From Armatimonadia bacterium (GTDB lineage Bacteria > Armatimonadota > Zipacnadia > Zipacnadales > UBA11051), in NCBI GenBank assembly GCA_039683575.1, contig JBDKRC010000243.1, positions 1 through 64,000 on the forward strand: a stretch of 64,000 nucleotides of DNA. Direction: 5' to 3'. The position numbers and the translations under genes were made by a program. The notes under the pieces are model-generated. The model saw nothing but the letters and a program-made list of their open reading frames with translations, did no database searches and was not told the DNA's origin. This document shows positions 1 to 64,000 of this stretch, piece after piece; within the stretch, counting starts at the first letter, position 1; each line of letters opens with the position of its first letter.

Positions 1-91
1 GACGGCGAAGCAGATGATTCTGGGGGATGTAAGAGGCGCCGACAACGTCGTCGTAGAGCGAGGGCGCATGGGGCTGAGACTTGTGCTGCAA
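1..91 (-). CDS. Transposase N-terminus, DUF772-like, partial (runs off window)
   Basis: SD GAGGTG then TTG at 91 gives MQHKSQPHAPSLYDDVVGASYIPQNHLLRR. The 'IPxxHLLRR' motif is typical of IS1182/IS5 transposase N-termini. Not in the ORF track. Confidence 0.65.
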   Translation of the reverse strand, partial: MQHKSQPHAPSLYDDVVGASYIPQNHLLRR

Positions 92-159
92 GCAGATCAC
101 CTCAACCAAGGATTCCCTTGAGACAAATCGATCCCTGCTTGCTGTTTTTCAGCGGCTAC
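1..159 (-). mobile_element. End of an IS1182/IS5-like insertion sequence (continues left of the window)
   Basis: Minus strand begins GTAGCCGCTGAAAAAC (144-159), resembling GCTGAAAAA-type IS termini. It is followed by an SD and a transposase-like N-terminus. The sequence switches abruptly at 160 into the middle of a conserved prepilin motif. Confidence 0.7.
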
Positions 160-732
160 ATCATCGCCATTCTGGCGGCCATCCTGTTCCCGGTGTTCGC
201 CAAGGCACGCGAGAAGGCGCGCCAATCGTCGTGTCTGAGCAACATGAAGCAGCTTGCCCTGGGCAATCTGCAGTACGCGCAGGACTACGATGAGAGGACG
301 CTGCCATACTCGACGCTGCCCAGCGGTGTCGGGTACATGTGGTTCGAACTGGTTCAGCCATACCTCAAGAGCGTCCAAATCCTCAAGTGCCCCTCGCAGA
401 ACCCGACGGTCTTGACGCAGACCCGGAGTCTGGCGGTCAGCTATGGCCTCACGCGCTCCAGCGGCTGTCTGGGCGAGGGCGGGGAACAGGGCGTCGCGCT
501 GGGACGCATAGCCCAGCCCGCCGAGACTTACTGCATGATGGACACTCGCGCCAATGACGATGAGGCCCAGACCTTCGGCACCTTCTATGCTCCTCCCGGC
601 AACACCTGGGGCAGCTATGGCACCATGAGCCCCCGCCACAACGAAGGCGCCAACATCGGTTTCTACGACGGCCACGCCAAGTGGATGAGCCGCCAGGCCG
701 CCTGGGCCATGCCGTACTACGACTTCAACTAG
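160..732 (+). pseudogene. DUF1559-type prepilin-like protein, 5'-truncated by IS insertion
   Basis: Frame reads [22 protein letters not shown]...RHNEGANIGFYDGHAK but lacks the [15 protein letters not shown] present in both downstream paralogues. Confidence 0.8.
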
Positions 733-1035
733 CCATTCAGCCTCGGGGGTACGATCATGGCGCGCCTGGTTGGGCCGTCCATGACAACCGCTCATACGTT
801 GCTGAGCCTGTTAGCCTGTCTCGGCGCGGGAGTTCCCAAGACGCCCGCGCCGGGACCATCAGACACTCTGGCAGGCAGACTCCTCTCCGTTCCCGCTACA
901 AACGCTCGCTCCATAGCTCCCACGCATGCCTCGCCGACTGAACCGCCAATATCTCGCTAGTAGTCTCTAATAGCGATAGAGGTGTTTTGCACCTCATGAC
1001 GAACACTATGGCATACGGCCATACCTAGAGGAGGA

Positions 1036-1680
1036 ATGGATATGCGACGGGGCTTCACTTTGATTGAGCTTCTAGTGGTCATTGCGATCATCGCCATCCT
1101 TGCGGCCATACTCTTCCCAGTCTTTGCCAAAGCGCGGGAGAAGGCCCGCCAGAGCAGTTGTCTGAGCAACATCAAGCAGATCAATCTGGCCATTCTCAGT
1201 TACGCCCAGGACTATGACGAGCGGTTCCCGGTTGCCTATTACTGGACGCCCACCCGGTATAGCTACATCCAGTTCATGGAGCCGTACGTCAAGAACAACC
1301 AAGTCTTCGACTGCCCCAGCATGTCCGTCAAGTGCAGCGTCTCCTACAACGGATGCCGTAGCTATCCCTTCAACGGCGGACTCTGGCAGGTAGCTCTGGG
1401 CCAGGTCCAGTCCCCCTCAGAGACCGTTATGCACGGTGACGCCACCTGCAATACCGCCAACAGCGGCTGGAACTTCATTCGTCCCTCTTCCGGTCACCGC
1501 CCCGACCCCACGGATGGCTCCCAGTACGCTGTGTGGACCTCCTCGACCTATAGCTACTTCGGCTTCTGCACCCGCCACAACGAGACAGGTAACGTCGGTT
1601 TCGTGGATGGACATGCCAAGGCGATGAAGTATGAGACCCTGTACAACGGTGGGGTCAACACGTGGTTCGACCTGCTCTAG
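1036..1680 (+). CDS. DUF1559 family prepilin-type N-terminal cleavage/methylation protein with H-X9-DG C-terminal motif
   Basis: [48 protein letters not shown]. Confidence 0.93.
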
Positions 1681-1726
1681 TCCGCATCGGACGCGGAAAC
1701 ACACTGCTAAAAGGGAATGATTGTCT

Positions 1727-2353
1727 ATGCGACGTGGCTTCACTTTGATTGAGTTACTGGTTGTCATCGCCATTATCGCCATTCTCGCGGCCATACTTTT
1801 CCCGGTTTTCGCCAAGGCGCGCGAGAAGGCCCGGCAGGCCAGTTGCCTGAGCAACGTGCGGCAGATTGGCACTGCCAATCTCAGCTACGCACAGGACTAT
1901 GACGAGAAGACACTGCCTTTCTCGGATGGGACGAGCGGTAGCGGCCAGAAGTGGCTACTACTGGCCGCGCCCTACATGAAGAACACGCAGATCCTCAAGT
2001 GCCCGTCACAGAACCCGACAAACACCGCGCAGAGCAACAACGTTGCCTGCGGCTACGGCATCAATCGCAATACTGGGTGCCTTGGCGATGCGGGCGAGAA
2101 GGGCGTGTCGCTTGGCCGCGTTCAGCGACCCGCGGAATCCGCTGCTTTCATGGATACCCGTGGAGGTGCGGGAGACGGCACGAACGATGAGACGTATACC
2201 TTCTCCTGCTTCTACGGCGCTTTGAATCCCACCTGGGGAGACGTCATCTCCAACCGGCACAACGATGGCGCCAACGTTGGTTACTACGACGGCCATGCCA
2301 AGTGGATCACCAAGAATGGCATCTACACCAATGTAAGGTTCAATTTCGACTAA
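1727..2353 (+). CDS. DUF1559 family prepilin-type protein with H-X9-DG motif
   Basis: [11 protein letters not shown]...; [14 protein letters not shown]. Alternative TTG start at 1721. Confidence 0.93.
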
Positions 2354-2375
2354 TCCTTGCCGCCGACGTATACTG

Positions 2376-2422
2376 AGGCCACGCGCGAGACCGACTGCCC
2401 TGCCGTCCGTTGCGCGTGGCCT
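2376..2422 (+). terminator. Hairpin after prepilin cluster (possible terminator or stabiliser)
   Basis: AGGCCACGCGC / GCGCGTGGCCT inverted repeat; weak U tract. Confidence 0.4.
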
Positions 2423-2499
2423 TGTCGCGACTCGGTATGAAACCTCTGGCCTGCCACCATTGTTTCTGTATTCAAGACCACTTCACAATGAGGTAGAAA

Positions 2500-5118
2500 A
2501 TGCCCCTGCTTCGCCTCCTGCCCGCCCTGCTGCTGTTTGCCGCCTCCGCCCCGCTACTTCACGCGAATGACACCGGCCTGAAGTCCCACCCGTGTGTGCT
2601 CATCAACGCCAAGACGCTGAAGGCCCTGCGCGAGAAGTGCCGTGACGCCAACCCCAACCGCTTTGGCTTCAAAACCGCAGACTCCTGGGCCGCGATCAAG
2701 GAAAGAGCCGACAAGCTTGCCGCAGCGCCAACCTATAGCTATGCCGTCAACTGCCCCGGCGAGGGCAATGTCACCCTCGACCGCTTCGAGTACACCCTTT
2801 CCGATCAGACCCCGCCCCGCCACGACAAGAGTCCGAATTACCCGCCCTGGACGGCCATGTTTCAGGAGCGCTCGGACAGTATCACCACTCGCCTGGTTCA
2901 CTTCAGCTTTGCCTATCTGGTCACGGGCGACCAGCAGTACTTCGACAAAGCCAAAGAAATCGCCCTGCACCTTACGCACTGGGATCAGTGGACTGACCCC
3001 AGCTACGGTGCCGGGGCCCTGAAGTGTTGCCTCGATACCGGCCACTGCACCTATGCCATGGGCATGTTCTATGACTGGTGCTATGACAAGCTGAGCGAGG
3101 CTGAGCGAACTCAGGTGCGCGAGGCAATCATCAACAAGGGCATCCTCGCCGCTCTGGGCGGTGTGGATCGTTACGCCCCAGATACTAACGGTTACGCCGT
3201 CATCCTCTCCGGCGCGGGCCTCGCTGCCCTGGCTGTACGCCCCGAGGACCCCCGCGCGGGCGAGTGGCTGCAGGCCTGCCTCGACAAAACGGTGGTCTCC
3301 CTCGACCGCGGCGGCAAGGACGGCGGCCCCTTCGAGGGCCCGGGGTATGGAACGTACCTGCTCGATTCGTTCGCGCTCTTCTTCGACGGTCTCGTCTCGG
3401 CCCAGGTCGAGCACAAGCTCTTTGAGCATCCCTACCTCGCGACCATGGACCGTTACTGCATCGGGCTGCTCTCCCCGGACACTAAGCAGATCCCGTGCTT
3501 TTCCGACGGTAGCCCCAGTGTCGCGGTCCCCAAGCTCATGAACATCCTCGCCCAGCGCGGCAGCACCGACGCCGCCTGGTATCTCGAGCAGATCAGCGCG
3601 ATTGAGCCTGAAAGCATATACGACTTCATTCGCTTCGACGAGAGCAAGCTCAAGCCCGCGCAGCCCACCTGGATACCCTCCTCCGTCTTCTACGACATCG
3701 GCCACGCCTCCCTGCGAGATGGCTTCAATGCCAAGGCGCCGACGCTATACCTGAAGTCGGGCCCCTACACCAACAGCATCGGCCACAACCACTTCGACCA
3801 CAACTCCTTCGTGATCAGCTACGGCGGGCAGTGGATCATCCCCGACCGGGGGTACCACAACTTCTATGTGCCAGAGAAGCGCAAGTTCAGCCTCGGCAGC
3901 CTCGGCCACTGCACCATCACGATGGACACTGACGATACCTACTTCACGAACCACAAGGTCCCATACGCCGGCAGCGAGCAGGTTAAGGTCACCGGTGGCC
4001 GGATTGTAGACTTCTTCGGTGGCAAGCGCTTTGACTTCGTGAAGGGCGAGGCAGCCGAGGCGTACAACACGAACCAACTCAAGGTATTGGACCGCTTCGA
4101 CCGCAGCATCGTGTACCTCAAGCCCCACATGTTCATCATCCGCGACCAGCTTGAGGCCCCCAAGCCTCATCGCTACAACTTCATGCTCCACACCGACGGC
4201 AACGGTGAGATAGTGCAGCAGGGCGAGGTCTTCTTCGTTAACCGCGGCAATGGCCAGGTATACACACAGATCACCTCACCCGCCAAGCTGACCCCGCACA
4301 TCCAGACGTACCCTGGCGCCGAGAACTACGGCCAGTTCCTGCGGATGGAGACCGAGCCGGTGGCCAAGACCAGCTTCCTGACCGTCCTCTATCCTCGCCC
4401 CTTCGCAAGCGAGAACTACCTGCGCAACGGTGGCTTCGAAAAGGGCATGACCGGCTGGACGCCCCGCGCTGCTGAAGACCTGCCGAACCACAAGATCGAG
4501 ACCGCGGGGATGGCCGAGGGCAAGCAGTGCGCCAGCATCGAAAACAGCGGCTACTACTACTCGGAGCGGTTTGGCCTGCCGGTCGGCACCACCCTCACCG
4601 CCCGGGCCCAGGTCAAAACCACGCCGCTTCCCCAGGGCAAAGGCGCGAACATGACCTTCCACTTCTGGAAGGCTGGCAAGGCCTTCGCCAGCAAGCACGT
4701 CGGCCCGTTCGCCGACGAGGACTGGACCGAGCACGAACTCGTGGCCCAGGTGCCCGAGGGAACCGAGCAAGTCTCGCTCGCCCTGGAGTTCGCCGCCCCG
4801 GGCAAGGCGTGGTTTGACGACGTCCGCCTGGCCACCGATCTGCCCGTCCCCGAGGCCCTCACGCCGCAGATTCGGCAGCTCGGCCCGGAGGCGCTCGACG
4901 TCACGGTTGGCGCCGACCGCTTCCTCGTCAGCTTCGGCACCCCCGGCGAAACCCGCAAGGTGGGGGAGATGGAGACCGACGCCGAGTTACTGGTGGTGAC
5001 GCTGGATAAGGCCGGAAAGCCGGTGCGGGTGTTCATGGACAAAGGCACCCGTGCCCTCTACCAGGGCCGCAAGCTGGTCGTCACAGACAAGCCCTCGACA
5101 GCCGAAACGGAACTGTAG
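2500..5118 (+). CDS. Secreted heparinase II/III-like polysaccharide lyase with a CBM4/9-like domain
   Basis: Signal peptide; HPxVL start; GHNHFDHNSFVISYGGQWIIPDRG heparinase II/III motif; NYLRNGGFE...WFDDVRL jelly-roll module. Confidence 0.8.
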   Translation: MPLLRLLPALLLFAASAPLLHANDTGLKSHPCVLINAKTLKALREKCRDANPNRFGFKTADSWAAIKERADKLAAAPTYSYAVNCPGEGNVTLDRFEYTLSDQTPPRHDKSPNYPPWTAMFQERSDSITTRLVHFSFAYLVTGDQQYFDKAKEIALHLTHWDQWTDPSYGAGALKCCLDTGHCTYAMGMFYDWCYDKLSEAERTQVREAIINKGILAALGGVDRYAPDTNGYAVILSGAGLAALAVRPEDPRAGEWLQACLDKTVVSLDRGGKDGGPFEGPGYGTYLLDSFALFFDGLVSAQVEHKLFEHPYLATMDRYCIGLLSPDTKQIPCFSDGSPSVAVPKLMNILAQRGSTDAAWYLEQISAIEPESIYDFIRFDESKLKPAQPTWIPSSVFYDIGHASLRDGFNAKAPTLYLKSGPYTNSIGHNHFDHNSFVISYGGQWIIPDRGYHNFYVPEKRKFSLGSLGHCTITMDTDDTYFTNHKVPYAGSEQVKVTGGRIVDFFGGKRFDFVKGEAAEAYNTNQLKVLDRFDRSIVYLKPHMFIIRDQLEAPKPHRYNFMLHTDGNGEIVQQGEVFFVNRGNGQVYTQITSPAKLTPHIQTYPGAENYGQFLRMETEPVAKTSFLTVLYPRPFASENYLRNGGFEKGMTGWTPRAAEDLPNHKIETAGMAEGKQCASIENSGYYYSERFGLPVGTTLTARAQVKTTPLPQGKGANMTFHFWKAGKAFASKHVGPFADEDWTEHELVAQVPEGTEQVSLALEFAAPGKAWFDDVRLATDLPVPEALTPQIRQLGPEALDVTVGADRFLVSFGTPGETRKVGEMETDAELLVVTLDKAGKPVRVFMDKGTRALYQGRKLVVTDKPSTAETEL

Positions 5119-5146
5119 CGGCCCCGCAGCCCCTGAAACCGAAGCC

Positions 5147-5180
5147 AAAAAGGCCCCGCCAGCATGCTGGCGGGGCCTTT
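5147..5180. terminator. Bidirectional intrinsic terminator
   Basis: Perfect palindrome AAAGGCCCCGCCAGCATGCTGGCGGGGCCTTT; the U tract is longer on the minus strand. Confidence 0.85.
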
Positions 5181-5412
5181 GCCATATCTGAATAGCGCCG
5201 AACTCGCCCCTATTTGTGTCTCAGCCGATTTCCTTTGGAGGTGATCCTCCTGTGACCCGGCTACATCCTCGGGTCCCTTTTAGAAATCAGTCGGCCAAGA
5301 CGGGGCGAGCTCGGCTCCGATGTTTGGTTTTGGGTCTAATATGTCTCAAAGCACCTCACTCTTAGAGACGTCTACGACCTAGATTGTCCTCAGTTTTCCT
5401 TGTGTTTCTTTC
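5147..5412 (-). ncRNA. Putative structured small RNA of unknown family
   Basis: TATAAT upstream, terminator downstream, nested stems (5197-5210/5302-5315; 5218-5228/5291-5301) whose mismatches are G-U pairs only on the minus strand; no convincing ORF. Confidence 0.6.
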
Positions 5413-5418
5413 ACTATC

Positions 5419-5446
5419 ATTATACCCGCAAACGCGCTCCTGCAAA
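5419..5446 (-). promoter_or_regulatory. sigma70-like promoter pointing into the putative sRNA
   Basis: Perfect TATAAT (5424-5419); weak -35 TTTGCA/TTGCAG 15-16 nt upstream. Confidence 0.55.
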
Positions 5447-5680
5447 CCAGAATCAGACGCTTTCCCGCCCTGGCTTCCACGCGTTGCGGCGACGCCCGAT
5501 GCACCGGAGGGGCGGCGCTTTTCCCGACGGCAGAGGCCTGCATTCTGCCGGTGGTAATCGGCGAAGGATCACCACTTATTACACGGTCTGGAGCCACAGA
5601 ATCAGTCATTGCCGGATTCCCCTGTGCCTTACTCACGGCCTATCCTTAGGTGTCGCAAAGCATAGTAGGAGGAGCTAACC

Positions 5681-6391
5681 ATGAGAATTCGGTATATTCT
5701 GATTACGGTGGTCGCCTTGTCGTTGCTGGCCGGCCAGGCCTTCGCGGACTACACGTGTTCGCAATGCGGGAAGGTCAAGCACACGGCGACATGCCCCACC
5801 CAGACCATGATGCTGTGCCCCACCGCCTCGTCGGTGTGTCCTTTCAGTCTGACGATCGTGGAACCAACGTCCGCAGGTGAATCCGGCGCCAGTTGCGGCT
5901 ACTCTGTCCGAGGCGCGGGCAGTTCCTTCTTCACCGCTCTGAAGCAAGATCACCACGAGATCCTGAAGCAGATGGACATGATCTCCAAACAGCCCTGCGC
6001 TTCCGCCGAGAGCTGGGCTAGCCTGAAGACGGTTCTACTGCCCCACGTGAAGGCAGAGGAAACGGCCTTCTATCCGACGCTGATGCAGATCGCCCAGACA
6101 CAGCAACAGGCTGCCATACGCGTGCAGGAGCATGCGGCAGCGGCAGCCATCATTGCGAACCTCGACGCGATGCCGGTGACCGACTGCCGGTGGATGCCGA
6201 GTTTCGCCGTTCTGCGCAGGGTGGTTTCACAGCATATCGCCGATGAGCAACACGACACCTTCCCGATGGCACGCGCAGCACTCGCGGAGATACCATTCTG
6301 CTCGATCTACACGAACTACGCGATGGAGCGCCAGTCGGTGCTGACAGGGATGTCGAGTGAGATCACAAACAACGCGAACACCAGCAAGTAA
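5681..6391 (+). CDS. Exported hemerythrin-like (HHE) domain protein with Cys-rich N-terminal segment
   Basis: Signal peptide ending AFA; LKQDH...HVKAEETAFYP...EH...HIADEQ pattern; SD AGGAGG. Confidence 0.8.
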   Translation: MRIRYILITVVALSLLAGQAFADYTCSQCGKVKHTATCPTQTMMLCPTASSVCPFSLTIVEPTSAGESGASCGYSVRGAGSSFFTALKQDHHEILKQMDMISKQPCASAESWASLKTVLLPHVKAEETAFYPTLMQIAQTQQQAAIRVQEHAAAAAIIANLDAMPVTDCRWMPSFAVLRRVVSQHIADEQHDTFPMARAALAEIPFCSIYTNYAMERQSVLTGMSSEITNNANTSK

Positions 6392-6442
6392 CGCCAGCGG
6401 CGAGTAAACCGCTGCCAGGGGGGCCGCCTCCCACTGGAAGGC

Positions 6443-6483
6443 AAAGAGCAGGTCAAGCCAACATAGGCTTGACCTGCTCTTTT
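6443..6483 (+). terminator. Intrinsic terminator
   Basis: 17-bp stem AAAGAGCAGGTCAAGCC/GGCTTGACCTGCTCTTT ending in a T run. Confidence 0.85.
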
Positions 6484-6594
6484 GTGTCGGCCAGGGGCTT
6501 CTCAGACCCTCTATGCGCCTCGGCAGGCCGGGCGACAGCAGGGATTTGAGCGCTGCGGCGGGAATTTGTTTACCAACTACCTGCGGAGAGTGAT

Positions 6595-7332
6595 ATGGCA
6601 CAACGAATCTGTCCCCGTTGCCACAGAGAGCAGCCTGACACCGCACAGGGAGACAAGTGTCTGTTCTGCGGTGCCGATCTGACCGAGCCTGCTGCAGCAA
6701 CGCCGCCGGTGGCCCCGGCCGCACCCCTGGCCTCCGGTCTACCGGTAGTGGTCAGCCCGGGCAAGCGCGAGTGCCCCAACTGCCACGAGATTCTCTACGA
6801 CACCGAGCGCCGCTGCTGGCGCTGCGGCCATGAGTTTGATCCGTCTCCGAAGCTACCCGAACCTCCGCCGGCCCCACCGGTAGAGGCCATGGTGTCTGTG
6901 ACGCCGCCTGCACCTCCCGCCCCCGAGGCGCCCGTGACTGCCCCGCCCGAGGCCGCCGCCGCACCGACTGCCCCGCCTGCCGTGCCATATGTCGCCACGG
7001 CCCTGCCGCCGTCTCAGCCCAATGAGGGCCAGACTCTCGGTACCTGGGCGCTGGTGGTGTCGCTCTTCAGTTTCTGCTGCCCCGTCCTCGCCAGCATCGC
7101 CGCCATCTACCTGGGCTCGAAGGCTCGCGCTAAGGGCGCTACCAGCACTGGAACAGCCGCCGTCGTGCTCGGCACCATCACCCTCGTGATTGGCGGCATA
7201 CTCGGCCTGCTCCTGATCATTGGTATGATCTTCGGCGATCAGACTGAACAGACCAAGTCAGACAGCAGTCTCAGCCCGTGGGCACCTGTACTGGTCTGCT
7301 GCGCCCGCGCTTTGATTAGGAGCCTCACATGA
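6595..7332 (+). CDS. Double zinc-ribbon, Pro-rich, DUF4190-like membrane protein
   Basis: CPRC..CLFC and CPNC..CWRC; Pro/Ala linker; two TM helices (ALVVSLFSFCC...AIYLG). Confidence 0.75.
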   Translation: MAQRICPRCHREQPDTAQGDKCLFCGADLTEPAAATPPVAPAAPLASGLPVVVSPGKRECPNCHEILYDTERRCWRCGHEFDPSPKLPEPPPAPPVEAMVSVTPPAPPAPEAPVTAPPEAAAAPTAPPAVPYVATALPPSQPNEGQTLGTWALVVSLFSFCCPVLASIAAIYLGSKARAKGATSTGTAAVVLGTITLVIGGILGLLLIIGMIFGDQTEQTKSDSSLSPWAPVLVCCARALIRSLT

Positions 7333-8381
7333 TCTGGCTTACAGCCATGCTTGGGTTGGTGGCCGCCACCGCCGGTCTCGCCGCTCCACCGGCGCTACCC
7401 CCGCCCGCCGTCGAGGAGCAGTCCCCCGCGCTTGAACAGCTTGCGTCCGACGCCGCCCGTCCCGCGTGGGGCCCGGTTGCGGTCCTGCGTGGCCACCGCG
7501 AGCTACTCCCCCTGCTGAAAGCCGCTGCGGCCTCTCCGGAAGCCCTCCGGCGCCAGCGTGCCATGTTTGCCCTGGGGCAACTCGGGTCCCCGGCGAATGC
7601 CGCCCTGCTGCGCAAGAGCCTTCACGACCACGACAAGCTCACGCGCCTGAATGCTGCTGTCGCCCTCTGTAGTATCGGCGACGCCATAGGCCTCCCCGGC
7701 GCTGCCGTGGCGCTACGGTACGGTCCCGACTGGCTGCGCTTCTATGCCCTGCATGCCCTGTGGAAGCTGGACACCGCCCGCTCCCGCGAGGCTCTCCGCG
7801 ACAGCCGCGACTTCCTCTCGCCCTTCCTGCAGGAGACCCTGAAAGGCGCCCTGGCAGCCCGGCCGTCCAGAGCCGTGACGGCCCTGCCTGCGCCCGTGTG
7901 CTCGGTCGCTACCGGATCATTGCATGAGGCGTGGCTGGGGATTGCAGATCTTCTCGTCGAGGAATCCGACTTCTGGTGGCACAAGGGTGATTATGAGCAG
8001 TGTATCCGCTGCCAGGAGACTGCGCTGTTCTTCGATCCCAACTACGTGGACCTGTACAGCAATGTCGCCTGGCTGCAGTGGAGCATGGGCCGCCATGGCC
8101 AGGGCATAAGCACCTACCGCCGCGGCATCGCCGCCAACCCGAAATCCTGGGAAGCGTACCACGCCCTCGGGCAGTACTACGTTTTGCGCAAGCAGCCCTC
8201 GCTGGCCCTCCCCCTCATGCAGCAGGCCGCCAGCCTCGGCAGCCCCGCCGTCCCGCGGCGCCAGTTGGGCCATGTTCTTGAGCAGCTTGGCCAGAAAGCC
8301 GCAGCCGACCGGGTCTGGCGGGACATTCTCAAGCTCGACCCCAACGACCCGATCGCTCGCCGCCACCTGGGTTGCCAGTAG
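7329..8381 (+). CDS. Secreted HEAT-repeat and TPR protein
   Basis: RQRAMFALGQLG and RLNAAVAL HEAT-like repeats; TPR-like DPNYVDLYSNVAW and NPKSWEAYHALG; ATGA overlap with the upstream gene. Confidence 0.8.
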   Translation: MIWLTAMLGLVAATAGLAAPPALPPPAVEEQSPALEQLASDAARPAWGPVAVLRGHRELLPLLKAAAASPEALRRQRAMFALGQLGSPANAALLRKSLHDHDKLTRLNAAVALCSIGDAIGLPGAAVALRYGPDWLRFYALHALWKLDTARSREALRDSRDFLSPFLQETLKGALAARPSRAVTALPAPVCSVATGSLHEAWLGIADLLVEESDFWWHKGDYEQCIRCQETALFFDPNYVDLYSNVAWLQWSMGRHGQGISTYRRGIAANPKSWEAYHALGQYYVLRKQPSLALPLMQQAASLGSPAVPRRQLGHVLEQLGQKAAADRVWRDILKLDPNDPIARRHLGCQ

Positions 8382-8405
8382 CGACCGCGCAAACTCGAGG
8401 GATAC

Positions 8406-8435
8406 CAGTAGCGCGGGCGGGTCGCCCCGCTACTG
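8406..8435. terminator. GC-rich hairpin between convergent genes
   Basis: CAGTAGCG-CGGGCG..CGCCC-CGCTACTG inverted repeat. Confidence 0.45.
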
Positions 8436-9536
8436 TGCCATCACCTCATCCAGCCACAGGCTGTTCGCTGTCTCCTTCGCCCCCACCAGCGCCGTCACGT
8501 CAATGAACAGGATGCTGGTCACCTTCTCGGGCTGCAGTCCTGTGTCTGGATCCACATCCTCGTCGTTAAGCCTGAATTTTTCCAGCGGCAAGACGAACTG
8601 CTGCCACTGCCCCTCCGGTACCTCTACCAGCGTCGTGTAGCCCGATTTGTCGCCCTCCTTTAGCGTCACCGCAAGGGTACACGCTGCCCCCGCCCGCACC
8701 CCGAAGGCGACCCGCTTGATGCCCTGCAACAGCCCTGGCCGCACCACATGCGCCATCGCCAGCAGGCTCTTGCTTGGCAGCTCATAGTCCAGCCGCAACG
8801 ACGATCCCTCCACCGCCTGATCGCTCGAAGTGCCAACCCTCAGGTTCCGGCCACCCAATACAAACCAGTACGCGCTGTCGCCGTCACAGTCCTCGACCAT
8901 GCGCGCGGGCGCCCCGTCGAGTGTGGCTGCCCTCAAGCGCTGCGGCGCCGCCGGCAGCATCTTCACCTCATCGAGCCATAGGTCCCGCCGGTTAGGCTGG
9001 CTCATGAAGAACGGGAACTTCCCGCCCGCCGCCTCTGCCATGAGCCACAAGGCCGGGTCCACCACTCCCAGCCCTGCCACCTGATCCAGATCAAGCTTCC
9101 CGTTCTCATCCTTCGCCGATTCCTCGAGGATGAAGTCGCTGAGGGGCAGGTCCAGCACGTGCCAGTCCCCGGCCTGCACGTAGATCATGTACACATAGGT
9201 CGATTCGTCCTGCTCGCGCAGGGCCAGCAGCAGTGGTCCGCTGGTAGAGGACTGCAGTGCCAGGTGCAGCCCCTCTGCCCCGACGATCCCCTGCAGGGGC
9301 ACCAGTAGCACTCCTGGCATATCCCCTTCCGTCGCCTGCCGCGGGCTGAAGCTGAATTGCAGGCTCCCTGCGCCCTGGTATACATGCCCCGGCTCATTCA
9401 CCACCCTGAGCTCTGCCTGCTTGTCGAGCGTCATCCAGCCGTGTTCCGGCTTCTCAAAGTCCCAAGCGGGTAGGCCCTGCCCCCAGACTGCCCCGACGGC
9501 GATCACCAGCATGACGACGGCAATCGTAGTGCGCAT
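8430..9536 (-). CDS. Secreted protein with two CBM11/CIA30-like galactose-binding-fold domains
   Basis: Signal peptide from MRTTIAV (SD GGGAGG); internal duplication ending DLWLDEV and SLWLDEV. Confidence 0.7.
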   Translation of the reverse strand: MRTTIAVVMLVIAVGAVWGQGLPAWDFEKPEHGWMTLDKQAELRVVNEPGHVYQGAGSLQFSFSPRQATEGDMPGVLLVPLQGIVGAEGLHLALQSSTSGPLLLALREQDESTYVYMIYVQAGDWHVLDLPLSDFILEESAKDENGKLDLDQVAGLGVVDPALWLMAEAAGGKFPFFMSQPNRRDLWLDEVKMLPAAPQRLRAATLDGAPARMVEDCDGDSAYWFVLGGRNLRVGTSSDQAVEGSSLRLDYELPSKSLLAMAHVVRPGLLQGIKRVAFGVRAGAACTLAVTLKEGDKSGYTTLVEVPEGQWQQFVLPLEKFRLNDEDVDPDTGLQPEKVTSILFIDVTALVGAKETANSLWLDEVMAQ

Positions 9537-9606
9537 TGTCAGCCTCCCTCTGCACGTTCCGCCCGCGTGGGCCCGACACTCCGTAGCGGGCCTCCCCACC
9601 ATACCC

Positions 9607-11346
9607 CTAGGGCTGTGTCCGCACCCTTCGCGCTATATACTCGGCATCGACCGCCCCCGACTTGCGCCGGGCCTCTACCCACTGCGCCAGTTCCTCTCCT
9701 GCTTCCCTGGCCCGCGCGGGGTCCTGCGCCACGAGTTCTCGCCAACTCCCCAGTCGCTCGAGCAGTTGCACCCCAGTCTGCGCCCTCTCCACCGCCTCCC
9801 GGTGCCGCCGCTCTCCCCGCGCCGCCAGTGCAATCGCCCGGCCCAGGTGCTCCAGCGCGGGCTGCAGCAACTGGTGCGTCGCCCGGCGGGTGTACTCAAG
9901 GTCATAGTGGTACACACACGGCCCACGTGCTATGAAACTACTTTCTAAAATACTAAAATACTCCAGCATCTCCCCCGCCGCCGCTCCGTACAGCTCCTGG
10001 TAGTACCCTGCACGGTACTCGTCCAGCCGGGCTTCCGGGTCCCAGGCCAACCGCCCGATCAGGTGCGCGTTCTCACCGTAAGGCCCCCACTCCTCCGGCT
10101 TGAACTCCAGCACAAAGCCGTCTACACCAATCCCGGCATAGTACTGGAAGTCCGCGGGCAGCACGGGCTCCAGCCGGTATGGCAGCGACATCATGTCAAT
10201 GAGCATCAGGTACTCAAACAGGTAGAGCGTTCCGGGTACAATACCCCGCCACTGCTCCAGCAGCCTCGCATACCGCTCGTTCGGCCTGCTGCACCCCTCC
10301 TCGCCCCGGATTGCGTGCCTGAAGCAGCGCTGGAACGGGGCGAAGCATACCTTCACGTTCGCCAGCGGCACCGTCTCGCGTGGCGGCTCGATGTAGTTGA
10401 CATAGGCAAGGGCGCTCAGGAAGCGGTCTGGATGCCGCTGCGCGACCCGCTCGGCCACCGCATTGACAAACTTCAGGTAGGTGTCGGTCCGGCGTGGCTG
10501 CGAAGGGTACACCCCCGATGGCTCCTGGGGCTCCAGTGACAGGCACTCCGCGCACTCACACCAGCCGTACCCGTCGTTAGGCCACAAGCCTACCATATCG
10601 ATCTCGGGATGCTGGTCGAGGAAGTCGCAAACCCGCGCTGCCATCGCCTCGGCCACCGCCGGGTTGGACGTGCAGACCTGCCCCTTTGTCGAGCGCTCCC
10701 CCTGTAACTGGGCATACCATTCTGGATGCTTCTCGAAGAACTCCTCCGGCGGCAGGAAGAACCGGAAGCTATGGTGGCCCATCTCCACCTTCATCCCCCG
10801 CCCGACAAGCTCCCGCCGCAGCACCTTCTCATACGCCTCCAGGCTCCCTGCCGCATTGGCGAAGATCATGAAGCGGTTGAAGCGGTGCTTGGCCATCCAA
10901 TCGACCATCGAGACGGTGCGTTGATCAATGGCGGGGTAGTTGGTGAAGGCGCGGTGGGTCATCGCAGGCCGGAACACCTGTCGCTCGCACGGCACCTCCA
11001 ACGCCTCGATGCGTGGCACGACCTCGCCACCCTCAAAGTCAGAGAGCCAGCGGCACCCGGCGTGGCTCTCGAGGAGGTGGTACACCGCGAACAGGACGCT
11101 GAGCGCGCAATCGCCCCACAGCGTGACGCGCCCCTCCTCAACCTCCCATCCATACTCCTCCGCCTCGCCTGGCTCAACCCGCAGCACAATCGCCGATCCG
11201 TCGGCCTCTTCCGCTACCTCAAACCACGCCCCGGTAATGATCGCCAGGTACCTTGCCAACTCGTCGGCCGCAAAATCGAGTCCGGCCTCCGCAGGCCGTA
11301 CAATCCGGAACTCAGTACTACCATCTCTGGCAATGATCATGTGCAT
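9607..11346 (-). CDS. DUF4838-like putative glycoside hydrolase
   Basis: GH20/67-like N-domain (AADELARYL); HHSFRFFLPP..F.KHPEWYA..G.R...QVCTSNP; PNDGYGWCEC.EC. Confidence 0.8.
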   Translation of the reverse strand: MHMIIARDGSTEFRIVRPAEAGLDFAADELARYLAIITGAWFEVAEEADGSAIVLRVEPGEAEEYGWEVEEGRVTLWGDCALSVLFAVYHLLESHAGCRWLSDFEGGEVVPRIEALEVPCERQVFRPAMTHRAFTNYPAIDQRTVSMVDWMAKHRFNRFMIFANAAGSLEAYEKVLRRELVGRGMKVEMGHHSFRFFLPPEEFFEKHPEWYAQLQGERSTKGQVCTSNPAVAEAMAARVCDFLDQHPEIDMVGLWPNDGYGWCECAECLSLEPQEPSGVYPSQPRRTDTYLKFVNAVAERVAQRHPDRFLSALAYVNYIEPPRETVPLANVKVCFAPFQRCFRHAIRGEEGCSRPNERYARLLEQWRGIVPGTLYLFEYLMLIDMMSLPYRLEPVLPADFQYYAGIGVDGFVLEFKPEEWGPYGENAHLIGRLAWDPEARLDEYRAGYYQELYGAAAGEMLEYFSILESSFIARGPCVYHYDLEYTRRATHQLLQPALEHLGRAIALAARGERRHREAVERAQTGVQLLERLGSWRELVAQDPARAREAGEELAQWVEARRKSGAVDAEYIARRVRTQP

Positions 11347-11356
11347 GTCCCTCAGC

Positions 11357-11407
11357 CCTGTCCTATCCTGTCCATCCTGCCGTCATCCTGTCTATCCTGA
11401 CAAGCTC
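11357..11407. repeat. ATCCTG-based dispersed repeat, copy 1 (others at ~19031-19076, ~35329-35370, ~43722-43758)
   Basis: Shared core CGTCATCCTGYNYATCCTGACAAGC in three copies, plus a looser fourth copy. Confidence 0.8.
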
Positions 11408-12741
11408 CCCTGTATCACTCCCGCTACCTCATCCGCCAGGGCCTCGATCTGGTCCGCATCCTCACCCTCGATCATCACCCGCGCCAGTGGCTCTGTGCCG
11501 GAGTACCGCACCACGATCCGCCCGCGGCCACCAAGCGTCTCTTCCACCTTCTCCACCGCCTGCGCGATCCGGGGAAAGTCCGTCAGCGGCGGCTTATCGG
11601 CGACCACAATATCACGCGTCGCCTGCGGCAGGATCGTCAGGATCGAGGCCAGTTGCGACAGGGGCTGCCCGCTGGCCGCCATCGCCGCGAGCACCTGCAC
11701 CGCTGTGATCACGCCGTCGCCAGTGTGGGCGAACTCGCCGAAGATGATATGCCCCGCTTGCTCGCCGCCCAGCACCGCGCCGACTTCCGACATTTTCTCC
11801 CACACAAAGCGGTCGCCAACCGGGCTGCGTACGATCTTGATGCCGTGGGGCTCCAGCGTCAGGTCCAGGCCTTTGTTGCCGAGGATCGTCGTGACGATGG
11901 TATCTCCAGCCAGGCGCCCCCGCTCATGGAGGTAGAGCCCGCAGATCGTCAGTATGAAGTCTCCGTTCAGCACCCGCCCGCGCTCGTCTACCAGTATCGC
12001 GCGGTCGCCGTCGCCGTCGTGAGCGATTCCCAGATCGGCCAGATGCGTCGCCACGGCGCGCTGCAGGGACTCGGGATGGGTTGACCCGCAGCCCTCGTTG
12101 ATGTTCAGCCCATCCGGGACCGCATTGATGGCGATGACCTCCGCGCCATACTCCTCCAGCAGGCGCGGCGTGATGGTTGATTGGGCGCCGTTTGCGCAGT
12201 CTACGACCACTGTCAGACCCGACAGATCCAGGTCCCGCGGCGCGGTCTGCCGCACGTGCGACAGATAGCGCTCAATCACATTGGTGCGCTCGACGACACG
12301 CCCAACCGCCGCCCCCGTCGGGTTCAGGGCCCTGTGGCTCTTCTCGGCATACACCTTCTCAATCTCCCGCTCCAGGTCGTCGTCAATCTTCGTGCCGTCG
12401 CGGTTGAAGAACTTGATCCCATTGTCGCCCACCGGGTTGTGCGAGGCTGAGATCATGACTCCAAGCTGCGCCGACAGCACCCCGGTGAGATGCGAGATAG
12501 CCGGAGTGGGCACAATCCCCGCGCGGCACACCGACGTCCCCACCGAGCACAGGCCAGAGACCAGCGCGCATTCGAGCATATCGCCCGACAGCCGCCCATC
12601 CCGGCCGATCAGCACCGTATCGGCGCCGTACTTCCGAAACACATAACCCGCAGCGCGCCCGAGCCCATAGACCACTTCAGGCGTCATCGGGTACTTGTTG
12701 GCCAGTCCGCGAACCCCATCAGTTCCAAAGAGTCGTTCCAT
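11392..12741 (-). CDS. glmM: Phosphoglucosamine mutase
   Basis: LFGTDGVRG, MISASHNP, DGDGDR, GGEQAGH, VRYSGTEPLARVMIEG. Confidence 0.95.
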   Translation of the reverse strand: MERLFGTDGVRGLANKYPMTPEVVYGLGRAAGYVFRKYGADTVLIGRDGRLSGDMLECALVSGLCSVGTSVCRAGIVPTPAISHLTGVLSAQLGVMISASHNPVGDNGIKFFNRDGTKIDDDLEREIEKVYAEKSHRALNPTGAAVGRVVERTNVIERYLSHVRQTAPRDLDLSGLTVVVDCANGAQSTITPRLLEEYGAEVIAINAVPDGLNINEGCGSTHPESLQRAVATHLADLGIAHDGDGDRAILVDERGRVLNGDFILTICGLYLHERGRLAGDTIVTTILGNKGLDLTLEPHGIKIVRSPVGDRFVWEKMSEVGAVLGGEQAGHIIFGEFAHTGDGVITAVQVLAAMAASGQPLSQLASILTILPQATRDIVVADKPPLTDFPRIAQAVEKVEETLGGRGRIVVRYSGTEPLARVMIEGEDADQIEALADEVAGVIQGSLSG

Positions 12742-12755
12742 ACTTCCACCCTTCA

Positions 12756-12780
12756 CGCGTAGTGTGGGCGTCTCGCCCGC
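12756..12780 (+). repeat. GTAG-type REP-like palindrome, family A (also 26503-26527, 36730-36754 reverse, variant 43648-43673)
   Basis: CGCGTAGTG(C/T)GGGCGTCTCGCCCGC. Confidence 0.85.
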
Positions 12781-12793
12781 CTCCCCCGTACCG

Positions 12794-14974
12794 TCATTGT
12801 GCCGCCACGCCCTCCTGCGCCATCACAGTTTCTGTCAGCGCCCGCTCCACCAGCACCTTGCCGCCCTGTTCAATCTTGATCGCGCCGCCTACCGGTCCCG
12901 ACGTCGCCAGGGTCACCGTCACCTGTTTGCCCGCCGCCTCAAACCTCAGCACCGCTTGCCCGTCCCGCGTCTCCACCTTCCCCTCCGTCATCCCCTCCAG
13001 CTTATTGTCGCCCACCTGTAGCAGGTGCAGGAAGACATCCTCTGCGCGGGCCGCCCCCGGCTTTACTTCCAGCCGCCACCGCCCCATCAACTCGGGGACT
13101 TCCTTGTACTCAAGCGGCTTGATGCCGGTGTACTCAGCCTTCTTGATCTCCTCGGCTGGCCCCGCAGTGATCGAATAGTTGACGCCGTCGGCCAGGAACT
13201 CTTTGCCCGGCCCACCGACCTTCTCAACAGACGCGTCGCCCGGCAGCAGCGTCTGGCAGAAGATGCGGCCCTCGCCCTGGTCCGCCCGCGCCACTCGCCC
13301 CTGTAGTTGCGGCTCGTTGGCGAAGTGAAGAAGCCACGTTTTGGCAAACTCCGGCTTCGTGGCCGCTACCCGGTCGAACACCACAAAGTAGTCTGGCATG
13401 ACGAAGATGAACTGCCGCACCATCTGGCGGCACTTCTCCGCAGAGTACACTGGTGTCGCGTCCGCGGCCACATACGTGTACAGCGGGTTCGTCTCAAACG
13501 CAATGATCTTCGAGCCCACCTGCGAGTTCTGGCCGCCGGGCTGAGCCGTCACCTTCCCGTTCCAGTACTGCGTTGGCGGCTCTCCAGGCATCTTGATAAG
13601 CACGCAGTTGTGCGCTATGGTCTGGGCAAAGTAGTTTTGCAGATTGTCGGTGTTTCCCTCACGCGTCCCGGTGTCCAGCGCCAGGTAGCCCCGCTTGTAC
13701 ATCACGAAATTGGTCGCATCGAAATGCGTGTGCTGGTTAGTCTTCGCCCCGGCCGTGAACAGCGCGTAGGTATCCTCCGGCCCGCTCCCTGACCGCATGA
13801 ACACCTGCCCCATCATCTCAAAGAACCGCGCCGGCGGAAGCTTGCCCGGGTCTTGCGGCGGTGGGGCCTGCTCAAGCCCCGTCAACAGGAACGGGTAGAC
13901 ACACCAGATGGCGTCGTTGAAGTACTCCGGGAACAGTCCCCCCACATACCCCGCCAGCGCCGCTGCCTCCGGCTGCGACTGGCCGTAGAAGTGCCGCACA
14001 TGCGCCATGTGGGTATACATGAGCCAGCGGGACAGACGGTTGTCCTTGTGCGGCGTGTCCCCGTAGCCGTATTCCAGCAGCCCCGGCAGCACGTTCCACA
14101 GCACGTAGTTCGCGAAGGTGGCCAGGTACGGCCACTTCGCCGAGTCATCAATGCCCGCCGCCGACTTCAGGCAGTGCAGGTAGTTCCACTCGGCCAGCGG
14201 GTAGTCGGCGAGGGAATACCCCAACGTAGCCGAGGCCGCCCCGCCGTCGTCGCCACACATCTCTGCGCGGTGCGCCAGTAACTTCTGGTAAGTGGTATAG
14301 CCCTGCTCGATCAGCTTAGCTGCCGCCGCGTCGTCAATGCCTTCCCCATACAGCGCCAGCCCTGTGAACAGGGCGAGGTTATCGTCACCATAGTACCCGG
14401 TGGCGGGACCCGAGCGATTCTGCCGCTGCAACAGCTTCCCCGTCAGTATCTCGTTTACGTGCTTGAGGAAGCTCGCGGCCAGCTCCTGGCGTTCCTGGGG
14501 CTGCAGGTCATTCCACACCCAGTCCAGCGCACAGAGCCATCCCATGCGGCTGCGCGCGTACCAGTTCACAGACTTGCCCTGCGCCGTGCAGGCGTGGTAG
14601 TAGTCCAGGCTCGCCCACAGCATCTCCCGGATCTTCTGCAGGCTGGCAGCATCCGAAGTAATGCGGTAGACGAAGGCCTGATTCATGAGCCGGTCGCCAT
14701 AGTCCCGCGCCTCAAAGCTGCTCCCAGCGCGCGTGGGCGGGCGCTGGATCGCCGACCACTCGTACTTCGAGACTGGCAACTCGCCGGCCTTGCGGACCTT
14801 CTCAAGCTGCTGCGCCATTACCCCCTCGGCCCGTGCCTTCACCGCGGGCCAGGTGTCGGCATTGAAGTACAGCCGCGGATGGTCTCGACGGATCTGGCCC
14901 AGCCATGGGACCGTCTGCGCTCCCACCTGCGCGCAAAGCCCCAGCAACACCAACAGAGCGATTGCTTTGGTCAT
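12794..14974 (-). CDS. Secreted heparinase II/III family polysaccharide lyase
   Basis: Signal peptide; HPRLYF; QHTHFDATNFVMYKRGYLALDTG; QTIAHNCVLI; GRWRLEV. Confidence 0.88.
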   Translation of the reverse strand: MTKAIALLVLLGLCAQVGAQTVPWLGQIRRDHPRLYFNADTWPAVKARAEGVMAQQLEKVRKAGELPVSKYEWSAIQRPPTRAGSSFEARDYGDRLMNQAFVYRITSDAASLQKIREMLWASLDYYHACTAQGKSVNWYARSRMGWLCALDWVWNDLQPQERQELAASFLKHVNEILTGKLLQRQNRSGPATGYYGDDNLALFTGLALYGEGIDDAAAAKLIEQGYTTYQKLLAHRAEMCGDDGGAASATLGYSLADYPLAEWNYLHCLKSAAGIDDSAKWPYLATFANYVLWNVLPGLLEYGYGDTPHKDNRLSRWLMYTHMAHVRHFYGQSQPEAAALAGYVGGLFPEYFNDAIWCVYPFLLTGLEQAPPPQDPGKLPPARFFEMMGQVFMRSGSGPEDTYALFTAGAKTNQHTHFDATNFVMYKRGYLALDTGTREGNTDNLQNYFAQTIAHNCVLIKMPGEPPTQYWNGKVTAQPGGQNSQVGSKIIAFETNPLYTYVAADATPVYSAEKCRQMVRQFIFVMPDYFVVFDRVAATKPEFAKTWLLHFANEPQLQGRVARADQGEGRIFCQTLLPGDASVEKVGGPGKEFLADGVNYSITAGPAEEIKKAEYTGIKPLEYKEVPELMGRWRLEVKPGAARAEDVFLHLLQVGDNKLEGMTEGKVETRDGQAVLRFEAAGKQVTVTLATSGPVGGAIKIEQGGKVLVERALTETVMAQEGVAAQ

Positions 14975-14989
14975 GCTGCCCCTTTCCCC

Positions 14990-15026
14990 AAAAAGCATGA
15001 GAGCCCTCCCGCAGGAAGGCTCTCAT
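14990..15026 (-). terminator. Intrinsic terminator downstream of the mini GyrA-CTD gene
   Basis: Minus strand ATGAGAGCCTTCC-TGCG-GGAGGGCTCTCAT-GCTTTTT. Confidence 0.75.
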
Positions 15027-15054
15027 AAGACCACAACCAGTCGCAAATCTACAA

Positions 15055-15360
15055 CTAGACCAACGCGCCCACGATTTCGTCGTCGTCGGCAACGTTCATC
15101 ACGCGCACGCCACCGGCCTGCCGGCTGCGGGTCGAGATGTCGTCCACATTGGTCATCAGAGCCATACCACCGGCGGTCACCAGCAGTACGCGCTGGCCCT
15201 TGCCAGTCTTCACGTGCTCTACGACAGCCACAGTGCCACTGTCCTCTGTAACCTTGAAGCCACCGACGCCACGGCCGCCGCGACCCTTGGTCGGGAACTC
15301 GCTCTCGTCAACAACCTTACCAAAACCCTTCTTGGTTACGATCAGAACTGCTTCAGCCAT
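15055..15360 (-). CDS. Stand-alone DNA gyrase subunit A C-terminal repeat protein (two pinwheel blades, 101 aa)
   Basis: VLIVTKKGFGK...EFPTKGRGGRGV and VLLVTAGGMAL...DISTRSRQAGGVRVMNV..DDEIV match GyrA CTD blades; SD AAAGGAG. Confidence 0.85.
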   Translation of the reverse strand: MAEAVLIVTKKGFGKVVDESEFPTKGRGGRGVGGFKVTEDSGTVAVVEHVKTGKGQRVLLVTAGGMALMTNVDDISTRSRQAGGVRVMNVADDDEIVGALV

Positions 15361-15390
15361 TTGGTATGTCTCCTTTCCAGATAACCCTAC

Positions 15391-15429
15391 TAGGCCCACA
15401 TTGTAGACAAAATAGGCCTAAGTGCGCAA
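15391..15429 (-). promoter_or_regulatory. sigma70 promoter with overlapping inverted repeat
   Basis: TTGCGC-N18-TACAAT; imperfect IR TAGGCCCACATTGT-AG-ACAAAATAGGCCTA (15391-15420) covers the -10 box. Confidence 0.65.
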
Positions 15430-15493
15430 GAGGGGCTTCCTGCGGCTTTTCGGCTGCACCTCCCAGGTGCGCGCCGCCGAGTTTTCACACAAG

Positions 15494-18100
15494 CTACTGC
15501 AGCTTCACAACAACAGTGCCCTGAGCGGGGATTTCGAGAGTTAGGACGTCGCCCGGCGCCGGCACCGGCTCTCCGTTCGGGACTCTCCTGGCCTCGATCC
15601 GGCGCAGCCCGAGCGCCTTCTGGTCTACAGTCACCCGCGCCTGCTCCGGGGCCTCGGAGGGGTTGTGGATCACGAGATAGCGCCCGTAGCGTTCGAGGCG
15701 CAATGTGGATGGCAGGACCCTGGCGCAAGTCATCGGCTCCCAGCCGGCGGTGGCCAGATCGCGGAAGGTCTGAGCGAACCGGGCCATCGTCTCAGGCGTG
15801 TTGCCATGTCCCGGGAAGATGCCATGCAACTGATTGCGCTGCAGTTGCCAGTCGGGGACGGGCTTGTACGGCAGGTCGGTGCAGAGCTTGTGGCGGGCAA
15901 TCGCGCGCGCAAAGTCCGGGTCGGCGAACTGCGGGGCCTCTGCGCCCAAGACATCCAGATACGGCGCGGCGAAGGTCAGCCAACCCGGTGTGGTGCCCCA
16001 CGAACAGTTGGCCATCAGAACCATGTTTCGTCCGTGCATGTCCTTAGCCAGGTCGCGAGCGAACTCCACCGAAGAGGTGAACATCGCGATGACCGGTTGC
16101 TTGTCCATGGCCGAGAAGGTCAGCGGGGAGTTGACATACTGGAAATTCTCCCGCCGGTAGTTCACGCGGCTGTACTGCCCGTAGCCGCCGAAAGAGTCCA
16201 GCGCAATGCCATCGTAGTGCGCGCCACTCTCCAGCATGCTCTTCAGGCCAGACTCAATGAAGACCTCGCGGGCAAACCAGCCCTTGCCCTCGGGGATGTC
16301 GGGATCGAGGCTGCAGGGGAAGATGAACCCCAGCTGGCTCTCGCCCATCCAGGGATACTTGCCGCCTCCTCCGCTCGGGGTGCCGTCAGCCTCGTAGTTG
16401 ACGGAATTCAGAGTTGCCCGCGAGACCACCTGCATGGCCTCTCGCGGCGAATGCCGCTTCACCCACCAGGCGGGCACGTAGGAATGGGCGTAGCTGAGCT
16501 TCTCGTACTTCGCGAGTTCCTCCGGGTCACCCGCGGCTACCTTGCGTAGTCGCTCGAGCGCTACACTGAAAGGTGGCAGTGTCTCGTAGTCGCCCATCGT
16601 CTGCTGGTAGAATTCCGCCTCGATGTACTGAAGCGCGGTAGCGCCGTTGTCGTTGTCCCACTTGACGCCTTTCTCCTGCGGGCCCCAGTGCATGCGGAAG
16701 CCCGCCTGCAGGGCCTGTGGCATGTCGCGCATGTCACCCCACACGTACCACCCGCCCTGCTCTTTTACCCGGTTGGTGAAGAACTCGGGGAAGAAGTCGT
16801 AGTACCGCTGCAGGGCCGAACGGAAGCCCCAGGCCGGGTCGTGGCGGTAGAGCAGGAAGCGGAAGGGGGCCTCGCTGAGGGACTGGCCGTGGATGGTCTT
16901 GCCCGGCGTGAGGCCGAAGTCCAGGGCGAGGTAGAACAGGCGCAGGGTCGGGATGTAGCCAATCCGGTGCACGACGGGTTCATCCATGCGGACACCGAGG
17001 CTATAGCCGCTCTTGCCGGGCAGAGAGATGGCGCCGATGGGGTACTTGGAGTGCTGGCCGTTGAGGCCATAGCCCATGCTGCCCTCAAGGTATGAAAGCT
17101 CGCCTTCGGGGCCGGCTTTGGTGCGGCTGGCGGCCACGCTGTCCCACCACTGCCACTGGCCCTCCGGCACCGGAAGCGCAAAGTAGAGCGTCACCGCGCG
17201 GTCTTCCCGGCGCAGGTCGCGGACAACGCCGCTGATCTCAACGTATGGACCCACGTTGCGGTAGACAGCCTCAACGCCCAGTCCGAGCTTGTCTATCCGA
17301 GCTGATTGGGCCAGGTCCTTTCCCCGTCGCGTGACGTTCCCGCCGACCATCATGGGCGGGTCGTCTTGCTGAGCGTCTCTAATCAGCAAGCCGCTGAGCC
17401 CTCCGGCGGTATGTCCATCCACGCAGACGCCGCCGGGCTTGCTGAGCCCCAGCGAGAGGCGGTCGGCTGTGGTGAGCGTCAAGGCGGCTGGAGCGGCCTG
17501 GGCTGTGGGCCACGACTGCTTGCCATAGATCTGGGTATCGAAGGCCACCGCCTCGTCGCCGACACCCTCAAGCTGGGCGACGGCGAACTCCCACTTCAGC
17601 GGCACGTTGCCTGCTGCGGGCTGCTCGTACAGGTACATGTCAAGCTGCAGGATGTTGCTGCGCTGGATTGGGGTCAGCCAGTCGGTGTACTCGACCCAGC
17701 GGCCGAGCGGGACACTGTGCTCCACCGACTGCTGCCACATCGGCTTGTCCGCAAGCTCCGCGTGGCGCTTCTGGTCGTCATAGAAGACGATGGCCAGACG
17801 GCGTTTGCGGGTGCTCTCGTCTTCGCTGGTGACGCGCACCTTCAGGCGCAGGCGGGTGTAGCGGCTCCAATCCTGCGGTGTCTTGAAGGACAGCCGCAGC
17901 TTGGGGTAGTCCTCCTCGCCGCCGTTCGGAGTGATCACGGTCGCAAGCGGGGCCTCAGGGGTCGGCGCGGCCAGATCCATCTTAGTCGTGGGGCGATCTA
18001 GGTTCGTCTCCCACTGGTTTGGCGGTGCCAGGAGGTCAACGGTCTGCGCTGAGACGAGGGCACTGCAGAGCAAGCTCACAGCCAGCAGGAGGCGGTACAT
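15494..18100 (-). CDS. Large secreted hypothetical protein, possibly carbohydrate-active
   Basis: Signal peptide; 868-aa ORF; YDGIALDS-type TIM-barrel-like motif. Confidence 0.75.
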   Translation of the reverse strand: MYRLLLAVSLLCSALVSAQTVDLLAPPNQWETNLDRPTTKMDLAAPTPEAPLATVITPNGGEEDYPKLRLSFKTPQDWSRYTRLRLKVRVTSEDESTRKRRLAIVFYDDQKRHAELADKPMWQQSVEHSVPLGRWVEYTDWLTPIQRSNILQLDMYLYEQPAAGNVPLKWEFAVAQLEGVGDEAVAFDTQIYGKQSWPTAQAAPAALTLTTADRLSLGLSKPGGVCVDGHTAGGLSGLLIRDAQQDDPPMMVGGNVTRRGKDLAQSARIDKLGLGVEAVYRNVGPYVEISGVVRDLRREDRAVTLYFALPVPEGQWQWWDSVAASRTKAGPEGELSYLEGSMGYGLNGQHSKYPIGAISLPGKSGYSLGVRMDEPVVHRIGYIPTLRLFYLALDFGLTPGKTIHGQSLSEAPFRFLLYRHDPAWGFRSALQRYYDFFPEFFTNRVKEQGGWYVWGDMRDMPQALQAGFRMHWGPQEKGVKWDNDNGATALQYIEAEFYQQTMGDYETLPPFSVALERLRKVAAGDPEELAKYEKLSYAHSYVPAWWVKRHSPREAMQVVSRATLNSVNYEADGTPSGGGGKYPWMGESQLGFIFPCSLDPDIPEGKGWFAREVFIESGLKSMLESGAHYDGIALDSFGGYGQYSRVNYRRENFQYVNSPLTFSAMDKQPVIAMFTSSVEFARDLAKDMHGRNMVLMANCSWGTTPGWLTFAAPYLDVLGAEAPQFADPDFARAIARHKLCTDLPYKPVPDWQLQRNQLHGIFPGHGNTPETMARFAQTFRDLATAGWEPMTCARVLPSTLRLERYGRYLVIHNPSEAPEQARVTVDQKALGLRRIEARRVPNGEPVPAPGDVLTLEIPAQGTVVVKLQ

Positions 18101-18147
18101 TCGGCATCACCCGGATCATCTGGATTTGACAGCCACAACGGTGGCGG

Positions 18148-18924
18148 CTAGTCCGGCAGCGTCTCGTCTGCGAGGCGCTTGAGGAACAGCGCCACCACTT
18201 CAGCCCATGCCGCCCATGTCTTCTCGCCAAGATCCGCCCGCGCCAGCGACGGATCGCCAAAGGCCCCCGTCTCCGTCAGTTCTTGCGTCAGCCACACAAA
18301 CTCCGGCACGTCCGGCCGCTGTTTGGGCTTCACCATCTTCTCCCGCCGTACCAGGTGTGGCCGGTCCGCGAGCGTCTCCGAGGTCTCCCAGCGGGCCGCA
18401 TGGATGCCCGGCTGCCCCTCGGAGGGCTCGTCCTTCCAGATCTCCGGCGAGCGCTTCGCAAACTCCTGGTCACGGTGCCCGCGGAAGAGCGCGATGCGGA
18501 GTGCCTGCGTGTCCGCAAACTCCGCCACGATCTTCTCCATCCCCAGGTGCAGAGCTGGCTCATTCCCACCATGGCCGCTGACCACAGCTATCCTGCGGAA
18601 CCCATGCCGCACCACGCAGCGCAGAATGTCGGCGATTGCCGCGACATACGTTTCGGGCTGGAAGCTGATCGTCCCGGTGAAGCGCATGTGGTGCAGCGCC
18701 AGCCCAAACGGCAGCGGCGGCAGCACGACGCACCGGATGCCAAACGCGTCCAGCGCCGCCTGTGCGCCGTCCATCGCCACTTTTTCCGCAATCCGGATGT
18801 CAGTGTCCAGCGGCAGCATCGGGCCATGCTGTTCCATGGATCCAAACGGCACCACCGCAATGGCCCCGGCCTTCGCCGCCTCCCCCAACTCTTCCCAGGT
18901 ATGTTCGCCCCAAAGCAGACTCAT
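18148..18924 (-). CDS. Creatininase/mycofactocin peptidase family amidohydrolase
   Basis: PFGSMEQHGPMLPLDTD, SGHGGN, IHAARWETS, GAFGDP. Confidence 0.92.
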   Translation of the reverse strand: MSLLWGEHTWEELGEAAKAGAIAVVPFGSMEQHGPMLPLDTDIRIAEKVAMDGAQAALDAFGIRCVVLPPLPFGLALHHMRFTGTISFQPETYVAAIADILRCVVRHGFRRIAVVSGHGGNEPALHLGMEKIVAEFADTQALRIALFRGHRDQEFAKRSPEIWKDEPSEGQPGIHAARWETSETLADRPHLVRREKMVKPKQRPDVPEFVWLTQELTETGAFGDPSLARADLGEKTWAAWAEVVALFLKRLADETLPD

Positions 18925-18964
18925 GGGTTGCTCCCTACCCTACAGATCGCAGTTCATTTCGGGA

Positions 18965-18994
18965 TTCCGGCATGCGGAGCATGCCTACCACGCG
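18965..18994 (-). repeat. GTAG-type REP-like palindrome, family B, single copy
   Basis: Matches the 33420-33450 arm except for compensatory CA/TG to TG/CA stem changes. Confidence 0.8.
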
Positions 18995-19080
18995 TAGAAA
19001 TGGGTCTCTGCGCCTAACCATCCCTACCTTCATCCTGTCCACCCCGTCGTCATCCTGTGCATCCTGACAAGCTCCTGCCG

Positions 19081-20430
19081 TCAGTACCCCAACCCCGTCT
19101 TCCCTAGCGTCTCCGTGCTGACGGTCCCGTCAACCACCTTGAACAGGCTCTCATGCCGCGCCTGAACGTCCTGCTGCTCGAACGGGATGAACTGCCGCGC
19201 GTTGTACTCAAACCCCATCAGGGTATCAATCCGCGCCGCAAAGCCCGCCTCGTGCACCAGCGACAGGCCGGGGTTGGTGAGGTCCTGGAAGGTCAGCACC
19301 AGACCCTTCTCCTTCGCCTTGGCCACGTACAGCATGGCCGAAGAGTGGCCCTTGCAGGTCTTCAGGCCCACGCCCGACCAGCCAAGCTCAATCGCGAGGT
19401 CCATCCGCTCCACATCCGTCACGCCCTCATCCACCACCACGGGCTTCAGCGCCGAGACCGCGCTAAGATCATAGCGGTGCACCGTCAGGTCGCGCTCGGT
19501 CGGCTGCTCGAGGTACAGTAGCGCCTCATAGGCCATCGGCGACCGCTCCTGCAGCCGGTGGAGGTACTCCACAACCGACTCGGGGTTCGGGTTCATCTCA
19601 TTGCTATCGGTGGACAGGTAGAACTTGTCGGTGATGCCCAGCCGCGCGTAGGTGGCCTTGATGACCTCCGCCACCTGGGCGGTGCGCTCGACGTCCCAGT
19701 CGTTGTCATTGCCCCGCAGCTTCACCTTGAAGCACCGGATGCCGTCGCGCTCGATCCATTCTTCCAGACTGACGGGCAGCCCGTCCTGCGGGTCCTGATC
19801 GGTTACTTCGCCCCGGGTGAGCTTGTCCACCCCGCCGACGAGGTGGAAGATCGGCAGCCGTGGCTTGAAGGAAGGGTGGAGGTAGGCGTCGGGGTACTTG
19901 CCGAAGAACTCCGGCCCGCACCACTGCGATAGGTCATAGTTCATGAAGTCCCCGCCATAGCCGTCGTAGCTGCTGAGGCAGTTGGCATTCCCAAAAGCGT
20001 CCGTCAGCGCCGCATCCACCGGCGAGGCGCACACCAGCGCCCCCAGAATCGGCATTGGCTCGGCCAGCCCCAGCTCCCGGTCCACGCTCGCAGCGATCTC
20101 CTTCAGGTGCGGCTTGGCCTCCAGGTACAGCTCCATGGGATGCCCGTAGCGGGCATTTTCGAGCATGAACTTGCAGAACTCCTCGGCCACCCGCCGCATG
20201 GCCCTATCGCGCTCCTCATGCCCCACAACCTGCGACGGGAAGCCCCAGAGATCGGACAGGAGGATGTTGCCAAGCCCCTCCCCGCGCTTGCCCGCCCGCG
20301 TCTCCACCACCACTCGGCAGACCATGTTGGTAATAGCCGAGACGATCCCGCTCCCAAACTTCAATGGGACACGAAAGGTCGCGTCATTGAAGATAGGTTC
20401 GATTTCGAGCAGTTTGATGTCAGTAAGCAT
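19081..20430 (-). CDS. Mandelate racemase/muconate lactonizing (enolase superfamily) enzyme
   Basis: FKVKL (KxK), DSNE, YLEQP, VVVDE, LKTCKG. Confidence 0.85.
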   Translation of the reverse strand: MLTDIKLLEIEPIFNDATFRVPLKFGSGIVSAITNMVCRVVVETRAGKRGEGLGNILLSDLWGFPSQVVGHEERDRAMRRVAEEFCKFMLENARYGHPMELYLEAKPHLKEIAASVDRELGLAEPMPILGALVCASPVDAALTDAFGNANCLSSYDGYGGDFMNYDLSQWCGPEFFGKYPDAYLHPSFKPRLPIFHLVGGVDKLTRGEVTDQDPQDGLPVSLEEWIERDGIRCFKVKLRGNDNDWDVERTAQVAEVIKATYARLGITDKFYLSTDSNEMNPNPESVVEYLHRLQERSPMAYEALLYLEQPTERDLTVHRYDLSAVSALKPVVVDEGVTDVERMDLAIELGWSGVGLKTCKGHSSAMLYVAKAKEKGLVLTFQDLTNPGLSLVHEAGFAARIDTLMGFEYNARQFIPFEQQDVQARHESLFKVVDGTVSTETLGKTGLGY

Positions 20431-20522
20431 GTCGCAACTCCAGTTGGCGCACCCGCGCAAAAGCAATAGGCCTCAGGTTCGCGCCCTGAGGCCTTGTTTC
20501 CTGCCCTGTGTTGTCGCCCCTG

Positions 20523-23156
20523 TTAGTCCAGATCCGGCAAGTTCGGCGGCGTCGCCGAGGCCGGCCACTCACTCAATCGGAGGGGCGTCTTCCCGCCCGC
20601 CAGCAGCATCAGCTTGGCTGCCTTCTGGTACGTTTGGTACACCACGTACAAGTCAGCGCCGTCAGCAGCCATGATCACTTCGCCATGCTCCGTTGTGGCA
20701 ATCGGTTTGCTCTGCCCGCCCCGCAGGCTCACCCTGTAGATCGTGTTCTCCCAGGACTCGTGCGCCCAGTATGCACAGTCCTGCGCCAGGGCCAGAGCAT
20801 CCGGCTGTTCGGGGAACGATGACAGCAGTTGCCGTGGGTTGCCACCCGCGACATGCCAAAGTGACAGGCCCTTCACGTACAGCACTCCGTCCAGCCCGAC
20901 CGCCATCAGCTTGTCATCTGTCCCCGTGTCGAGGCTCTTCACAGTGCCTGACCGGAGATCCAGCCGCGAGATCTCCATACTGCTTCGGGCATGAAGCAGG
21001 GGCTTGACCAGGTACACGCTGCGCCCGTCACGTGAGAAGCTGGCGCGGTCAAAGTGATAGCCCTCCACTGCATAGCTGCGCTGCGAGCCATCAGGACGCA
21101 GCACCACCAGTTCCCCCATCCCCTCGGCCAGTGCCGACCCGTCAGGCGCCAGCGCGATTGGCACGGCATGCTTTCGCGGCCGGGGGAGCGCCCGGAAGGC
21201 ACTGTGAGCGTCAGTCACCCCACAGAATGAGCCGTTCTCCGGGCCGTTCCAGAGGTAGCTGTCAGGCTCCTCCGAACGCCTGTCATAGCCAGTGAGCGCC
21301 TGGCCCCTGGGCCCCAGCCACAATCTCCGCCCGGGTAACGTTAAGTACCTTCGTTCGTCCCGATCGACAACTATCGCCTCCTCAGTGCCGTAGCTCAGCG
21401 AGGTGGAGCTTGTCTCGAAAGCAAACAGCCTGTGCCCCTGATGCTTGCGCAACCACTCATGGTATGGCTTCATCTGCTGGGTAGCTTCAGCCGGCGACGT
21501 CTTCCAGTAAGGCCGCATCCCAGGGGCCCTACCCCCCCGCGCCTCCTGCGTCACGCCATAGGTTGCCGGTTCACAGGTGGAGCTAAAGCCAGTCGAGTCG
21601 AGCACGAAAGCGTTCAGCGGGTCAATCACCAGCTTCCCGCCCCGGATGGGGTTGGGCGGGGTCGCTCCCAGGTATGGCCCGCGCCAGCCCTTGATCTCAA
21701 CCTCGTTGCCGCTGGCATCGAGCCCCTTGGCCGGTTGCTTGCGCGCCGCGAGGTCCGCCACCGTTGCCGGGAGGCAGCCCGTGTCCGCCTGAAACAGGTC
21801 CATTGCGGTCTGTAGGGTTCCGAGCAACTCAAAGCCCGGCATACCGCCCTGCGCCACACCCACCACAAGCCCCAACGCGAGCAGCGGAGCGATCACTTTG
21901 CTACCCGGCAGGACCCTCCTCAGGATCAGGACGGTCACGGTCACGAAGCCAAGCATCACCGCCACAGGTACTCGCCAGCTATCATCTCGCCTGCGCTGCG
22001 TTGACGGGTCGAGCGGCTTGCCGCTGAGGGCCGCTGCCTGTGCCTCAGAGCCCGGCCTCAGCACCGCCATTCTCAGCAGAGCCCCGCTCGCGCGAGACGG
22101 CACCGCCCGCGCCGTGCGCCGCACCAGCACCCGGTAGTCCGCGTGGGCCGGGTCCGCGTCCGGCGCGAAGGTCAGGTCCACCATCTCCTCCGGAGCGACA
22201 AGGCCGAAGAAGCGCGAGGCTTTCGCGGTCTGCAGACCGGTCTGCCGCCCCTGCTCCCAGTCTTCGGCGCGATAGCAGAGATCGCTGTACGGAAATGGCG
22301 GATTGCCGCTGAACTCGCACATTAGCCGCGTAGGATTGCGGGTCATCTTCCGCCGCAGGTCGCCATAGGTCTCATTGCGCCGTAGCGTGACCTTCTCGGT
22401 CAGCCAGACCGCCGGAATCGTCTTGCACGTGTAGGGCTGGTCGGCGATGACGCACAGGAGCAGCGCAGTCAGCGGTGGTGCGCTCACCCGCGATACCGTC
22501 AGCGGGTAGACCAGCCCCTCGGCAGGGCACTTGAAGCGGAGTCCCAGCGGCGCTACCTCCGTGAGGACGCCCTGCGCTCGCGCCCGCTTCTCCTGCATCT
22601 TCAGCGCCACGAACACCCAGCCGCGCCGTACGTAGTCGTCAAGCACCGGCTGCGCCTCGGCTGGCAGATGGTACTGGTTCTTAGCCAGCCATTTCTGGAG
22701 TTCATCGCCCCGCGTGGCCGCCAGCACCACCGCGTGATAGTCTCCCACGTCCTTCTCCTCCAGCACCTGCACGGGCGGCGGTGGCCCTGCTGCGCCGGGG
22801 GCCGCAGGCAGGCTTCCAGAGGCAGTTGGGACGGTGTAACCGGGCCGGTTGAACCTCGTGACAACCACCGGTTCGGTGCCTTTGAAGGTCTCGGTGACGA
22901 AGGCTGGCTCGGCAGGGAACATCTCGGAGGGTTTCGAGGGGACGGGAACGACCCAGGCAAAGCGGTCGGCGGGGCCGTGGTAGGTAGTCTGCAGCAGCAG
23001 CACCTCGTCGGTGCCCTCGCGGATCATGATGCCCTTCTGGGCCGCGGAAGAGGGGCGCATGGCAGAGAAGTCCGGGCCAGGCAGGAACATTCCGTCGGCC
23101 AACGCCGGTGCGACAAGACAACTCAGCAGCAGTACAGCTACAGGCAGTCTGGTCAT
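20523..23156 (-). CDS. Multidomain membrane protein: DUF2330-like, TM segments, GspG-like pseudopilin domain, beta-propeller
   Basis: ADG..; FAWVVPVP; YVRRGWVFVALK; later AMDLFQADTGCLP...WRGPYL...PPNP; APDGS/FSRDGRSVY repeats. Confidence 0.7.
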   Translation of the reverse strand: MTRLPVAVLLLSCLVAPALADGMFLPGPDFSAMRPSSAAQKGIMIREGTDEVLLLQTTYHGPADRFAWVVPVPSKPSEMFPAEPAFVTETFKGTEPVVVTRFNRPGYTVPTASGSLPAAPGAAGPPPPVQVLEEKDVGDYHAVVLAATRGDELQKWLAKNQYHLPAEAQPVLDDYVRRGWVFVALKMQEKRARAQGVLTEVAPLGLRFKCPAEGLVYPLTVSRVSAPPLTALLLCVIADQPYTCKTIPAVWLTEKVTLRRNETYGDLRRKMTRNPTRLMCEFSGNPPFPYSDLCYRAEDWEQGRQTGLQTAKASRFFGLVAPEEMVDLTFAPDADPAHADYRVLVRRTARAVPSRASGALLRMAVLRPGSEAQAAALSGKPLDPSTQRRRDDSWRVPVAVMLGFVTVTVLILRRVLPGSKVIAPLLALGLVVGVAQGGMPGFELLGTLQTAMDLFQADTGCLPATVADLAARKQPAKGLDASGNEVEIKGWRGPYLGATPPNPIRGGKLVIDPLNAFVLDSTGFSSTCEPATYGVTQEARGGRAPGMRPYWKTSPAEATQQMKPYHEWLRKHQGHRLFAFETSSTSLSYGTEEAIVVDRDERRYLTLPGRRLWLGPRGQALTGYDRRSEEPDSYLWNGPENGSFCGVTDAHSAFRALPRPRKHAVPIALAPDGSALAEGMGELVVLRPDGSQRSYAVEGYHFDRASFSRDGRSVYLVKPLLHARSSMEISRLDLRSGTVKSLDTGTDDKLMAVGLDGVLYVKGLSLWHVAGGNPRQLLSSFPEQPDALALAQDCAYWAHESWENTIYRVSLRGGQSKPIATTEHGEVIMAADGADLYVVYQTYQKAAKLMLLAGGKTPLRLSEWPASATPPNLPDLD

Positions 23157-23259
23157 GACGTTCCCCCAGGTGGCGTTTGTAGCGGCTCTCGCGGTTCTAT
23201 GACATTTGTGGTGGTCAGGAGGTCCCCCCTGGTCAGCATCTGCGTTCGGTTAGCTCCGG

Positions 23260-24261
23260 TTACCAGCGCCCCTTACCGTAAATGTGCAGCCTCACCTCGG
23301 AGCCAGCGTGGATGAAGTCGAAGGTAAAGCCCCTGTACGCAGCGGTGTACTTGCCCAGGTCGGGAAACATGGGGTCTGGATCAGGCTTCAGACGCCCCGC
23401 CCATTCCGGCCGCAGGTGTGCCTGCTCGATCAGCCTCGCCACGGTGGACGGAGCGCCATTCCCCTGCTCCGCTGGATAGCGCATGATAACGTTCACGTCG
23501 CCGACATCCATTTCCCGCGCCGCTCCAGCCTTCACGGGCAGTGTGCGCCTGGCCTCGATGCTCATCTCAACCCGCGTGCCTGTGCCGCCACCGGGCATCT
23601 GCCCCTGGCCGATAAGCCGGATAGCCCGCCGCTCCATCGCCAGCCCCGCAGCCCCCACCGGGGGCCATGTGACCTGCACGGGCGCGGCGAACAGGTCTTC
23701 GCGCAGAAGGCGTTCCACTTGCTGTTGGAGGGCCGCCCTCTCGCGCGCCACTACCGACGTTGTCTGGCTCACGCTCCATGACCAGCCTGCACAGGCCAGC
23801 AGCAGTGCGGCCACGCCCGCGTAACGCATCATCGCAACGGTGCGGGGGCCCGCCGTCCTGGCAGACTTGCCTATCAGCCCCAGAACCACCACCGCCGGCG
23901 CGATTCCGGCCATGAACATCGACGCCAGCCTCAGGATGAGCCAGGTTCTCTCGGAGGTCGTGTCTATCCCTTGCAGCAGAATGAAGGCACCGCCGTTTAT
24001 GATGAGCAGTGCCGGCAGACCCGCTGCAAACGGCAGCCGTGGCGATATCAGCCCGCTCACCACAGCGGCAAGGGTGTTGGCAAAGAGAAACGGGAGTATG
24101 AGCCCCGATCCGGGAAACTCCGGCGCCCCCTGGAGCAGACTGCCCAGGAGGTAGATGGCGGCCGGCCACATCACAAGCCCGGCCAGGATGCCCAGAGCGG
24201 TGTACCAGGCAGAATCCCGCTCGTCCGCTGTTGCGTTAGCTGCGACTGTCTCGTCCGCCAT
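23260..24261 (-). CDS. Hypothetical membrane protein (about 5 TM plus soluble C-terminal domain)
   Basis: Hydrophobic N-terminal half; co-oriented with neighbours. Confidence 0.7.
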   Translation of the reverse strand: MADETVAANATADERDSAWYTALGILAGLVMWPAAIYLLGSLLQGAPEFPGSGLILPFLFANTLAAVVSGLISPRLPFAAGLPALLIINGGAFILLQGIDTTSERTWLILRLASMFMAGIAPAVVVLGLIGKSARTAGPRTVAMMRYAGVAALLLACAGWSWSVSQTTSVVARERAALQQQVERLLREDLFAAPVQVTWPPVGAAGLAMERRAIRLIGQGQMPGGGTGTRVEMSIEARRTLPVKAGAAREMDVGDVNVIMRYPAEQGNGAPSTVARLIEQAHLRPEWAGRLKPDPDPMFPDLGKYTAAYRGFTFDFIHAGSEVRLHIYGKGRW

Positions 24262-24270
24262 TCAGTCCCC

Positions 24271-25491
24271 CTAGCTCAGCTCCGCCCCTCCTACCACCGC
24301 CGCCTTGTCTACCGCCTTCCCCTCCTTGATCCAGGCCTGCGCCACCGCTGCCTCGGCGTCGTGACGATCCGTGAAGGTGACCATCGCCCCGAGCAGCTTG
24401 CCATCCTTGAGCCACCAGGCACTGAAATCCGCGCTTTCAGGGTCTCCGCGGTAGATTACCTCATCCGCGCCCTTGAACTCGCCCCAAAACTCCCATGACA
24501 GGTCGTAGACATCCGACCACACGAGCGCGAGGTAGTCGTAGGGCTTCGTCTCGCCCATTAGCATGTGGGCGAGGTGCCGGCCACTGACGCGGGCATGTTC
24601 CTCGTGCTCGACATGGCGATGGGTGCCCAGATACATGTCCGGGTAGCTCACCACGTCCCCACCCGCGTATACCCCGGCTGCGCTGGTCTGCAGCGTCTCA
24701 TCCACCCAGACAGCGTTGCCGTCGAGGCGCAACCCGGCTGCGTTGGCGAGGTCCAGGTCCGGGTAGACGCCAACGGCCACCAGCGCCATGTCGGCTTCGA
24801 TCACAGTGCCGTCGGAGAGCTTCACGCCCTCCAGCTTGCCCTGTCCCGTGAAGCCCGCCACGCCCGCCTGGGACCGCAGAGCTACGCCGTGGTCGCGAAA
24901 GCGCCCCTCATATATCGCCGAGAGCCGCTCGGGCAGGAAGAAGTCGAGCAGACGCTCCTCGCGGTACAGTACCGTCGTCTCTATCCCCATGTCCCCCAGC
25001 CGCGAGGCGCACTCGCTGCCGATGAAGCCTCCACCGATGACCGCGAGTTTCCTCGCCTGCTTCGCCCGCTCTTTGAGCCTGTCGCAGTCTTCCAGGGTGC
25101 GCAGGTACAGCACGCCGTCGAGGTCCGTTCCGGGCAGATCAAGCCGCCGGACCTTCGAGCCTGTCGAGAGCACCAGATTGTCATAGCCGATGACGTCGCC
25201 GTCCTCGAGTGTCAGTTCTTTCTTTTGCGGATCAAGCCCGGTCACCCGCGTCTGCAGCCGCACCTCGATGCCATTCTCCTCGTAGAAGCCCTCCTTGTTC
25301 ACGTACACCTTCTCAAGAGGCTTCTTATCGATCAGATAGTCCTTCGACAGCGGCGGGCGGGCGTAGGGGAGAGTGCTGTCAGCCGATATCAGGCAGACCT
25401 CGCCCTTCGGCACCCCGAGCTTGCCCATCTCCTTCAGGCAGAATCCGCCAACCATCCCGCCACCGACGATGACCTTCGCAAACCGTTCCAT
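24271..25491 (-). CDS. FAD/NAD(P)-dependent oxidoreductase (ferredoxin reductase/MDAR-like)
   Basis: VIVGGG, PYARPPLSK, VIGGGFIGSE, GVYAGGD, WSDVYD. Confidence 0.92.
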   Translation of the reverse strand: MERFAKVIVGGGMVGGFCLKEMGKLGVPKGEVCLISADSTLPYARPPLSKDYLIDKKPLEKVYVNKEGFYEENGIEVRLQTRVTGLDPQKKELTLEDGDVIGYDNLVLSTGSKVRRLDLPGTDLDGVLYLRTLEDCDRLKERAKQARKLAVIGGGFIGSECASRLGDMGIETTVLYREERLLDFFLPERLSAIYEGRFRDHGVALRSQAGVAGFTGQGKLEGVKLSDGTVIEADMALVAVGVYPDLDLANAAGLRLDGNAVWVDETLQTSAAGVYAGGDVVSYPDMYLGTHRHVEHEEHARVSGRHLAHMLMGETKPYDYLALVWSDVYDLSWEFWGEFKGADEVIYRGDPESADFSAWWLKDGKLLGAMVTFTDRHDAEAAVAQAWIKEGKAVDKAAVVGGAELS

Positions 25492-25616
25492 TCTCACACC
25501 TCGTTCCAGATGCTCACTACGATCCTCAACCTACCGTTGTACAATCCATCATTCCATCCCAAGGACAGTTTTCCCTTTTGTAAGGTTTCCGCCATGGGCG
25601 TGCCGAACTACCCGTC

Positions 25617-26543
25617 ATGCGCGTGACGATGATCGTCAATCCACGATCTGGACGGGGCCACAGCAGCCGTGTGGCGGGCCAGGTCGCGGGTACGCTTCGT
25701 GCCGCGGGCTGGGAGGTCGAGATTGCCGTCACCACGGCTCCGGAGCACGCTGAGACCCTCGCCCGCGAGGCCGCCTCGGATACCGATCTCGTCGTCGCCT
25801 GTGGCGGCGACGGCACCCTGTCCGAGGTCCTGAATGGTCTGTTCGGGACCGATGTCCCCGCGGCGCTGCTCCCGGTGGGCACCGGCAACGATTTTGCCCG
25901 CACTCTCGGGCTGCCCCGCGATCCCGGCGAGGCGGCTTTTGCCCTGCTGCGTGGCGCTGAACGCCGTGTGGACCTGCTGCAGGTCGTGGAAACCGGTCGC
26001 GTCGCGATCAACGTCATGGGCGTCGGCTTCGATGCCACGGTGGCTGCCACAATGAACCGCCACACCCGCCGTGGCGGCCTTGGCGCCTATCTGCTCGCCG
26101 TCCTGATCGAGCTGGGGCGCTACCGGATGACCGACCTCTCGCTGCAGATAGATGGGGAGCAATGGGCAGGCCCTGCCCTCCTCATCGCCGTTGCGAACGC
26201 CCAGTCCTACGGCGCCGGCATGCGCATCGCGCCGCGCGCCTCGGTCACGGACGGCTTGCTCGATGTTGTCCTCGTGGAGCCCATGAACCGCCTTGGCTTT
26301 CTTTGCACCTTGCCGAAGGTCTTCACCGGTCGCCACGTGAACCATCCCGCCGTGCGTTACTGGCAAGCCCGCGAGGTCACGCTGAGAACCTCTGAGCCTG
26401 TCCCGGTGTTGATAGATGGGGACTTGCGCGGCGAGACCCCGGTAACCATACGAGTGTTGCCGCAGGCTGCCCGCCTGTGGCTGCCAGACCAAACTTCCCC
26501 TCCGCGTAGTGCGGGCGTCTCGCCCGCCGTCCGAGGGGCCTAG
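25617..26543 (+). CDS. Diacylglycerol kinase family lipid kinase (YegS/BmrU-like)
   Basis: IVNPRSG, GGDGTLSEV, PVGTGNDFAR, YGAG, DGLLDV, IDGD. Confidence 0.93.
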   Translation: MRVTMIVNPRSGRGHSSRVAGQVAGTLRAAGWEVEIAVTTAPEHAETLAREAASDTDLVVACGGDGTLSEVLNGLFGTDVPAALLPVGTGNDFARTLGLPRDPGEAAFALLRGAERRVDLLQVVETGRVAINVMGVGFDATVAATMNRHTRRGGLGAYLLAVLIELGRYRMTDLSLQIDGEQWAGPALLIAVANAQSYGAGMRIAPRASVTDGLLDVVLVEPMNRLGFLCTLPKVFTGRHVNHPAVRYWQAREVTLRTSEPVPVLIDGDLRGETPVTIRVLPQAARLWLPDQTSPPRSAGVSPAVRGA

Positions 26544-26554
26544 TAGGAGTAGAC

Positions 26555-28699
26555 ATGCGATTTCTCTGGATCGGACTGATGCTGATGGCTATCACCCTCC
26601 CGGCGCTTGCACAGCAGAGCCCCTGGCCCCCGCGCGAGTACCTCCTCAAGAGCCTCGTGGACGGCATTGAGCCTATTCTGAAGAGCCAGGATCCGGCCAC
26701 GGGCCGCTTTGGCACCCAGCCCTGGATTTGCCTTGACCAGAACGTGCTCTTGCCGCTCGCCGCCGCGTGGGCCATCGAGGACAAGGCTAATCCCTGGTAC
26801 CACAGCGACCGCGTCCTCACCGCCATCGCCAAGGGCGGCGAGGCCTTGGTGGATGATCAGGATGCCAACGGCATGTGGACCTTCCGCAAGAAGGACAACT
26901 CAACCTGGGGCCAGATTCACATGCCCTGGACCTACAGCCGCTGGATCCGCGCCTACGTGCTCGTCAAGGACGCCCTGCCGCCCGAATCCCGCGCGAAGTG
27001 GGACAAGGGCCTGCTCCTGGGCTTCACCGGCATTCGCAGATATGCCGATGGCGGCGTCCACAACATCCCCACGCACCACGCCATGGCCCTCTACATTGCC
27101 GGCGTCGCGTTCAATAACGATGACTGGAAGCAAGCCGCCCAGAAGTTCATGGCCAAGGTCGTCGAAAAGCAGGACCCGGCTGGCTTCTGGTCCGAGAACT
27201 TCGGCCCTGTGATCGGCTACAATGAGGTCTACGTGGATGCTCTCGGCGTCTACTACAGCTTCTCCAAGGACCCCGTCGTGCTTACGGCGCTCCAGCGCAG
27301 CGCCCGCTTCCACTCCGCCGTGCTCTGGCCCGACGGCTCGTCGCTGGCCTGCATAGACGAGCGCCAGGTCTACCACCCGGGGATCGAGACGGGCACCGTG
27401 GGCTTCACCTGGACCCCGGAGGGCCGAGGCTACCTCCAGCAGCAGATGGGCCTGTACATGGCCACACGCCCCACGACGGGCTCTGATTACGCTGCCAACA
27501 TGCTTCTCTACGGCGGCACTGGCGAGGCCATCAAGCCCGCCGCGGCCGGCGACAAGGCTGTGGCCTACATTGGCGACCGCAATGCCGTCATCGTGCGCGA
27601 TAAGCCCTGGCAATGGGCCTTCTCGGCCTATGCCTGCCCGGTGCCCAAAAATCGCTGGGTACAGGATCGTCATAACCTCGTGGACATCTACTGTGATGGC
27701 CTCGGCGTTGTCGCCGGTGGCGGCAATACCAAGCTCCAGCCCTACTGGTCCACCTTCACCGTCGGCGATCCGGAGCTACTCAAGCACACCCCCGGCGACG
27801 AGAACCCCAACTTCGCGCCTGAGATTGACCTGCTCTGGACCCCGACCTCGGCCGAGCTGTCTGGCGAGGGCTCTCAGCAGACCCTCAAGCTCAAGTATGG
27901 CGAGACCGCCTGCAGCGTCAGTTGCGAGCCCCTCAAGGACGGCGCCCTCCGCGTCACTTACGAGGCTCCCGCCGATAAGCGCGTCGAAGCCCACCTGCCA
28001 CTCTACAAACGTGGCGGCAGAATCCGCACCGCTACCGGCCAGAACCTCCGTCTCACCGAAGAGTCCCTGGTCCTCACCAGCGCCCAGGTTGGCGACTGGT
28101 TCGTCTACGCCGGCCTCCGCGTCACCATGCCGGCGGGCGCGCGGTTGCTATGGCCCATGTTCCAGCATGACCCGTACAAGAAGGATGGTAGCTCGGGCCT
28201 CGGCGCCGCCAAGCTCGTTCTCGCGATGCCCTTCACCGGCGGCAAGAACCGCCAGGAAGTCACCCTCTCCCGCCCACCACAAGAGCAGTTCCCCGGCCGG
28301 GTCTTCGAAGCCCGCGATATGAAGTGCACCGTCACCGGTGACGGGTATACGAAGCGTCTCGACGACCTGGGCTCCCAACTCCTGGGCACCAGACAGCCCG
28401 GAGCGGCGCTCAGCTTCACCCTCCCGGGCCTCAAGGCCGGGAAGTACGAGCTTCTCGCTGAGTTCGTCATGGCCTCAATGTACGGGACGGCGCAGATCAG
28501 TGTGGATGGCAAAGCAGTGGGCGAAGTCTTCGACGCCTATGGGCCGGATGTGGACACTGAAGGCGACCGCATTTCCTTCGGCACGGTCGACCTGACCGCG
28601 GGGGACCATGTGGTAACGATGCAGATGACGGGCAAGAACGCCAAATCAACGGGCTACCTGCTCAGCGTGAAGCGCTGGCTTCTGCGGCCTGTGAAGTGA
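26555..28699 (+). CDS. Secreted hypothetical protein with alpha/alpha-toroid-like N-part and C-terminal CBM-like module
   Basis: Signal peptide; SD AGGAG; C-terminal GTVDLTAGDHVVTM..TGKN jelly-roll pattern. Confidence 0.75.
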   Translation: MRFLWIGLMLMAITLPALAQQSPWPPREYLLKSLVDGIEPILKSQDPATGRFGTQPWICLDQNVLLPLAAAWAIEDKANPWYHSDRVLTAIAKGGEALVDDQDANGMWTFRKKDNSTWGQIHMPWTYSRWIRAYVLVKDALPPESRAKWDKGLLLGFTGIRRYADGGVHNIPTHHAMALYIAGVAFNNDDWKQAAQKFMAKVVEKQDPAGFWSENFGPVIGYNEVYVDALGVYYSFSKDPVVLTALQRSARFHSAVLWPDGSSLACIDERQVYHPGIETGTVGFTWTPEGRGYLQQQMGLYMATRPTTGSDYAANMLLYGGTGEAIKPAAAGDKAVAYIGDRNAVIVRDKPWQWAFSAYACPVPKNRWVQDRHNLVDIYCDGLGVVAGGGNTKLQPYWSTFTVGDPELLKHTPGDENPNFAPEIDLLWTPTSAELSGEGSQQTLKLKYGETACSVSCEPLKDGALRVTYEAPADKRVEAHLPLYKRGGRIRTATGQNLRLTEESLVLTSAQVGDWFVYAGLRVTMPAGARLLWPMFQHDPYKKDGSSGLGAAKLVLAMPFTGGKNRQEVTLSRPPQEQFPGRVFEARDMKCTVTGDGYTKRLDDLGSQLLGTRQPGAALSFTLPGLKAGKYELLAEFVMASMYGTAQISVDGKAVGEVFDAYGPDVDTEGDRISFGTVDLTAGDHVVTMQMTGKNAKSTGYLLSVKRWLLRPVK

Positions 28700-28778
28700 G
28701 AAAGAGGGAATATTCCGGCTACTTACTGCATTGACCCGTGGAGTAAGCTCAACTAACTGCTTCACGGGAGGGTTTCGT

Positions 28779-29843
28779 ATGACGCGATATGGGATGTGGG
28801 GAGGTATTGCCTTAGTGTTGGCGGCCGCTTTCACGACCGCCGCTGCCTCGGCTGGTACGCTACTGTTCGAGCCAGCCGAACTCGCCAGCCTTGATGGCAA
28901 TGCTTGGTCCGGTATCACCTTCGGCCAGACCACGGCGCAAGACTTGCAGCGCATGTTCAGGCTTGGCAAATGCAAGGAGTGGCAGCATAGTACGCGCCTG
29001 CTGCGGCCCAAGGAGGATAGTACCCGTTACCTGGCCCTGTTCTCCGGGAAGGGAAAGCTCGCAACAGTCTCAAGCATCGTCGCCGTGTACGACGGCGCAA
29101 CCCTTACCTCGAGTTCTCTCTCTCAGGGGATGGGCCTTCAGCCTACGCGGCTTTGGCTCGCGAAGCGATACGAGAACTGGCACCTGGAACTGTATCAGGA
29201 CAAGGGAGCGCTTGCTTTCGTTTTCGGTGATGGCGACACTGCCTCGGTCGCCTGGCTGCTCCTCACTCGGTCTGCTGCCGCCGCCCAGGCCGTCTCAGCG
29301 CTCTCCAGGGAGGCGACGGCCGTGGAGGTCATCGTCGACCCATACGCTGGCAAACCGCGAGTGGCAGAGTTCGGCAACGTCTCTGCTAACTTCAACCTGA
29401 AGAATGTCGCCATGAAAGATGGAGAAAAGGAGCGTCTGGAGAACTCTCTTCGACAGGCGACGGCAGGCGGGGCCATGCGCTACCGAGCCGGGGCTCCCGG
29501 TTCTCTGACCGCAAACGTCAGCATTGCCTGGGACCGTGGCCGTGGTGGTAGCGTCTCCGTTACCTGCACCCTCGCCGGGGAATGCTGCGCTGGGTCCGTG
29601 AGAGCCGAAGGCTCGTCGTTCCAGATCCTGCCCAAGAACGACATGGCGATATGTGAAAATGCCTCCTTGTGGTACAGCATTGCCATTGCCGAGGCGATGA
29701 GCAAGCTCAGTGACAGTGTCAAAACTCAAGTGCCGCAGGCCCCACCCTCGGCAGCCGAGATGCGTGCACCCCAATGGAACCGTGTGGTCGAGGACGCGCG
29801 ACACGCGGTCATCCAGCTTCCTGCTCCGCAACCCAACCAGTAG
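28779..29843 (+). CDS. Secreted hypothetical protein
   Basis: SD GGGAGG; signal peptide ending ASA; long ORF followed by a terminator. Confidence 0.7.
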   Translation: MTRYGMWGGIALVLAAAFTTAAASAGTLLFEPAELASLDGNAWSGITFGQTTAQDLQRMFRLGKCKEWQHSTRLLRPKEDSTRYLALFSGKGKLATVSSIVAVYDGATLTSSSLSQGMGLQPTRLWLAKRYENWHLELYQDKGALAFVFGDGDTASVAWLLLTRSAAAAQAVSALSREATAVEVIVDPYAGKPRVAEFGNVSANFNLKNVAMKDGEKERLENSLRQATAGGAMRYRAGAPGSLTANVSIAWDRGRGGSVSVTCTLAGECCAGSVRAEGSSFQILPKNDMAICENASLWYSIAIAEAMSKLSDSVKTQVPQAPPSAAEMRAPQWNRVVEDARHAVIQLPAPQPNQ

Positions 29844-29854
29844 TATCTGAACCC

Positions 29855-29890
29855 AAAGCGGCGGGCACTTAATAGTGCCCGCCGCTGTTT
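29855..29890. terminator. Bidirectional terminator between convergent genes
   Basis: AGCGGCGGGCACT-TAAT-AGTGCCCGCCGCT. Confidence 0.8.
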
Positions 29891-29908
29891 CTGTGCCTGT
29901 TGGCTCGC

Positions 29909-30811
29909 CTATGCTACCGCCAGGACCTCCCTCAACCTCCGCTCAAACCCTTCCGCTTCCAGCACCTCCGCATGCTGTTTGGCCGCATATCGTAGCTCGC
30001 GGCCCCGCTGCGTAAGCCAGTCTATCGCTACTGACAGCCCCGGAGAAGTGCCTTCAGTCTGCTCCCACGCCTGCAGAAGCTCCCCCTCCACTTCCACATC
30101 GTGGACCTCACCCATCAACTCCTGCAACTCGCCGAGATGATCATAGACGATCTCCGTCTCGCCAGGCAGTATCCCCACGAACAGCTCCAGCGCGTACTTG
30201 AGCTTCTTTACCCGTATCCGCTGCCGGTGGAAAGCCGCCCCATCCACAGGGAAATGCACGATCTCCATGTTGTCCAGCACCGGATTCAGCCGCTCGTTGA
30301 TTGCGCTTGTAGCAAACTCCAGCAAGGTCATGCCGCCCGCCGGTGCCCGCGTGAGGGCCCCCATAGCCGCCTCGTAAGTCTTGACCATGCCGCGCCTGTG
30401 CAACTCGTCAAGCGCCGTCAGGAACTCACGGTGCCGCCGCGCGCGCTCCCGCTTGAGGTGAGCCACCAGCTTGGCAAGCGGCGTGGCTCGTGGATCGCGC
30501 CGCATGATGCGTTCGAACTGCTGGATCAGTACGTCGCGGTCGCGCACCAGCCCCAGCGCGTCATTGAGCTGTTCCGCAAAAGGCAACAGCGCGTCGCGGT
30601 GGCGGTCGGGCAGCACGAGCCGGAACACTCGCAAGGCCTCGCGCAGGCGCTTGCTCCCCACGCGCATGTCGTGGACGCCGTCAACGTCACCCGCGCGCGC
30701 CTCGGCCTCGTACGAGAGCGTCTCGGGCAGCTTGACCGCCAGGATTGCCGCTGCCGCCTGCGGCAGGGGCATCTCAGGCGTGAGTTGGTCCACGCACCAC
30801 GGCTTGGGCAT
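29909..30811 (-). CDS. CHAD domain protein (polyphosphate-binding family)
   Basis: VHDMRVGSKRLRE, LGLVRDRDV, HRQRIRVKKLKYALE, LQELMGEVHD. Confidence 0.92.
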   Translation of the reverse strand: MPKPWCVDQLTPEMPLPQAAAAILAVKLPETLSYEAEARAGDVDGVHDMRVGSKRLREALRVFRLVLPDRHRDALLPFAEQLNDALGLVRDRDVLIQQFERIMRRDPRATPLAKLVAHLKRERARRHREFLTALDELHRRGMVKTYEAAMGALTRAPAGGMTLLEFATSAINERLNPVLDNMEIVHFPVDGAAFHRQRIRVKKLKYALELFVGILPGETEIVYDHLGELQELMGEVHDVEVEGELLQAWEQTEGTSPGLSVAIDWLTQRGRELRYAAKQHAEVLEAEGFERRLREVLAVA

Positions 30812-30813
30812 CG

Positions 30814-33282
30814 TTACTCTCCAATGATCTGGTAGCTGCCGCCGCCCTTGCCGCCAAACTTGACCTGTCGGCTCGTGACCTCTGCCGCCTCCAGCGCGCC
30901 CGTGCACGTCACAACCGGCGGCGTCTTGAACGCCGGCGTCAGCGCCACCACCTCGCCCGGCATTGCCGTTCCCGTCAGTACCCGCTGCTGGTCCATATTG
31001 GAGCGCGTGTCGTAGGTGTACACTCCCAGCACGCCCACCGGCCCGTCCACTGCCTCGAGCCGCACGGTGTGCGCGCCGTAGCCCAGCTCCCTGATACCCT
31101 TGCGGTTCTCCAGGAACTGCTCCTTGCCGGCCTGGTCCTTGAACGCCACATTGGCGGGCACGCTCAGCCGCTCCTGGCCGTCCACCGTGATCTTCAGCGT
31201 CCCCGGATTCGCCGCGTCAACATACGCCACTGCCAGATCAGTGCCGACTGCCTGAATGGTCACAGCCTCCCCCGGCTGGAGCATCACTTGCTTGTCCCCA
31301 AACGGTGCTCCCCATGCGCTCTGGAAGGGCTCTACCTTCTTGGCGCCGAGCTGCCAGCGCGGGTTGTCCATGGCCAGGAACTGCCGGTTCGGGGCGATCT
31401 TGCAGTCGGCTGCCGTCAGCTTCGGCTCCGCCCCGCAAATCTCGAGGATATGCCGGTCACCCAGCGACAGCTTCCCATACGCAAAGAGCGAGTTGCGGAT
31501 GTCACGATTGGCCCCCGTTCGGCAGTCACGCTTCTTCTCGCCATCAATGAAGGCCACCGTCTTGGCATCCGCCGTGCTGCCCCAACAGTTCACCGTCGTA
31601 TCGTCCAGCACCATCATGTTCCCCACGATCCGCGGGTTCGGCGCCGTGTAGGTGACGATTTCGCCCTCCCAGCCATAGCTGGTCGGGTACAGCCGCCGCG
31701 GCAGCGTCTTCTGCGCGATCCCAGGTGCGATGGGGTCCGCAACCTCAAACGCCTCTTCCAGTGACTTGAACCAGACATAGTGCCCGGCCGCCTGTGGGTG
31801 CCCGTCAGACGGGCAGAGAGCATAGCGGTTCGCGTAGTTCATGAGCTGGTCAATGCGGTTGCCCATGTCCATGAAGGGGATCTGGTAGTTCAGTGCCAGC
31901 TCCATCAAATGCCCGGTGTTCGGCGTATACCCTCGCATATTCTGCCACTGGCAGAAGATGAACTCGGTCTCGGGGTAGTTCCGCTGGAACCAGCGGATCG
32001 TCGCCTCAAAGATCGCGCCTTCATCCGGCTGGTCGGTCTTCTCATTGGCGCCACTGCCAAACAGCACAAGGTCCGGTGCAGGGCCCTGGGGCCGCGTGAA
32101 CAGCGCCGGGTACATCTCCTGCCAGGTCTTGCCCGCTGGCTGCCCGTTGACCTCAGGGCTCGGCGGCAGGCTAAGCGTCGCATACGCCTCTAGCCCGGAG
32201 GTAGCCTCAGATATGCACGATCCGTCGCAGGCCATGTAGTTGAGCAGCAACTTGTCTGGTGTGTAGTTGAACTTCCGAAGAAGCTCCGTTCGCAGCCGCC
32301 CGCCCCACGCGAAGTAATGCCGCCACTGTCCCACCGTCGCCGTCAGGTCGGGCCGCCCCACGACGTCCCCATTGAAGAGGTCGCCAGCGATTGGCTGCTT
32401 GAACTTCGGTGACGCCGGGTCCTCGTCGTACGCATAGAGTGGCGGGTTGGCGCTGCCGCGGTCAATGCTCGATCCCATCAGGATGATGTGCAGCGGCTCG
32501 CCGCGCCACAGCTTGCGCATCGTGCGCGGGATCATCCGGTATGCCGTCGGAGGCTGGCGCATCTCCTGGAGCCCTGGTGGCGGCGCCGTGGCGCCCTTGG
32601 CCAGCGACGGTGCGTAGATCGTGACCTCGGTGTCCTTGGAGACGTTCGTGAACTCGACCATCAACGCAATCGAGTTGGTCTGGTCATCCCCGGACTCATT
32701 CTTATGTATGAAGCTGCCCGGTATCGCGCAGTTCTCAACCTTGATCTGGAAATCGCCATTGGCCGTTCCCGACTTCGCCTGATAGGACGCCGCCTTCACG
32801 AGCTCCCCGCGCGAGTGCTTCGGAAACTCGCGCTGGTCGGCCTGGCCAAAGTCGCTCGGCTTCCACTTCCCGGTCTGGCTGTCAATCTTCAGCACATGCA
32901 CGGCCGCCTGCAGGCTCTCTGGAGCCTTCTGCTGCCCATAGACCGACAGGCTCACCACGTCTCCGTGCCGCAGGCCGACCTCCGGCAGGAAGATAACCTG
33001 GTTCATCCGCTTGCCCGGCTTGAGGGATACTACATTACGAGCAAACGTCTGCAGCTTGAGCCCCTCGGCATGCGGCGCCGAGATCACCGTCAAGTCGCTA
33101 TAGGCGTCTGCGTCCCAACAGGCCACATATCCGGCCTTCCACGACGTCGCGGTCGCGGTGCGGCTGTTGTCGAAACAGTGAAAATCGAAATTCGGGTTCA
33201 CCAGCAAATTCATGGGCGTCTGAGCCTCCAACGCGGCAACGCTAAAAACCAACAGCACGATCAAAGCAAGCTTGGTAGCCAT
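30814..33282 (-). CDS. Secreted SGNH/GDSL-hydrolase-like multidomain protein
   Basis: Signal peptide from MATKLAL (SD GAGG); IILMGSSI, GSGANE, DGHP blocks. Confidence 0.7.
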   Translation of the reverse strand: MATKLALIVLLVFSVAALEAQTPMNLLVNPNFDFHCFDNSRTATATSWKAGYVACWDADAYSDLTVISAPHAEGLKLQTFARNVVSLKPGKRMNQVIFLPEVGLRHGDVVSLSVYGQQKAPESLQAAVHVLKIDSQTGKWKPSDFGQADQREFPKHSRGELVKAASYQAKSGTANGDFQIKVENCAIPGSFIHKNESGDDQTNSIALMVEFTNVSKDTEVTIYAPSLAKGATAPPPGLQEMRQPPTAYRMIPRTMRKLWRGEPLHIILMGSSIDRGSANPPLYAYDEDPASPKFKQPIAGDLFNGDVVGRPDLTATVGQWRHYFAWGGRLRTELLRKFNYTPDKLLLNYMACDGSCISEATSGLEAYATLSLPPSPEVNGQPAGKTWQEMYPALFTRPQGPAPDLVLFGSGANEKTDQPDEGAIFEATIRWFQRNYPETEFIFCQWQNMRGYTPNTGHLMELALNYQIPFMDMGNRIDQLMNYANRYALCPSDGHPQAAGHYVWFKSLEEAFEVADPIAPGIAQKTLPRRLYPTSYGWEGEIVTYTAPNPRIVGNMMVLDDTTVNCWGSTADAKTVAFIDGEKKRDCRTGANRDIRNSLFAYGKLSLGDRHILEICGAEPKLTAADCKIAPNRQFLAMDNPRWQLGAKKVEPFQSAWGAPFGDKQVMLQPGEAVTIQAVGTDLAVAYVDAANPGTLKITVDGQERLSVPANVAFKDQAGKEQFLENRKGIRELGYGAHTVRLEAVDGPVGVLGVYTYDTRSNMDQQRVLTGTAMPGEVVALTPAFKTPPVVTCTGALEAAEVTSRQVKFGGKGGGSYQIIGE

Positions 33283-33367
33283 TCCTGGAACCTCAAAGAA
33301 GAATTGTCGCCAGACTCTTCGCCGCCCCAGCATCCAAAGCCTCTCCCGCCAGACACGCACACTATCC

Positions 33368-33450
33368 CGCGTGGTAGGCACACTCCGTGTGCCGGAACTT
33401 GGTAGCGTGCCCAGAGGGTGTTCCGGCACACGGAGTGTGCCTACCACGCG
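33368..33450. repeat. REPIN-like pair: two inverted GTAG-type REP units (family B)
   Basis: Perfect 31-bp inverted arms CGCGTGGTAGGCACACTCCGTGTGCCGGAAC with a 21-nt spacer; each arm is itself a hairpin. Confidence 0.9.
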
Positions 33451-33473
33451 ACAAGGGACACTTCACGAATGCT

Positions 33474-35285
33474 CTACGACTTGTCCATCACCGGCAGCAG
33501 GATACACGATTCCCTCCCCCTGCAGTGCCATACCACATTCTCAGCCACCCGCATCCGCCTGTCCACACCTAGGGTGCCTCCGGTGTTCGGGTTCACATCA
33601 AAGCGCGGGTAGTTGCTGCTCGACACATCCACCCTGATTCGGTGGCCCTTGACGAACCGGTTCGCGGTCGGGTACAGCTCAAAGCTGATCCCATAGACCC
33701 TACCCGGCTCCGCCAGCGCCTCTTGCTCGAAGCCGTCGCGGAACCGCAGCCGCAGGATGCTGTCGGCGATGTTCAGTGCGCACCCGTCCGGATAGTTCGG
33801 CCCCGGCGGGTACACATCAATGAGCTTGGCTGTGAAGTCCGTATCCAGCCCGTCTGTCTGCACATAGAGCTTCACCACCAGCGGCCCGGCGATCACGACG
33901 TCCTCTTCCAGCGCTGGCGTCTGGAAACAAAGCACATCCTGGCGGGCTGATAGGGGCAGCGTCCCTTTGGTGAAGGGGAACCGTGGGTCGTTGCGCTGAT
34001 CAAACCCGCCCGGCTGGATCGGCAAAGCCGACAGATTGCCGCCGATGGTCGGCACCGGGTCGCTGGGGTCAAACAGATAGGTCGTCTTGTCATCCTCAGC
34101 CGTCGGCGGCTTGGTGGACAGCTCGCCGTTGCCATGCAGGTAGTAAGCCGTCTCCGTAGCTCCCGGTGGCGGCCAGCTTGCCGCCGTCCGCCATTCCCCT
34201 CCGTGCTCAATCGTCTTCCCGATGGCCTGCATGCCCTCGCCGCCGCCCATGACGAAGTACCGCACCGGCGGCGTCTCGTCGATGCCGGTCGGCAGGTCTT
34301 TCAGGAAGCGGTCAAACCACTGCAGCCTCAGGGTCTCATGGTGCGGAATGGCCCCCTGCGGCCCAAAGGCCAGGTCTCCCGCCGATGGCACGCCGATGCC
34401 GCCATGGTGCCACGGCCCCATCATCAGGCGTACCGGCGACTTTTGCCGCTTGCTCATCGCCATGTAGTTCGTAACCGTCGCTCGGGTGTAGGTGTCATAC
34501 CAGCCGCCCAGGTACAGCGTCGGCACGTCCGCATGTTGGTCATACCATGGCTGGGGCCCATAGCCGGGCTGCTGCCAGTACTCGTCGTAGACTACCTTGG
34601 TGAGCAGGTCCAGACACCAGCGTTCATACGACGGCACGAGCCTCAGGGGCGTCTCGCCCTCACGGATTGGCTGCGCCCGCACCCAGTCCCAGGTGTTGGC
34701 TGCCGCCTCATCCGCCGCGGCCTTGATGTTGCAGTCCGCCTGGGCCTCCCGGCTCGTGGTCAGCATGCCGAAGGCGTATACAAAGAAACGCTGTTCCAGC
34801 GCGCCGTTATGCCGCATGGAGTGATGATAGTAGCTCGACGGCCCGTAGGTCGGGATCATGGCAGCCAGATGCGGCGGGTTCAGCGAGGCCAGCGCCGTCT
34901 GTACCGCCGCCTCGTAGGACTGGCCACAAGTCCCTATCCGCCCATTGCACCACGGCTGGGCGGCCAGCCACTCAACGGTGTCATACCCATCCGGGCCCTC
35001 ATGGGCAAAGGCGTAGAATTCGCCTTCTGACGCCCAGCGCCCCCGGACGTCCTGCGCGGCGAACACGTATCCGCGCTGGGCATAGAAGGCCCCCGTCGCG
35101 GCATGGTTGCGCTTGTCATAGGGCGTCCGCAGCAGCACTACCGGAAACTCTCCCGCGAGCGCCTTCCCATCACGCGCGGGCCGGTACAGGTCAACGGCCA
35201 ACCTGACCCCATCACGCAAGGGCATCATGACATTGCTCTCGGCAATCGACTCAAACTCCGGCGCTGAACAGACGATCTCTGACAT
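33474..35285 (-). CDS. CocE/NonD family hydrolase
   Basis: RDGVRLAVDLYRP, RTPY, QDVRGRWASEG, GQSYE, GPWHH, SSSNYPRFDVNPNTG. Confidence 0.95.
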   Translation of the reverse strand: MSEIVCSAPEFESIAESNVMMPLRDGVRLAVDLYRPARDGKALAGEFPVVLLRTPYDKRNHAATGAFYAQRGYVFAAQDVRGRWASEGEFYAFAHEGPDGYDTVEWLAAQPWCNGRIGTCGQSYEAAVQTALASLNPPHLAAMIPTYGPSSYYHHSMRHNGALEQRFFVYAFGMLTTSREAQADCNIKAAADEAAANTWDWVRAQPIREGETPLRLVPSYERWCLDLLTKVVYDEYWQQPGYGPQPWYDQHADVPTLYLGGWYDTYTRATVTNYMAMSKRQKSPVRLMMGPWHHGGIGVPSAGDLAFGPQGAIPHHETLRLQWFDRFLKDLPTGIDETPPVRYFVMGGGEGMQAIGKTIEHGGEWRTAASWPPPGATETAYYLHGNGELSTKPPTAEDDKTTYLFDPSDPVPTIGGNLSALPIQPGGFDQRNDPRFPFTKGTLPLSARQDVLCFQTPALEEDVVIAGPLVVKLYVQTDGLDTDFTAKLIDVYPPGPNYPDGCALNIADSILRLRFRDGFEQEALAEPGRVYGISFELYPTANRFVKGHRIRVDVSSSNYPRFDVNPNTGGTLGVDRRMRVAENVVWHCRGRESCILLPVMDKS

Positions 35286-35372
35286 GGCCTCTCCCTCTCT
35301 TGCCACGAATCCCACTCCTCCCTCGCCGCATCCTCCCCATCCCGCCGTCATCCTGCCCATCCTGACAAGCAC

Positions 35373-37397
35373 TTACACCAGATCCACATCCAGGGCAATC
35401 ATCCCTCGCGGCGGTACTCGCACATCCAGGTACTGTCCCTGTGGGTAGATGGGCTTGCCCGGGAAATGCCCCGCGATCCTCACCCCCGCCACCTCTCGCC
35501 GCATGTCCACCTTGTCGAGCACATAGAAATGCGCCTCATTCCCCACCATCAGGCGCACTGTCTTCTCCCCCGTCTCCAGCGCCAGCACTCGCAGGTCTTC
35601 CCGCTTGCTCATCACTACCGGCGCCTGGGTCAGCTCCGTCAGCACGTCCACACACGCCTGCAGGAAGTCATCACTCACCGGCCGGAGGTACAGTTCGTAG
35701 AGGTAATTCCCCGGCTCAGGCATGTCCTCCGGGAGGCTCTCTTCGTCCACCGCGTCAATCACCGGCAGCTTCATCTCTCCGCCACCTAGCACCCCGCAAG
35801 CCAACTGCTCCGCCCCCTCACCCTCCGCAAAGGTCTCGACGCCGTTCGGCATCGCCCCCTGCCGCCCGATCATCACCACCGGCCCCCGGTCATACGCCAT
35901 GACCGCCGCCAACTCCTCCTGCGCCAGAAGCTCTGGCCGCGGCACCAGCAGGCACCCGCTCACCTCCCCGAGATCCCGCACATTCGCCACCACCTGCAGC
36001 GGCGCCCCGCGCTTCTGCAATTGCCCCGCGATTTTGTGCGGCGTCAGGTTTCGGTGCTCCATGTAATCCTCAAATCCTGCCTCCAACGCCGCCTCCGACC
36101 AAACCACGGTCGCCCCCAGCGGCCGCGTGGGCTGCGCCTCGTACGCCACCTGCCAGTTCTCCCGCAGCCACTTCCACTGCTCCCTCGTGATGCCGTCTGC
36201 CAGACACACCAGCGGTCCTGCCGATGCATGCTGCAGTGTGGGCCGGCTGAAGCTCGGCCCCTCCGGCGGCGCCACCACATACATGTGCCCCAGAGTGTAT
36301 ATCTCACGCTCACTGACCGCTGGCGCGTGGTTGAGTACGTCCCAGTTCTCGGTGGTATCGCCCGTCCCGTTGAGACAAAGCACTGGCGTCTCCGGCAAAC
36401 AAGCCTTCATGAAGGCCGGCGCGAAGTTCAGATCGTGCCTCTGATCGATCCGTATCCCGCTCTCCGCCCCAATGGAGCCGCCCGCCCCCACGGTCTCGGC
36501 CACAAACCCGTCTACCCCTGCCTTCACCAGCCTCCGGTAGTCCACCCCGTACCGGTATAGCGCCCCAAACGGCTCCTGCGTCCAGGCATTGTTGAGCACT
36601 ACCTCCCGCCCCATGTCATGCAGCGCCCGGCATATCCTCCCCCAGAACTCCCCAAATCGCCGCGCGTAGAACTCGCACCACTCATGCCGCAGGTTTCTCC
36701 AGATATGGTCTGCGCGCTCCTCCCTCGCAGCGGGCGAGACGCCCGCACTACGCGCCGCAAATGGCAACTCCACTCCCATCATCGCCACGAACTGCTCCAC
36801 CATGTCATCCGAGTAGTCGGCCACCCAGATCGGCTGTCGAGGGCTGCTGAACCCGTCCCCGCCGTGATAGCCGTCGAATCCGTAGTCCAGCATCACCGCC
36901 GCCACTCGCTCGGCGTAGAAATCCTCGTAGTAGCTCCCATCTGCAAAGCGCTTCAGGGGGTTCAGGCAATGCGAAGCCGCACCGTCGGCCCGCTCTTCGC
37001 AAAGCTCCGGATGCTCGCTGCTCCACGGGCTGCGGTAGAGCTCCCCGTCCACGAGGCTAACAAACGTATTGAAGACACAGAAGAAGACCTTGATGCCGCG
37101 CCGCTGCAACCCTTCAACGAGCCCCTTAAGCTGCCAGTTGGTCCACTGCTGCCGCTGTCGGTCAAGGTTGTAGGGCCGCCCGGCATACGAGCAGTAGTCA
37201 GGCGGGAAAGCCACCTCTTGTTCAAGCCCGTCATGCGTATGCACGAAATCGGGGCTGTATACGAACAGTGACAGCCCCTCCGGCACAAACCCAGAGTTGT
37301 CCAGGAACGCCGCGACGCCATAGTCCGCGGCTTCACTATCAAAACCGATCAGCTCGATCCACATCCAGCGCTCGCAGTTGGGCTTGATCTCGCTCAT
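35373..37397 (-). CDS. Hypothetical protein (possible TIM-barrel glycoside hydrolase-like) carrying two in-frame REP-like inserts
   Basis: 674-aa ORF; YGFDGYHGGD; inserts at 36240-36265 and 36730-36754. Confidence 0.75.
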   Translation of the reverse strand: MSEIKPNCERWMWIELIGFDSEAADYGVAAFLDNSGFVPEGLSLFVYSPDFVHTHDGLEQEVAFPPDYCSYAGRPYNLDRQRQQWTNWQLKGLVEGLQRRGIKVFFCVFNTFVSLVDGELYRSPWSSEHPELCEERADGAASHCLNPLKRFADGSYYEDFYAERVAAVMLDYGFDGYHGGDGFSSPRQPIWVADYSDDMVEQFVAMMGVELPFAARSAGVSPAAREERADHIWRNLRHEWCEFYARRFGEFWGRICRALHDMGREVVLNNAWTQEPFGALYRYGVDYRRLVKAGVDGFVAETVGAGGSIGAESGIRIDQRHDLNFAPAFMKACLPETPVLCLNGTGDTTENWDVLNHAPAVSEREIYTLGHMYVVAPPEGPSFSRPTLQHASAGPLVCLADGITREQWKWLRENWQVAYEAQPTRPLGATVVWSEAALEAGFEDYMEHRNLTPHKIAGQLQKRGAPLQVVANVRDLGEVSGCLLVPRPELLAQEELAAVMAYDRGPVVMIGRQGAMPNGVETFAEGEGAEQLACGVLGGGEMKLPVIDAVDEESLPEDMPEPGNYLYELYLRPVSDDFLQACVDVLTELTQAPVVMSKREDLRVLALETGEKTVRLMVGNEAHFYVLDKVDMRREVAGVRIAGHFPGKPIYPQGQYLDVRVPPRGMIALDVDLV
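36240..36265. repeat. GGAG-type REP-like palindrome, family C (also 54731-54756)
   Basis: GGGCCGGCT(G/A)AAGCTCGGCCCCTCCG, 25/26 identical; both copies intragenic. Confidence 0.8.
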
Positions 37398-37563
37398 GGC
37401 TGGCCTCGATGTCTCACAAAGATAAGCCCGGCATCGCTGCCGGGCACATGACTCCGCAGTGGGACGGGCTATACTACGACAACGTGACCTTCAACTCCTG
37501 CCCCGCAGAAATAATGATCGGCTGTACCATGGCCTCCCCGGGCGGCCACCTGTGCTCTGACGC

Positions 37564-37604
37564 AAAAAAGCAGGCGGCACCTGATGGTCATGTGCCGCCT
37601 GCTT
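37564..37604 (-). terminator. Intrinsic terminator
   Basis: AAGCAGGCGGCAC/GTGCCGCCTGCTT stem with a 6-T run on the minus strand. Confidence 0.8.
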
Positions 37605-37644
37605 GAGGATCAGACCTTGCTGCTGTTCCCACCGTTATTCCGGC

Positions 37645-38634
37645 TTACTTCCTCCGGGTCTCCATCGTCATCTGCGCGTTCTCGATGCTGGCCGGAATGT
37701 GCATCTCCTGGCCGGCCATGGCCGCCGGTACGGTCAGCATCATCTGCATGTTCTGACAGAGGTTCATCTCGCTGACCGCCACCACGCCAGCCTCAATGTC
37801 GAAGTGGTTCACAAACGCCAACGCCACGTCCAGGCTCGTGATGTTCACATTCACCGGCATGCCCATCGCTGCGCCGCCGGGCATCTGGCCCTGCGCAGTG
37901 AGGCGCGCCTGGCCCTCAATCTTGGCCATCCGGCGGCCCTCGACGACCTCGAACCCCGCCAGCTTCATCGTGCTCGCCCCGGTCATGGTCGCCTCGCCCA
38001 GCTTAGCCTCGTCCTTGAGCTCCCACGTGTCTCCGACCTTCACCGCCTGCTCTGGTAGCGCCGAGGTCAGCGCGCCGAGCTTACCGAAGTCAACGCCACC
38101 CAGACCGGACGGGTTGAACATCGCGGCCATGGCTTTGGCCGTCTCGGGGTCCGGTGTGGTTTTGCCCAGTGGGTCCATCGTCATCTTCATCGTCTGCGAC
38201 AGCATCTGCTGCATCTTCTTCATGTTCTCATCCAGCGGCTGCACCTGCCCGTTGACCGTCGTGCAGACCGCTCCGTCCTTCCAGGAGACAACCACCTCGG
38301 TCGGCTGCCCCATCACCTGCATCGTGGTCCGGATGGTCATGCAGGGCATCGTCTGCTCGAAATGCCCGCCCTGCGCATCCACGCTCGCGGTCTTTTGCAT
38401 CATGTCCATTGTCATGTCCATGATGATGTCAAAGGCCATGTTCGCCCCGCCCGCTTCAGGGCCGGGGGTGATCGACATCGGCATCGTCCCCGTCCCCTTC
38501 ATCGCAAGCTCAGCCGTCTGTCCCGGCACGAACTTGTAGCGCAGAGTCACTGCCTCATCCTGCGCCCAAACCCCCGTCGCCGTCAGCGCCAACAGCAATA
38601 CCACCAGCGTGGACAGTCTGCCAGAATGCCTCAT
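37645..38634 (-). CDS. Secreted Met-rich hypothetical protein (DUF6263-like)
   Basis: Signal peptide; VTLRYKF.PG; LPEQAVKVGDTW. Confidence 0.75.
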   Translation of the reverse strand: MRHSGRLSTLVVLLLALTATGVWAQDEAVTLRYKFVPGQTAELAMKGTGTMPMSITPGPEAGGANMAFDIIMDMTMDMMQKTASVDAQGGHFEQTMPCMTIRTTMQVMGQPTEVVVSWKDGAVCTTVNGQVQPLDENMKKMQQMLSQTMKMTMDPLGKTTPDPETAKAMAAMFNPSGLGGVDFGKLGALTSALPEQAVKVGDTWELKDEAKLGEATMTGASTMKLAGFEVVEGRRMAKIEGQARLTAQGQMPGGAAMGMPVNVNITSLDVALAFVNHFDIEAGVVAVSEMNLCQNMQMMLTVPAAMAGQEMHIPASIENAQMTMETRRK

Positions 38635-38771
38635 AAGATCCTCCCTATGCGGATCGTGGATACCTTCACCCAGCGGGCAACAACCGATCTCGGCGGCCGT
38701 TGCCGTTCGCCGTCTCTGGAACCTGGGCCCTGTAGCCTGAGCCCCGACAAGATGAAGATGATCCTTAGACA

Positions 38772-39656
38772 CTATACGAACATAAATGGTTGCGTCCAAG
38801 CCTTGCGACCTGCCGGATCAACTACCTCCACCCGCACCATCTCCCAGGCCTCCGGAACCGTGAACTGCACCTCAGTGAAGGGACCAACCTGTCCGTTCCG
38901 ATGCGTAGTCATGCCCACTCCGGGCCTCGGGTTAACGAGCCGCACCTCCTGGGCCGGTGAGCACTTGATCCGGAGACTCCGCCCTGCGATCTCTACCGCC
39001 TCTATAGACGGTCCATTGCTCGCATAGAATCGGCCTTTTTTCACAGCCGCCAGAATTGCGTCCTCCGTGCACTGCTCCGCCTTCACCATGACCCACCCGC
39101 CGAGAGCGTCCGGATAGTGCCAGTGCGCGTCATCCACGGCCAGTCCCAACGGCTGCTGCCCGCGCGCCCATAGCTCATCCCATTGCACCGACGATTCCCC
39201 CCGTCCGATCCCCCGGTGACAAGTGGGGTTGTAGACCTCGATGCCAAGGTGTCCCCGCAGCGGCAGCAGGTCCGTATAGGTGAGTGAACTCCAGCTCGGA
39301 TGCGCAACCCAGCACACTTCGCCGACGCTCAAGGCGGCGTCAATGATCTCCTGAACCGGCATATCGGTGGTGCACGGCACCGCCGCTGACAGGCCCAGGG
39401 CCACAACATGGTAATGCTGCCCCAGTTCCGCCCGCCCGCCGTTGATCTCGCTGCCGGGGATCAGCAACATCCCGTGACCATCCAGCCCTGACGGATCGGT
39501 GAGCTTGTTGTGGTCGGTAATAGCCAGGAAGTCATAGCCGTGCTCCGCATAGATGTCCGCAATCTGCTGCGGGCTAGGCTCCCCATCCGATTCATTGCTA
39601 TGGGTGTGCAAATTGCCCTTGAACCACTGACCGGCCGCGGCGAATGCGTTTTCCAT
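38772..39656 (-). CDS. PHP-domain (CehA/McbA-like) metallohydrolase
   Basis: KGNLHTHS..SDG, AITDHN, AHP, IEVYN, DDAH. Confidence 0.9.
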   Translation of the reverse strand: MENAFAAAGQWFKGNLHTHSNESDGEPSPQQIADIYAEHGYDFLAITDHNKLTDPSGLDGHGMLLIPGSEINGGRAELGQHYHVVALGLSAAVPCTTDMPVQEIIDAALSVGEVCWVAHPSWSSLTYTDLLPLRGHLGIEVYNPTCHRGIGRGESSVQWDELWARGQQPLGLAVDDAHWHYPDALGGWVMVKAEQCTEDAILAAVKKGRFYASNGPSIEAVEIAGRSLRIKCSPAQEVRLVNPRPGVGMTTHRNGQVGPFTEVQFTVPEAWEMVRVEVVDPAGRKAWTQPFMFV

Positions 39657-39729
39657 GCTTCATCCCTCTCACGAGAGTAGTCTTCTGTCTCCCTATTCCC
39701 ACCCGATCCTGGAGCACCTCTGCTCCGAT

Positions 39730-40701
39730 TCATATCGCCTCCAGGTCCTTATACTCAAACACCCCCGACATCGCCCGGCTGGTGGTCGAAAACCCCGCCT
39801 CCTCCGCTGCTGCTATGGGGTTCAGCCCCGCGCAGATCACGAACCCCATGCGATCCACGCCCACGTCCATCTCGAGCAGCGGACGGCTCTCCGCTCCAAT
39901 CGCGATCACTCCCTTGAGCCGCCATGCCGCCACAGCGTCTACGAGGCGCATTACGTGGTCCCGCGCGAGCGCCGGGCACACCCGGAAGCCGGCCCCGACC
40001 TTCCCCCGCCCTGTGCTGATCGCCTGCCCGACCGAACTCGCCTTACCCTTGATGAAAACCTCCACCGGGTCAATCGAGGTCCCCCCATACCGGATGATGT
40101 CAGTAAACCGCACGGGCTCGTAGCCAGCGATTTCCAGGAGGCCCCCAAACTCCGACTGCACCGGGATGCCATGGCTGAGCAAGATTCCGTTCAGAGTCAC
40201 TGCTGACACCGTCCCCAGCCCGATCATCCCCCGCGGGATCACCTGATCCATGATCTTCTGCCCCGGGTTGAACACCGCCACGAGATCGCTCGTGGCATAG
40301 CGGGACAGAAAGGCCGGCCGCATCACCTTCATGGCCTGGTCAAACTCCGTCTGGCGAAACAGCGACAGGTTAATGACAATCTTCCCGGCTCCCTGCTCGA
40401 GGCTGAACTGCGTCAAGTAGGCCAGGGTCTCGATGCGCGCGAAAGTCAGGGCCACCTGGTCCGCCACGCGCGCGTTCGCGAGCTCGGCCTTCCCCGCCTC
40501 GGTAAGCTGCCGCCCCGCTCGTCCCAGGTTCTCCGTCATCCCCAGTGCATCGAGCGCCTGAAGATGGTATCTGATCGCCCTTTCGGTCAGTTCAATGCCA
40601 TGCGTTTGCAGCGCTCGGGCGATGGTGCTGCCCCCCAGGGGGCCGCCGTGTTCGCCAAGCACACGAAGTATTGCGAATTCCTTCCGCCCAATTTCCGGCA
40701 A
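39730..40701 (-). CDS. nrpR: NrpR-family (DUF128) nitrogen-responsive transcriptional repressor
   Basis: N-terminal wHTH (TERAIRYHL..LD..G...GRQLTEAG..EL) and NRD domain (TVSAVTLNGILL..GIP...FGGLL, RFTDIIRYGGTSIDP.EVF, GLNPIAA); SD AGGAGG before TTG at 40701. Confidence 0.88.
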   Translation of the reverse strand: MPEIGRKEFAILRVLGEHGGPLGGSTIARALQTHGIELTERAIRYHLQALDALGMTENLGRAGRQLTEAGKAELANARVADQVALTFARIETLAYLTQFSLEQGAGKIVINLSLFRQTEFDQAMKVMRPAFLSRYATSDLVAVFNPGQKIMDQVIPRGMIGLGTVSAVTLNGILLSHGIPVQSEFGGLLEIAGYEPVRFTDIIRYGGTSIDPVEVFIKGKASSVGQAISTGRGKVGAGFRVCPALARDHVMRLVDAVAAWRLKGVIAIGAESRPLLEMDVGVDRMGFVICAGLNPIAAAEEAGFSTTSRAMSGVFEYKDLEAI

Positions 40702-40818
40702 GATAGGCCTCCTAAGTGGCTTTTCCACAACCATTTTTGCCGTATAACCGGAATAAGACCAGGAAGCGGCGGCTACCGCAAGCCCGTAACCACGCCACTA
40801 ATTGCCGCTAAGCTGCTC

Positions 40819-40847
40819 TTGAAACCGATCTGCAACCCGATTATAGT
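40819..40847 (+). promoter_or_regulatory. sigma70 promoter of the glutamate synthase operon
   Basis: TTGAAA-N17-TATAGT. Confidence 0.85.
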
Positions 40848-40848
40848 A

Positions 40849-40877
40849 CGGAACCACGCTTCCGGCAATGAGTTTCC
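40849..40877. promoter_or_regulatory. Tandem NrpR operators
   Basis: CGGAA-CCACGC-TTCCG (perfect GGAA-N6-TTCC, 40850-40863) directly followed by GGCA-ATGAGT-TTCC (40864-40877); they cover the expected transcription start. Confidence 0.85.
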
Positions 40878-40964
40878 TTGCGAGGAAGCAGAAACCAGAT
40901 CCGCATCGCTCGCTACCTGGGCATCGCAACGCGATCGCCCTTCAGCCAAAACAGGATCACGATC

Positions 40965-42044
40965 ATGCACCGACTGCCAGACTTCAAAATCCCCGCCGCC
41001 TGTGGCACTTGCGGGATCCTCGACCGCACCGGCGCCCGCTTTTCCGGCGCGGAAGTAGTACGCGGCATGGCCAACATGCACGAGCGTGGCAACGGCCTTG
41101 GCGCTGGCTACGTCGCCTACGGCATCTACCCGGACCATGCCGAGGACTACTGCCTGCATATGATGCTCTCGGACGAGGCCTCGCTCGGCCGCGCCCGGGA
41201 CTACCTGCAGACGGTCACCACCATCAACCACGATGAGCCCATCCCGACCACGCCGACGCCGACCATCGAGGACGAGCCGGTCCTGTGGCGCTTCTTCGTC
41301 CAGCCCCGTGAAGACAAGATCACGGTGGGGACCGAAGAGGACCACATGGTCGCGGCCATCATGACCATCAATCGCGACGTCGAGGGCGCCTATGTGGCCT
41401 CCAGCGGCAAGAACATGGGCATCTTCAAGGGCGTCGGCTACCCCGAGCCTATCGCCGAGTATTACCGCATCCCCGAGTACCAGGCATATCTCTGGATCTC
41501 CCACACCCGCTTCCCGACCAATACCGGCGGCTGGTGGGGAGGAGCCCATCCCTTCGGTCTGCTGGAGTGGTCAATCGTCCACAACGGCGAGCTCTCCTCC
41601 TATGGCGTCAACAAGCGCTATGTGAAGTCCTTCGGCTACGAGTGCACGCTCTTCACCGACTCCGAAGTCATCAGCTACATGCTGGACCTGCTTTGCCGCA
41701 AGCACGGCCTGAGCATCGAGCAAGCGGCCATGGCCATGGCCCCGCCGGAGTGGGAGCAGATTGACGTCGAGCCCGATCCGAAGCGTCAGGCGATGCTCCG
41801 CGCCATGCGCGAGACCTACACCGGCGCCCTGCTCAACGGGCCGTTCGCCGTCATCGCCGGCCATACCAGCGGCATGGTCGGTCTCAGCGACCGCCTCAAG
41901 CTCCGCCCGCTGGCGGCAGCCACGAAGGGCAAGAAAGCCTACCTGGCCAGCGAAGAAGCCGCCATCTGGGCGGCCATCGGCGGCCAGCCCGAGGAATCCT
42001 GGGCCATAGACGCTGGCAAGCCCGTCCGCTTTGACCTGGACTAA
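40965..42044 (+). CDS. Class II glutamine amidotransferase subunit of split glutamate synthase (GltB domain 1-like)
   Basis: Short propeptide then CG; ERGNGLGAG, HTRFPTNT..WWGGAHPF, VHNGE, TDSE, DRLKLRP, ASEE. Confidence 0.9.
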   Translation: MHRLPDFKIPAACGTCGILDRTGARFSGAEVVRGMANMHERGNGLGAGYVAYGIYPDHAEDYCLHMMLSDEASLGRARDYLQTVTTINHDEPIPTTPTPTIEDEPVLWRFFVQPREDKITVGTEEDHMVAAIMTINRDVEGAYVASSGKNMGIFKGVGYPEPIAEYYRIPEYQAYLWISHTRFPTNTGGWWGGAHPFGLLEWSIVHNGELSSYGVNKRYVKSFGYECTLFTDSEVISYMLDLLCRKHGLSIEQAAMAMAPPEWEQIDVEPDPKRQAMLRAMRETYTGALLNGPFAVIAGHTSGMVGLSDRLKLRPLAAATKGKKAYLASEEAAIWAAIGGQPEESWAIDAGKPVRFDLD

Positions 42045-42120
42045 CTAGCACACCTTCCCATGTACGCCCGACATTCCTGTCGGGGCTCGGGTCCCACCGA
42101 TCACCTTGGAGGCACACACA

Positions 42121-43626
42121 GTGGCCCTCTCTCTCATAGCCGGAGAATTCATCGTAAAACGCGACGCCGACCTCTGCATCGAGTGCGGCGTGTGCACGCG
42201 CCAGTGCTCCTACGACGCGCAGAAGATCGACCCCGACGATGGCCAGATCAGCACCGACTGCAGCAAGTGCGTCGGCTGCCTGCGCTGCGCCACTCTCTGT
42301 CCCACCGGCGCCCTGAGCATCACCCAGCGCGAACTCGTTGGCCGTGCGCATCCCAACTGGACCTTCGAGGCCCAGCGCGCCCTGCGCCGCCAGGCCGAGA
42401 GCGGCGGCATGCTGCTCACAGGCATGGGCTCTGACAAGTCCCATCGCAGCTTCTGGGACAACCTGCTGCTCAACGCCTCCCAGGTCACGAACCCGTCCAT
42501 CGACCCGCTCCGCGAGCCGATGGAGCTTCGGACCCACCTCGGTGCCAAGCCCGACGAGATCGAGTTCGACGCTGACGGCAACCTCGCCACCGAGATGCCG
42601 CCACAGCTCGACCTCGCGCTGCCCATCATGTTTTCGGCCATGTCCTATGGCTCGATCAGCTACAACACCTGCATCTCGTTGGCCCGCGCGGCTAAGGCCT
42701 CCGGCACCTACTTCAACACCGGTGAGGGCGGCTTGCACCGCGACCTCTACCCCTACGCGGACCGTGCCATCGTCCAGGTCGCCTCGGGTCGCTTCGGCGT
42801 CACCCCCGAATACCTCCAGGCCGGGGCTGCTGTTGAGATCAAGATTGGTCAGGGCGCCAAGCCCGGCATCGGCGGCCATCTTCCCGGCGAGAAGGTCACC
42901 GAAGAGATCTCGGCCACCCGCATGATCCCTGTGGGCACCGACGCCATCTCTCCCGCACCGCACCATGACATCTACTCCATTGAGGACCTCAAGCAGTTGA
43001 TCTTTGCCCTCAAGGAAGCCACCAATTACGAAAAGCCCATCTCGGTGAAGATCGCCGCGGTGAACAACGTTGTCCCGATCGCGTCGGGCGCCGTCCGCGC
43101 GGGCGCCGACATCGTCGCCATTGACGGTCTCATGGGCGGCTCCGGCGCCACCCCCACCGTCATCCGCGACAACGTGGGGATTCCCATCGAGTTCGCCATC
43201 GCCGCCGTTGACAGCCGCCTGCGCGCCGAGGGCATCCGCAACCGCGCCTCGCTGGTAGCCGCCGGTGGCTTCCGCAACAGCGCCGACATCATCAAGGCCA
43301 TCGCTCTGGGCGCCGACGCCGTCTACATCGGCACTTCGGCCCTCATCGCCCTCGGCTGCCACATGTGCCAGAAGTGCTACACGGGCAAGTGCACTTGGGG
43401 CATCGCCACCCAGGATCCATACCTGACCAAGCGCCTCAACCCCGAAATCGGCACCCGCCGCCTGAGGAACCTGCTTCGGGCCTGGGAGCTTGAGATGAAG
43501 GAAATGCTGGGCGGCATGGGCATGAACAGCATCGACAGCCTCCGCGGCAATCGCGAGATGCTCCGCGCCGTGGGCCTGGCCAAAGAGGAAATGGACATCC
43601 TGGAAGTAGAACCCGCCGGCCGCTAG
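42121..43626 (+). CDS. Glutamate synthase FMN-binding subunit with N-terminal 2x[4Fe-4S] domain (GltB domain 2-like)
   Basis: Two CxxCxxCxxxC motifs; AMSYGS, NTGEGG, QVASGRFGV, EIKIGQGAKPGIGGHLPGEKV, CHMCQKCYTGKC. Confidence 0.93.
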   Translation: MALSLIAGEFIVKRDADLCIECGVCTRQCSYDAQKIDPDDGQISTDCSKCVGCLRCATLCPTGALSITQRELVGRAHPNWTFEAQRALRRQAESGGMLLTGMGSDKSHRSFWDNLLLNASQVTNPSIDPLREPMELRTHLGAKPDEIEFDADGNLATEMPPQLDLALPIMFSAMSYGSISYNTCISLARAAKASGTYFNTGEGGLHRDLYPYADRAIVQVASGRFGVTPEYLQAGAAVEIKIGQGAKPGIGGHLPGEKVTEEISATRMIPVGTDAISPAPHHDIYSIEDLKQLIFALKEATNYEKPISVKIAAVNNVVPIASGAVRAGADIVAIDGLMGGSGATPTVIRDNVGIPIEFAIAAVDSRLRAEGIRNRASLVAAGGFRNSADIIKAIALGADAVYIGTSALIALGCHMCQKCYTGKCTWGIATQDPYLTKRLNPEIGTRRLRNLLRAWELEMKEMLGGMGMNSIDSLRGNREMLRAVGLAKEEMDILEVEPAGR

Positions 43627-43797
43627 CCGCGCCCTCATTGCCTTTGCCGTAGGTGCGCGGGCGTCCCGCCCGCAGCCGTTATCACCGACCGACCGTCGCC
43701 ATCGCGACAAACAACAAGACTATCCTGTCTCATCCGCCGCTAATCCTGTCCATCCTGTATGCCTTGTCTCTCTCTCGCCGTCTCCACGAGGACTAAA

Positions 43798-44232
43798 ATG
43801 AAACGCATCTACGCCAAAGAAGAAGTCTGCATCGGCTGCCGCCTCTGCGAAATCCACTGTATCTTCGAGCACAGCGGCCACCAGACCCTCGTCAAGGCCT
43901 TCTCCAACCGTGAGAACCTCCCCGAGGCCGCTGTCCGCGTCGAGGAAGATGGGGCGATCTCCTTCGCCCTGCAGTGTCGTCACTGTGAGGACGCCCCCTG
44001 CCTCGCGGCCTGCATCGGCGGCGCCATGACCCGCGACCCGCAAACGGGCGCGGTCAAGCATGACGAGGAGAAGTGCGTCGGCTGCTGGAGCTGCATTATG
44101 GTCTGCCCCTTCGGCGCCATCCGCACCAACAGCGAGACAGGCAAGGTAGGCAGCAAGTGCGACCTCTGCGCAGGCAAGGACACGCCCGCCTGCGTAGCCC
44201 ACTGCCCCAACGAGGCTCTGGTCTACGAATAG
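43798..44232 (+). CDS. 4Fe-4S dicluster (CooF/HydN-like) electron-transfer protein
   Basis: CIGCRLCEIHC, CRHCEDAPCLAAC, CVGCWSCIMVCP, KCDLC..PACVAHCP. Confidence 0.92.
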   Translation: MKRIYAKEEVCIGCRLCEIHCIFEHSGHQTLVKAFSNRENLPEAAVRVEEDGAISFALQCRHCEDAPCLAACIGGAMTRDPQTGAVKHDEEKCVGCWSCIMVCPFGAIRTNSETGKVGSKCDLCAGKDTPACVAHCPNEALVYE

Positions 44233-44248
44233 CCGCCGTTTCTGAAGA

Positions 44249-44269
44249 CCCGATTCCCAATTCCCGATT
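44249..44269. repeat. Heptamer tandem repeat (CCC(G/A)ATT)x3
   Basis: Direct reading of the sequence. Confidence 0.6.
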
Positions 44270-44288
44270 TCCGCCTTTGAGGCCCAAA

Positions 44289-45578
44289 ATGCCCGAAAAA
44301 CGCTACGATTACCTAATCCTCGGCAACTCCACCGCCGCTATCGCCGCCGTCGAGGCCATCCGCTCGGTTGACCCCACGGGCAGCCTCGCCCTCGTCTCAG
44401 ACCAGCCCAACCACGTCTACAGCGCCCCGCTGATCACGTACGTGTTGGCCGGTAAGATCCCCGAGGAGAAGCTCTACCTGCGCCCGCGTGACTTCTACCA
44501 GGGGCTCAACGTCGACACGTACTTCGGCGTCGCGGCCACGCAGGTCAAGCGCGAGGCGCATGAGGTAGTCCTTCAGAGCGGCGCCACGCTCGGCTACGGG
44601 AAGCTCCTGCTCGCCACCGGCGGCACCCCCATCGCCCCGCCGCTGCCCGGCGCAGACCTGCAGGGCGTGTTCACCTTCACCCGCCACGACGACATGTGCC
44701 GGGTGCGGGAGTTCATTCAGCAGAAGAAGGTCACTCAGGCCGTCATCATCGGCGGTGGCATGATCGGCATCAAGGTAGCCGAAGCCTTCGCCGCCCTGAA
44801 GCTTGAAACTACCATCGTGGAGCTAATGGACCGCGTGCTGGCCCAGGCGCTGGACGAAACCGGCAGCGCCATGGCGAAGCGCGCGCTCGAACAGCACGGC
44901 GTCCGCGTCATCACCGGCTCCGGCGTCACCGCCATCGGGGGCACAGACGGCGTCGTCCAGAGCGTCACGCTCGACAGCGGCTCCCGCCTGCCGGCCCAGC
45001 TTGTCATCATGGCTGTCGGCGTCCGCCCCAACGTCGCCCTGGCTCACGAAGCCGGCCTCACGGTCAACCGCGGCGTGGTGGTCAACGACAACATGCAGAC
45101 CAATGATCCCGATATCTTCGCCGCCGGCGACGTCGCGGAAGCTTTCGATCCCCTCCTCGGCGAGTGCCGCCCGATAGCCATCTGGCCCGGCGCCCACATG
45201 CAGGGCGAGACGGCGGGCCTGAACATGGCTGGCCAACCAGAAGAGTATGGCGGCAACATCCCGATGAACTCCATCCAGGTGTGCGGCCTGCCGACGATCT
45301 CAGTCGGCCTGATCTCCCCGCCCGAGGGTGCCGAGACGCTCGAATACCGCTCCCCCGACGGCAAAAGCTACCGCCGCATGTTCATCGTGGATAACCGCAT
45401 AGTCGGCGCCGTGTTCGTAGGCGACATAGACCGCGCGGGAATCATCACCGGCCTCATCCGCCAGGCCATAGACGTCAGCAGCTTCAAAGCCAAGCTAATG
45501 CAGCGCGACCTCGGCCTCCTGTCACTGCCGAAACACTACCGCAAGCACATAGTAAGCGGCCCCGGCATCGAGGTCTAG
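44289..45578 (+). CDS. FAD-dependent NAD(P)H oxidoreductase (NirB/Nox-like), probable electron donor subunit
   Basis: LLLATGG, IIGGGMIG, GVRPN, DIFAAGDVAE; lies inside the glutamate synthase operon. Confidence 0.9.
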   Translation: MPEKRYDYLILGNSTAAIAAVEAIRSVDPTGSLALVSDQPNHVYSAPLITYVLAGKIPEEKLYLRPRDFYQGLNVDTYFGVAATQVKREAHEVVLQSGATLGYGKLLLATGGTPIAPPLPGADLQGVFTFTRHDDMCRVREFIQQKKVTQAVIIGGGMIGIKVAEAFAALKLETTIVELMDRVLAQALDETGSAMAKRALEQHGVRVITGSGVTAIGGTDGVVQSVTLDSGSRLPAQLVIMAVGVRPNVALAHEAGLTVNRGVVVNDNMQTNDPDIFAAGDVAEAFDPLLGECRPIAIWPGAHMQGETAGLNMAGQPEEYGGNIPMNSIQVCGLPTISVGLISPPEGAETLEYRSPDGKSYRRMFIVDNRIVGAVFVGDIDRAGIITGLIRQAIDVSSFKAKLMQRDLGLLSLPKHYRKHIVSGPGIEV

Positions 45579-45687
45579 GGCCCGCGACCCGGCCGCCGGT
45601 AGGAGCGCTCCCCCGAGCGCGACCATCACCGACCAACGTTTCGTCGCCGCCGCTTCCTTGCGAATGCCATCTCTCGCCTTTATCCGA

Positions 45688-45715
45688 CTGTTTTCCGTTT
45701 TCTGTTTTCTGTTTT
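45688..45715. repeat. Heptamer tandem repeat (C(T/C)GTTTT)x4
   Basis: Direct reading of the sequence. Confidence 0.7.
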
Positions 45716-45749
45716 CGCCTTTCCCCACTCCCTTACCAGGTCCACAACC

Positions 45750-46484
45750 ATGAAAATCGATGCCCAGAACCTCCACTACCGCCAACTCAACGAGCAGATC
45801 AAGGCCGCCGTCGCCGCTGGCGAGACCGAATTCGACCTCATCAATGTCTGCGGGCACCGCTACCTCGGCTCGGGCATCCACACCGAGATCAACGTCCGCA
45901 TCGACGGCATCCCGGGTAACGATCTCGGTTCCTTCATGAGCGGCCCCCGCCTCTACTGCTCCGGCAATGCCCAGGACGGCATCGCCAACACCATGGACGA
46001 CGGTCTCGTGGTGGTTCCCGGTCATGCAGGCGACGTCATGGGCTATTCCATGCGCGGCGGGCATGTCTACGTCCGTGGCAACGCCGGCTATCGCATTGGT
46101 ATCCACATGAAGTCCTATGAGGGCAAAGAGCCGACGGTGATCATCGGTGGCCGCGTGCGCGACTACTGCGGCGAGTATCTGGCTGGCGGCAAGCTCGTGG
46201 TACTGGGCCTCGACCTCCCCGCCGGAGAGCCCATTGTAGGCCGCTACTGCGCCACAGGCATGCACGGCGGCACCCTCTACGTGCGCGGCGAAGTCCCCGA
46301 GGCTAACGTCCGCCCTGGCATCGCGGTGCAGGAAGTGGGCGAGGAGGACAAGGCGCTGCTCAAAGACGCGCTGACGCCGTACTGCGCGCAGTTCAAGCTG
46401 TCGGTGGATGAGTTGCTGTCGGCGCCGTTCCAGAAGCTGACGGCCACGACGAGCAGGCCCTTCGGCCAACTCTACGCCTACTAA
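45750..46484 (+). CDS. Glutamate synthase GXGXG beta-helix subunit (GltB domain 3-like)
   Basis: [36 protein letters not shown]. Confidence 0.92.
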
Positions 46485-46620
46485 GCTAATGATTTGCCAA
46501 AGGGAGCCCTCCACGCCGGAGGGCTCTCTTCGTTTCCGCCCCTCACCCCCCCGGAAAGGTCCCGTCCCCGCTCTCGACGAACCAACCCCCTCGCGAACGT
46601 CGTCCATACAGGAGAGCCTT

Positions 46621-47904
46621 ATGACCCCTCGCGAACGCTTCCTCGCCATCGCCCGGCGTCAGCCCGTGGACCGCATGCCCTATCACTTTGGTGGGCCTCG
46701 GGCCTCAACGTTTGCCGCCTGGCGCAAGCAGGGCCTGTCTGAGGAGCAGCAGCGCAACTGGCATGTCTTCACCGGCGCGGAGGGCGGGATGGGCATTGGC
46801 AAGCTGTACTGCGGGCCCGTGCCACCGTTTGAGGAGATAGTCTACAAGGAAGAGGGAAACTACCGCTGGTGGCGCGACCACTGGGGCGTGTACCGCAAGG
46901 ACGCCATTAACCAGCCCACCGACGGCTTTGTGACGCGTAGCTACCTTGAGCACTTTGTGAAGGACTGGGAGACCTGGGAGGAGATGCGGTCGCATTTTGA
47001 CCCGCACTCCCCCGAGCGCACCGGCCCCGGTGGCGATGGCGCGCCCCTGACCGACCTCAACCCCAACAAGTACCGCCACGTCGGCGACGGGCCGGGTTGG
47101 GAGGCGTACGTCGAGCAGGCGAACTCGAGCGAATATCCGGTGGGCGTGACTGTGCCCTGCTTGTACTGGACCCTCCGCGACATGTGCGGCTTTGAGGGGC
47201 TGTCCATGCTCTTCTACGATCAGCCCAAACTCGTCCATGAGATGATGGAGTTCTGGACCTGGTTCTTGATCGAGCTACTCGACAAGCCGCTGTCGGCGAT
47301 CACGGTCGATCATATCATCCTGAACGAGGACATGGCCTACAAGGGCCAGTCCATGATCTCTCCAGCGCACATGCGGGAGTTCATGCTGCCGCGCTACAAG
47401 CGGCTGTATAGCTTCCTGAAGGACAAGGGCGTCGCGGTGGTGGATATGGACTCTGACGGGTACAACGGGCAGATTCTGCCGGTAATGTACCCCGAAGCCA
47501 TCGATGGTATCCAGCCGATTGAGATCGCGGCGGGCAATGACCCTGAGGTCATCCTGCGCGAGAACCCCGGCATCTACATCCAGGGCGGAATCGACAAGCG
47601 CGAACTGCGGTTCGGTAAGGAGCAGGCGCGCGTCGAGATCGCGAAGCGCTACAAAGTGGCGCGGCAGTATGGCGGGTACATCCCGACCGTAGACCACGGC
47701 GTGCCGCCGGACGTGCCGCTGCGGACATTCCTGTACATGGTCGAGCTCATCAAGGGGTTTGCCAACGGGGAGGATATCGACACGTACGAGCCGCCGTGCG
47801 AGCTTGAGCAGCAACTCGGCCCAATCGAGGAGATGTTTGACCCGCACAAGGCCATTGCGGCGGCCTATGGACTGGACGACGGACCGGAATCAGAGGTCAG
47901 TTAG
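46621..47904 (+). CDS. Uroporphyrinogen decarboxylase (UroD/MetE-like) family protein
   Basis: [50 protein letters not shown]. Confidence 0.85.
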
Positions 47905-47924
47905 CAGTTGTCAGTAGTCAGCCA
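47890..47924. repeat. Degenerate heptamer tandem repeat ((T/G)CAGNNN)x5 overlapping a stop codon
   Basis: TCAGAGG TCAGTTA GCAGTTG TCAGTAG TCAGCCA. Confidence 0.55.
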
Positions 47925-47940
47925 GAGGCAGCGAGGAGTG

Positions 47941-48459
47941 ATGGTGATGAAGGTACGACTGATCGTCTTGCTGGCAGCGGTGACCTGTGGCGCGATGGCT
48001 CTCGCCGGGCCGATCAAGGTGCCACAGAAGGGGTTCACGACCTACAAGGGTGCCTGGTTTGACATCAAGTACCCGATTGGCTTCAAGGTTGTGCCCCGCG
48101 AGACCTCCCAGGACGATGCCGAGGGGCGCAGCAACTGCCTCGGCGTCAGCTTCGTCTCTCCGGACGGCCTGGTGGAGTTCTATGTCTATTCGCCACTATG
48201 GAATGGCACCTCCCAGTGGATTCAGCGCCGCGAGGGCGAGAAGCAGACGGGCTACAGCCGGCAGCGCTCTGGGCAGACCGCGATTACCTATGTGACCAGG
48301 AAGGGTTCGGGCTACTCACGGTCCTACGCGGACTACGAGAACTCCACCCTGAACACGCGCAAGATATTCGGCTACAAGTACGCCTCAGATGCCGCCTATA
48401 GGGCCTACAAGCCGCTGTACCTGAAGTTCAAGGGCTCGCTGATACAGTACGCGGACTAG
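47941..48459 (+). CDS. Secreted hypothetical protein
   Basis: SD GAGGAG; signal peptide ending ALA; alternative ATG at 47947. Confidence 0.75.
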   Translation: MVMKVRLIVLLAAVTCGAMALAGPIKVPQKGFTTYKGAWFDIKYPIGFKVVPRETSQDDAEGRSNCLGVSFVSPDGLVEFYVYSPLWNGTSQWIQRREGEKQTGYSRQRSGQTAITYVTRKGSGYSRSYADYENSTLNTRKIFGYKYASDAAYRAYKPLYLKFKGSLIQYAD

Positions 48460-48479
48460 ATCGCGACGAGGGAGTATCT

Positions 48480-49793
48480 ATGCATTTTGGCTTGTTTGGC
48501 CGGCTGGTCCCAATAGGGCTGCTGTGTATTGTTGCACTGACCGGAGTTCAGGCGGAGGACTGGCCCGAGATCTACGGCAAGGGCCGCACCGGCGTCTGGA
48601 ACGAGCAGAACATCCTGCGGCAGTTCCCCGCCGAGGGCCTGAAGATCAGTTGGCGCGCCCCCATCGGCCCCGGTTACAGTGGTCCAGCGGTCGCTGGCGG
48701 CAAAGTATTCATCACCGACTATCAGAAGCGCGAGGGTGGCGGCGCTGAGCGCGTCATTTGCCTCGACGAGCAGACGGGGACGACGCTCTGGACGTACGAG
48801 AACCCGGCCGCGAACTACGGTAAGTTCGCCTACAACAGCGGTCCTCGCTCCACTCCGACGGTGGACGGTGACCGGGTGTATGTGCTAGGGGCCGCGGGGG
48901 ACCTCTACTGCCTCGGCACCACCGACGGCGCCCTGAGGTGGAAGCTGAACCTCCCGGGGAAATACCAGGCGAAGATCCCCTCGTGGGGCTATGCCGCCTC
49001 CCCGCTTGTCTACGGCGACCTCCTCATCACCCCCGCCGGCGGGGCGAACGGCCGGTTGGTCGGGCTCAACAAGCTGACTGGCGAAGAGGTCTGGCGCGCG
49101 CTACCTGTTCTTAGCGACCTTGCCTATACCTCCCCTATCACCGTCAGGGCCGGAGGCGTGGACCAACTCATCTACTGGGTACCCGGAGAGGTAGCCTCGC
49201 TCGACCCGCAGACGGGGAAAGTCTACTGGCAGGTACCTTTTGAGGGCGTCAACGGATGCGCCACCCCCACTTTAGATGCCGACAGGCTGATTGTCACCAA
49301 CTTCTTCAAGGGCAGCGCGCTGATCAAGCTGGCCGGTGACAAGCCGGGGGCCAAACTGGTCTGGAAGGGCAACGGCGAGAACGAGAACAAGACCGAGGGC
49401 TTGCATGGCCTCATGTGCCGTCCGGTCCTGAAGGGGGACTACCTCTACGGCATTTGTAGCTATGGCCAGTTCCGCTGCCTGAAGGCCGCAACCGGCGAAC
49501 GGGTGTGGGAGTCAATCGAGCCCACGCGCGAAAACAAGCGCTGGGCGAACGCTTTCATCGTCCGCAATGGTGACCTGTATCTCCTGAACAACGACCGCGG
49601 CGAGCTGATTCTCGCCGACCTGCAGCCTGATGGCTACCACGAGGTAAGCCGCACGAAACTCCTCAACCCCACCAGCGGCGGCGCCGGCACGCGCGAACTG
49701 GGCAAAGTCAACTGGGTCATTCCAGCCTATGCCAACGGTCACATCGTCATCCGCAATGATGAGGAGATAATCCGGGCGTCACTCACGAAGTAA
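48480..49793 (+). CDS. PQQ-binding-like beta-propeller repeat protein
   Basis: DWP..G..RTG, GYSGPAV, GPRSTPTVDGDRVY, repeated TG...W blade ends. Confidence 0.9.
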   Translation: MHFGLFGRLVPIGLLCIVALTGVQAEDWPEIYGKGRTGVWNEQNILRQFPAEGLKISWRAPIGPGYSGPAVAGGKVFITDYQKREGGGAERVICLDEQTGTTLWTYENPAANYGKFAYNSGPRSTPTVDGDRVYVLGAAGDLYCLGTTDGALRWKLNLPGKYQAKIPSWGYAASPLVYGDLLITPAGGANGRLVGLNKLTGEEVWRALPVLSDLAYTSPITVRAGGVDQLIYWVPGEVASLDPQTGKVYWQVPFEGVNGCATPTLDADRLIVTNFFKGSALIKLAGDKPGAKLVWKGNGENENKTEGLHGLMCRPVLKGDYLYGICSYGQFRCLKAATGERVWESIEPTRENKRWANAFIVRNGDLYLLNNDRGELILADLQPDGYHEVSRTKLLNPTSGGAGTRELGKVNWVIPAYANGHIVIRNDEEIIRASLTK

Positions 49794-49822
49794 AGGCCGC
49801 GCGCCCGCAATGATGAGGCAGC

Positions 49823-49856
49823 AAAAAAGGCTCTCACCACTCGGCGAGAGCCTTTT
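49823..49856. terminator. Bidirectional intrinsic terminator
   Basis: AAAAAAGGCTCTC...GAGAGCCTTTT between convergent genes. Confidence 0.85.
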
Positions 49857-49884
49857 CGCTAGGTCGCGGATAGAGCAGAGGAGA

Positions 49885-50598
49885 CTACTTGCCGCCGCAG
49901 CCACAGCCCGCCTTGGCTGCATCCTTGCACTGACCCATCTGCTTGCACTTGCCTGCGGTCATGCCAGAGCACTGGCTCGCGCCGGTGGACTTGCAGCCGG
50001 TGCCACAGGAGCAACCAGCCTTCGCGCCACACTTACACGCCGCGCCACACTTGCAGTCCGCCGAGCGTACTCCCGGCTTGCACGTGCAGGCAGTACCACA
50101 GGCGCAAGCCTTGGCCTTGCCAGGGCACTTGCCTGCCGTCGGGCAGCGGCGGCCGCCGGGGGCGACGGTGAAGCTGGCGGTCTCCGTACTCCAGAGATTG
50201 CGGACACTCACGGAGAGCTTGCCGGCAGCCGGACCATCAAAGGCGTACTTGCCCGGCCCGACCGGGCGCAGCACTACCTCCTGGCCGTTGAGCTCGGCGT
50301 TCACAACATCCGTGCTCGGGCGGCCGCTCTTGGTGGTGACAGTGAGCACTGTGGTGCCCCGGCGATGGACGGCGCTGATGACGACATCACCTAGCGTGCG
50401 GCTAACTGCGGCGCCACCATGGCCCTTCATCTTAGCCGCGTCCATGCCGCAGCCAGCCTTCATTCCGCAGGCCGCCGGTCCGCTCTTCATCCCGCAAGCG
50501 CCGGCGTTACCCCCGCACTTGGCCACGGCGTACACCGTGATCCCAAGCAGCCCCACAAGCACCAACAACACAAACAGCGGCGAGTTGAACCTTCTCAT
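49885..50598 (-). CDS. Exported or membrane-anchored Cys-rich protein with metallothionein-like C-terminus
   Basis: SD GAGGAGGT; hydrophobic N-terminus; 18 Cys in the last ~88 aa, many as CxC. Confidence 0.75.
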   Translation of the reverse strand: MRRFNSPLFVLLVLVGLLGITVYAVAKCGGNAGACGMKSGPAACGMKAGCGMDAAKMKGHGGAAVSRTLGDVVISAVHRRGTTVLTVTTKSGRPSTDVVNAELNGQEVVLRPVGPGKYAFDGPAAGKLSVSVRNLWSTETASFTVAPGGRRCPTAGKCPGKAKACACGTACTCKPGVRSADCKCGAACKCGAKAGCSCGTGCKSTGASQCSGMTAGKCKQMGQCKDAAKAGCGCGGK

Positions 50599-50698
50599 CT
50601 GGACCTCCTCTGTCCCGGCTATGAAACCAGGTTGCATATGGGTAGAAGAACAACCAGAGGTACGGCAGTTGTTCCCTGCAAGCACCAGCACGCGAAGC

Positions 50699-50733
50699 GG
50701 GCACGGCCACCGATGTGTCCGGTGGCCGTGCTC
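50699..50733 (-). terminator. Hairpin downstream of the 50770-51348 gene
   Basis: GCACGGCCACCG/CGGTGGCCGTGC 12-bp stem; no strong U tract. Confidence 0.45.
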
Positions 50734-50769
50734 ATGGGTACGGCTATTCAGTTTTTCCGCGGTAGCTGA

Positions 50770-51348
50770 TCAGTCTTCTGGCATGCAGATCGGGCAGCTC
50801 GTGCTGACCGTGGTCACTCTGCAGTGCGGGCACATCCAGTTCACCATGCGGGGCTTGTCCCTCAGGGAGCCAGCCCAGAAGTCGAAGGTGACCAGATGTG
50901 AGCCGCTGGGCGTCGTGATCCAGGCGAAAACCTTGTTCCAGCCAGGCTCGAAGTCGGCCTGACCGCAGTAGCGCCCGCTCTCGACCCGCTTCAGCTTGAC
51001 GTCGTGGCTGCCGCCAGGGCCCTTTACCATCACGTCAAGGCCGGCCGTATTGTCATAGTTGCCATAGCCCTTCTCCAGGATGAAGGCAAGCTCGGTCAAC
51101 TGGCCGGCCGGGTACGGCCGCATCCACATCGTGAGAGACCGATTATTGTCGAAGAAGTTGTACATCTTGTGCTCGATGATGTTCTGCCCGTCAGCATAGC
51201 CGCGCGGACACTCGACAGCCACAACAGTCTCAGTGGGCGTGATCCGCACCCGCTCCCCGGCCTTCGCCGGCACCGGGCACTGGCGTTGCGCCAGGGCGAC
51301 TGAACATACCACGAGCAGCACAACAGCGAGCAGCACCTTACGTTCCAT
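50770..51348 (-). CDS. Secreted protein with Ig-like (YtkA/FixH-like) domain and C-terminal CxxC...CxxC motif
   Basis: Signal peptide; LKRVESGRY.G..F.PGW; WMCPHC...SCPIC. Confidence 0.7.
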   Translation of the reverse strand: MERKVLLAVVLLVVCSVALAQRQCPVPAKAGERVRITPTETVVAVECPRGYADGQNIIEHKMYNFFDNNRSLTMWMRPYPAGQLTELAFILEKGYGNYDNTAGLDVMVKGPGGSHDVKLKRVESGRYCGQADFEPGWNKVFAWITTPSGSHLVTFDFWAGSLRDKPRMVNWMCPHCRVTTVSTSCPICMPED

Positions 51349-51384
51349 TAACACAGCCTCCTCAACCTTAAGGTTTGACCTAAA

Positions 51385-51411
51385 CGACGTACAGCCGCGA
51401 CGAGAGGTTCA
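51385..51411 (-). promoter_or_regulatory. Putative ECF-sigma promoter
   Basis: TGAACC-N16-CGTCG upstream of the 51348 start; same motif at 57432-57457. Confidence 0.45.
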
Positions 51412-51427
51412 CGTGGTTGCTGACGCG

Positions 51428-51456
51428 AAAGCGGAGCCGGCATTCGCCGGCTCCGC
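51428..51456 (-). terminator. Intrinsic terminator
   Basis: Minus strand GCGGAGCCGGC-GAAT-GCCGGCTCCGC-TTT. Confidence 0.75.
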
Positions 51457-51483
51457 AGCAGGAGCAGTCCGAAACGGCCTCTG

Positions 51484-52044
51484 CTACCAGATCTTGAGCT
51501 TGAAGGTCGCAGCACTGTAGCCGTACACCGCGATCAGATACCGGCCAGTGCCCCCGAAGTCGGACGGGTAGAAGGACCCGATATTCGAGTCTCCGGTGCC
51601 GATATCATAGCCCACCCAGACGAGGCTCTCATCGCCATAGGTGCGCAGCGGGGAGAAGATGTACAGGTCAGGGTCGCCACTGCGGGCGTCCATGGCGACG
51701 TCAGTAGGATAGTAGTTGCGAGTCAGGTTAACCTCGAACCACTGGGCCCGGCCACGGGGGACGGAGCGGGTGCTAGTCCAACTGCCAAACGGGAGCAGTT
51801 CGAGCAGTGTGCGGGTGTTGGCCTGGACGTCGGGAGCGCCCTCCTGGAGGAACTCAGGCATCGTCTTGCCCAGGACCTGCAGGTCAGCCTGAAGCTGTGC
51901 CATTGTCGCCGGGGTTGTGATCCTGTTGCCGGACTTCTCCGGTTCGGTACTGGAGGAGCCGCCAGAGCCGCCACCACAGCCACTGAGCGCCGCGATCAGG
52001 CCTGCCATCGCCACAACAACGATTGTCCGGGTATACTTCTTCAT
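51484..52044 (-). CDS. Lipoprotein with PPC-like (pre-peptidase C-terminal) domain
   Basis: Lipobox LSGC followed by GGGSGG; SGDPDLYIF; GRYLIAVYGYS; SD AAAGGAG. Confidence 0.8.
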   Translation of the reverse strand: MKKYTRTIVVVAMAGLIAALSGCGGGSGGSSSTEPEKSGNRITTPATMAQLQADLQVLGKTMPEFLQEGAPDVQANTRTLLELLPFGSWTSTRSVPRGRAQWFEVNLTRNYYPTDVAMDARSGDPDLYIFSPLRTYGDESLVWVGYDIGTGDSNIGSFYPSDFGGTGRYLIAVYGYSAATFKLKIW

Positions 52045-52219
52045 CGGTACTGCTCCTTTCATCGCGGGGCGTGGCCACCGCGTGTTGCACTATTGCTGGT
52101 AGTAATGCAGGAAGCCAGCTACTTCTTCCCGGTGGCTCGGAAGGAATTCTCAGCCGCGAAGCGAAGCACACGCCTGCGCAGTTCAAGCCACGGCTGCGAG
52201 TTGCACTTAGGGAGACTCG

Positions 52220-53185
52220 ATGGACTACCGACTTGTTACGCATCGTGAAGTGCCGCGACTGCCTGAGCAGTTGGCCTCGCTCAGCAACCTCGCCTTCGCC
52301 GAGTATGAGGGCGCTCCGGAGGTTGACGCCGCGTTCTGTGACTGGTATGGCCGCAGGCCGGGAAGCAGCCTCGATGTCTGTGTCGGGGCGCTATATGGCG
52401 ATACGCTTGTGGCGAATGTGCTGGTGGCGATCCAGGAGGTCAATGTCGGCGGCGAGTTCATCCCGTGCGGCATTGTGGACACGGTGGCGACCCATCCGGA
52501 GCACCGCAAGCATGGCCTTGCCCATCGCCTGATGGACATGGCCCACGAGATCATGCGCCGGCGCAAGGTCGAGGCCGCGGTGCTGTACACCAACCCGGAG
52601 AACCACCCGTACCACTTCTACGGCCGCCTGGGGTACGTCGCACGCGCGCGGGCAGGGATGCTGACGGGAGAGCGACCAACAGCCCAAGGGGCATACCAGG
52701 TGCGGCCGATGGGGGAGGGGGAGGAGGGGACAGTGCGTGACCTCGTGAATGCCCGCTATAGCCGGTACGAGGGCTTTGCGCGGCTTGATGAGGCGCTGTG
52801 GCAGTGGCACCGGGTGGAACGTCCCGCCTCGATGCCCGCGGAAGTGGTGGTGGCCGAACAGGACGGGCGGATCGTGGGGACGGTGGCACTCGCGGAGGTC
52901 GACGTGCTCCTTGCAGGGCAGCGTGAGCGCGTCACGGTGCTCTCCGACGCGGTCTACCCCGACACGGGCTGTCTGCGCGACATGCTGGCTGCCTCCCGGC
53001 AGGCGAAGACAATGGCCCTGCACGGCCTGCTGAACCCCGAGAAAGACGACCTCGAAGAGCTTGGGTTCGTGACGCAAGTAGGCGAGGTCTCGATGGTCCT
53101 GCCCTTCAGCAAGCGGGCACAAGCGCTTTTGCGCGAGCCCCAGGGGCCGTGGTATGTGATGGTGGAGTCGGTGGTGGGGGTGTGA
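52220..53185 (+). CDS. GNAT family acetyltransferase (tandem GNAT)
   Basis: VATHPEHRKHGLAHRLM; FYGRLGY. Confidence 0.88.
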   Translation: MDYRLVTHREVPRLPEQLASLSNLAFAEYEGAPEVDAAFCDWYGRRPGSSLDVCVGALYGDTLVANVLVAIQEVNVGGEFIPCGIVDTVATHPEHRKHGLAHRLMDMAHEIMRRRKVEAAVLYTNPENHPYHFYGRLGYVARARAGMLTGERPTAQGAYQVRPMGEGEEGTVRDLVNARYSRYEGFARLDEALWQWHRVERPASMPAEVVVAEQDGRIVGTVALAEVDVLLAGQRERVTVLSDAVYPDTGCLRDMLAASRQAKTMALHGLLNPEKDDLEELGFVTQVGEVSMVLPFSKRAQALLREPQGPWYVMVESVVGV

Positions 53186-53211
53186 GGCACTCGACCTTTG
53201 GGCCATATTCC

Positions 53212-53220
53212 TGGTATAAT
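53212..53220 (+). promoter_or_regulatory. Extended -10 promoter
   Basis: TGgTATAAT 46 nt upstream of the ATG at 53267. Confidence 0.65.
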
Positions 53221-53266
53221 GAGTTTCACGCCGCTGCAGTGGCGTTGATTATTCGAGGTGAAGTGC

Positions 53267-54187
53267 ATGTCCAAGAGCATCATGATCGTCGGCCCGACTG
53301 GCAAAATCGGCAAGCATTTGGTGAAGATGCTGGCACAGCAGGGGCACCAGCTATCGGGCGTGGCACGGTTTGGGCGGCCGGGGCAGCAGGAGGAACTGGA
53401 TGAACTGGGCGTGAAGACCTACAAGGCGGATGTGGCGCAGTGGGACGCGCTGGAAGGCATTCCCGGTGAGTTCGATATCGTCTTCCACATGGCCGGGCTG
53501 AAATTTGGTTCGACTAGCAACCCCTCGGCCACGGTCAACATGAACGTCTTTTGCACCGGCCGGATCATGGAGCACTTCAAGGACAGCGGCTGCGTGCTGT
53601 ACTCCTCCAGCGGCAATGTCTATCCCGACACCGCTGACGGCTGCAGCGAAGAAGACGCGCCGGGCGCGTCGAGCCTGTATGCCACCACGCGCATGGGCGC
53701 CGAGTGGATGGTCGAGTACTTCTCGATCCGCAACAACACCCCCGCCGTTAACCAGCGCATCTTCTACGGCTACAACACCGAGTTCGGCGTCCCCACGGAC
53801 ATCGCCCGGCAGATCCGCGACGGAGAGGAGATCGACCTGACCACCCCGTTCGTCAACGTCATCTGGCTCGACGACCTGATGGAGGTCATGTACCGGTCCT
53901 GGGAAGTCGCCTCGGTTCCGGCCAAGTACCTCAACCTGACGGGCACAGAGAAGGTCGCCACCCGCGAGATCGCCGAGAAGCTGGCCAAGTTCATGGGCAA
54001 GGAGCCCAAATTCAAGGGCACTCCCAACAAGGTGGCTCTCCTGGGCAAGACCGACGAGATGGTCCGCCTGTGGGGAGAGCCCAAGGTGTCGCTGGACGAG
54101 GGGCTGCAGCGCGTGGCCGAGTCCGTCATGGCCCGCGAGCACCCCATCGATCATCCCACAATGTGGGAAGTCCGGACAGGGTTCTGA
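53267..54187 (+). CDS. NAD-dependent epimerase/dehydratase family protein
   Basis: IVGPTGKIG, HMAGLKFG, SSGNVY, YATTR. Confidence 0.88.
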   Translation: MSKSIMIVGPTGKIGKHLVKMLAQQGHQLSGVARFGRPGQQEELDELGVKTYKADVAQWDALEGIPGEFDIVFHMAGLKFGSTSNPSATVNMNVFCTGRIMEHFKDSGCVLYSSSGNVYPDTADGCSEEDAPGASSLYATTRMGAEWMVEYFSIRNNTPAVNQRIFYGYNTEFGVPTDIARQIRDGEEIDLTTPFVNVIWLDDLMEVMYRSWEVASVPAKYLNLTGTEKVATREIAEKLAKFMGKEPKFKGTPNKVALLGKTDEMVRLWGEPKVSLDEGLQRVAESVMAREHPIDHPTMWEVRTGF

Positions 54188-54206
54188 GTCTGATCTGACG
54201 AAATCC

Positions 54207-54236
54207 AACGGCGGTGACTGCGGTCACCGCCGTTTT
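54207..54236 (+). terminator. Intrinsic terminator
   Basis: AACGGCGGTGAC-TGCG-GTCACCGCCGTTTT. Confidence 0.75.
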
Positions 54237-54260
54237 GGCATTCCGGGCCAGGAGACAGAG

Positions 54261-55493
54261 ATGAAACACCTCGTCGGTCTCGCGCTTTTCGGAATACTGT
54301 CGAGCGTCGCTCTGGCCGCTGAACCTCCGCTCCGCCACTCCCAGGAATGGGTGCGCGAGCGTCTCGGCCAGATGTACGCGATGGATGAGGCATACCTCTA
54401 CAACGACGTCCTCGGTGGCCGCGCCATCCACCAGAACAGCATGAGCAAGCCCGAGCCCACCGAGCCGTGGGAGGGCAATTTCCACACCCAACAGCAGTCC
54501 TACTACGCGCTGGTGAAGATGGACCTGTACCGCATGGGCGGACGGAAGGAGCCTCGCTACCTCCAGGAAGCCCACGACCTCCTGGCATGGGTGGTCAGGA
54601 ATGGCTATGACCCCCAGGGGCCGGGGTTCTACCTCAAGTACTCCACCAAGACGGGCGAGTGGGAGAAGGGCTTCTACCCCGAGTTCAGCATGATCAACGT
54701 GGCGGGGCTGCTGTGCTATTGCCACGAAATGGGCCGGCTAAAGCTCGGCCCCTCCGAAGAGCTTACGGCCTGGCAGGGGATCGCTAAGAAGGTCCTGGCT
54801 CGCATTGCAGCGACCGACAGCTTCGTCCCAGGTCGCCCTAAGGGCCTCTACGGCAGCGGGTACATCGCGCTGAAGCTGCTGGATTGCTATGACTGCACGG
54901 GGGAAGAGCGGTTTCTGAAGCTGGCGCGGCAGGTTGTAGACCTGGCTGACGAGGCCCTCTGGGACAAGGAATACGGCGGGTGGTTCATTGACGGCATCGC
55001 GGGCGGCCCGCTTCCGAAGCACACGACCAAGTTCACCCATATCAACGCCAACATGATCCAGGCGTGCCTGCGACTGTATCTGGCGGGACAGGGCGAGCAG
55101 TACAAGACGCGCGCGGTCGAGGTGCTGGAGTTCCTGAACAAGTACAGCCGCTCACCCGACGGCGGATGGTACCGGCACAACACCCGCGACGGCTCCGATC
55201 CGACGAAGCCTCCCGGCATCGGCGATGGCGGCACAACCGATCCGGGCACTCCATGCGTCTATGACCGCATGGCGCAGATGATAGTGGCCTGCTGCCTGGC
55301 ATGGCGCGCGACTGGGGACGGTAAGTATCTGCGGTGGGTGGATGAGACGCTCGACAAGATGGAAAAGACTCACCTGACCAAGTACCCGATCGGCGTCAAC
55401 TACGGCTACACGGGCGCGAATGACTACCAGAATACGTGGTGCCACCTGTGGGGGCTGAAGGCCCTCATCGAGATGGCCCGGCTGTGGGAGTAG
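54261..55493 (+). CDS. Secreted (alpha/alpha)6 protein, AGE-epimerase/GH76-like
   Basis: Signal peptide; repeated Y..TG...YL..A and WDKEYGGWF motifs. Confidence 0.7.
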   Translation: MKHLVGLALFGILSSVALAAEPPLRHSQEWVRERLGQMYAMDEAYLYNDVLGGRAIHQNSMSKPEPTEPWEGNFHTQQQSYYALVKMDLYRMGGRKEPRYLQEAHDLLAWVVRNGYDPQGPGFYLKYSTKTGEWEKGFYPEFSMINVAGLLCYCHEMGRLKLGPSEELTAWQGIAKKVLARIAATDSFVPGRPKGLYGSGYIALKLLDCYDCTGEERFLKLARQVVDLADEALWDKEYGGWFIDGIAGGPLPKHTTKFTHINANMIQACLRLYLAGQGEQYKTRAVEVLEFLNKYSRSPDGGWYRHNTRDGSDPTKPPGIGDGGTTDPGTPCVYDRMAQMIVACCLAWRATGDGKYLRWVDETLDKMEKTHLTKYPIGVNYGYTGANDYQNTWCHLWGLKALIEMARLWE

Positions 55494-55502
55494 GTGTGGA
55501 AG

Positions 55503-56183
55503 ATGGCAGAGTCCAAAGCGAAGCGGAAGCAACGGGCGCTGGAGATCGTGAAGCTGCTGGCAAAGGAGTACCCTGACGCGGAATGCGCGCTGCATCACCG
55601 CTCGGCCTTTGAGCTTCTGATTGCCACAATTCTGTCCGCGCAGACCACCGACGAGAAGGTCAACGAGGTCACAGACGACCTCTTCAAGACCCACAACCGC
55701 CCCGAGCACTTCGCCACCGAGGACCCGGCGAAGCTGGAGCAAATCCTGCGCCCCACCGGGTTCTTCCGCAACAAGACCAAGTCGGTGATCGGCGCGTCGA
55801 AGATGCTCCTGGAGGACTTCGGCGGCGAGGTGCCGCGCACGATGGAGGAGCTGATCCGCCTCCCGGGCGTCTCCCGCAAGACCGCCAGCGTGGTCCTCGG
55901 CGTCTCTTTCGGTATCGCCGAGGGAGTGGTGGTGGACACTCACGTGGCCCGTATCGCGGTACGGCTGGGCCTGACGCCGGTACAGACGACCAAAACGGTT
56001 AGCGCCGAGAAGATAGAGAAGGACCTGATGGAGCTTCTGCCGCGCGAGGAGTGGATCAGCTTCTCCCACCGGATAATCTGGCACGGCCGCCGCGTCTGCA
56101 CCGCCCGCAAGCCTCTGCACGACCAGTGCGTACTGGAGCCGCTATGCCCGAAGATCGGCACGCCCGAGCAACGACGGCTCTGA
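55503..56183 (+). CDS. nth: Endonuclease III
   Basis: FELLIATILSAQTTD, TGFFRNK, LPGVSRKTA, VVDTHV, HGRRVC.ARKP. Confidence 0.95.
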   Translation: MAESKAKRKQRALEIVKLLAKEYPDAECALHHRSAFELLIATILSAQTTDEKVNEVTDDLFKTHNRPEHFATEDPAKLEQILRPTGFFRNKTKSVIGASKMLLEDFGGEVPRTMEELIRLPGVSRKTASVVLGVSFGIAEGVVVDTHVARIAVRLGLTPVQTTKTVSAEKIEKDLMELLPREEWISFSHRIIWHGRRVCTARKPLHDQCVLEPLCPKIGTPEQRRL

Positions 56184-56204
56184 CGAGAGCTGAAGCTGCT
56201 GGGT

Positions 56205-56291
56205 CAAAATGGGGACGGAGCCTTCACGACGGTGTTTCGTTGGTGGAACCCATGACACGTGCATCGGCGTGAAGGCTCCGTCCCCATTTTG
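56205..56291. repeat. Long inverted repeat (MITE/REPIN-like or bidirectional terminator)
   Basis: Perfect 24-bp arms CAAAATGGGGACGGAGCCTTCACG / CGTGAAGGCTCCGTCCCCATTTTG with a 39-nt spacer. Confidence 0.85.
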
Positions 56292-56319
56292 GTCAACGGG
56301 CATCGGCCCCCATCTCAAG

Positions 56320-57324
56320 CTATAACGTCACCCGCCGCCCCTTCTTGTTGCTCTCAATAACCCCAAACACCATCGCCAGTGACTTGAGGTTGTCATGGCA
56401 CTCGCCTTGCGGCAGCTTGCCCGTCCGCAGATACTCAAGCATCTCCTTCAGCGCTCCATGCTGCCCTGGCGCGGGCACATCCGTATCCGCAATGATCGCC
56501 TCTCGCAGCGGGAAGTTGAACCCCTCCTGCCCGACGACCACCTGCCCGTGTGGCTCGGCGTCCTGCTCATACAGGATCGTCCCTCTGTCGCCGATGATCC
56601 GCCAGTTGCCGCCCCACGCCGTGTGGCAGCCCTCCGAGCACCAGCTTCCCCGGTAGCTGAAGATGATGTCATCGGTCATCTCAAAGATGCAACTCGCCGA
56701 CACGTCGCCCTTGTACCACGAGCCGTAGGGGTTGAATTCCCTGGCATAGACCGCTACCGGGTCGAACCCCACAAACATCCGCGCCATGTCGAAGTGGTGG
56801 ATGGACATGTCGAGGATCAGCGGGCTGTCCATCTGGTCGCGGAAGCCGCCGAAGTGCGCCGCCAGGTAGAAGTCGCAGTTGACCGTCGTGACGCGCCCGA
56901 TCTCGCCGGAGGCGATGGTGGCCCGCAGCCGCTCGTGCCGCCCATCATACCGCCGCGACTGGCTGACCATGTACAGCTTGCCGGTCTCCTCCGAAGTCTT
57001 CACCATCCGGCGTGCCTCGGTCATGCTCGCGGCCATGGGCTTCTCGCCGATGACATGGCATCCCGCGCGCAGGGCCGTGCATGTGACCGCACAGTGCGTC
57101 GCCGGCAGGGTCAGGTCCACCACGAAGTCCGGTCGCGTCTGCTTCAGGGTCTTCTTAAGGTCAGTGCTGGCCGGACAGTCGAGTTCGAACTCCGCGATGC
57201 GTTTCTCGGCGGCCTCAAGCCGCAGGTCCACGACCGCGGCGATCTCCACCGCCTCCTTCTTCAAAGGCGGAAACCAAGCCCCGGAAATTCCCCCTGCGCC
57301 AACAACAACGCAACGTTCAGCCAT
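56320..57324 (-). CDS. Gfo/Idh/MocA family oxidoreductase
   Basis: VVVGAGGIS, HVIGEKPMA, LDMSIHHFDM; SD AAGGAG. Confidence 0.93.
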   Translation of the reverse strand: MAERCVVVGAGGISGAWFPPLKKEAVEIAAVVDLRLEAAEKRIAEFELDCPASTDLKKTLKQTRPDFVVDLTLPATHCAVTCTALRAGCHVIGEKPMAASMTEARRMVKTSEETGKLYMVSQSRRYDGRHERLRATIASGEIGRVTTVNCDFYLAAHFGGFRDQMDSPLILDMSIHHFDMARMFVGFDPVAVYAREFNPYGSWYKGDVSASCIFEMTDDIIFSYRGSWCSEGCHTAWGGNWRIIGDRGTILYEQDAEPHGQVVVGQEGFNFPLREAIIADTDVPAPGQHGALKEMLEYLRTGKLPQGECHDNLKSLAMVFGVIESNKKGRRVTL

Positions 57325-57431
57325 GGTGCGCTCCTTCTGCGAAATGAGGAGACAGCTTCCCTGCGTGTCCCTGGCCTTCCTCCACTCCCCGCTGTCATGC
57401 TGAACGAAGTGAAGCATCTTCTTACGGTGCC

Positions 57432-57457
57432 TGAACCCCTTCATTTCGACACCGTCG
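57432..57457 (+). promoter_or_regulatory. Putative ECF-sigma promoter
   Basis: TGAACC-N15-CGTCG upstream of the VOC gene. Confidence 0.45.
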
Positions 57458-57494
57458 ACTCCTGATAGCACAACCGAGCAAGGAGGCACTCAAC

Positions 57495-58241
57495 ATGCCA
57501 CGAGTGGTTCACTTTGAGATACCGACGGAGAATCCGGAGAAGACCGTTGCCTTCTATGAGAAGGCCTTCGGCTGGCAGATCAAGAAGTGGGAAGGCCCGC
57601 AGGACTACTGGCTGGTCTGCACCGGCAGTGGTGACGAGATGGGCATCAATGGCGCGATCATGCGCAAGACCGACGCCTATGGCGTGCGCAACACCATTGG
57701 AGTCGAAGACCTCGATGAGGCCCTGCGCAAGGTGGAAGAGGGTGGCGGGAAGATCATCCTGCCCGCGAGCCCCATCGAAGGCGTCGGCGACTGGGCTCTG
57801 TGCGAGGACCCTGACGGCAACTTCTTCGGGCTCATCAAGCCCCATGACTGCGGCGGCAGGGCCTGCGGTCGTGAGGGCAAAACACCTCGGGTAGTCCATT
57901 TCGAGATACCATCGGCCAACCCCGAGCAAGCTGCTGACTTCTACCGGAAGGCCTTCGGTTGGGAGATCACCAAGTGGGAAGGCCAGATGGAGTACTGGCT
58001 GGTGCGTACCGGCCCGAAAGAAGAGATGGGGATTGATGGGGGCATCATGCGCAAGTCAGACAACTACGGCGTGCGCAATACCATCGCCGTGGATGACATA
58101 GATGAGGCCCTGCGCAAGGTTGAGCAGGCCGGCGGCAAGATCGTGATGCCGCGCAGCACAGTGGAGGGCGTCGGCGAACTGTCCCTCTGCGAGGACCCCG
58201 ACGGTAACGCCCTCGGCATCATCCAGCCACTGCCAATGTAG
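57495..58241 (+). CDS. VOC/glyoxalase family protein with two near-identical tandem domains
   Basis: PRVVHFEIP...FY.KAFGW...EDPDGN occurs twice. Confidence 0.92.
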   Translation: MPRVVHFEIPTENPEKTVAFYEKAFGWQIKKWEGPQDYWLVCTGSGDEMGINGAIMRKTDAYGVRNTIGVEDLDEALRKVEEGGGKIILPASPIEGVGDWALCEDPDGNFFGLIKPHDCGGRACGREGKTPRVVHFEIPSANPEQAADFYRKAFGWEITKWEGQMEYWLVRTGPKEEMGIDGGIMRKSDNYGVRNTIAVDDIDEALRKVEQAGGKIVMPRSTVEGVGELSLCEDPDGNALGIIQPLPM

Positions 58242-58306
58242 GCAGCGGAAGGCTTTCGCGGCCTGACTGTGGAACAACCCCCTATCACCCTGAAGGGGGT
58301 TGTTCC

Positions 58307-59386
58307 ATGGATAAGGTCGGCGTCGGCTTCATTGGCTCAGGCTTCATCGCGGAGATCCACGCGGAGGCCTTCCGCTCCGTCCCACAGGCGCAAGTAGTTG
58401 CCGTAGCCTCGCCCCAAAATGCCGCCACCTTTGCGGCGAAACACTCCATCCCCAAACACTTCGCAGACTATCGCGACCTCCTCGCCCTCCCCGAGGTGGA
58501 CGTGGTCCTGCTCGGCCTGCCCAACGTCCTGCACGCCCAGGCCTGCTGCGACGCGGCAGCGGCCGGGAAGCACGTGATCTGCGAAAAGCCCCTGTGTGCC
58601 AGCCTGCAGGAGGCCGATCAGATGATCGCCGCCTGTCAAAAGGCAGGCGTGCACCTCATGTACGCCGAGGAACTCTGCTTCACCCCCAAGTACGTCCGCG
58701 CCAAGCAGGTCTGCGACGAGGGCGCGCTGGGTGACCTCTACATGATCAAGCAGTGCGAGAAGCACGACGGCCCGCACATGCCGTGGTTCTGGGATGTGGA
58801 GAAGTCCGGCGGCGGCGTCACCCTCGACATGGGCTGCCACGCCTTCGAGTACTTCCGCTGGATGCTCGGCAAGCAGAAGGCCGTGAGCGTCTACGCCGAC
58901 ATGGGCACCTTCGTCCACAAGGACAAGACCCGTGGTGACGACAACTCGATCATCATCGTCGAGTTCGAAAACGGCTGCCGTGGCGTCGCCGAGGAGAGTT
59001 GGGCGAAGCCGGGCGGTATGGACGACATCATCGAGCTATACGGTTCGGAGGGCGTGATCAAGTGCGACCTCCTCCGCGGCAGCGCCTTCGAGACCTACAG
59101 CAAGAAGGGCTACGGCTACGCAGTAGAAAAGGCCGGCAGCACGCAGGGCTGGAGTTTCACGATGTACGAGGAGATCTGGAACTACGGCTTCGTACACGAG
59201 GATCAGCACTTCATCAACTGCGTCCTCGGCCTGGAACAGCCGCTGGAGACGGGCGAGGACGGCAAAGCAGTGCTGGAGATCATCTTCGCAGCCTACGAAA
59301 GTGCAGGGACGGGGCGGAAGGTGGCGCTGCCGTTCATGCCACCAGAGGGCAAGCGGCCGATTGAGTTGTGGCTGGAGCGTGACTGA
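58307..59386 (+). CDS. Gfo/Idh/MocA family oxidoreductase
   Basis: GFIGSGFIA, HVICEKP, SGGGVTLDMGCH, AAYESA.TG. Confidence 0.93.
   Translation: MDKVGVGFIGSGFIAEIHAEAFRSVPQAQVVAVASPQNAATFAAKHSIPKHFADYRDLLALPEVDVVLLGLPNVLHAQACCDAAAAGKHVICEKPLCASLQEADQMIAACQKAGVHLMYAEELCFTPKYVRAKQVCDEGALGDLYMIKQCEKHDGPHMPWFWDVEKSGGGVTLDMGCHAFEYFRWMLGKQKAVSVYADMGTFVHKDKTRGDDNSIIIVEFENGCRGVAEESWAKPGGMDDIIELYGSEGVIKCDLLRGSAFETYSKKGYGYAVEKAGSTQGWSFTMYEEIWNYGFVHEDQHFINCVLGLEQPLETGEDGKAVLEIIFAAYESAGTGRKVALPFMPPEGKRPIELWLERD
59351..59373 (+). repeat. 23-bp direct repeat core, copy 1 (inside the oxidoreductase 3' end)
   Basis: AAGCGGCCGATTGAGTTGTGGCT, identical at 61153-61175 and 62117-62139. Confidence 0.95.
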
Positions 59387-59439
59387 CGGAGAGTACGGTT
59401 CCGGCGTGTGCCAACACTGCTTCGAGGGGAAGTGCGACG

Positions 59440-61011
59440 ATGTTTGATGTTGAACTCTGGATTAGGGATCATCAAGCTATATCGTTTCTGTTTGGGGGAT
59501 GTGGACTGGCGGCCGCAGGGGCTCTGCTGCGCCGGCTCCTCCGTCGGCGCGCCACTAACGCGCCAACTACGGCTGCAAGACAAGATTTCGTGAACGATAC
59601 CTCAGTGTCCACCGCACCAATCTCCACTGTCACTCAGAATCCAGAGACCCATATACAGAACACAATCAATGTGATGGCTCCAGACGCTGCCCCTGTGCCC
59701 GTGTCCCAAAATCCAAACGTACAGGATTTCAGCAGGAGCCACGAACCCAACGACTTATCTGGCGAGGCACAAGACACACGAATGCAGGCGCTGGATGCCT
59801 TGGGAGTAATAGCCCTATACCCAAACGTCACTGAACATGGCGGGCAGATGGCATCCGCCATTCGTGTTTCGAAAACCATCCACATCATCGCCTGCAGCGG
59901 GTATGGCTCGGTAACGGCCTACGATCAGGACCTCGAGAAGGCTCTGAGCGATGGCGCCCACATCACCGTCTTTCTGGCAAACCCACATGGCCCTGTGTGC
60001 GGTGGTTTGTATGATACCGAAGAAGACCTCACTCGCGACGATGCTGACAGAACGCGTCGCCGATATCTGACGCTGCGGACGAAGGCCAACGACAATACGC
60101 CCCGCGGGGTAGAACCAAGGTTCTGCATCGAATTAAGAGTATACCAGACGCTCGGCTTCTGCCTTGGAGGCATAATCTGCGATAGCCGCGGATGGTACAT
60201 GCCACGCATATTGCCTTTAGAACCACTGAATACCACCACGCTGGATATCGTTCCCGAGGGCATGCTCTGGCACCATCTGCAAGAGCACTTGCGATGGCTC
60301 AGGAAGCCAGCGGTGAGCTTCCCGTGTGCACTAGACGCGCCCATCCCTGTGGCAACTTTCGCCATGGAGAAGTGGGTGACGGTGACGCCGGAGAACGCGC
60401 ATCAGGCATTCCTGCCAGGTGATCTCATCCTGAGAAAGGAAGGAACGATGGCAGCCTGGGTCGATCTGCCATCTCCGAACGAACGTGCACAGGCAACTAA
60501 CAACAAGTTCCTCTGGGCCGCAACAAAGGTCTGTGGCGGTGACATCCTTGACGGAACGTGCCTGTACTACTCCCCGAAGACCGACGACAGGGGCACACCG
60601 AGATGGGTTAACTGCGCCGCTTCAGGCATGATAGAGCGTGTACTCCCTGTTCAGGATCCACCGGCATACACAAACCACAGAGTGACCGCAGACATTGGAT
60701 GCACGGATGGTCTATCCGCAGGACCACACCATTTTGCCGTTACGTGGACCCACAGGAGCAAACCCGCCATCTACCTATGGATAGACGGGCAATGTGTAGC
60801 TGAGGGATCGCTTGCCGCCGGCGGGGATTCAGTGTGGCCGCAGAGTACTGGCTCGCGGCTGTGCATCGGCCACTTCCCGACGATGGGAACATGGTTCTTC
60901 CTCAACTGGCCATTGACAGGATTCGCATTCTTCGACCAGGCCCTCAGCGAGGGCGAAATCGCTGCATGGAAGAAACATACTCTCTCAGTGGTGCGACACG
61001 ATCGGGACTAG
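59440..61011 (+). CDS. Hypothetical protein: N-terminal TM, DUF5919/PLD-fold-like domain, LamG/ConA-like domain
   Basis: IHIIACSG..LEKALSDGAHITVFLANP...IELRVY..IICD; HHFAVTW...LWIDGQ...LCIG...FFDQALSEGEI; visibly lower GC and atypical codons. Confidence 0.7.
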   Translation: MFDVELWIRDHQAISFLFGGCGLAAAGALLRRLLRRRATNAPTTAARQDFVNDTSVSTAPISTVTQNPETHIQNTINVMAPDAAPVPVSQNPNVQDFSRSHEPNDLSGEAQDTRMQALDALGVIALYPNVTEHGGQMASAIRVSKTIHIIACSGYGSVTAYDQDLEKALSDGAHITVFLANPHGPVCGGLYDTEEDLTRDDADRTRRRYLTLRTKANDNTPRGVEPRFCIELRVYQTLGFCLGGIICDSRGWYMPRILPLEPLNTTTLDIVPEGMLWHHLQEHLRWLRKPAVSFPCALDAPIPVATFAMEKWVTVTPENAHQAFLPGDLILRKEGTMAAWVDLPSPNERAQATNNKFLWAATKVCGGDILDGTCLYYSPKTDDRGTPRWVNCAASGMIERVLPVQDPPAYTNHRVTADIGCTDGLSAGPHHFAVTWTHRSKPAIYLWIDGQCVAEGSLAAGGDSVWPQSTGSRLCIGHFPTMGTWFFLNWPLTGFAFFDQALSEGEIAAWKKHTLSVVRHDRD

Positions 61012-61057
61012 CGAGCGCGCGTTGCCAGGGTCAGCAAAAGCCGACGGGGAATTGCAG

Positions 61058-61185
61058 GGAGCTCATCTTCGCAGCCCTCGAAAGTCGCTGGGACGGGGCG
61101 GAAGGTGGCGCTGCCGTTCACGCCGCCGCGCGCTCCGCAGGAGCGCATGGGCAAGCGGCCGATTGAGTTGTGGCTGAAAAGATAG
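61058..61185 (+). pseudogene. Degenerate duplicate of the 3' ~110 bp of the Gfo/Idh/MocA gene
   Basis: Aligns to 59275-59374 (GGGACGGGGCGGAAGGTGGCGCTGCCGTTCA identical), with a 1-nt frameshift and a small palindromic insert; ends GKRPIELWLKR*. Confidence 0.9.
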
Positions 61186-61221
61186 AGCATGCCAGACACC
61201 GCGGGGTGTTCAGCAGAGTGA

Positions 61222-62130
61222 TTGCGGGCTCCGGAGGTCAGGCCACTGTCGAGTGTACAGAAGACCCCAAGTAGGCTCAGAGCCCTGCAACACGCAGGTG
61301 CCCGCGTTGCCGTGCGCGGTCTCGTCGCCGTCGCCTTGTTGTTAGTCTATGAGTTGCTTTGGGGAAAGCTCTTCCCCTTCTCGCCGGTCGCATTGGGGTT
61401 CGAAAGACACGAACTCACCCACACCGTCGTCTTCGTACAGAGCGGAGCCGTCTTCAGAGACTTCAGCCAGGTTGACGGTCTGGTCCCGGAGGTGGAGCGC
61501 ACGCATGCGCTGGGATTTCTGTGCAAGCCTCGCCTGTTCGTCTTCCGGGATGGGGCGGCCTACCTTCGGCGATCTACTTCACGGGCTCGGTTTTGCGCCT
61601 TCCCCGGTGGAGCTTTAGTCATATCGCCCTGGGCTCAGCGCGAGGCCCGGGAAGGCAGGATTTCCCTGTCCATCTACCTGACACATGAGTTGTCCCATGT
61701 GTTGGTCTTTCAGCATGCGGGCTTCCTGCGGTCGCTTCGGCTCCCGAAATGGCTGTTAGAGGGGCTGGCCACCTACACAGCACATCAGATGGGCACATCC
61801 TTCTACCCCGACAAGCAGCGGACCTACCGGCTGCTGAGCGAGGGCAATTTCATGCCTCCTCTCCTATTCGATACCCATGCGGGGGACCAGATTGAGCTTC
61901 ACGTGAAGTACCCCCAGGCCTTCATATACTCTGAGTTTGCTTGTCTGGTGGACTACCTGATCCAGACTCGAGGGCGCGACAGGTTCCAGGGCTACTTGGG
62001 GCGCCTTACAGAGGGCGACGACCAAGCGGCAGCCTTCGAGGAAGCCTACGGGATAGCACTGGATCAGGCTGTTGGGGAATTCATGGATCAGGTCCGACAG
62101 CCTGCGAAACATGGGGAAGCGGCCGATTGA
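61222..62130 (+). CDS. Peptidase MA-like (HExxH...E) membrane-anchored protein; start uncertain
   Basis: THELSH...LPKWLLEGLATY; N-terminal TM; stop codon lies inside repeat copy 3. Confidence 0.75.
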   Translation: MRAPEVRPLSSVQKTPSRLRALQHAGARVAVRGLVAVALLLVYELLWGKLFPFSPVALGFERHELTHTVVFVQSGAVFRDFSQVDGLVPEVERTHALGFLCKPRLFVFRDGAAYLRRSTSRARFCAFPGGALVISPWAQREAREGRISLSIYLTHELSHVLVFQHAGFLRSLRLPKWLLEGLATYTAHQMGTSFYPDKQRTYRLLSEGNFMPPLLFDTHAGDQIELHVKYPQAFIYSEFACLVDYLIQTRGRDRFQGYLGRLTEGDDQAAAFEEAYGIALDQAVGEFMDQVRQPAKHGEAAD

Positions 62131-62149
62131 GTTGTGGCTCAGAGGCTAG
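62110..62149 (+). repeat. Third remnant of the oxidoreductase 3' end
   Basis: CATGGGGAAGCGGCCGATTGAGTTGTGGCTCAGAGGCTAG, read as MGKRPIELWLRG*. Confidence 0.9.
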
Positions 62150-62180
62150 TCGCACCTTACAACGAACCGAGGAACTACCC

Positions 62181-64000
62181 ATGTCTCACCTCTGGCTGGA
62201 AGCGGAATCGTTCAATGAGCTTGGCGGCTGGGTTATTGACGAGCAGTCGATGGATCAGATGGGCTCAGCATATGTCATGGCCCACGGCATGGGGGTGCCG
62301 GTGCAGGACGCGGAGACCGTCTGCGTCGTGCCCGAGTCCGGCCAGTGGACCGTATGGGTCCGCACCCGCGACTGGACCGCGCCGTGGGGGCGCGGCACCT
62401 CTGGCGGAACCTTCAAGGTCAGGATCAACGGGACCCTCCTGCCGGAGACTCTGGGGACGAACGGGGCGGAGTGGGCCTGGCAGAAGGCGGGCGTCATCTC
62501 GCTGGAGCAGGGACCGGCCACAGTCGCCCTGCATGACCTGACCGGCTTCAACGGTCGCTGCGATGCCTTGTACCTGACCTCCGCCCCCGCTGACGTTCCG
62601 CCAAATGAACCCCGCGCGCTCAGTGAGTTCCGCAGGGCCGCGTCAGGAATCGTCTGCACGGACGACCCCGAAGTCTACGACCTGGCCGTGGCCGGCGGAG
62701 GGATTGCCGGGATCTGTACGGCCATTGCCGCCGCGCGCACCGGGGCCAAGGTTGTCCTGATCCACGACCGGCCGGTCATGGGCGGCTGCAACAGCTCGGA
62801 GATCCGCGTCCCCCTGGGCGGGCTCGTCCACGTGCCCCCCTATCCGCAGCTCGGGAACGTCGTCGAGGAGATCTCTCCCATCACAGGCAGACCGGGGGTC
62901 CTCCCGGCGGAGTTCTACGAGGACACCCGGAAGGCAAACGTCTTCCGCACCTTGCCCCCTGAGCAGTACCGGCTCATCCTCAATGCGAGGGTCGTGGCGG
63001 TGGAGAAAGACCCCGATGACCCGCAGAAAATCGCGGCCTTCGTGGCGCGGGACATCCGTACCGGGGCGGAGACACGCCTGCGGGCGCGGCTGTTTGCCGA
63101 CTGCACGGGCGACGCGGTCATCGCGCGCATGATGGGCGCCGAGGTCATGTACGGGCGCGAGCCCCGCGACAAGTTCGGCGAGTCTCTGGCCCCGGTCGAG
63201 GGCGACGACGAGGTCATGGGCATGTCGGTCATCTGGTGCTCGGACCAGGGCGAGGAGGTGACGTCCTTCCCCGACATTGACTGGGGGCTGGAGATCACCG
63301 AGGACAATGTCTACTACATCCGCAGCGGTGACTGGGAGTGGGAGACCGGCCAGTACCGCAATCAGGCCGATGAGACCGAGTACATCCGCGACTACGGGCT
63401 GATGGCCATTTTCGCGAACTGGTCCTACCTGAAGAACCACTCGGAACGCCAGGCGGAGTGGGCGCGGGACCGGCTCGCCTGGATCACACCCCTCGGCGGG
63501 AAGCGGGAGAGTTACCGTGTGGTCGGCGACTACATCATGACACAAAGCGATATCGAGGGCGAAACGGTCCAGCCGGACGCGACCGCCTCGATGACGTGGA
63601 GCATTGACCTGCACTTCCCCGATCCGGAGCACCTTGCCAAGTTCAAAGAGCCCTTCCGCTCCTGCGCCTACCACCGCAATCTCATGAAGCCCTACCCGGT
63701 ACCGTACCGTTGCCTCTACTCGAAGGACGTGACCAACCTGTTTCTGGGCGGGCGCATCATCAGCGCCTCCCACGTGGCGTTCGGGTCGGTACGGGTCATG
63801 CGCACGCTGGGGATTCTGGGCGAGGTAATCGGCATGGCCGCGACGATCTGCGCCAGGGAGGGCCTTTCCCCCCGGGACGTCTACCTGTCGCGGCTTGATG
63901 AACTCAAGAAGATGATGGAGCAGGGCGTGCCGCCCCCCGCGACGTACCATCCCGGAGGGACCGGCAGGAAGTACGAGGGGTATCACTTCGCGGAGATTGG
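62181..64000 (+). CDS. FAD-dependent oxidoreductase (FAD_oxidored/xanthan-lyase-associated type), partial, runs off window
   Basis: Absent from the ORF track because no stop is in the window. Reads MSHLWLEAESF..GGWVID...YDLAVAGGGIAGICTAIAAARTG..LIHDRPVMGGCNSSEIRV...DCTGD...KRESYR...PYRCLYSKDVTNLFLGGR...RVMRT. Confidence 0.9.
   Translation, partial: MSHLWLEAESFNELGGWVIDEQSMDQMGSAYVMAHGMGVPVQDAETVCVVPESGQWTVWVRTRDWTAPWGRGTSGGTFKVRINGTLLPETLGTNGAEWAWQKAGVISLEQGPATVALHDLTGFNGRCDALYLTSAPADVPPNEPRALSEFRRAASGIVCTDDPEVYDLAVAGGGIAGICTAIAAARTGAKVVLIHDRPVMGGCNSSEIRVPLGGLVHVPPYPQLGNVVEEISPITGRPGVLPAEFYEDTRKANVFRTLPPEQYRLILNARVVAVEKDPDDPQKIAAFVARDIRTGAETRLRARLFADCTGDAVIARMMGAEVMYGREPRDKFGESLAPVEGDDEVMGMSVIWCSDQGEEVTSFPDIDWGLEITEDNVYYIRSGDWEWETGQYRNQADETEYIRDYGLMAIFANWSYLKNHSERQAEWARDRLAWITPLGGKRESYRVVGDYIMTQSDIEGETVQPDATASMTWSIDLHFPDPEHLAKFKEPFRSCAYHRNLMKPYPVPYRCLYSKDVTNLFLGGRIISASHVAFGSVRVMRTLGILGEVIGMAATICAREGLSPRDVYLSRLDELKKMMEQGVPPPATYHPGGTGRKYEGYHFAEI

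Follow-up and report, generated by a model that had tools for sequence, protein, structure and literature searches.

A probable new family of structured small RNAs at one syntenic locus in an order of the Armatimonadia

In the window (the whole stretch of DNA analysed, 64,000 nucleotides of a contig from an Armatimonadia bacterium), an earlier note made from the letters alone had proposed that the minus strand encodes an unannotated, structured non-coding RNA (ncRNA) equipped with a promoter and a terminator of its own, and this raised the question of whether the locus holds the gene for a new RNA family and what such an RNA might do. The proposal was strongly supported by a conserved promoter, a fixed position and covarying helices in 23 genomes, and we put the probability that positions 5145-5412 are the gene for a genuine new structured ncRNA family at about 85%, judging from sequence comparison. 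On the best reading of these data the product would be a novel small RNA of ~270 nt, transcribed from its own unit and working through its structure. Armatimonadota are nearly all uncultured, and a full-text literature search found no lineage-specific ncRNA described for them, the literature retrieved being without the word Armatimonadetes.

Predicted transcription unit and fold

Each element of the anatomy originally proposed (TATAAT, leader, 5' stem-loop, rod, two hairpins and terminator) was found in place, and the elements are given here in window positions, in order of transcription after the whole unit.

5145..5412, minus strand: whole predicted ncRNA, ~268 nt, with the 5' end placed ~7 nt past the -10 hexamer and the 3' end in or after the U tract
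5441..5446, minus strand: -35-like hexamer TTTGCA from the promoter scan, within a conserved GGTTTG motif of which GGTTT is kept in homologues
5419..5427, minus strand: GGG and the TATAAT -10 element, with TATAAT at 5424-5419
5316..5412, minus strand: 5' domain of A-rich leader, hairpin and C/A-rich linker, differing in structure across lineages
5333..5379, minus strand: 5' hairpin GGUC..GUCUC/GAGAC..GACC, from the minimum-energy fold
5352..5357, minus strand: purine-rich GAGGUG motif, Shine-Dalgarno-like as read from sequence
5302..5315, minus strand: 5' strand of P1, GCCGAGCUCGCCCC, with a CUCGCCC core near-invariant in family f1
5291..5301, minus strand: 5' strand of P2 (11 bp), equal to P2a + P2b of homologues
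5229..5286, minus strand: tip, where P3 (UUUCU/GGAAA) closes a three-way junction whose joining strands are A-rich in the predicted fold
5254..5275, minus strand: hairpin A, GACCCG/CGGGUC with loop AGGAUGUAGC, present in all homologues, its sequence not conserved
5237..5250, minus strand: hairpin B, GGAGG-AUCA-CCUCC, which covaries
5218..5228, minus strand: 3' strand of P2, pairing with 5301-5291
5211..5217, minus strand: 3' bulge ACAAAUA of 7 nt, matched in homologues by an A/C-rich bulge of 4-11 nt
5197..5210, minus strand: 3' strand of P1 (14 bp), GGGGCGAGUUCGGC
5147..5181, minus strand: terminator hairpin (perfect palindrome) and UUUUU, from sequence and fold, with a core of 12 G-C pairs at 5179-5152 and the UUUUU at 5151-5147

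The promoter, arranged as TTTGCA-16-TATAAT on the minus strand, was the sole sigma-70-like site found in a scan of 4900-5900 (10/12 matches, shuffle mean 0.2). The homologues carried the same arrangement, with GGTTTG followed after ~16 nt by GGGTAT(A)AT or GGGTATAAT; of the 12 homologues aligned, 11 retained GGGTAT. At the other end, the hairpin at 5181-5147 was not flagged by a simple consensus terminator scan; it shows an opposite-strand self-match at 5149-5180 and sits 30 nt beyond the stop codon of a convergent plus-strand gene, and it could act for both strands, ending the ncRNA as well as the convergent transcript. The 3' ends of homologues varied, from a GC hairpin of its own with U6 in G003, through a hairpin with no U run after it in the G002 group, to only a U-rich tract past P1 in several members from genera g3 and g4. 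From these features we infer that the ncRNA would be transcribed from the minus strand from ~5412 and would end at the terminator at 5181-5147. Contigs from four public runs (three of them metatranscriptomes) that fall on 4000-6800 covered the flanking genes and left out 5147-5453; these are assembled contigs and the palindrome would break assemblies, so they are uninformative on expression, strand and ends.

Tested as a riboswitch or 5' leader, the element had no regulated gene downstream on its own strand: in both the window and G002 the next gene 3' of the ncRNA runs convergently, and a terminator and separate promoter stand between ncRNA and dnaK in G003. Read as the message for a small protein, it held no conserved open reading frame across the genera compared, with a 14-codon frame in genus g4 alone, another frame in g3 and no AUG in g1 or g2, and the transcript is probably non-protein-coding.

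The whole unit was predicted to fold at -118 kcal/mol (z = -8.0), with 0 of 200 shuffles folding as well, and in the rod a CUGA bulge separates P2 from P3. The rod alone reached z = -7.6, compared with -5.4 for the opposite strand; the rods of G003 (-5.5), G002 (-4.0) and G004 (-3.1) each, like that of the window, folded as well as or better than the opposite strand. All three non-Watson-Crick pairs of P1 and P2 read as G-U on the minus strand, as had been claimed, and P3 has one more.

Homologues and their genomic address

BLAST with the window RNA against 60 relatives and its own genome returned only terminator-like matches of 30-45 nt, in G011 and G028, and a single-sequence covariance model (R1) gave nothing below E 0.5 in the 60 relatives; run unfiltered on syntenic loci, it weakly flagged G002 with 9.9 bits. 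Homologues in G002 (syntenic), G003 and G004 were recovered individually, and a two-block pattern, CTCGCCCCG..GGGCGAGTT, matched 4/67 genomes of the order, compared with 1/67 for the reversed control. A later model, R3, found a single full-length match per genome in 12 of the 16 genomes of the family, and three further copies were located next to the HEAT/TPR gene described below. With iterated covariance-model searches the ncRNA was found in 23 of the 79 genomes of the class, one copy each: 15 of the 16 genomes in the family to which the window belongs, plus at least 8 in two sister families (f6, with four copies and one in a fifth genome cut by a contig end; f5, with three). G000 had a single copy by BLAST and two models, and relatives likewise gave one match per genome. 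Two metagenome contigs also carried the ncRNA, among 11 loci matched by a three-block pattern; the other nine loci had nothing in common beyond the pattern blocks. The family thus has at least 25 members, in three families of one order, at one syntenic locus.

Several candidates were rejected. The pattern matches at G019:C86 and G026:C88 were chance occurrences in coding-looking DNA, and the matches of model R2 in G016 and G041 and of R3 in G040 and G060 were judged false, being coding-looking and without promoter or fold. Beside the HEAT/TPR gene, neither R3 nor a rough scan for inverted repeats gave a convincing copy in nine f4 loci or in one locus each of f5 (G019), f7 and f2. G001, of the same genus and 90% complete, has no copy and a different gene in that place, and the copy in G015 carries an internal deletion, so the ncRNA can evidently be lost.

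The locus is constantly placed: the ncRNA diverges from a conserved gene pair (zinc-ribbon and/or HEAT+TPR). The genes around it in the window are as follows.

2500..5118, plus strand: heparinase II/III-like protein of 872 aa (Pfam), the convergent neighbour in G000 and G002 only
5681..6391, plus strand: hemerythrin-domain gene between the ncRNA and the zinc-ribbon gene, absent from that place in G002, G003 and G004
6595..7332, plus strand: double-zinc-ribbon protein whose C-terminal part is hydrophobic, the divergent ncRNA neighbour in G002, G003, G004 and family f6
7329..8381, plus strand: HEAT + TPR protein, hydrophobic at the N-terminus, conserved as divergent neighbour of the locus

The zinc-ribbon/DUF4190 gene directly adjoins the ncRNA in G002, G003, G004 and f6, and was not found, in a search with one query, in the ncRNA carriers G008, G006, G009 and G024. 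The HEAT+TPR protein, the only universal neighbour, looks secreted from its sequence; it was considered as an RNA-binding partner and judged unlikely in that role because of its signal-peptide-like N-terminus.

This address raised an alternative in which the element works in cis, as a transcript or DNA structure that tunes the back-to-back promoter of the zinc-ribbon/HEAT-TPR genes or as a large bidirectional terminator or insulator. In three families the element invariably lies divergent to the zinc-ribbon and/or HEAT+TPR genes, P1 with the U tract is terminator-like, and the window terminator may be shared with the convergent gene. The G-U pairs and the conserved promoter, however, indicate an RNA that is read away from the operon, and the ncRNA is retained where the hemerythrin gene intervenes between it and the operon. 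The downstream neighbour also differs among genomes, being heparinase-like, dnaK or only weakly GHL10-like, with matches under Pfam's own cut-off, and gene order conserved within one order may reflect plain inheritance. We regard a cis-acting role as improbable.

Conservation of the helices

In an alignment of 11 sequences, 89.5% of cells were paired compared with 79.1 +/- 1.2 in shuffles, and 15 of 34 pairs had changed on both sides compared with 10.6 +/- 1.6, with 0 of 500 shuffles reaching either value, these counts not being probabilities as the sequences are related; slid controls of the same alignment gave 32-53% paired and 2-8 both-side-changed pairs. Across 18 genomes, after two junk rows had been dropped from the count, 472/543 cells were canonical and 26 of the 34 pairs were compensatory, compared with 9-13 when slid, in an alignment which, like that of the 11 sequences, was fitted to the model's structure and so favours pairing. 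Among these compensatory changes was one from U-A to C-G in the P1 core (11 vs 6). A MAFFT alignment unfitted to any model, analysed with RNAalifold on 10 sequences, had compensatory changes at 12 of 38 pairs. Other MAFFT alignments (A3, A5, A8 and A12) misplace the window sequence within the rod, RNAalifold on A12 returning P1 only, and alignment A11 was left out, having four opposite-strand rows.

Among four close sequences, variable columns were concentrated in unpaired regions (46/111, compared with 15/128 in paired; Fisher p = 1e-7). When 21 rods were folded singly, 17 reproduced the rod and its two tip hairpins exactly, three had an extra small hairpin and one a different tip. Hairpin B appeared as GGAGU/ACUCC, GGAGA/UCUCC, GGAAGA/UCUUCC, GAGAG/CUCUC and GGGGC/GCCCC. 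The structure of the 5' domain was not conserved across lineages; the f1 and f6 homologues had a RGGAG(G)UG motif, related to the window's GAGGUG, ~35-45 nt ahead of P1, and at the same place the three f5 homologues had purine runs only (GGGAAG in G024, GGGGGGAG in G034 and G038). In g3 and g4 the GGUG of this motif may pair with CACC immediately 5' of P1.

These data also bear on the proposal that the element has no function as RNA and is a chance palindrome, a MITE or an integron attC-like site. Long imperfect inverted repeats are found in such elements, and both strands of the locus fold well. Against this, there is one copy per genome at a syntenic locus in 23 genomes, and compensatory changes keep the helices as the sequence diverges; the arms also differ from the attC end consensus, and no integrase was seen in the annotated part of the neighbourhood. 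We give this explanation scarcely any weight.

What began as a guess from a single sequence is now a family of at least 25 members with a usable covariance model; its consensus fold has more than 20 covarying pairs and its genomic address is fixed. The data suffice for an Rfam submission and for probe design. Good folding, a strong promoter and retention in three families make the RNA a good candidate for a function that depends on structure, such as that of a ribonucleoprotein component, decoy or sensor; we know of no RNA biology of these kinds in Armatimonadota.

Relation to known RNA classes and possible modes of action

The statement in the earlier note that the RNA belongs to no known family held for both the window and the homologues. 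Rfam 15 at gathering score gave 0 matches in the 64-kb window, and none was found at E <= 0.1 in 10 homologue loci. A permissive scan of 5050-5750 returned 16 matches with E values of 0.68-8.5 and scores of 12.8-19.6 bits, compared with gathering scores of 37-82, most of them on the terminator hairpin.

The same note had offered two identities for the RNA, neither of which fared well. The first was a divergent 6S-like RNA, which would be a second RNA of this type binding the RNA polymerase holoenzyme. The ncRNA shares with 6S RNA (RF00013) a roughly 200-nt size class, an elongated, rod-like helical shape and a strong promoter of its own of the kind that serves abundant RNAs. 6S RNA is defined by a large two-sided central bubble between closing and terminal stems; the ncRNA lacks this bubble and has instead a one-sided 3' bulge of 4-11 nt, small internal loops and a branched tip with a three-way junction. 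RF00013 had no match in the region up to E = 10, and a search of the genome for another 6S locus found the canonical RNA at C254:1058-1254 (66 bits), making a second 6S-type RNA here highly improbable.

The second identity was a sponge that titrates CsrA/RsmA, like CsrB and RsmZ, which are also stand-alone small RNAs with GGA motifs. The genome does encode CsrA (PF02599, 77 bits, at C44:54610-54762), and the reported count of eight GGA motifs in the window RNA, one of them in the hairpin-A loop, was correct. The motif is, however, not enriched, since shuffles contain 6.45 on average and 30% of them reach eight (P = 0.30), with 4.5 expected from genome frequency. Known CsrA sponges expose many GGAs in loops, whereas most of the remaining GGAs here are in stems, and the AGGAUG loop of hairpin A is not conserved, the corresponding loops of homologues being mostly without GGA and those of hairpin B varying too. 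Titration of CsrA is accordingly very improbable.

A base-pairing small RNA, possibly Hfq-dependent, would target mRNAs with either its RGGAG(G)UG strand or its C/A-rich linker, the rod serving mainly as stabiliser and terminator. Like classical small RNAs, the ncRNA has a promoter and a predicted terminator to itself, Hfq is encoded in the genome (59 bits), the purine-rich motif holds a constant place in f1 and f6 and more weakly in f5, and P1 followed by a U-rich tract resembles the 3' end of such RNAs. Yet a three-way-junction rod with more than 20 compensatory pairs exceeds the needs of seed pairing, and the purine-rich motif may itself be partly paired with nucleotides ahead of P1. We consider seed pairing unlikely as the main mode of action.

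Covarying helices with drifting loops are the pattern of structure-dependent RNAs and not of seed-pairing small RNAs. Because the helices of this family covary while its loop sequences drift freely, the ncRNA may act in trans by virtue of its shape, a scaffold or decoy for proteins being the likeliest role, and we favour a protein-binding mode tentatively, at somewhat less than even odds. Recognition would then involve the P1 helix, which is conserved in sequence (GAACUCGCCC/GGGCGAGUUC), together with the purine-rich RGGAG(G)UG strand.

Two further known RNA classes resemble the ncRNA in part. The large signal recognition particle RNA (RF01854) has the same topology of 5' hairpin(s) followed by a long hairpin-like rod, and a length of ~270 nt; neither SRP model (RF00169 or RF01854) matched in the region, though, and no conserved loops of the helix-8 type were recognised when the ncRNA was compared by eye with the features of SRP RNA. 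The SRP RNA of the genome lies at C63:35534-35799 (165 bits with the large form, 66 bits with the small form). Bacterial Y RNAs are encoded beside rsr, whose product type, Ro60, is a HEAT-repeat ring, and the ncRNA is likewise a stem-rich small RNA adjoining a gene for a helical-repeat protein. Here, however, that neighbour, a HEAT_2 + TPR protein, has a signal-like N-terminus and lacks a Pfam match to the TROVE domain, the rod is not built from the 5' and 3' ends of the RNA, and no Rfam Y RNA matched.

It is also possible, with a lower probability than for protein binding as such, that the ncRNA represents a new complex-folded class specific to this order of Armatimonadia, either the subunit of a novel ribonucleoprotein or a catalytic or ligand-sensing RNA. 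In that case a defined tertiary fold would arise from the A-rich three-way junction, and the invariant P1 would be where a protein docks. If true, the ncRNA would belong alongside OLE or raiA-type RNAs, the biology of which emerged only over years. OLE and raiA-motif RNAs are orphan complex-folded bacterial ncRNAs, both in Rfam. The present RNA differs from them in having no Rfam match and is far smaller than OLE, and the zinc-ribbon gene was not found in four carriers as described above. It resembles them in being lineage-restricted, single-copy and longer than 200 nt, with a covarying multi-helix fold, its own predicted transcription unit and a function not obvious from context. OLE lies next to the gene for its membrane-protein partner, and the ncRNA, similarly, often adjoins the gene for a membrane-anchored zinc-ribbon protein.

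Anatomy of the predicted RNA

The RNA interval lies within a 562-bp gap separating two plus-strand genes, and the whole anatomy listed in the earlier note (TATAAT, A-rich leader, 5' stem-loop, rod, two hairpins, and a terminator with U tract) was found on the minus strand.

Features of the window around the RNA
2500-5118, plus strand: heparinase II/III-like gene, one flank of the gap
5681-6391, plus strand: hemerythrin-domain gene, other flank of the gap
5446-5441, minus strand: -35-like TTTGCA, 16 nt upstream of TATAAT
5424-5419, minus strand: -10 TATAAT (sequence and promoter scan)
5' part of the RNA, minus strand: A-rich leader (read from sequence)
5379-5333, minus strand: 5' hairpin (sequence)
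Rod, minus strand: P1 of 14 bp, 7-nt 3' bulge, P2 of 11 bp, CUGA bulge, P3 of 5 bp (sequence and fold)
Rod tip, minus strand: three-way junction with hairpins A (GACCCG/CGGGUC) and B (GGAGG/CCUCC) (fold)
3' end, minus strand: GC-rich hairpin, a perfect palindrome, then UUUUU at 5151-5147 (sequence and fold)

TTTGCA/TATAAT was the only sigma-70-like site in 4900-5900 (10/12 matches, shuffle mean 0.2). The GC-rich palindromic hairpin before UUUUU (5151-5147) was not among the calls of a consensus terminator scan. The region is 53% G+C, compared with 63.5% genome-wide, and a 274-nt stretch of it folded at -118 kcal/mol (z = -8.0), with none of 200 shuffles equally good. As expected of a hairpin-rich region, the plus strand of this stretch folded almost equally well (z = -7.9); for the rod alone the values were -7.6 on the minus strand versus -5.4 on the plus strand. 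The three non-Watson-Crick positions in P1 and P2 are all G-U on the minus strand, as first noticed from the sequence, and one more such pair lies in P3. Open frames inside the window RNA on its own strand all stay below 40 codons.

Homologues and their transcription context

BLAST of the window RNA against 60 relatives returned terminator-like fragments only and a single-sequence covariance model found no relatives, and it was synteny of the heparinase-like gene that gave the way to the first homologue. G002, from the same genus, carries an orthologue of this gene at 70% identity. Immediately downstream of that orthologue the unfiltered model made a weak match (9.9 bits) on the convergent strand, which on reading of the sequence was a clear homologue. 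Its promoter layout is that of the window (GGTTTC..GGGTAGAAT versus GGTTTG..GGGTATAAT), its P1 strands are the same (CUCGCCCC / GGGCGAGUU), its hairpin B is altered on both sides (GGAGA/UCUCC) and its terminator hairpin stands at the same place. A three-block pattern then matched 11 metagenome loci, two being further G002-like copies and nine chance matches. BLAST with the G002 copy found one in G003 (81% identity), where a distinct terminator of its own (hairpin and U6) closes the RNA and dnaK follows, and a model of four of these sequences found a copy in G004, from another genus.

R3, a covariance model of the rod built from six sequences, made exactly one full-length match per genome in 12 of the 16 genomes of the window's family (f1). 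An unfiltered search beside the HEAT/TPR gene, one of a conserved pair divergent from the RNA, placed a copy in three of the other four; at this locus in G001 there was no copy, a different gene occupying its place. Among the 79 genomes of the class, R3 added four of family f6, and the unfiltered search adjoining the HEAT/TPR gene added three of f5 and the copy of a fifth f6 genome, cut by a contig end. Beside the HEAT/TPR gene nothing convincing was seen at nine f4 loci or at single loci of f5 (G019), f7 and f2. Carriers thus number at least 23 of 79 genomes, plus two metagenome contigs.

The G015 copy (locus L073, 440-520) is internally deleted: just 81 nt separate its P1 strands, and hairpin B, the 3' half of hairpin A and the P2 3' strands are missing. 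Either this is a true deletion variant or the assembly is at fault.

Both sequence and spacing of the promoter are kept across homologues, with GGGTAT in the -10 region of 11/12 aligned copies and a GGTTT -35-like motif present in most. The downstream neighbour varies (the convergent heparinase-like gene in the window's genome and G002, dnaK in G003, other genes elsewhere) while RNA and promoter are retained, and in an 18-genome alignment G-U pairs outnumber A-C mismatches. Together, these three observations argue for a predicted independent minus-strand transcription unit.

The form of the promoter (GGTTTG, about 16 nt, GGGTAT(A)AT; window 5419-5446 and homologues) is unusually conserved and includes an invariant GGG abutting the -10 hexamer; it may be a lineage-specific promoter element. 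The adjoining spacer (5454-5622) is matched by a 171-nt contig in one metatranscriptome run, with 11 differences and an end at 5454, just upstream of the -35, suggesting that the community also contains a related strain.

In genus g4 a 14-codon frame follows the purine-rich motif, with a different frame in g3 and no AUG in g1 or g2, and we treat the RNA as putatively non-coding. The g4 frame (M-E/Q-x-x-I/V-T-x-N-S-P-G/R-L-P/Y-R-stop) runs from the Shine-Dalgarno-like motif into P1 and is kept in four g4 genomes (loci L064, L065, L063 and L067).

Compensatory change in the rod

When 21 rods were folded singly, 17 gave exactly P1, 3' bulge, P2a, internal loop and P2b, topped by a two-hairpin junction, three gained one small hairpin and one (G020) had a different tip. 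The helices persist across widely differing sequences: hairpin B occurs as GGAGG/CCUCC, GGAGU/ACUCC, GGAGA/UCUCC, GGAAGA/UCUUCC, GAGAG/CUCUC and GGGGC/GCCCC, P2b as CCGA/UCGG, GUCGGUG/CACCGGC, CCCGAUG/CAUCGGG, CCCGCA/UGCGGG and CCGGC/GCCGG, and the P1 core as CUCGCCC/GGGCGAG in f1 and CCCGCC/GGCGGG in f5 and f6.

As model-fitted alignments are biased towards structure and the sequences are related, shuffle counts are not to be read as probabilities; with this proviso, in 11 clean rows aligned to R3, 89.5% of 351 cells were standard pairs (shuffled 79.1 ± 1.2; 0/500 reach this) and 15 of 34 pairs were altered on both sides (shuffled 10.6 ± 1.6; 0/500). Sliding the partner by 1-3 columns as a control left 32-53% paired and 2-8 both-side-changed pairs. 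A custom-script count over 18 genomes of three families, two junk rows having been dropped, gave 472/543 canonical cells and compensatory types in 26 of 34 pairs, against 9-13 when slid. Ten full-length g3/g4 RNAs aligned by plain MAFFT without model fitting returned the same helices in RNAalifold, with 12/38 pairs compensatory. Variable columns in the four closest sequences were 46/111 unpaired versus 15/128 paired, for a structure derived from that same alignment. The predicted rod structure is thus conserved by compensatory change.

In G014 (L072, 1750-1885) the 3' strand of the P1 core reads GGGCGGG in place of the otherwise invariant GGGCGAG, turning a U-A pair into U-G, an intermediate towards the C-G of f5 and f6.

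Known families, candidate function and neighbourhood

Across the whole 64-kb window no Rfam 15 family matched at gathering score. A permissive scan of 5050-5750 gave 16 matches (E 0.68-8.5), all far under gathering scores and mostly on the terminator hairpin, and ten homologue loci gave nothing at E <= 0.1. The genome check proposed in the earlier note, for csrA and another 6S locus, found both.

Known RNAs and RNA-binding protein genes of the window's genome
Contig C254, 1058-1254: canonical 6S RNA (66 bits)
Contig C63, 35534-35799: large SRP RNA (165 bits)
Contig C44, 54610-54762: csrA
Contig C27, 90695-90880: hfq

The RNA has no detectable similarity to 6S, SRP, Y or CsrB-type RNAs, and with the canonical 6S elsewhere, the suggestion of a divergent 6S-like RNA is very improbable. 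A CsrA/RsmA sponge, suggested from eight GGA motifs, fares no better: the count was right, but there is no excess over composition, same-composition shuffles averaging 6.45 and 30% reaching 8. OLE and raiA-motif RNAs are orphan complex-folded bacterial RNAs, and the window RNA is alike in kind without detectable similarity to either. In the portion of the literature consulted, no paper was found tying Armatimonadetes to structured RNA motifs; supplements of motif-discovery papers could contain an unnamed equivalent. The proposal of an unannotated structured minus-strand ncRNA is supported by conserved promoter, covarying fold, single copy, fixed locus and lack of an Rfam match, and we rate it as a new family of a familiar kind, the stand-alone structured bacterial ncRNA. 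A covariation-backed fold spanning an order of an under-studied phylum is of moderate-to-high relevance to RNA biology.

Loops and joining strands drift or remain merely A-rich, whereas helices are held by compensation, and sequence conservation is limited to the P1 core and a purine-rich RGGAG(G)UG strand (in f5 a purine run only). As helices are compensated, loops drift and little sequence is conserved, we infer that the RNA would be stable and trans-acting, with a shape-dependent function; a non-functional stretch is very unlikely. Such a pattern would be a better fit for RNAs that bind protein or act as scaffolds than for sRNAs that pair through a seed, and a putative protein-binding scaffold or decoy RNA is our leading reading, at a probability of roughly 35-40%. 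A base-pairing regulator of the Hfq type is unlikely, since covarying helices with drifting loops suit seed pairing less well. Other roles, such as ribozyme or sensor, take up the remaining probability.

The RNA is always divergent from a conserved gene pair.

Conserved pair in the window
6595-7332, plus strand: double-zinc-ribbon protein with hydrophobic tail
7329-8381, plus strand: HEAT+TPR protein

In g3 and g4 the RNA directly adjoins the HEAT+TPR gene, with HEAT and TPR domains in 6/6 upstream frames scanned. The predicted N-terminus of the HEAT+TPR protein looks like a signal peptide. Its gene is single-copy in 66/79 class genomes, a far wider distribution than that of the RNA. The query used found no zinc-ribbon gene in four carriers of the RNA (G008, G006, G009 and G024). 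The linkage may therefore be a matter of gene order passed down by descent, or of joint control of the back-to-back promoter region, and it does not identify a partner. A role in cis at the divergent promoter, or as terminator or insulator, is improbable.

In the window the hemerythrin gene lies between RNA and pair; it is missing there in G002, G003 and G004. No orthologue of it was found in the 15 family genomes searched, and the only matches, at 27-28% identity, were in two genomes of another family. Contig depth, a poor measure of expression, was 388 and 35 for this gene in two metatranscriptome runs, compared with 5-16 for its neighbours.

Follow-up and report, generated by a model that had tools for sequence, protein, structure and literature searches.

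The DNA analysed in this study, referred to as the window, is a stretch of 64,000 nucleotides from an Armatimonadia bacterium. On its minus strand it carries a short open reading frame, which begins with ATG at positions 15360-15358 and ends with TAG at 15057-15055. This reading frame, the signals around it and the large gene next to it are listed below in the order in which they are met along the minus strand, the two loops standing directly after the coding sequence that contains them.

15494..18100, minus strand: large adjoining protein, of which the window copy begins with a signal-peptide-like stretch (by eye)
15424..15429, minus strand: -35-like hexamer TTGCGC, a 3/6 match to TTGACA
15400..15405, minus strand: -10-like hexamer TACAAT, 18 nt after the -35-like hexamer and 39 nt before the ATG
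15391..15420, no strand assigned: imperfect inverted repeat TAGGCCTATTTTGT/ACAATGTGGGCCTA, with arms at 15391-15404 and 15407-15420, overlapping the -10-like hexamer
15370..15375, minus strand: ribosome-binding site AAGGAG, 9 nt before the ATG
15055..15360, minus strand: coding sequence with two GyrA C-terminal-domain repeats, 101 codons plus TAG
15268..15288, minus strand: GyrA-box-like loop KGRGGRG (residues 25-31, first repeat), agreeing at 5/7 positions with the consensus Q(R/K)RGG(R/K)G
15106..15129, minus strand: second rim loop RSRQAGGV (residues 78-85, second repeat), found as RSRxAGGV in 43 of 44 family members
14986..15027, minus strand: intrinsic terminator, a 14-bp stem with a 4-nt loop (stem 15027-14996) followed by CTTTTT, dG -25.7 kcal/mol

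The 101-aa product matched the Pfam family DNA_gyraseA_C (PF03989) twice, with an E-value of 3e-22 and 78.2 bits against the gathering cut-off of 27, and this HMM search bears out the proposal, made in a first-pass annotation of the same DNA, that the reading frame consists of two blades of the GyrA tail. The NCBIfam models of GyrA (TIGR01063 and NF004043) gave 64.8 bits against the equivalog cut-off of 902, with only the model positions 701-794 of 798 being matched. Since these models match only at their end and far below the cut-off, the protein represents part of a GyrA-type tail rather than a GyrA. By the same comparison the breakage-reunion domain is absent from the 101-aa protein, the flanking DNA being likewise without the catalytic part. 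The best sequence matches among solved structures were again GyrA C-terminal domains, with residues 743-835 of E. coli GyrA aligned. The two-blade gene encodes a small cytoplasmic protein that corresponds to two blades of the beta-pinwheel tail of GyrA. A longer form of 114 aa, starting from GTG at 15399, was considered and ruled out: the alignment of the relatives begins at the ATG, some of them have stop codons 0-1 codons ahead of it, and it is in front of this ATG that the AGGAG site lies.

The signals for expression were compared with those of related genes. An AGGAG-like stretch precedes the aligned start codon in all 37 complete relatives (by eye), in good agreement with the strong Shine-Dalgarno sequence claimed for this gene. 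The promoter claimed at the same time, TTGCGC-N18-TACAAT, was not reported by a sigma-70 scan of the window because the -35-like hexamer matches at only 3/6 positions, and its support comes instead from the comparison with relatives, in which TTGCAT or TTGACG stands at the place of this hexamer. A relaxed promoter pattern (TTGnnn, a spacer of 16-18 nt and TAnWnT) was detected upstream of 22 of the 38 family genes, at a distance of 39-68 nt from the start; it occurred in 69 of 6690 background windows (1%) taken from the same loci and in 47 of 3800 shuffles. The 22 upstream regions come from related loci and do not represent independent events. The site is retained as promoter-like, with the clade variants TTGCAT-N17-TAGAGT and TTGACG-N17/18-TACAAT. 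Across one clade (upstream regions L016, L018, L021, L023, L024, L026, L027, L031 and L033-L035), we observed a conserved promoter-like block, GCTTGCAT(T/C)-N-TTTCGGTTAGAGT or TAAAGT, at about 44-47 nt before the start codon, and its spacer segment 'TTTCGG/TTCTG' might be more than spacer.

The inverted repeat over the -10-like hexamer had been described as an operator-like palindrome. The repeat does exist, its 14-nt arms being separated by 2 nt and complementary at 11/14 positions (79%), but a repeat as good or better was obtained in 46 of 2000 intergenic shuffles, and 28 of 481 segments of the same size taken from the real window contained one; among the 38 family loci an inverted repeat overlapping the promoter-like site is confined to the window itself. 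Being marginal against chance and not conserved, it was discarded as a supported feature and is probably not a functional part. On the other side of the gene, the terminator held up well: its hairpin has a z-score of -3.95, none of 200 shuffles was as stable, and G+C-rich hairpins follow the stop codon in most relatives (by eye). The gene at 12797-14998 probably starts at its second ATG (MTKAIALL…; by eye), so that the terminator of the small gene falls between genes. A search of positions 14900-15600 against Rfam gave no family, the sole match having an E-value of 0.67.

The codon use of the small gene differs from that of its neighbours: GGT accounts for 0.44 against 0.07 of the glycine codons and GTT for 0.28 against 0.08 of the valine codons, and GC3 is 0.72 against 0.82. 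Codon bias was considered as a mark of high expression and dropped as evidence, the trend across the family being weak (GTT higher in 29/37 genes, GGT in 24/37).

In order to judge whether the reading frame is the broken end of a longer gene, the surroundings of the small gene were searched for the rest of GyrA. The full-length GyrA query of a tblastn search matched the window and 34 of the 39 related loci at the small gene only, and the first 500 residues of full-length GyrA gave no match within the 481,957 bases covered by the window and the 39 loci. A domain scan of 46 of the 51 window reading frames of at least 90 aa found no topoisomerase domain, and gyrA, gyrB, parC and parE never adjoin the small gene in the window or the 39 loci. 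The earlier statement that no gyrA remnant flanks the gene is confirmed by these searches, which contradict its being the split-off tail of a gyrA.

The neighbours of the small gene vary across the loci, with homocitrate-synthase-like, DUF6159, sulfatase, M42 peptidase and oxidoreductase genes among them, and the search for a conserved operon partner was abandoned after no functional or DNA-related link emerged. The most recurrent neighbour is the large protein without Pfam family listed above, 868-1196 aa in length, which adjoins the small gene in 8 of 40 sources, lying 107-129 nt upstream in L014, L016, L024, L033, L034 and L035 and 164 nt downstream in L005. Its look-alikes in the ESM Atlas are hypothetical proteins of Armatimonadota and Verrucomicrobiota, followed by DUF6259 and GH129-like glycoside hydrolases. 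Its position beside the small gene probably reflects conserved gene order rather than a functional link.

The region around the two-blade gene looks rich in genes for polysaccharide degradation, with two heparinase II/III-like proteins and a DUF4838 protein around the locus (2500..5115, plus strand; 9610..11346, minus strand; 12797..14998, minus strand). Two DUF1559/N-methyl pseudopilin-like genes lie at 1036-2350. Farther away in the window, a gene for an NrpR-type regulator (HTH_12 plus NRD1_2, E 4e-72; 39733..40734, minus strand) is divergent from a class-II glutamine amidotransferase gene (40878..42041, plus strand); NrpR is best known as the archaeal nitrogen repressor.

The small protein is one member of a large family. 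Among 5.8 billion proteins, a word-indexed search retrieved 59 relatives with identities of 58-99%, 55 of them 100-103 aa in length, and a profile constructed from 44 members recovered 1056 small proteins at E<=1e-5, of which the 120 listed are 100-126 aa long; the family includes hundreds of distinct sequence clusters. A profile search of 1.84 billion representatives was dominated by full-length GyrA, with 2 of the 150 best matches being about 101 aa, and has little bearing on the range of the family. The database names are generic, such as 'DNA gyrase C-terminal beta-propeller domain-containing protein', 'DNA gyrase subunit A' and 'hypothetical protein', and the sources are Armatimonadota and candidate division WS1. 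A genome scan with one genome for each of 185,579 species yielded 69 loci, and the small gene was found in 39 of them (L001-L038 and L048), in records titled Armatimonadota, Armatimonadia, Candidatus Zipacnadia or WS1, except for four titled only 'bacterium' or 'uncultured bacterium'. Six of the remaining 30 loci were examined, and all six proved to be full-length gyrA of other phyla with reading frames of 839-987 codons. A tblastn search against mobile elements matched 12 phage and 39 plasmid records, all at below 60% identity; of the matches listed, the 8 annotated ones are all gyrA and the other 12 carry no annotation.

The copies of the small gene are highly uniform in extent. Except for two cut by contig ends, the 39 copies are complete (37 copies, 95-104 aa), and both the start codon (32 ATG and 5 TTG) and the stop codon lie at the same aligned positions. 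For 38 sequences analysed by the Nei-Gojobori method, the median dN/dS was 0.245 (656 of 703 pairs with finite dS), with values of 0.04-0.25 in the closest pairs and a maximum of 0.85 in distant pairs, for which dS is compressed by G+C-rich codon use. One might still suppose that the gene is a functionless leftover from the decay of a duplicated gyrA 3' end, or an artefact of annotation, and the generic names 'DNA gyrase subunit A' or 'hypothetical protein' given by several sources are in line with such a view. Decay, however, is at odds with the constant length and the common start and stop of the 37 complete copies, with dN/dS well below 1, with the conserved ribosome-binding site and promoter-like site, with a confidently predicted fold (see below) and with the hundreds of sequence clusters, and we regard a remnant as very improbable. 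Short orthologues of about 100 aa had been named as a check on the gene, and their constant length and low dN/dS contradict neutral evolution. Taken together with the promoter-like site and hairpins in relatives and the absence of gyrA nearby, the comparison of sequences indicates that the two-blade gene is a real gene, which many lineages of Armatimonadota keep at a constant length and under purifying selection, as the first-pass annotation had supposed.

Two irregular cases were noted during this survey. One copy (L030:768-1052) lacks six residues of the GyrA-box-like loop, which is due either to natural variation that dispenses with the motif or to an error in the assembly. The third look-alike cluster from the ESM Atlas consists of 110-aa PF03989 proteins, with 77 members that are mostly labelled Actinomycetota (phylum known for 9), and could represent either small pinwheel proteins that form a second family of independent origin or fragments of GyrA.

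The relationship of the small family to the parts of the GyrA tail was examined with full-length GyrA proteins, of which 38 out of 67 considered gave three clean two-blade units. The unit of blades 5 and 6 scored best for the family profile in 36 of these 38, with typically 52-81 bits against 17-41 bits for the other units. The motif KGRGGRG aligns to the blade 5 position and not to blade 1, and one full-length GyrA (P0214) carries KGRGGLG at its blade 5 position. Among long proteins, the nearest were complete GyrA sequences with no more than 47% identity, and each of the three scanned has six repeats. In a tree of two-blade units (72 GyrA units plus 19 small proteins; 91 rows and 96 columns), the small family formed one group with an SH-aLRT of 94. 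Trees holding the family with unit 5-6, which gave the best likelihood, or with unit 3-4 were neither of them rejected (p-AU 0.91 and 0.82), the free quick tree search being poorly optimised and 96 columns being too few for placing the family among units 1-2, 3-4 and 5-6; the assignment to blades 5 and 6 is therefore based on the profile scores and not on the tree. Given these scores, the motif at the blade 5 position and the finding of small genes in one phylum only, we consider a derived origin more likely than an ancestral one: the family seems to go back to an old excision, or a partial duplication, that started from a complete GyrA tail. The suggestion that the small protein models the ancestral repeat unit of the pinwheel appears unlikely in view of the profile scores and of the restriction of the family to Armatimonadota and allied records.

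The structure of the monomer was predicted by AlphaFold2 with a pLDDT of 93.9, and Foldseek comparison against PDB gave GyrA C-terminal domains as the best matches, two blades being superposed with TM-scores of 0.89-0.91 and an rmsd of 1.4-1.5 A. The Foldseek matches listed included no solved structure of a small stand-alone relative. In the pinwheel the repeats swap hairpins, two strands of each repeat belonging to the neighbouring blade (PMC3797127), and because of this exchange a chain of two repeats is left with one hairpin and one unfinished blade, except where chains are linked head to tail. Prediction with three copies gave ipSAE values of 0.95, 0.95 and 0.94 against 0.21 for the best control. 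In the calibration of this score, which is only roughly valid for three copies with a custom alignment, 20 of 30 solved homo-pairs and 1 of 23 single chains attained this level. The partner pLDDT was at least 94, and at least 98% of the contacts were common to the runs. In the predicted contact, the first repeat and hairpin (residues 5, 7, 22-37 and 43-49) lie on the second repeat (57-71, 85-91 and 97-100) of the next copy, so that the GyrA-box-like loop falls inside the contact between subunits (residues 22-37). The complex prediction covers three copies only, and its output does not contain the ring-closing contact between copy 1 and copy 2. It may also mirror a memory of the blade packing in solved six-blade GyrA tails. 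Judging from this model, the two-blade protein probably assembles into a ring. The idea put forward beforehand, that three copies of a two-blade unit assemble into a symmetric pinwheel, agrees with the ipSAE values and the head-to-tail contacts, and stands as a prediction that may draw on the solved GyrA tails.

The most conserved columns among the 44 family members are the two rim loops, R27 G28 G29 x G31 V32 in the first repeat and R78 S79 R80 x A82 G83 G84 V85 in the second. Conservation is complete or reaches at least 90% at R27, G28, G29, G31 and V32, and is complete at S79, A82, G83, G84 and V85. The GyrA-box-like motif noted previously is present at residues 25-31 with the agreement given above; measured against the consensus (PMC8216471), 5 members agree at 7/7 positions, 14 at 6/7, 21 at 5/7 and 4 at 4/7. 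Residues R27 and R80 align with R766 (blade 5) and R817 (blade 6) of S. Typhi GyrA, the residue offset being inferred from the structure-match alignment. Alanine mutants of these two residues in S. Typhi GyrA bind DNA more weakly, with KD rising from 122 nM to 221 and 204 nM (PMC7210945).

These observations suggest a model for the function of the protein. The two-repeat chain, which cannot complete its own blades, would close a ring head to tail, and the simplest ring would be a flat, three-fold symmetric pinwheel of six blades made from three copies. Such a ring would bear six conserved basic rim loops, three of the GyrA-box-like RGG(K/R)G type and three of the RSRxAGG type, would bind duplex DNA and bend or wrap it on its perimeter, and would act as a small architectural (nucleoid-associated) protein or as a local modulator of transcription, as does Gac in Borrelia. 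In our estimate, the chance that the gene product is a small protein forming rings and bending or wrapping DNA falls a little short of even. The caution with respect to DNA binding comes from the charge of the proteins: the net charge of the 44 members has a median of 0 (range -5 to +4; pI 4.6-9.8), whereas the matching two-blade units of GyrA are basic, with median charges of +3 to +4. Since the conserved loops also lie in the predicted interface, they may have been conserved for folding and not for contact with DNA.

On this ground, the pinwheel ring might have been recruited for a job other than duplex DNA, for example the binding of RNA or protein or a role as a scaffold, with the conserved loops serving folding and assembly only. 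A net charge around zero, and down to -5 in some members, is consistent with such a recruitment, as are the location of the glycine-rich loops in the predicted interface and the lack of DNA-related genes in the neighbourhood. It accounts less readily for the persistence of R27, R78, R80 and a K or R at position 30, where the GyrA tail touches DNA, and every relative with a solved structure is a domain by which GyrA or ParC binds DNA. We hold a role away from duplex DNA to be rather unlikely.

A different possibility is that the protein acts on a type IIA topoisomerase, either by providing blades in trans to a short-tailed GyrA or ParC or by competing with the GyrA tail for the wrapped DNA, and so tunes supercoiling against decatenation. 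The closest likeness to GyrA blades 5 and 6 fits in with such an action, and blade 5 with its GyrA-box affects decatenation by the gyrase of M. tuberculosis (PMC8216471). In addition, ParC tails range from three to eight blades (PMC3797127), and a net charge near zero suits a protein partner as well as DNA. An accessory of this kind would nevertheless be one never encoded beside gyrA, gyrB, parC or parE in the window or the 39 loci, and its gene has a promoter-like site and a terminator to itself; six repeats are present in the closest full-length GyrA proteins scanned, and the predicted self-assembly would give a complete ring without a partner. We judge an action on topoisomerase to be improbable, and both this action and the role away from duplex DNA rank ahead of the decaying remnant.

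The DNA-bending ring may be compared with known systems. The tail of gyrase lets the enzyme wrap DNA and introduce negative supercoils, and to our knowledge it has been studied so far only as the six-blade domain of the large enzyme or as Gac. The small protein shares with the GyrA tail the PF03989 repeats, a predicted fold that fits two blades, and the rim-loop arginines of RGGxG and RxRxxGG at the DNA-contact positions of blades 5 and 6. It differs in having two blades instead of six, its own gene, no breakage-reunion domain and no acidic tail, in its low identity to every full-length GyrA found and in its charge around zero per two-blade unit. Gac of Borrelia burgdorferi is a free GyrA tail that binds DNA and represses ospC, and is reported to be the whole tail of 35 kDa, its translation beginning at an internal start inside the frame of gyrA (PMC10127594). 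Gac, as a GyrA-tail pinwheel free of the enzyme, is by analogy the model for the function proposed here. Unlike Gac, the protein of this study is of about 11 kDa with two blades and would need oligomerisation for making a ring. Its gene occupies a locus apart from gyrA and is equipped with a promoter-like site and a terminator, and an internal start within a gyrA frame is not the case here, as neither the window nor the 39 related loci contain gyrA. The GyrA of M. tuberculosis has a functional second GyrA-box in blade 5 (PMC8216471); the small protein has a GyrA-box-type motif at the same position, but in a free two-blade protein and not within complete gyrase.

For assembly from double repeats, the precedents are beta-propellers. 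The lectin RSL of Ralstonia solanacearum has two blades per chain. RSL is described as a trimeric beta-propeller (PMC11883740), and the designed protein Pizza2 self-assembles into a trimer (PMC7337062). As in these two, a double repeat would here trimerise into a six-blade ring, in our case by prediction only. RSL and Pizza2, a sugar-binding lectin and a design, are however propellers with one repeat per blade, and the small protein is a beta-pinwheel with hairpin exchange between blades, so that no sequence relationship is implied. Within the full-text literature searched, which includes few subscription journals, we found no paper on a stand-alone two-blade pinwheel. A free GyrA-tail protein is known in the form of Gac, and the family is already in the databases under generic names; what sets it apart from Gac is that it is separately encoded, of one third the size, and probably oligomeric. 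More tentatively, and with the chances rather against it, we propose that this would be the first natural beta-pinwheel built from separate two-blade chains: a three-fold DNA-wrapping ring with three GyrA-box-like loops, serving as a lineage-specific nucleoid-associated protein of Armatimonadota and born by excision of gyrase blades 5 and 6.

The two-blade family offers a natural test of whether pinwheels, like propellers, assemble from pieces smaller than a ring, and a minimal symmetric object for dissecting the bending of DNA by GyrA-box-type loops. It also provides a candidate chromosome-architecture protein in a poorly studied and largely uncultured phylum. If the proposal is true, the wrapping module of gyrase can work as a free oligomer, and the family would supply a minimal symmetric system for DNA bending by the pinwheel.

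Follow-up and report, generated by a model that had tools for sequence, protein, structure and literature searches.

Stacked integrative elements that leave partial copies of their target include the cis-mobilisable elements at the 3' end of fda in Streptococcus thermophilus. Tycheposon islands belong to the same class (Hackl et al., preprint 10.1101/2020.12.28.424599); as described in that preprint, newcomers push older units inward, partial target copies punctuate the islands, and some units carry no integrase. For the arrays of T6SS and rhs genes, displacement of the type produced by homology-facilitated illegitimate recombination (HFIR) is the proposed route (Kirchberger et al. 2017, PMC5361080; Jackson et al. 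2009, cited there). In the account given there, new 3' ends come with downstream genes, the old ones are pushed back and accumulate, no integrase takes part, and the one-sided, HFIR-like homologous event is followed by ordinary homologous recombination that moves the arrays. In fungal mitochondria, mobile endonuclease ORFs (mORFs) that bring along a duplicated C-terminus (Beaudet et al. 2013, PMC3630166; Allomyces atp6 as cited there) are described with the layout gene core, foreign tail, ORF and native tail, in which the gene is functional and the tails have diverged. Insertion with long target duplication, the mechanism of which is given as unknown (Furuta et al. 2010, PMC2853133; Nobusato et al. 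2000, cited there), leaves long direct repeats of varied length on both sides of a small insert without mobility genes, in some of the reported cases at 3' ends. Finally, gene-flux hotspots in which no mobile element can be recognised (Oliveira et al. 2017, PMC5635113) are presented as variable slots between conserved genes that hold no mobility proteins. The locus described here resembles each of these systems in part.

The analysed window comprises positions 1 to 64,000 of contig JBDKRC010000243.1 (C243) from an uncultured Armatimonadia bacterium (G000), whose assembly of 6,231,525 bases is a 352-contig metagenome bin. All genomes compared are metagenome bins, and gene calls outside the window come from a rough caller. 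An intact gene on the forward strand (58307..59386; GC3 0.858) encodes a 359-residue oxidoreductase of the Gfo/Idh/MocA family (Pfam GFO_IDH_MocA, _C and _C3) and is the anchor of the array. Its substrate is left unassigned because the NCBIfam matches fall far below their cut-offs; orthologues are present in 22 of the 67 genomes of the order. The resident downstream neighbour, on the same strand, is a FAD_oxidored-family gene (62181..64000; Pfam E 2e-65) that extends past the window end, and in the same-genus genome G002 the syntenic orthologue follows the oxidoreductase gene at a distance of 830 bp. The stretch behind the Gfo/Idh/MocA gene is best read as an insertion hotspot for accessory genes, with the present order gene, cargo 1, tail 2, cargo 2, tail 3 and FAD oxidoreductase.

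A 23-bp core has three exact matches in the window, all on the forward strand (59351..59373, 61153..61175 and 62117-62139). None is expected from 100 shuffles, and allowing up to three mismatches adds no further match. These are the sole occurrences in the whole assembly, where the reversed-pattern control gave zero and a blastn-short search recovered no further copies of the three core regions; the core is thus not a dispersed repeat. Core copy 1 encodes KRPIELW(L) within the functional 3' end of the anchor gene, whose last ~128 nt (59259-59386, forward strand) constitute tail copy 1. Tail copy 2 (61044..61186, forward strand), recognised by alignments, translation and a tblastn match of the anchor protein, is a displaced, 5'-truncated pseudogene that corresponds to the 3' end of the oxidoreductase gene. 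Tail copy 3 (62110..62149, forward strand), identified by matching and translation, is a displaced 40-nt remnant that holds core 3 and stops 31 nt short of the next gene.

Each core copy closes a Gfo/Idh/MocA reading frame with a stop of its own. The translated C-termini are GKRPIELWLERD for copy 1, GKRPIELWLKR for copy 2 and MGKRPIELWLRG for copy 3, each ending directly at its stop codon. The tails diverge sharply just after the last conserved codon, so that one to three residues differ after ELWL and a stop is close by in each, while the ggc/ggg and ctg/ctc differences beside the core are synonymous. Copy 2 reaches ~95-110 bp further upstream (starting at 61044/61058) and carries two insertions, one of 1 nt at 61086 and a quasi-palindromic one of 18 bp at 61129-61146; its identity to 59275-59374 is 78% over 119 columns. 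The threefold core, the alternative C-termini and the longer, decaying second copy of the original prediction are all borne out. An identical block of 23-28 nt is common to the G000 copies (28 nt between copies 1 and 2), and the core codes for (K/R)P(I/F)(E/D)LW, a C-terminal motif conserved in the orthologue group. The repeat search found no inverted repeats bounding the units, whose boundaries are direct repeats of the coding 3' end.

Exactly one ORF lies between successive copies, at 59440-61011 and 61222/61312-62130. Cargo 1 (59440..61011, forward strand) encodes a 523-residue near-orphan with an N-terminal hydrophobic segment and a weakly Laminin_G_3/concanavalin-like C-terminus (Pfam Laminin_G_3 E 0.007, below cut-off). 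It has no match in the PADLOC, NCBIfam or PHROGs families and no homologue among 66 relatives of the order; a single homologue (42% identity) reached E <= 0.001 among 8000 candidates scored from a 5.8 billion-cluster collection. Its GC is 0.566, and its GC3 of 0.616 falls below the 5th percentile of the genome (0.70). Cargo 2 (61312..62130, forward strand; GC3 0.707) encodes a Peptidase_MA_2-like HExxH protein (Pfam E 2.5e-6, below cut-off), also with an N-terminal hydrophobic segment. The longest ORF begins at TTG 61222, and GTG 61312 is the likelier start, judging from where the homologues begin. Those homologues (52-59% identity) occur in four relatives, on contigs other than the one with their oxidoreductase gene. 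The last six to seven codons and the stop of cargo 2 lie inside tail copy 3, with the TGA (62128-62130) within core 3, as had been noted originally. The cargo is compositionally foreign and, within the window, has no PADLOC or toxin family match (Pfam, PADLOC). Acquisition of single genes, as first proposed, describes this window; it does not extend to the relatives, in which slots hold up to three ORFs.

No recombinase family was found among the genes called at 38.7-74.6 kb of the contig, in agreement with the original prediction, and the genome has 12 matches to the tyrosine-recombinase family PF00589, none of them on C243. The cargo of G000, of the related metagenome contig L035 and of 19 loci of the order (39 ORFs in one survey, plus others) yielded no match to an integrase, resolvase or homing-endonuclease family, and the cargo at five other G000 loci yielded no recombinase family. 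Neither in G000 nor in its relatives did Pfam or PHROGs searches assign a first-slot ORF to a nuclease family, whether LAGLIDADG, GIY-YIG, HNH or another; most of the proteins encoded in that slot are small orphans with a membrane anchor, TIR, toxin-antitoxin or FMN-reductase proteins. One Y1_Tnp match was obtained, in G049. An integron was considered and rejected, with no intI beside the array and no attC-type inverted repeats bounding the cassettes in the repeat search; the unit boundaries are direct coding repeats. Matches to the ComEC and DprA families lie above cut-off in the genome, but also in 10-11 of 14 control genomes, which makes them weak support for a DNA-uptake route.

The array was compared with L035 and with contigs X1-X4, which come from four other public runs of four studies; among public runs, the best shares 0.14 of the words sampled from the strain. 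The junction from cargo 2 through copy 3 to the FAD gene is spanned by X1-X4, and that from cargo 1 through copy 2 to cargo 2 by X3. L035 reads from the gene end through a different 227-residue ORF and an intact tail with an exact core to the start of cargo 2, and a 4425-letter run contig crosses gene, other cargo, tail and cargo 2. The recurrence of these junctions in separate assemblies shows that the array did not arise through misassembly. The same comparison shows that slot 1 varies among close relatives, which supports the acquisition of one accessory gene after another at the end of an ordinary metabolic gene, with the old 3' end left downstream. Cargo 1 occupies the slot in G000 and X3, the 227-residue ORF in L035 and X2, and 1077 other letters in X4, where the tail begins at or before 59188; in G002 the gap is taken up by a 147/183-residue ORF and holds no tail. 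Copy 2 starts at the same codon (DGK) in G000 and L035 with different cargo upstream, which fits swapping by flanking homology. In L035 the functional copy has one mismatch to the 23-bp core. Over the last 45 nt before the tail, the displaced L035 copy has no differences to the functional G000 copy and the functional L035 copy has five, which suggests, from the alignment, that the displaced copy in L035 is the native allele.

The same layout recurs, on unrelated sequences, at five or more other genes of G000; five of these loci are at thrS, AP_endonuc_2, DUF2961, a methylase of the Eco57I-like kind and a gene without a name. A four-copy array is present on contig C235. The repeats at the six aligned loci span 40-297 bp and are 78-95% identical along their whole length; they are homeologous throughout rather than built of an identical core between unrelated arms. 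In all six aligned loci the homology runs up to the stop codon or ends no more than ~12 nt from it, and six loci are of the 3' type against one of the mirror type. At AP_endonuc_2, three of four relatives have the empty site (gaps of 105-176 nt versus 1778 nt in G000); in the three-way comparison both copies are ~75% identical to the relatives, which does not distinguish the native one. Across the order, tail copies lie behind the oxidoreductase gene in 6 of 21 loci (G000, G034, G038, G021, G031 and G044), with left edges at -205, -202, -189/-160, -128, -84, -39 and -31. Three edges fall within -189 to -205, joined by X4 at or beyond -198; the cluster could hint at a preferred site and is within chance by a rough estimate. 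The repeat in G034, at a contig end, is 99% identical and continues past the stop. In a wider genome collection, 78 loci yielded no convincing tail copies beyond two Armatimonadia contigs already counted.

The core is most simply read as the stretch in which three homology blocks coincide, at the codons that are most conserved, because the tail left edges vary across the order (-205 to -31), because the same layout occurs on unrelated repeats at other genes of the genome, and because the functional copy in L035 differs by one base. These data do not support a dedicated or specially regenerated att site. Of the two parallels drawn originally, the displacement anatomy of rhs/CDI systems fits and the regeneration of an att core is not supported.

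We assign a probability of roughly 0.55 to serial insertion anchored by homology, with tail displacement, through general recombination and not a site-specific recombinase. The homologous anchor, the 3' part of the gene, is evident at the array. Each incoming cargo would have been carried in together with a homeologous, slightly divergent version of the last codons of the gene. A crossover inside the conserved 3' part would keep the gene whole with the incoming tail and stop, place the cargo directly behind that stop, and push the resident tail downstream as a 5'-truncated fragment; we infer that the functional tail is the incoming one. Two such rounds would yield the present array, with the oldest event furthest from the gene. 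The existing tails and the gene may then serve as homology arms that make slot 1 swappable between strains. The pathway is probably a RecA-type crossover in the gene, with the second end joined illegitimately or with tail and cargo entering together as a circle through a single crossover.

Remnants of small site-specific integrative elements, with a tyrosine or serine recombinase since deleted or acting in trans and with tails that are attL/attR-type repeats, would account for the same arrangement: the gene is restored, its old end displaced, and newer units are gene-proximal. An element integrated by a tyrosine recombinase and bringing a replacement tail would indeed give the same final anatomy. 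Stacked units with scattered partial tRNAs are described in tycheposon islands (10.1101/2020.12.28.424599), the 23-28-nt block is identical across the three G000 copies, PF00589 matches exist elsewhere in the genome, and the loci are biased to the 3' type; a specific site would likewise be in keeping with the 28 nt that copies 1 and 2 have in common and with the left edge at which copy 2 starts in both G000 and L035. We nevertheless regard this origin as rather unlikely, given the lack of a recombinase in all the cargo surveyed and in the 38.7-74.6 kb region, left edges that shift between events, the inexact core in the functional L035 copy and the lack of bounding inverted repeats. Moreover, each locus has its own unrelated repeat, which excludes a single trans-acting enzyme serving all of them. 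A selfish mobile ORF that homes by an endonuclease, cutting the allele without the tail, and brings a recoded replacement tail, its nuclease since decayed or replaced by passengers, would have an architecture identical to that reported for Glomus atp6, atp9, cox2 and nad3 and Allomyces atp6 (PMC3630166), and divergence between the two tails is expected of it. The nature of the first-slot proteins, among which Pfam and PHROGs searches detect no nuclease family, and the different left edges of events at the same gene make this explanation improbable.

Equally improbable, in our estimate, is an in-situ long target duplication, in which a staggered or replicative break copies 40-300 bp and the copies then diverge. 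The direct repeats of 40-297 bp at six loci, with no mobility family in the inserts, recall the unexplained class with repeats >30 bp of variable length and no mobility genes, found mostly in naturally competent species and in some cases at gene 3' ends (PMC2853133). The repeat in G034 runs beyond the stop, and the divergence between the L035 copies (~10%) is near that between the G000 and L035 genes (~9%); divergence levels alone are compatible with duplication followed by divergence. On the other hand, a random stagger would not make homology end at or just before the stop in six of six loci, the tails differ sharply past the last conserved codon with a nearby stop in each, the displaced L035 copy is nearer to the functional G000 allele, and the published cases have near-identical repeats (PMC2853133). 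As for an artefact in which co-assembled strain variants were chained through a short shared repeat, the 352-contig bin and the position of the G034 example at a contig end would favour it; the junctions recovered in L035 and in contigs from the four runs, together with a repeat of just 23-28 nt between unique flanks, leave it a negligible probability.

Serial, homology-anchored insertion accords with rhs, CDI and T6SS arrays in that displaced 3' ends are stacked downstream of an intact gene. In those systems, as described, what is displaced is a functional toxin domain and what stays behind is its immunity gene, which provides a clear selective logic, whereas the tails here differ by one to three codons, the anchors are ordinary enzymes including thrS, and the cargo is unrelated to the anchor; no toxin C-terminus with an immunity gene was found at the array. 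The fungal mORFs share the layout and differ in the endonuclease that defines them, which was not found in any slot here; moreover, the present units are stacked in a bacterial chromosome with diverse cargo. The long target duplications described by Furuta et al. involve restriction-modification genes and near-identical repeats, whereas the repeats here are 78-95% identical, end at the stop and provide alternative tails, and the cargo is mostly not of the restriction-modification type. The hallmarks of the tycheposon system, according to the preprint, are a site-specific recombinase and a fixed att core; no such recombinase was found at this locus, and a fixed att core is not supported by the data. 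The hotspots of Oliveira et al. are modelled by double crossover in the two flanks, after which no scar remains; the displaced tails here can, by contrast, be read as scars of events with one homologous side only. A more far-reaching and doubtful proposal is that units of replacement tail and cargo form an active, integrase-free capture system, which would exit as circles by recombination between two tails, move among Armatimonadia strains and enter any genome by a single RecA crossover at the conserved end of the same housekeeping gene. If so, the gene end would be a portable attachment site with the ~23-28-nt identical block as the minimal crossover stretch, and gene-flux hotspots without mobile elements would gain a concrete mechanism with a readable scar. 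By analogy with the described systems, the array is best read as rhs/T6SS-style displacement at ordinary genes.

The anchor gene of the array encodes a Gfo/Idh/MocA oxidoreductase of 359 amino acids (58307-59386, plus strand; ORF and Pfam match), whose NCBIfam matches, for example to inositol 2-dehydrogenase, lie far below the cut-offs. The window covers the first 64 kb of this 85.6-kb contig, and the bin consists of 352 contigs with 6.23 Mb. Exact plus-strand matches of the 23-bp core, AAGCGGCCGATTGAGTTGTGGCT, were found at 59351, 61153 and 62117, with none in shuffled sequences, and allowing up to three mismatches revealed no additional match in the window. The original prediction had proposed a search for further copies in the genome; only these three places were found in the 6.23-Mb bin, and blastn-short with the three regions against the genome retrieved no other copy. 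A dispersed repeat is therefore ruled out, as the core is restricted to this locus, though other short repeats are abundant in the genome. Among them are many short GC-rich interspersed repeats of hairpin type (e.g. on contigs C49, C51, C93 and C288), which contain, for example, the motifs GGGCCTTGCGGCCCTGG and CCCGAAGGGGCGACAGCC and are unrelated to the core.

Copy 1 corresponds to the actual 3' end of the anchor gene, the frame of which terminates in GKRPIELWLERD and a stop codon. Copy 2 (61044/61058-61186, plus strand) lacks the 5' part of the gene and retains its last ~110-128 nt, with 78% identity over 119 columns, and its frame ends in GKRPIELWLKR followed by its own stop. It is decaying, as had been proposed, through a 1-nt insertion at 61086 and another of 18 bp at 61129-61146. 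The 18-bp insertion is a quasi-palindrome with arms GCGCTCC and GGAGCGC, and resembles a hairpin-templated insertion into a pseudogene. Copy 3 (62110-62149, plus strand) is a 40-nt remnant that translates as MGKRPIELWLRG, likewise with its own stop. A single ORF occupies each interval between successive copies, namely cargo 1 (59440-61011, plus strand, 523 aa) and cargo 2 (61222/61312-62130, plus strand), the TGA of the latter sitting within the third core. All details of the initial observation were thus borne out. Upstream, the region 56320-58241 holds a second, divergent Gfo/Idh/MocA gene on the minus strand and a two-domain protein of the glyoxalase/bleomycin-resistance fold, the halves of which are internal repeats.

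The array is reproduced in independent assemblies. A 1194-bp metagenome contig with the exact core (L035) starts with the end of an oxidoreductase gene that is 94% identical, terminates in GKRPIELWLK and has one core mismatch. Next come another ORF, of 227 aa and different from cargo 1, then an intact displaced tail (LEIIFAAYESAGTGRKMALPFMPPEGKRPIELWLRR and a stop, with the exact core) and a stretch with homology to the beginning of cargo 2. Contigs from four public runs, which represent four studies, were compared at 85% likeness; the best run contains 0.14 of the words sampled from the locus, and parts of cargo 1 uncovered in these runs are uninformative. Contigs of all four runs (X1-X4) span the passage from cargo 2 through copy 3 to the downstream FAD gene. 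X3 also spans cargo 1, copy 2 and cargo 2, and X2 contains the junction of L035 type. In a contig of X4 with 4425 letters, the gene is followed by 1077 other letters, a tail beginning at or before 59188, and cargo 2; an X4 contig also aligns without gaps across 61129-61146, so the 18-bp insertion is probably present there too. Because the junctions recur in L035 and in the contigs of four runs, the array is not an assembly artefact, one of the outcomes that had been named as fatal to the prediction. The proposed comparison of cargo among relatives revealed at least three different inserts in the first slot. Together, these junctions imply that the second slot is common to these relatives and the first is variable. 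The left edge of copy 2 falls at the identical codon (DGK) in this genome and in L035 although the upstream cargo differs, as expected from cassette exchange through flanking homology.

The core had been likened to a regenerated att site. It spans codons of a conserved C-terminal motif (KRPIELW here; PIDLW, PFELW and PQEVW in other orthologues) and is inexact in the functional copy of L035, and is therefore not read as a dedicated site. It corresponds to the overlap of three homology blocks that differ in length. Copy 2 is otherwise ~92% identical in its ungapped parts, and a clean run of 28 nt is unremarkable, since its chance at 8% divergence is ~0.1 by our estimate. The core could nonetheless be the place of a homologous crossover. 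Just upstream of it, an allele of type TTCATGCCACCAGAGGGC is found in the functional copy of this genome and the displaced copy of L035, and the other allele (TTCACGCC...) in the displaced copy of this genome, the functional copy of L035 and the same-genus genome G002. A viral vector or attP origin was rejected: a 19-mer of the core matched viral contigs twice, both with the same AT-rich sequence devoid of oxidoreductase homology, and the matches are attributed to chance.

Both cargoes are compositionally foreign, with GC3 values of 0.616 (cargo 1) and 0.707 (cargo 2) against 0.858 and 0.861 in the flanking genes; the genome has a median of 0.806 and a 5th percentile of 0.70. Cargo 1 has an N-terminal hydrophobic segment and a sub-threshold Pfam match to Laminin_G_3. 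It has no homologue among 66 order relatives, and in 5.8 billion clusters a word-limited search, which scored 8000 candidates, gave a single homologue with E <= 0.001 (42% identity). Its leads in the Atlas, all sub-threshold, are a Laminin_G_3-like end and a central region close to DUF5919/TIR-associated models (TM 0.3-0.4 by query). Cargo 2 resembles Peptidase_MA_2 proteins with an HExxH motif, below the Pfam cut-off, and has homologues in four relatives (52-59% identity), on contigs different from those of their oxidoreductase genes. No match to either cargo was obtained with PADLOC, NCBIfam or PHROGs. On a contig of G002 (C114, locus L125), the cargo 2 homologue is followed after 87 nt by another ORF, the N-terminus of which appears, by eye, to resemble the Gfo/Idh/MocA dinucleotide-binding motif (MSKLGVGFIGCGG...).

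The downstream gene belongs to the FAD_oxidored family (Pfam). Its orthologue in G002 is located 830 bp behind the oxidoreductase gene, and the gap is occupied by another small ORF, with no tail copy found in it. The surroundings are free of recombinases, as first noticed: no gene of the contig between 38.7 and 74.6 kb matches a recombinase or transposase family. Rfam gave no match at E <= 0.1 in 57000-64000, and a promoter/terminator consensus scan that is not tuned to the phylum gave no intergenic site, with counts at shuffle level.

The arrangement recurs at this gene across the order. Orthologues of the anchor gene are present in 22 of 67 genomes (E <= 1e-120), and 21 loci were examined, G017 being omitted because its gene is interrupted at the 3' end by the contig boundary. 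In six of them (G000, the present genome, and G034, G038, G021, G031 and G044), the 3' end of the orthologue itself recurs downstream as a 5'-truncated copy. This number is a lower bound, as the sequence available downstream is shorter than 1.5 kb at several of the remaining loci. Relative to the end of the stop codon, the left edges of the tails lie at -205 (G021), -202 (G031, same genus), -189/-160 (G034), -128 (copy 2 here), -84 (G038), -39 (copy 3 here) and -31 (G044). Weak secondary matches in G002, G019 and G032 (29-47 nt, 77-85%) were not counted. Among the cargo of the relatives are a PIN toxin together with a glycosidase-like gene, a SIR2_2 protein, a Schlafen/AlbA_2 protein and a DUF433 + DUF5615 pair; in G041, a MazE + PIN pair directly follows the gene, with no detectable tail. 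No integrase, resolvase or homing-endonuclease family was found in the ORFs examined up to 4 kb downstream, and one downstream ORF in G049 matches Y1_Tnp. This IS200-like ORF (L116, 2130-2747) lies directly behind the orthologous gene and is flanked by a 24-nt perfect inverted repeat. In G034 (L012, 1328-2556), the tail and the DUF433/DUF5615 toxin-antitoxin pair are repeated to the contig end with a period of 891 bp and 99% identity, the second tail having a 30-bp internal deletion; this represents either amplification of the unit through its tails or assembly collapse. In G021 (L031, 3591-5204), the orthologous frame lacks a stop codon at the usual position and extends to 537 aa, and the usual tail lies 1.6 kb downstream, behind a SIR2_2-like gene. 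A wider genome collection with 78 usable loci, mostly from Chloroflexota and Planctomycetota, was queried with the DNA of each locus's own tail and yielded only two Armatimonadia contigs already counted; a 24-nt match in a Planctomycetota contig is regarded as chance. A protein-level pass was less sensitive than the DNA query and missed G038.

The same layout is found at other genes of this genome. A self-comparison with a rough custom gene caller gave 57 low-copy local direct repeats, 35-400 bp long and 150-6000 bp apart. At six loci, the array in the window included, an intact gene contains one copy that ends within ~12 nt of its stop codon. The second copy lies downstream, either outside called genes or overlapping a small ORF that is spurious or partial. 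At thrS (C26, 18216-21594; L134, 1216-4594), a 130-bp repeat (87%) includes the stop position, and two low-GC3 orphan ORFs of 243 and 154 aa separate gene and tail, so that the layout is present at an essential gene too; in the Atlas, the thrS-locus ORF falls in an unnamed widespread cluster. An Eco57I-like methylase/restriction gene (C39, 25160-28191; L135) has a repeat of 115-129 bp (81%), with two TIR+DUF5679 proteins and one unknown ORF between the copies. At an AP_endonuc_2 gene (C293, 13065-14954; L136; repeat 136 bp, 90%), the displaced tail lies between two downstream membrane-protein ORFs, in frame with a different end (KVKSLVEG versus KVKGKV, each before a stop). In three of four relatives (G001, G002, G003), the site is empty: the AP_endonuc_2 gene and a HIT-like gene, so designated on its N-terminal sequence, are separated by 105-176 nt there versus 1778 nt here. 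A DUF2961 gene on C27 has repeats of 297 bp (95%) and 82 bp (90%), a locus on C126 has one of 86 bp (95%), and weaker candidates lie on C43, C18, C198 and C320. Homology ends at the stop codon or within ~12 nt of it in all six aligned loci (12 nt before it in two), and both copies are homeologous along their whole length; at the AP_endonuc_2 locus, both copies are equally distant from four relatives, a comparison that singles out neither as the native tail. The reverse arrangement, in which a 5' end is displaced to a position upstream of its gene, was clear only on C81. When the repeat search admits more copies, a family of four ~226-nt copies (67-87% identical) appears over 14.9 kb of C235 (50174-65045).

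Insertion thus took place serially, immediately after the stop of the intact gene, and each insert is backed by the older, 5'-truncated tail. Cargo and left edges vary, the repeats at different loci are unrelated, and the cargo is foreign in composition; no recombinase or nuclease family was found in or near the units. We favor, with a probability of roughly 0.55, the entry of a gene end together with its cargo by general recombination, displacing the resident tail. Incoming DNA carrying a homeologous gene end and cargo would be joined within the anchor gene by general recombination, and the second join would be illegitimate, resembling homology-facilitated illegitimate recombination (HFIR), or result from single-crossover entry of a circle. 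HFIR-like displacement is proposed for T6SS and rhs arrays in PMC5361080. Gene and tails may later have served as arms for swaps, following the hotspot model of PMC5635113. ComEC and DprA homologues are present in the genome, which is weakly suggestive of this route.

Remnants of integrase-driven elements provide a less probable explanation of the array: twelve tyrosine recombinases are encoded elsewhere in the genome, and the tycheposon islands described in 10.1101/2020.12.28.424599 are similar in look. Decayed mobile endonuclease ORFs with a carried C-terminus (mORFs) have the identical layout, according to PMC3630166, and are an unlikely source, as is a long target duplication produced in situ, of the kind treated in PMC2853133. 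The final anatomy alone does not separate these three origins. Misassembly is scarcely credible given the recurring junctions. General-recombination entry is the preferred reading of the serial, tail-displacing pattern.

Roughly half of the hotspots of bacterial gene flux that have been studied are without a recognisable mobile element, and the first entry of new genes into them is an open question (PMC5635113). The displaced tails constitute a readable scar that records the order of acquisition and the adjoining gene as anchor, and they also indicate homology on only one side of the incoming DNA. If the pattern is general, tail scans could reveal when and in what order genes were acquired in uncultured lineages, with no need for reference strains, and provide a test bed for cassette exchange without an integrase. 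A limited word-based literature search, with subscription journals outside its scope, found no paper describing the pattern for ordinary bacterial genes. Polymorphic-toxin loci and fungal mitochondria already provide examples of tail displacement, and restriction-modification genes are known to be flanked by long target duplications in some cases. By contrast with these cases, the anchors here are ordinary and essential genes (the oxidoreductase gene and thrS) and not toxin loci; the units are stacked, and recur at several loci of one bacterial genome and across the order; and the cargo comprises orphan genes and typical defence/addiction genes (TIR, SIR2-like, Schlafen/AlbA_2 and PIN toxin-antitoxin), without a dedicated enzyme. 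It is the combination of these features that sets the present case apart.
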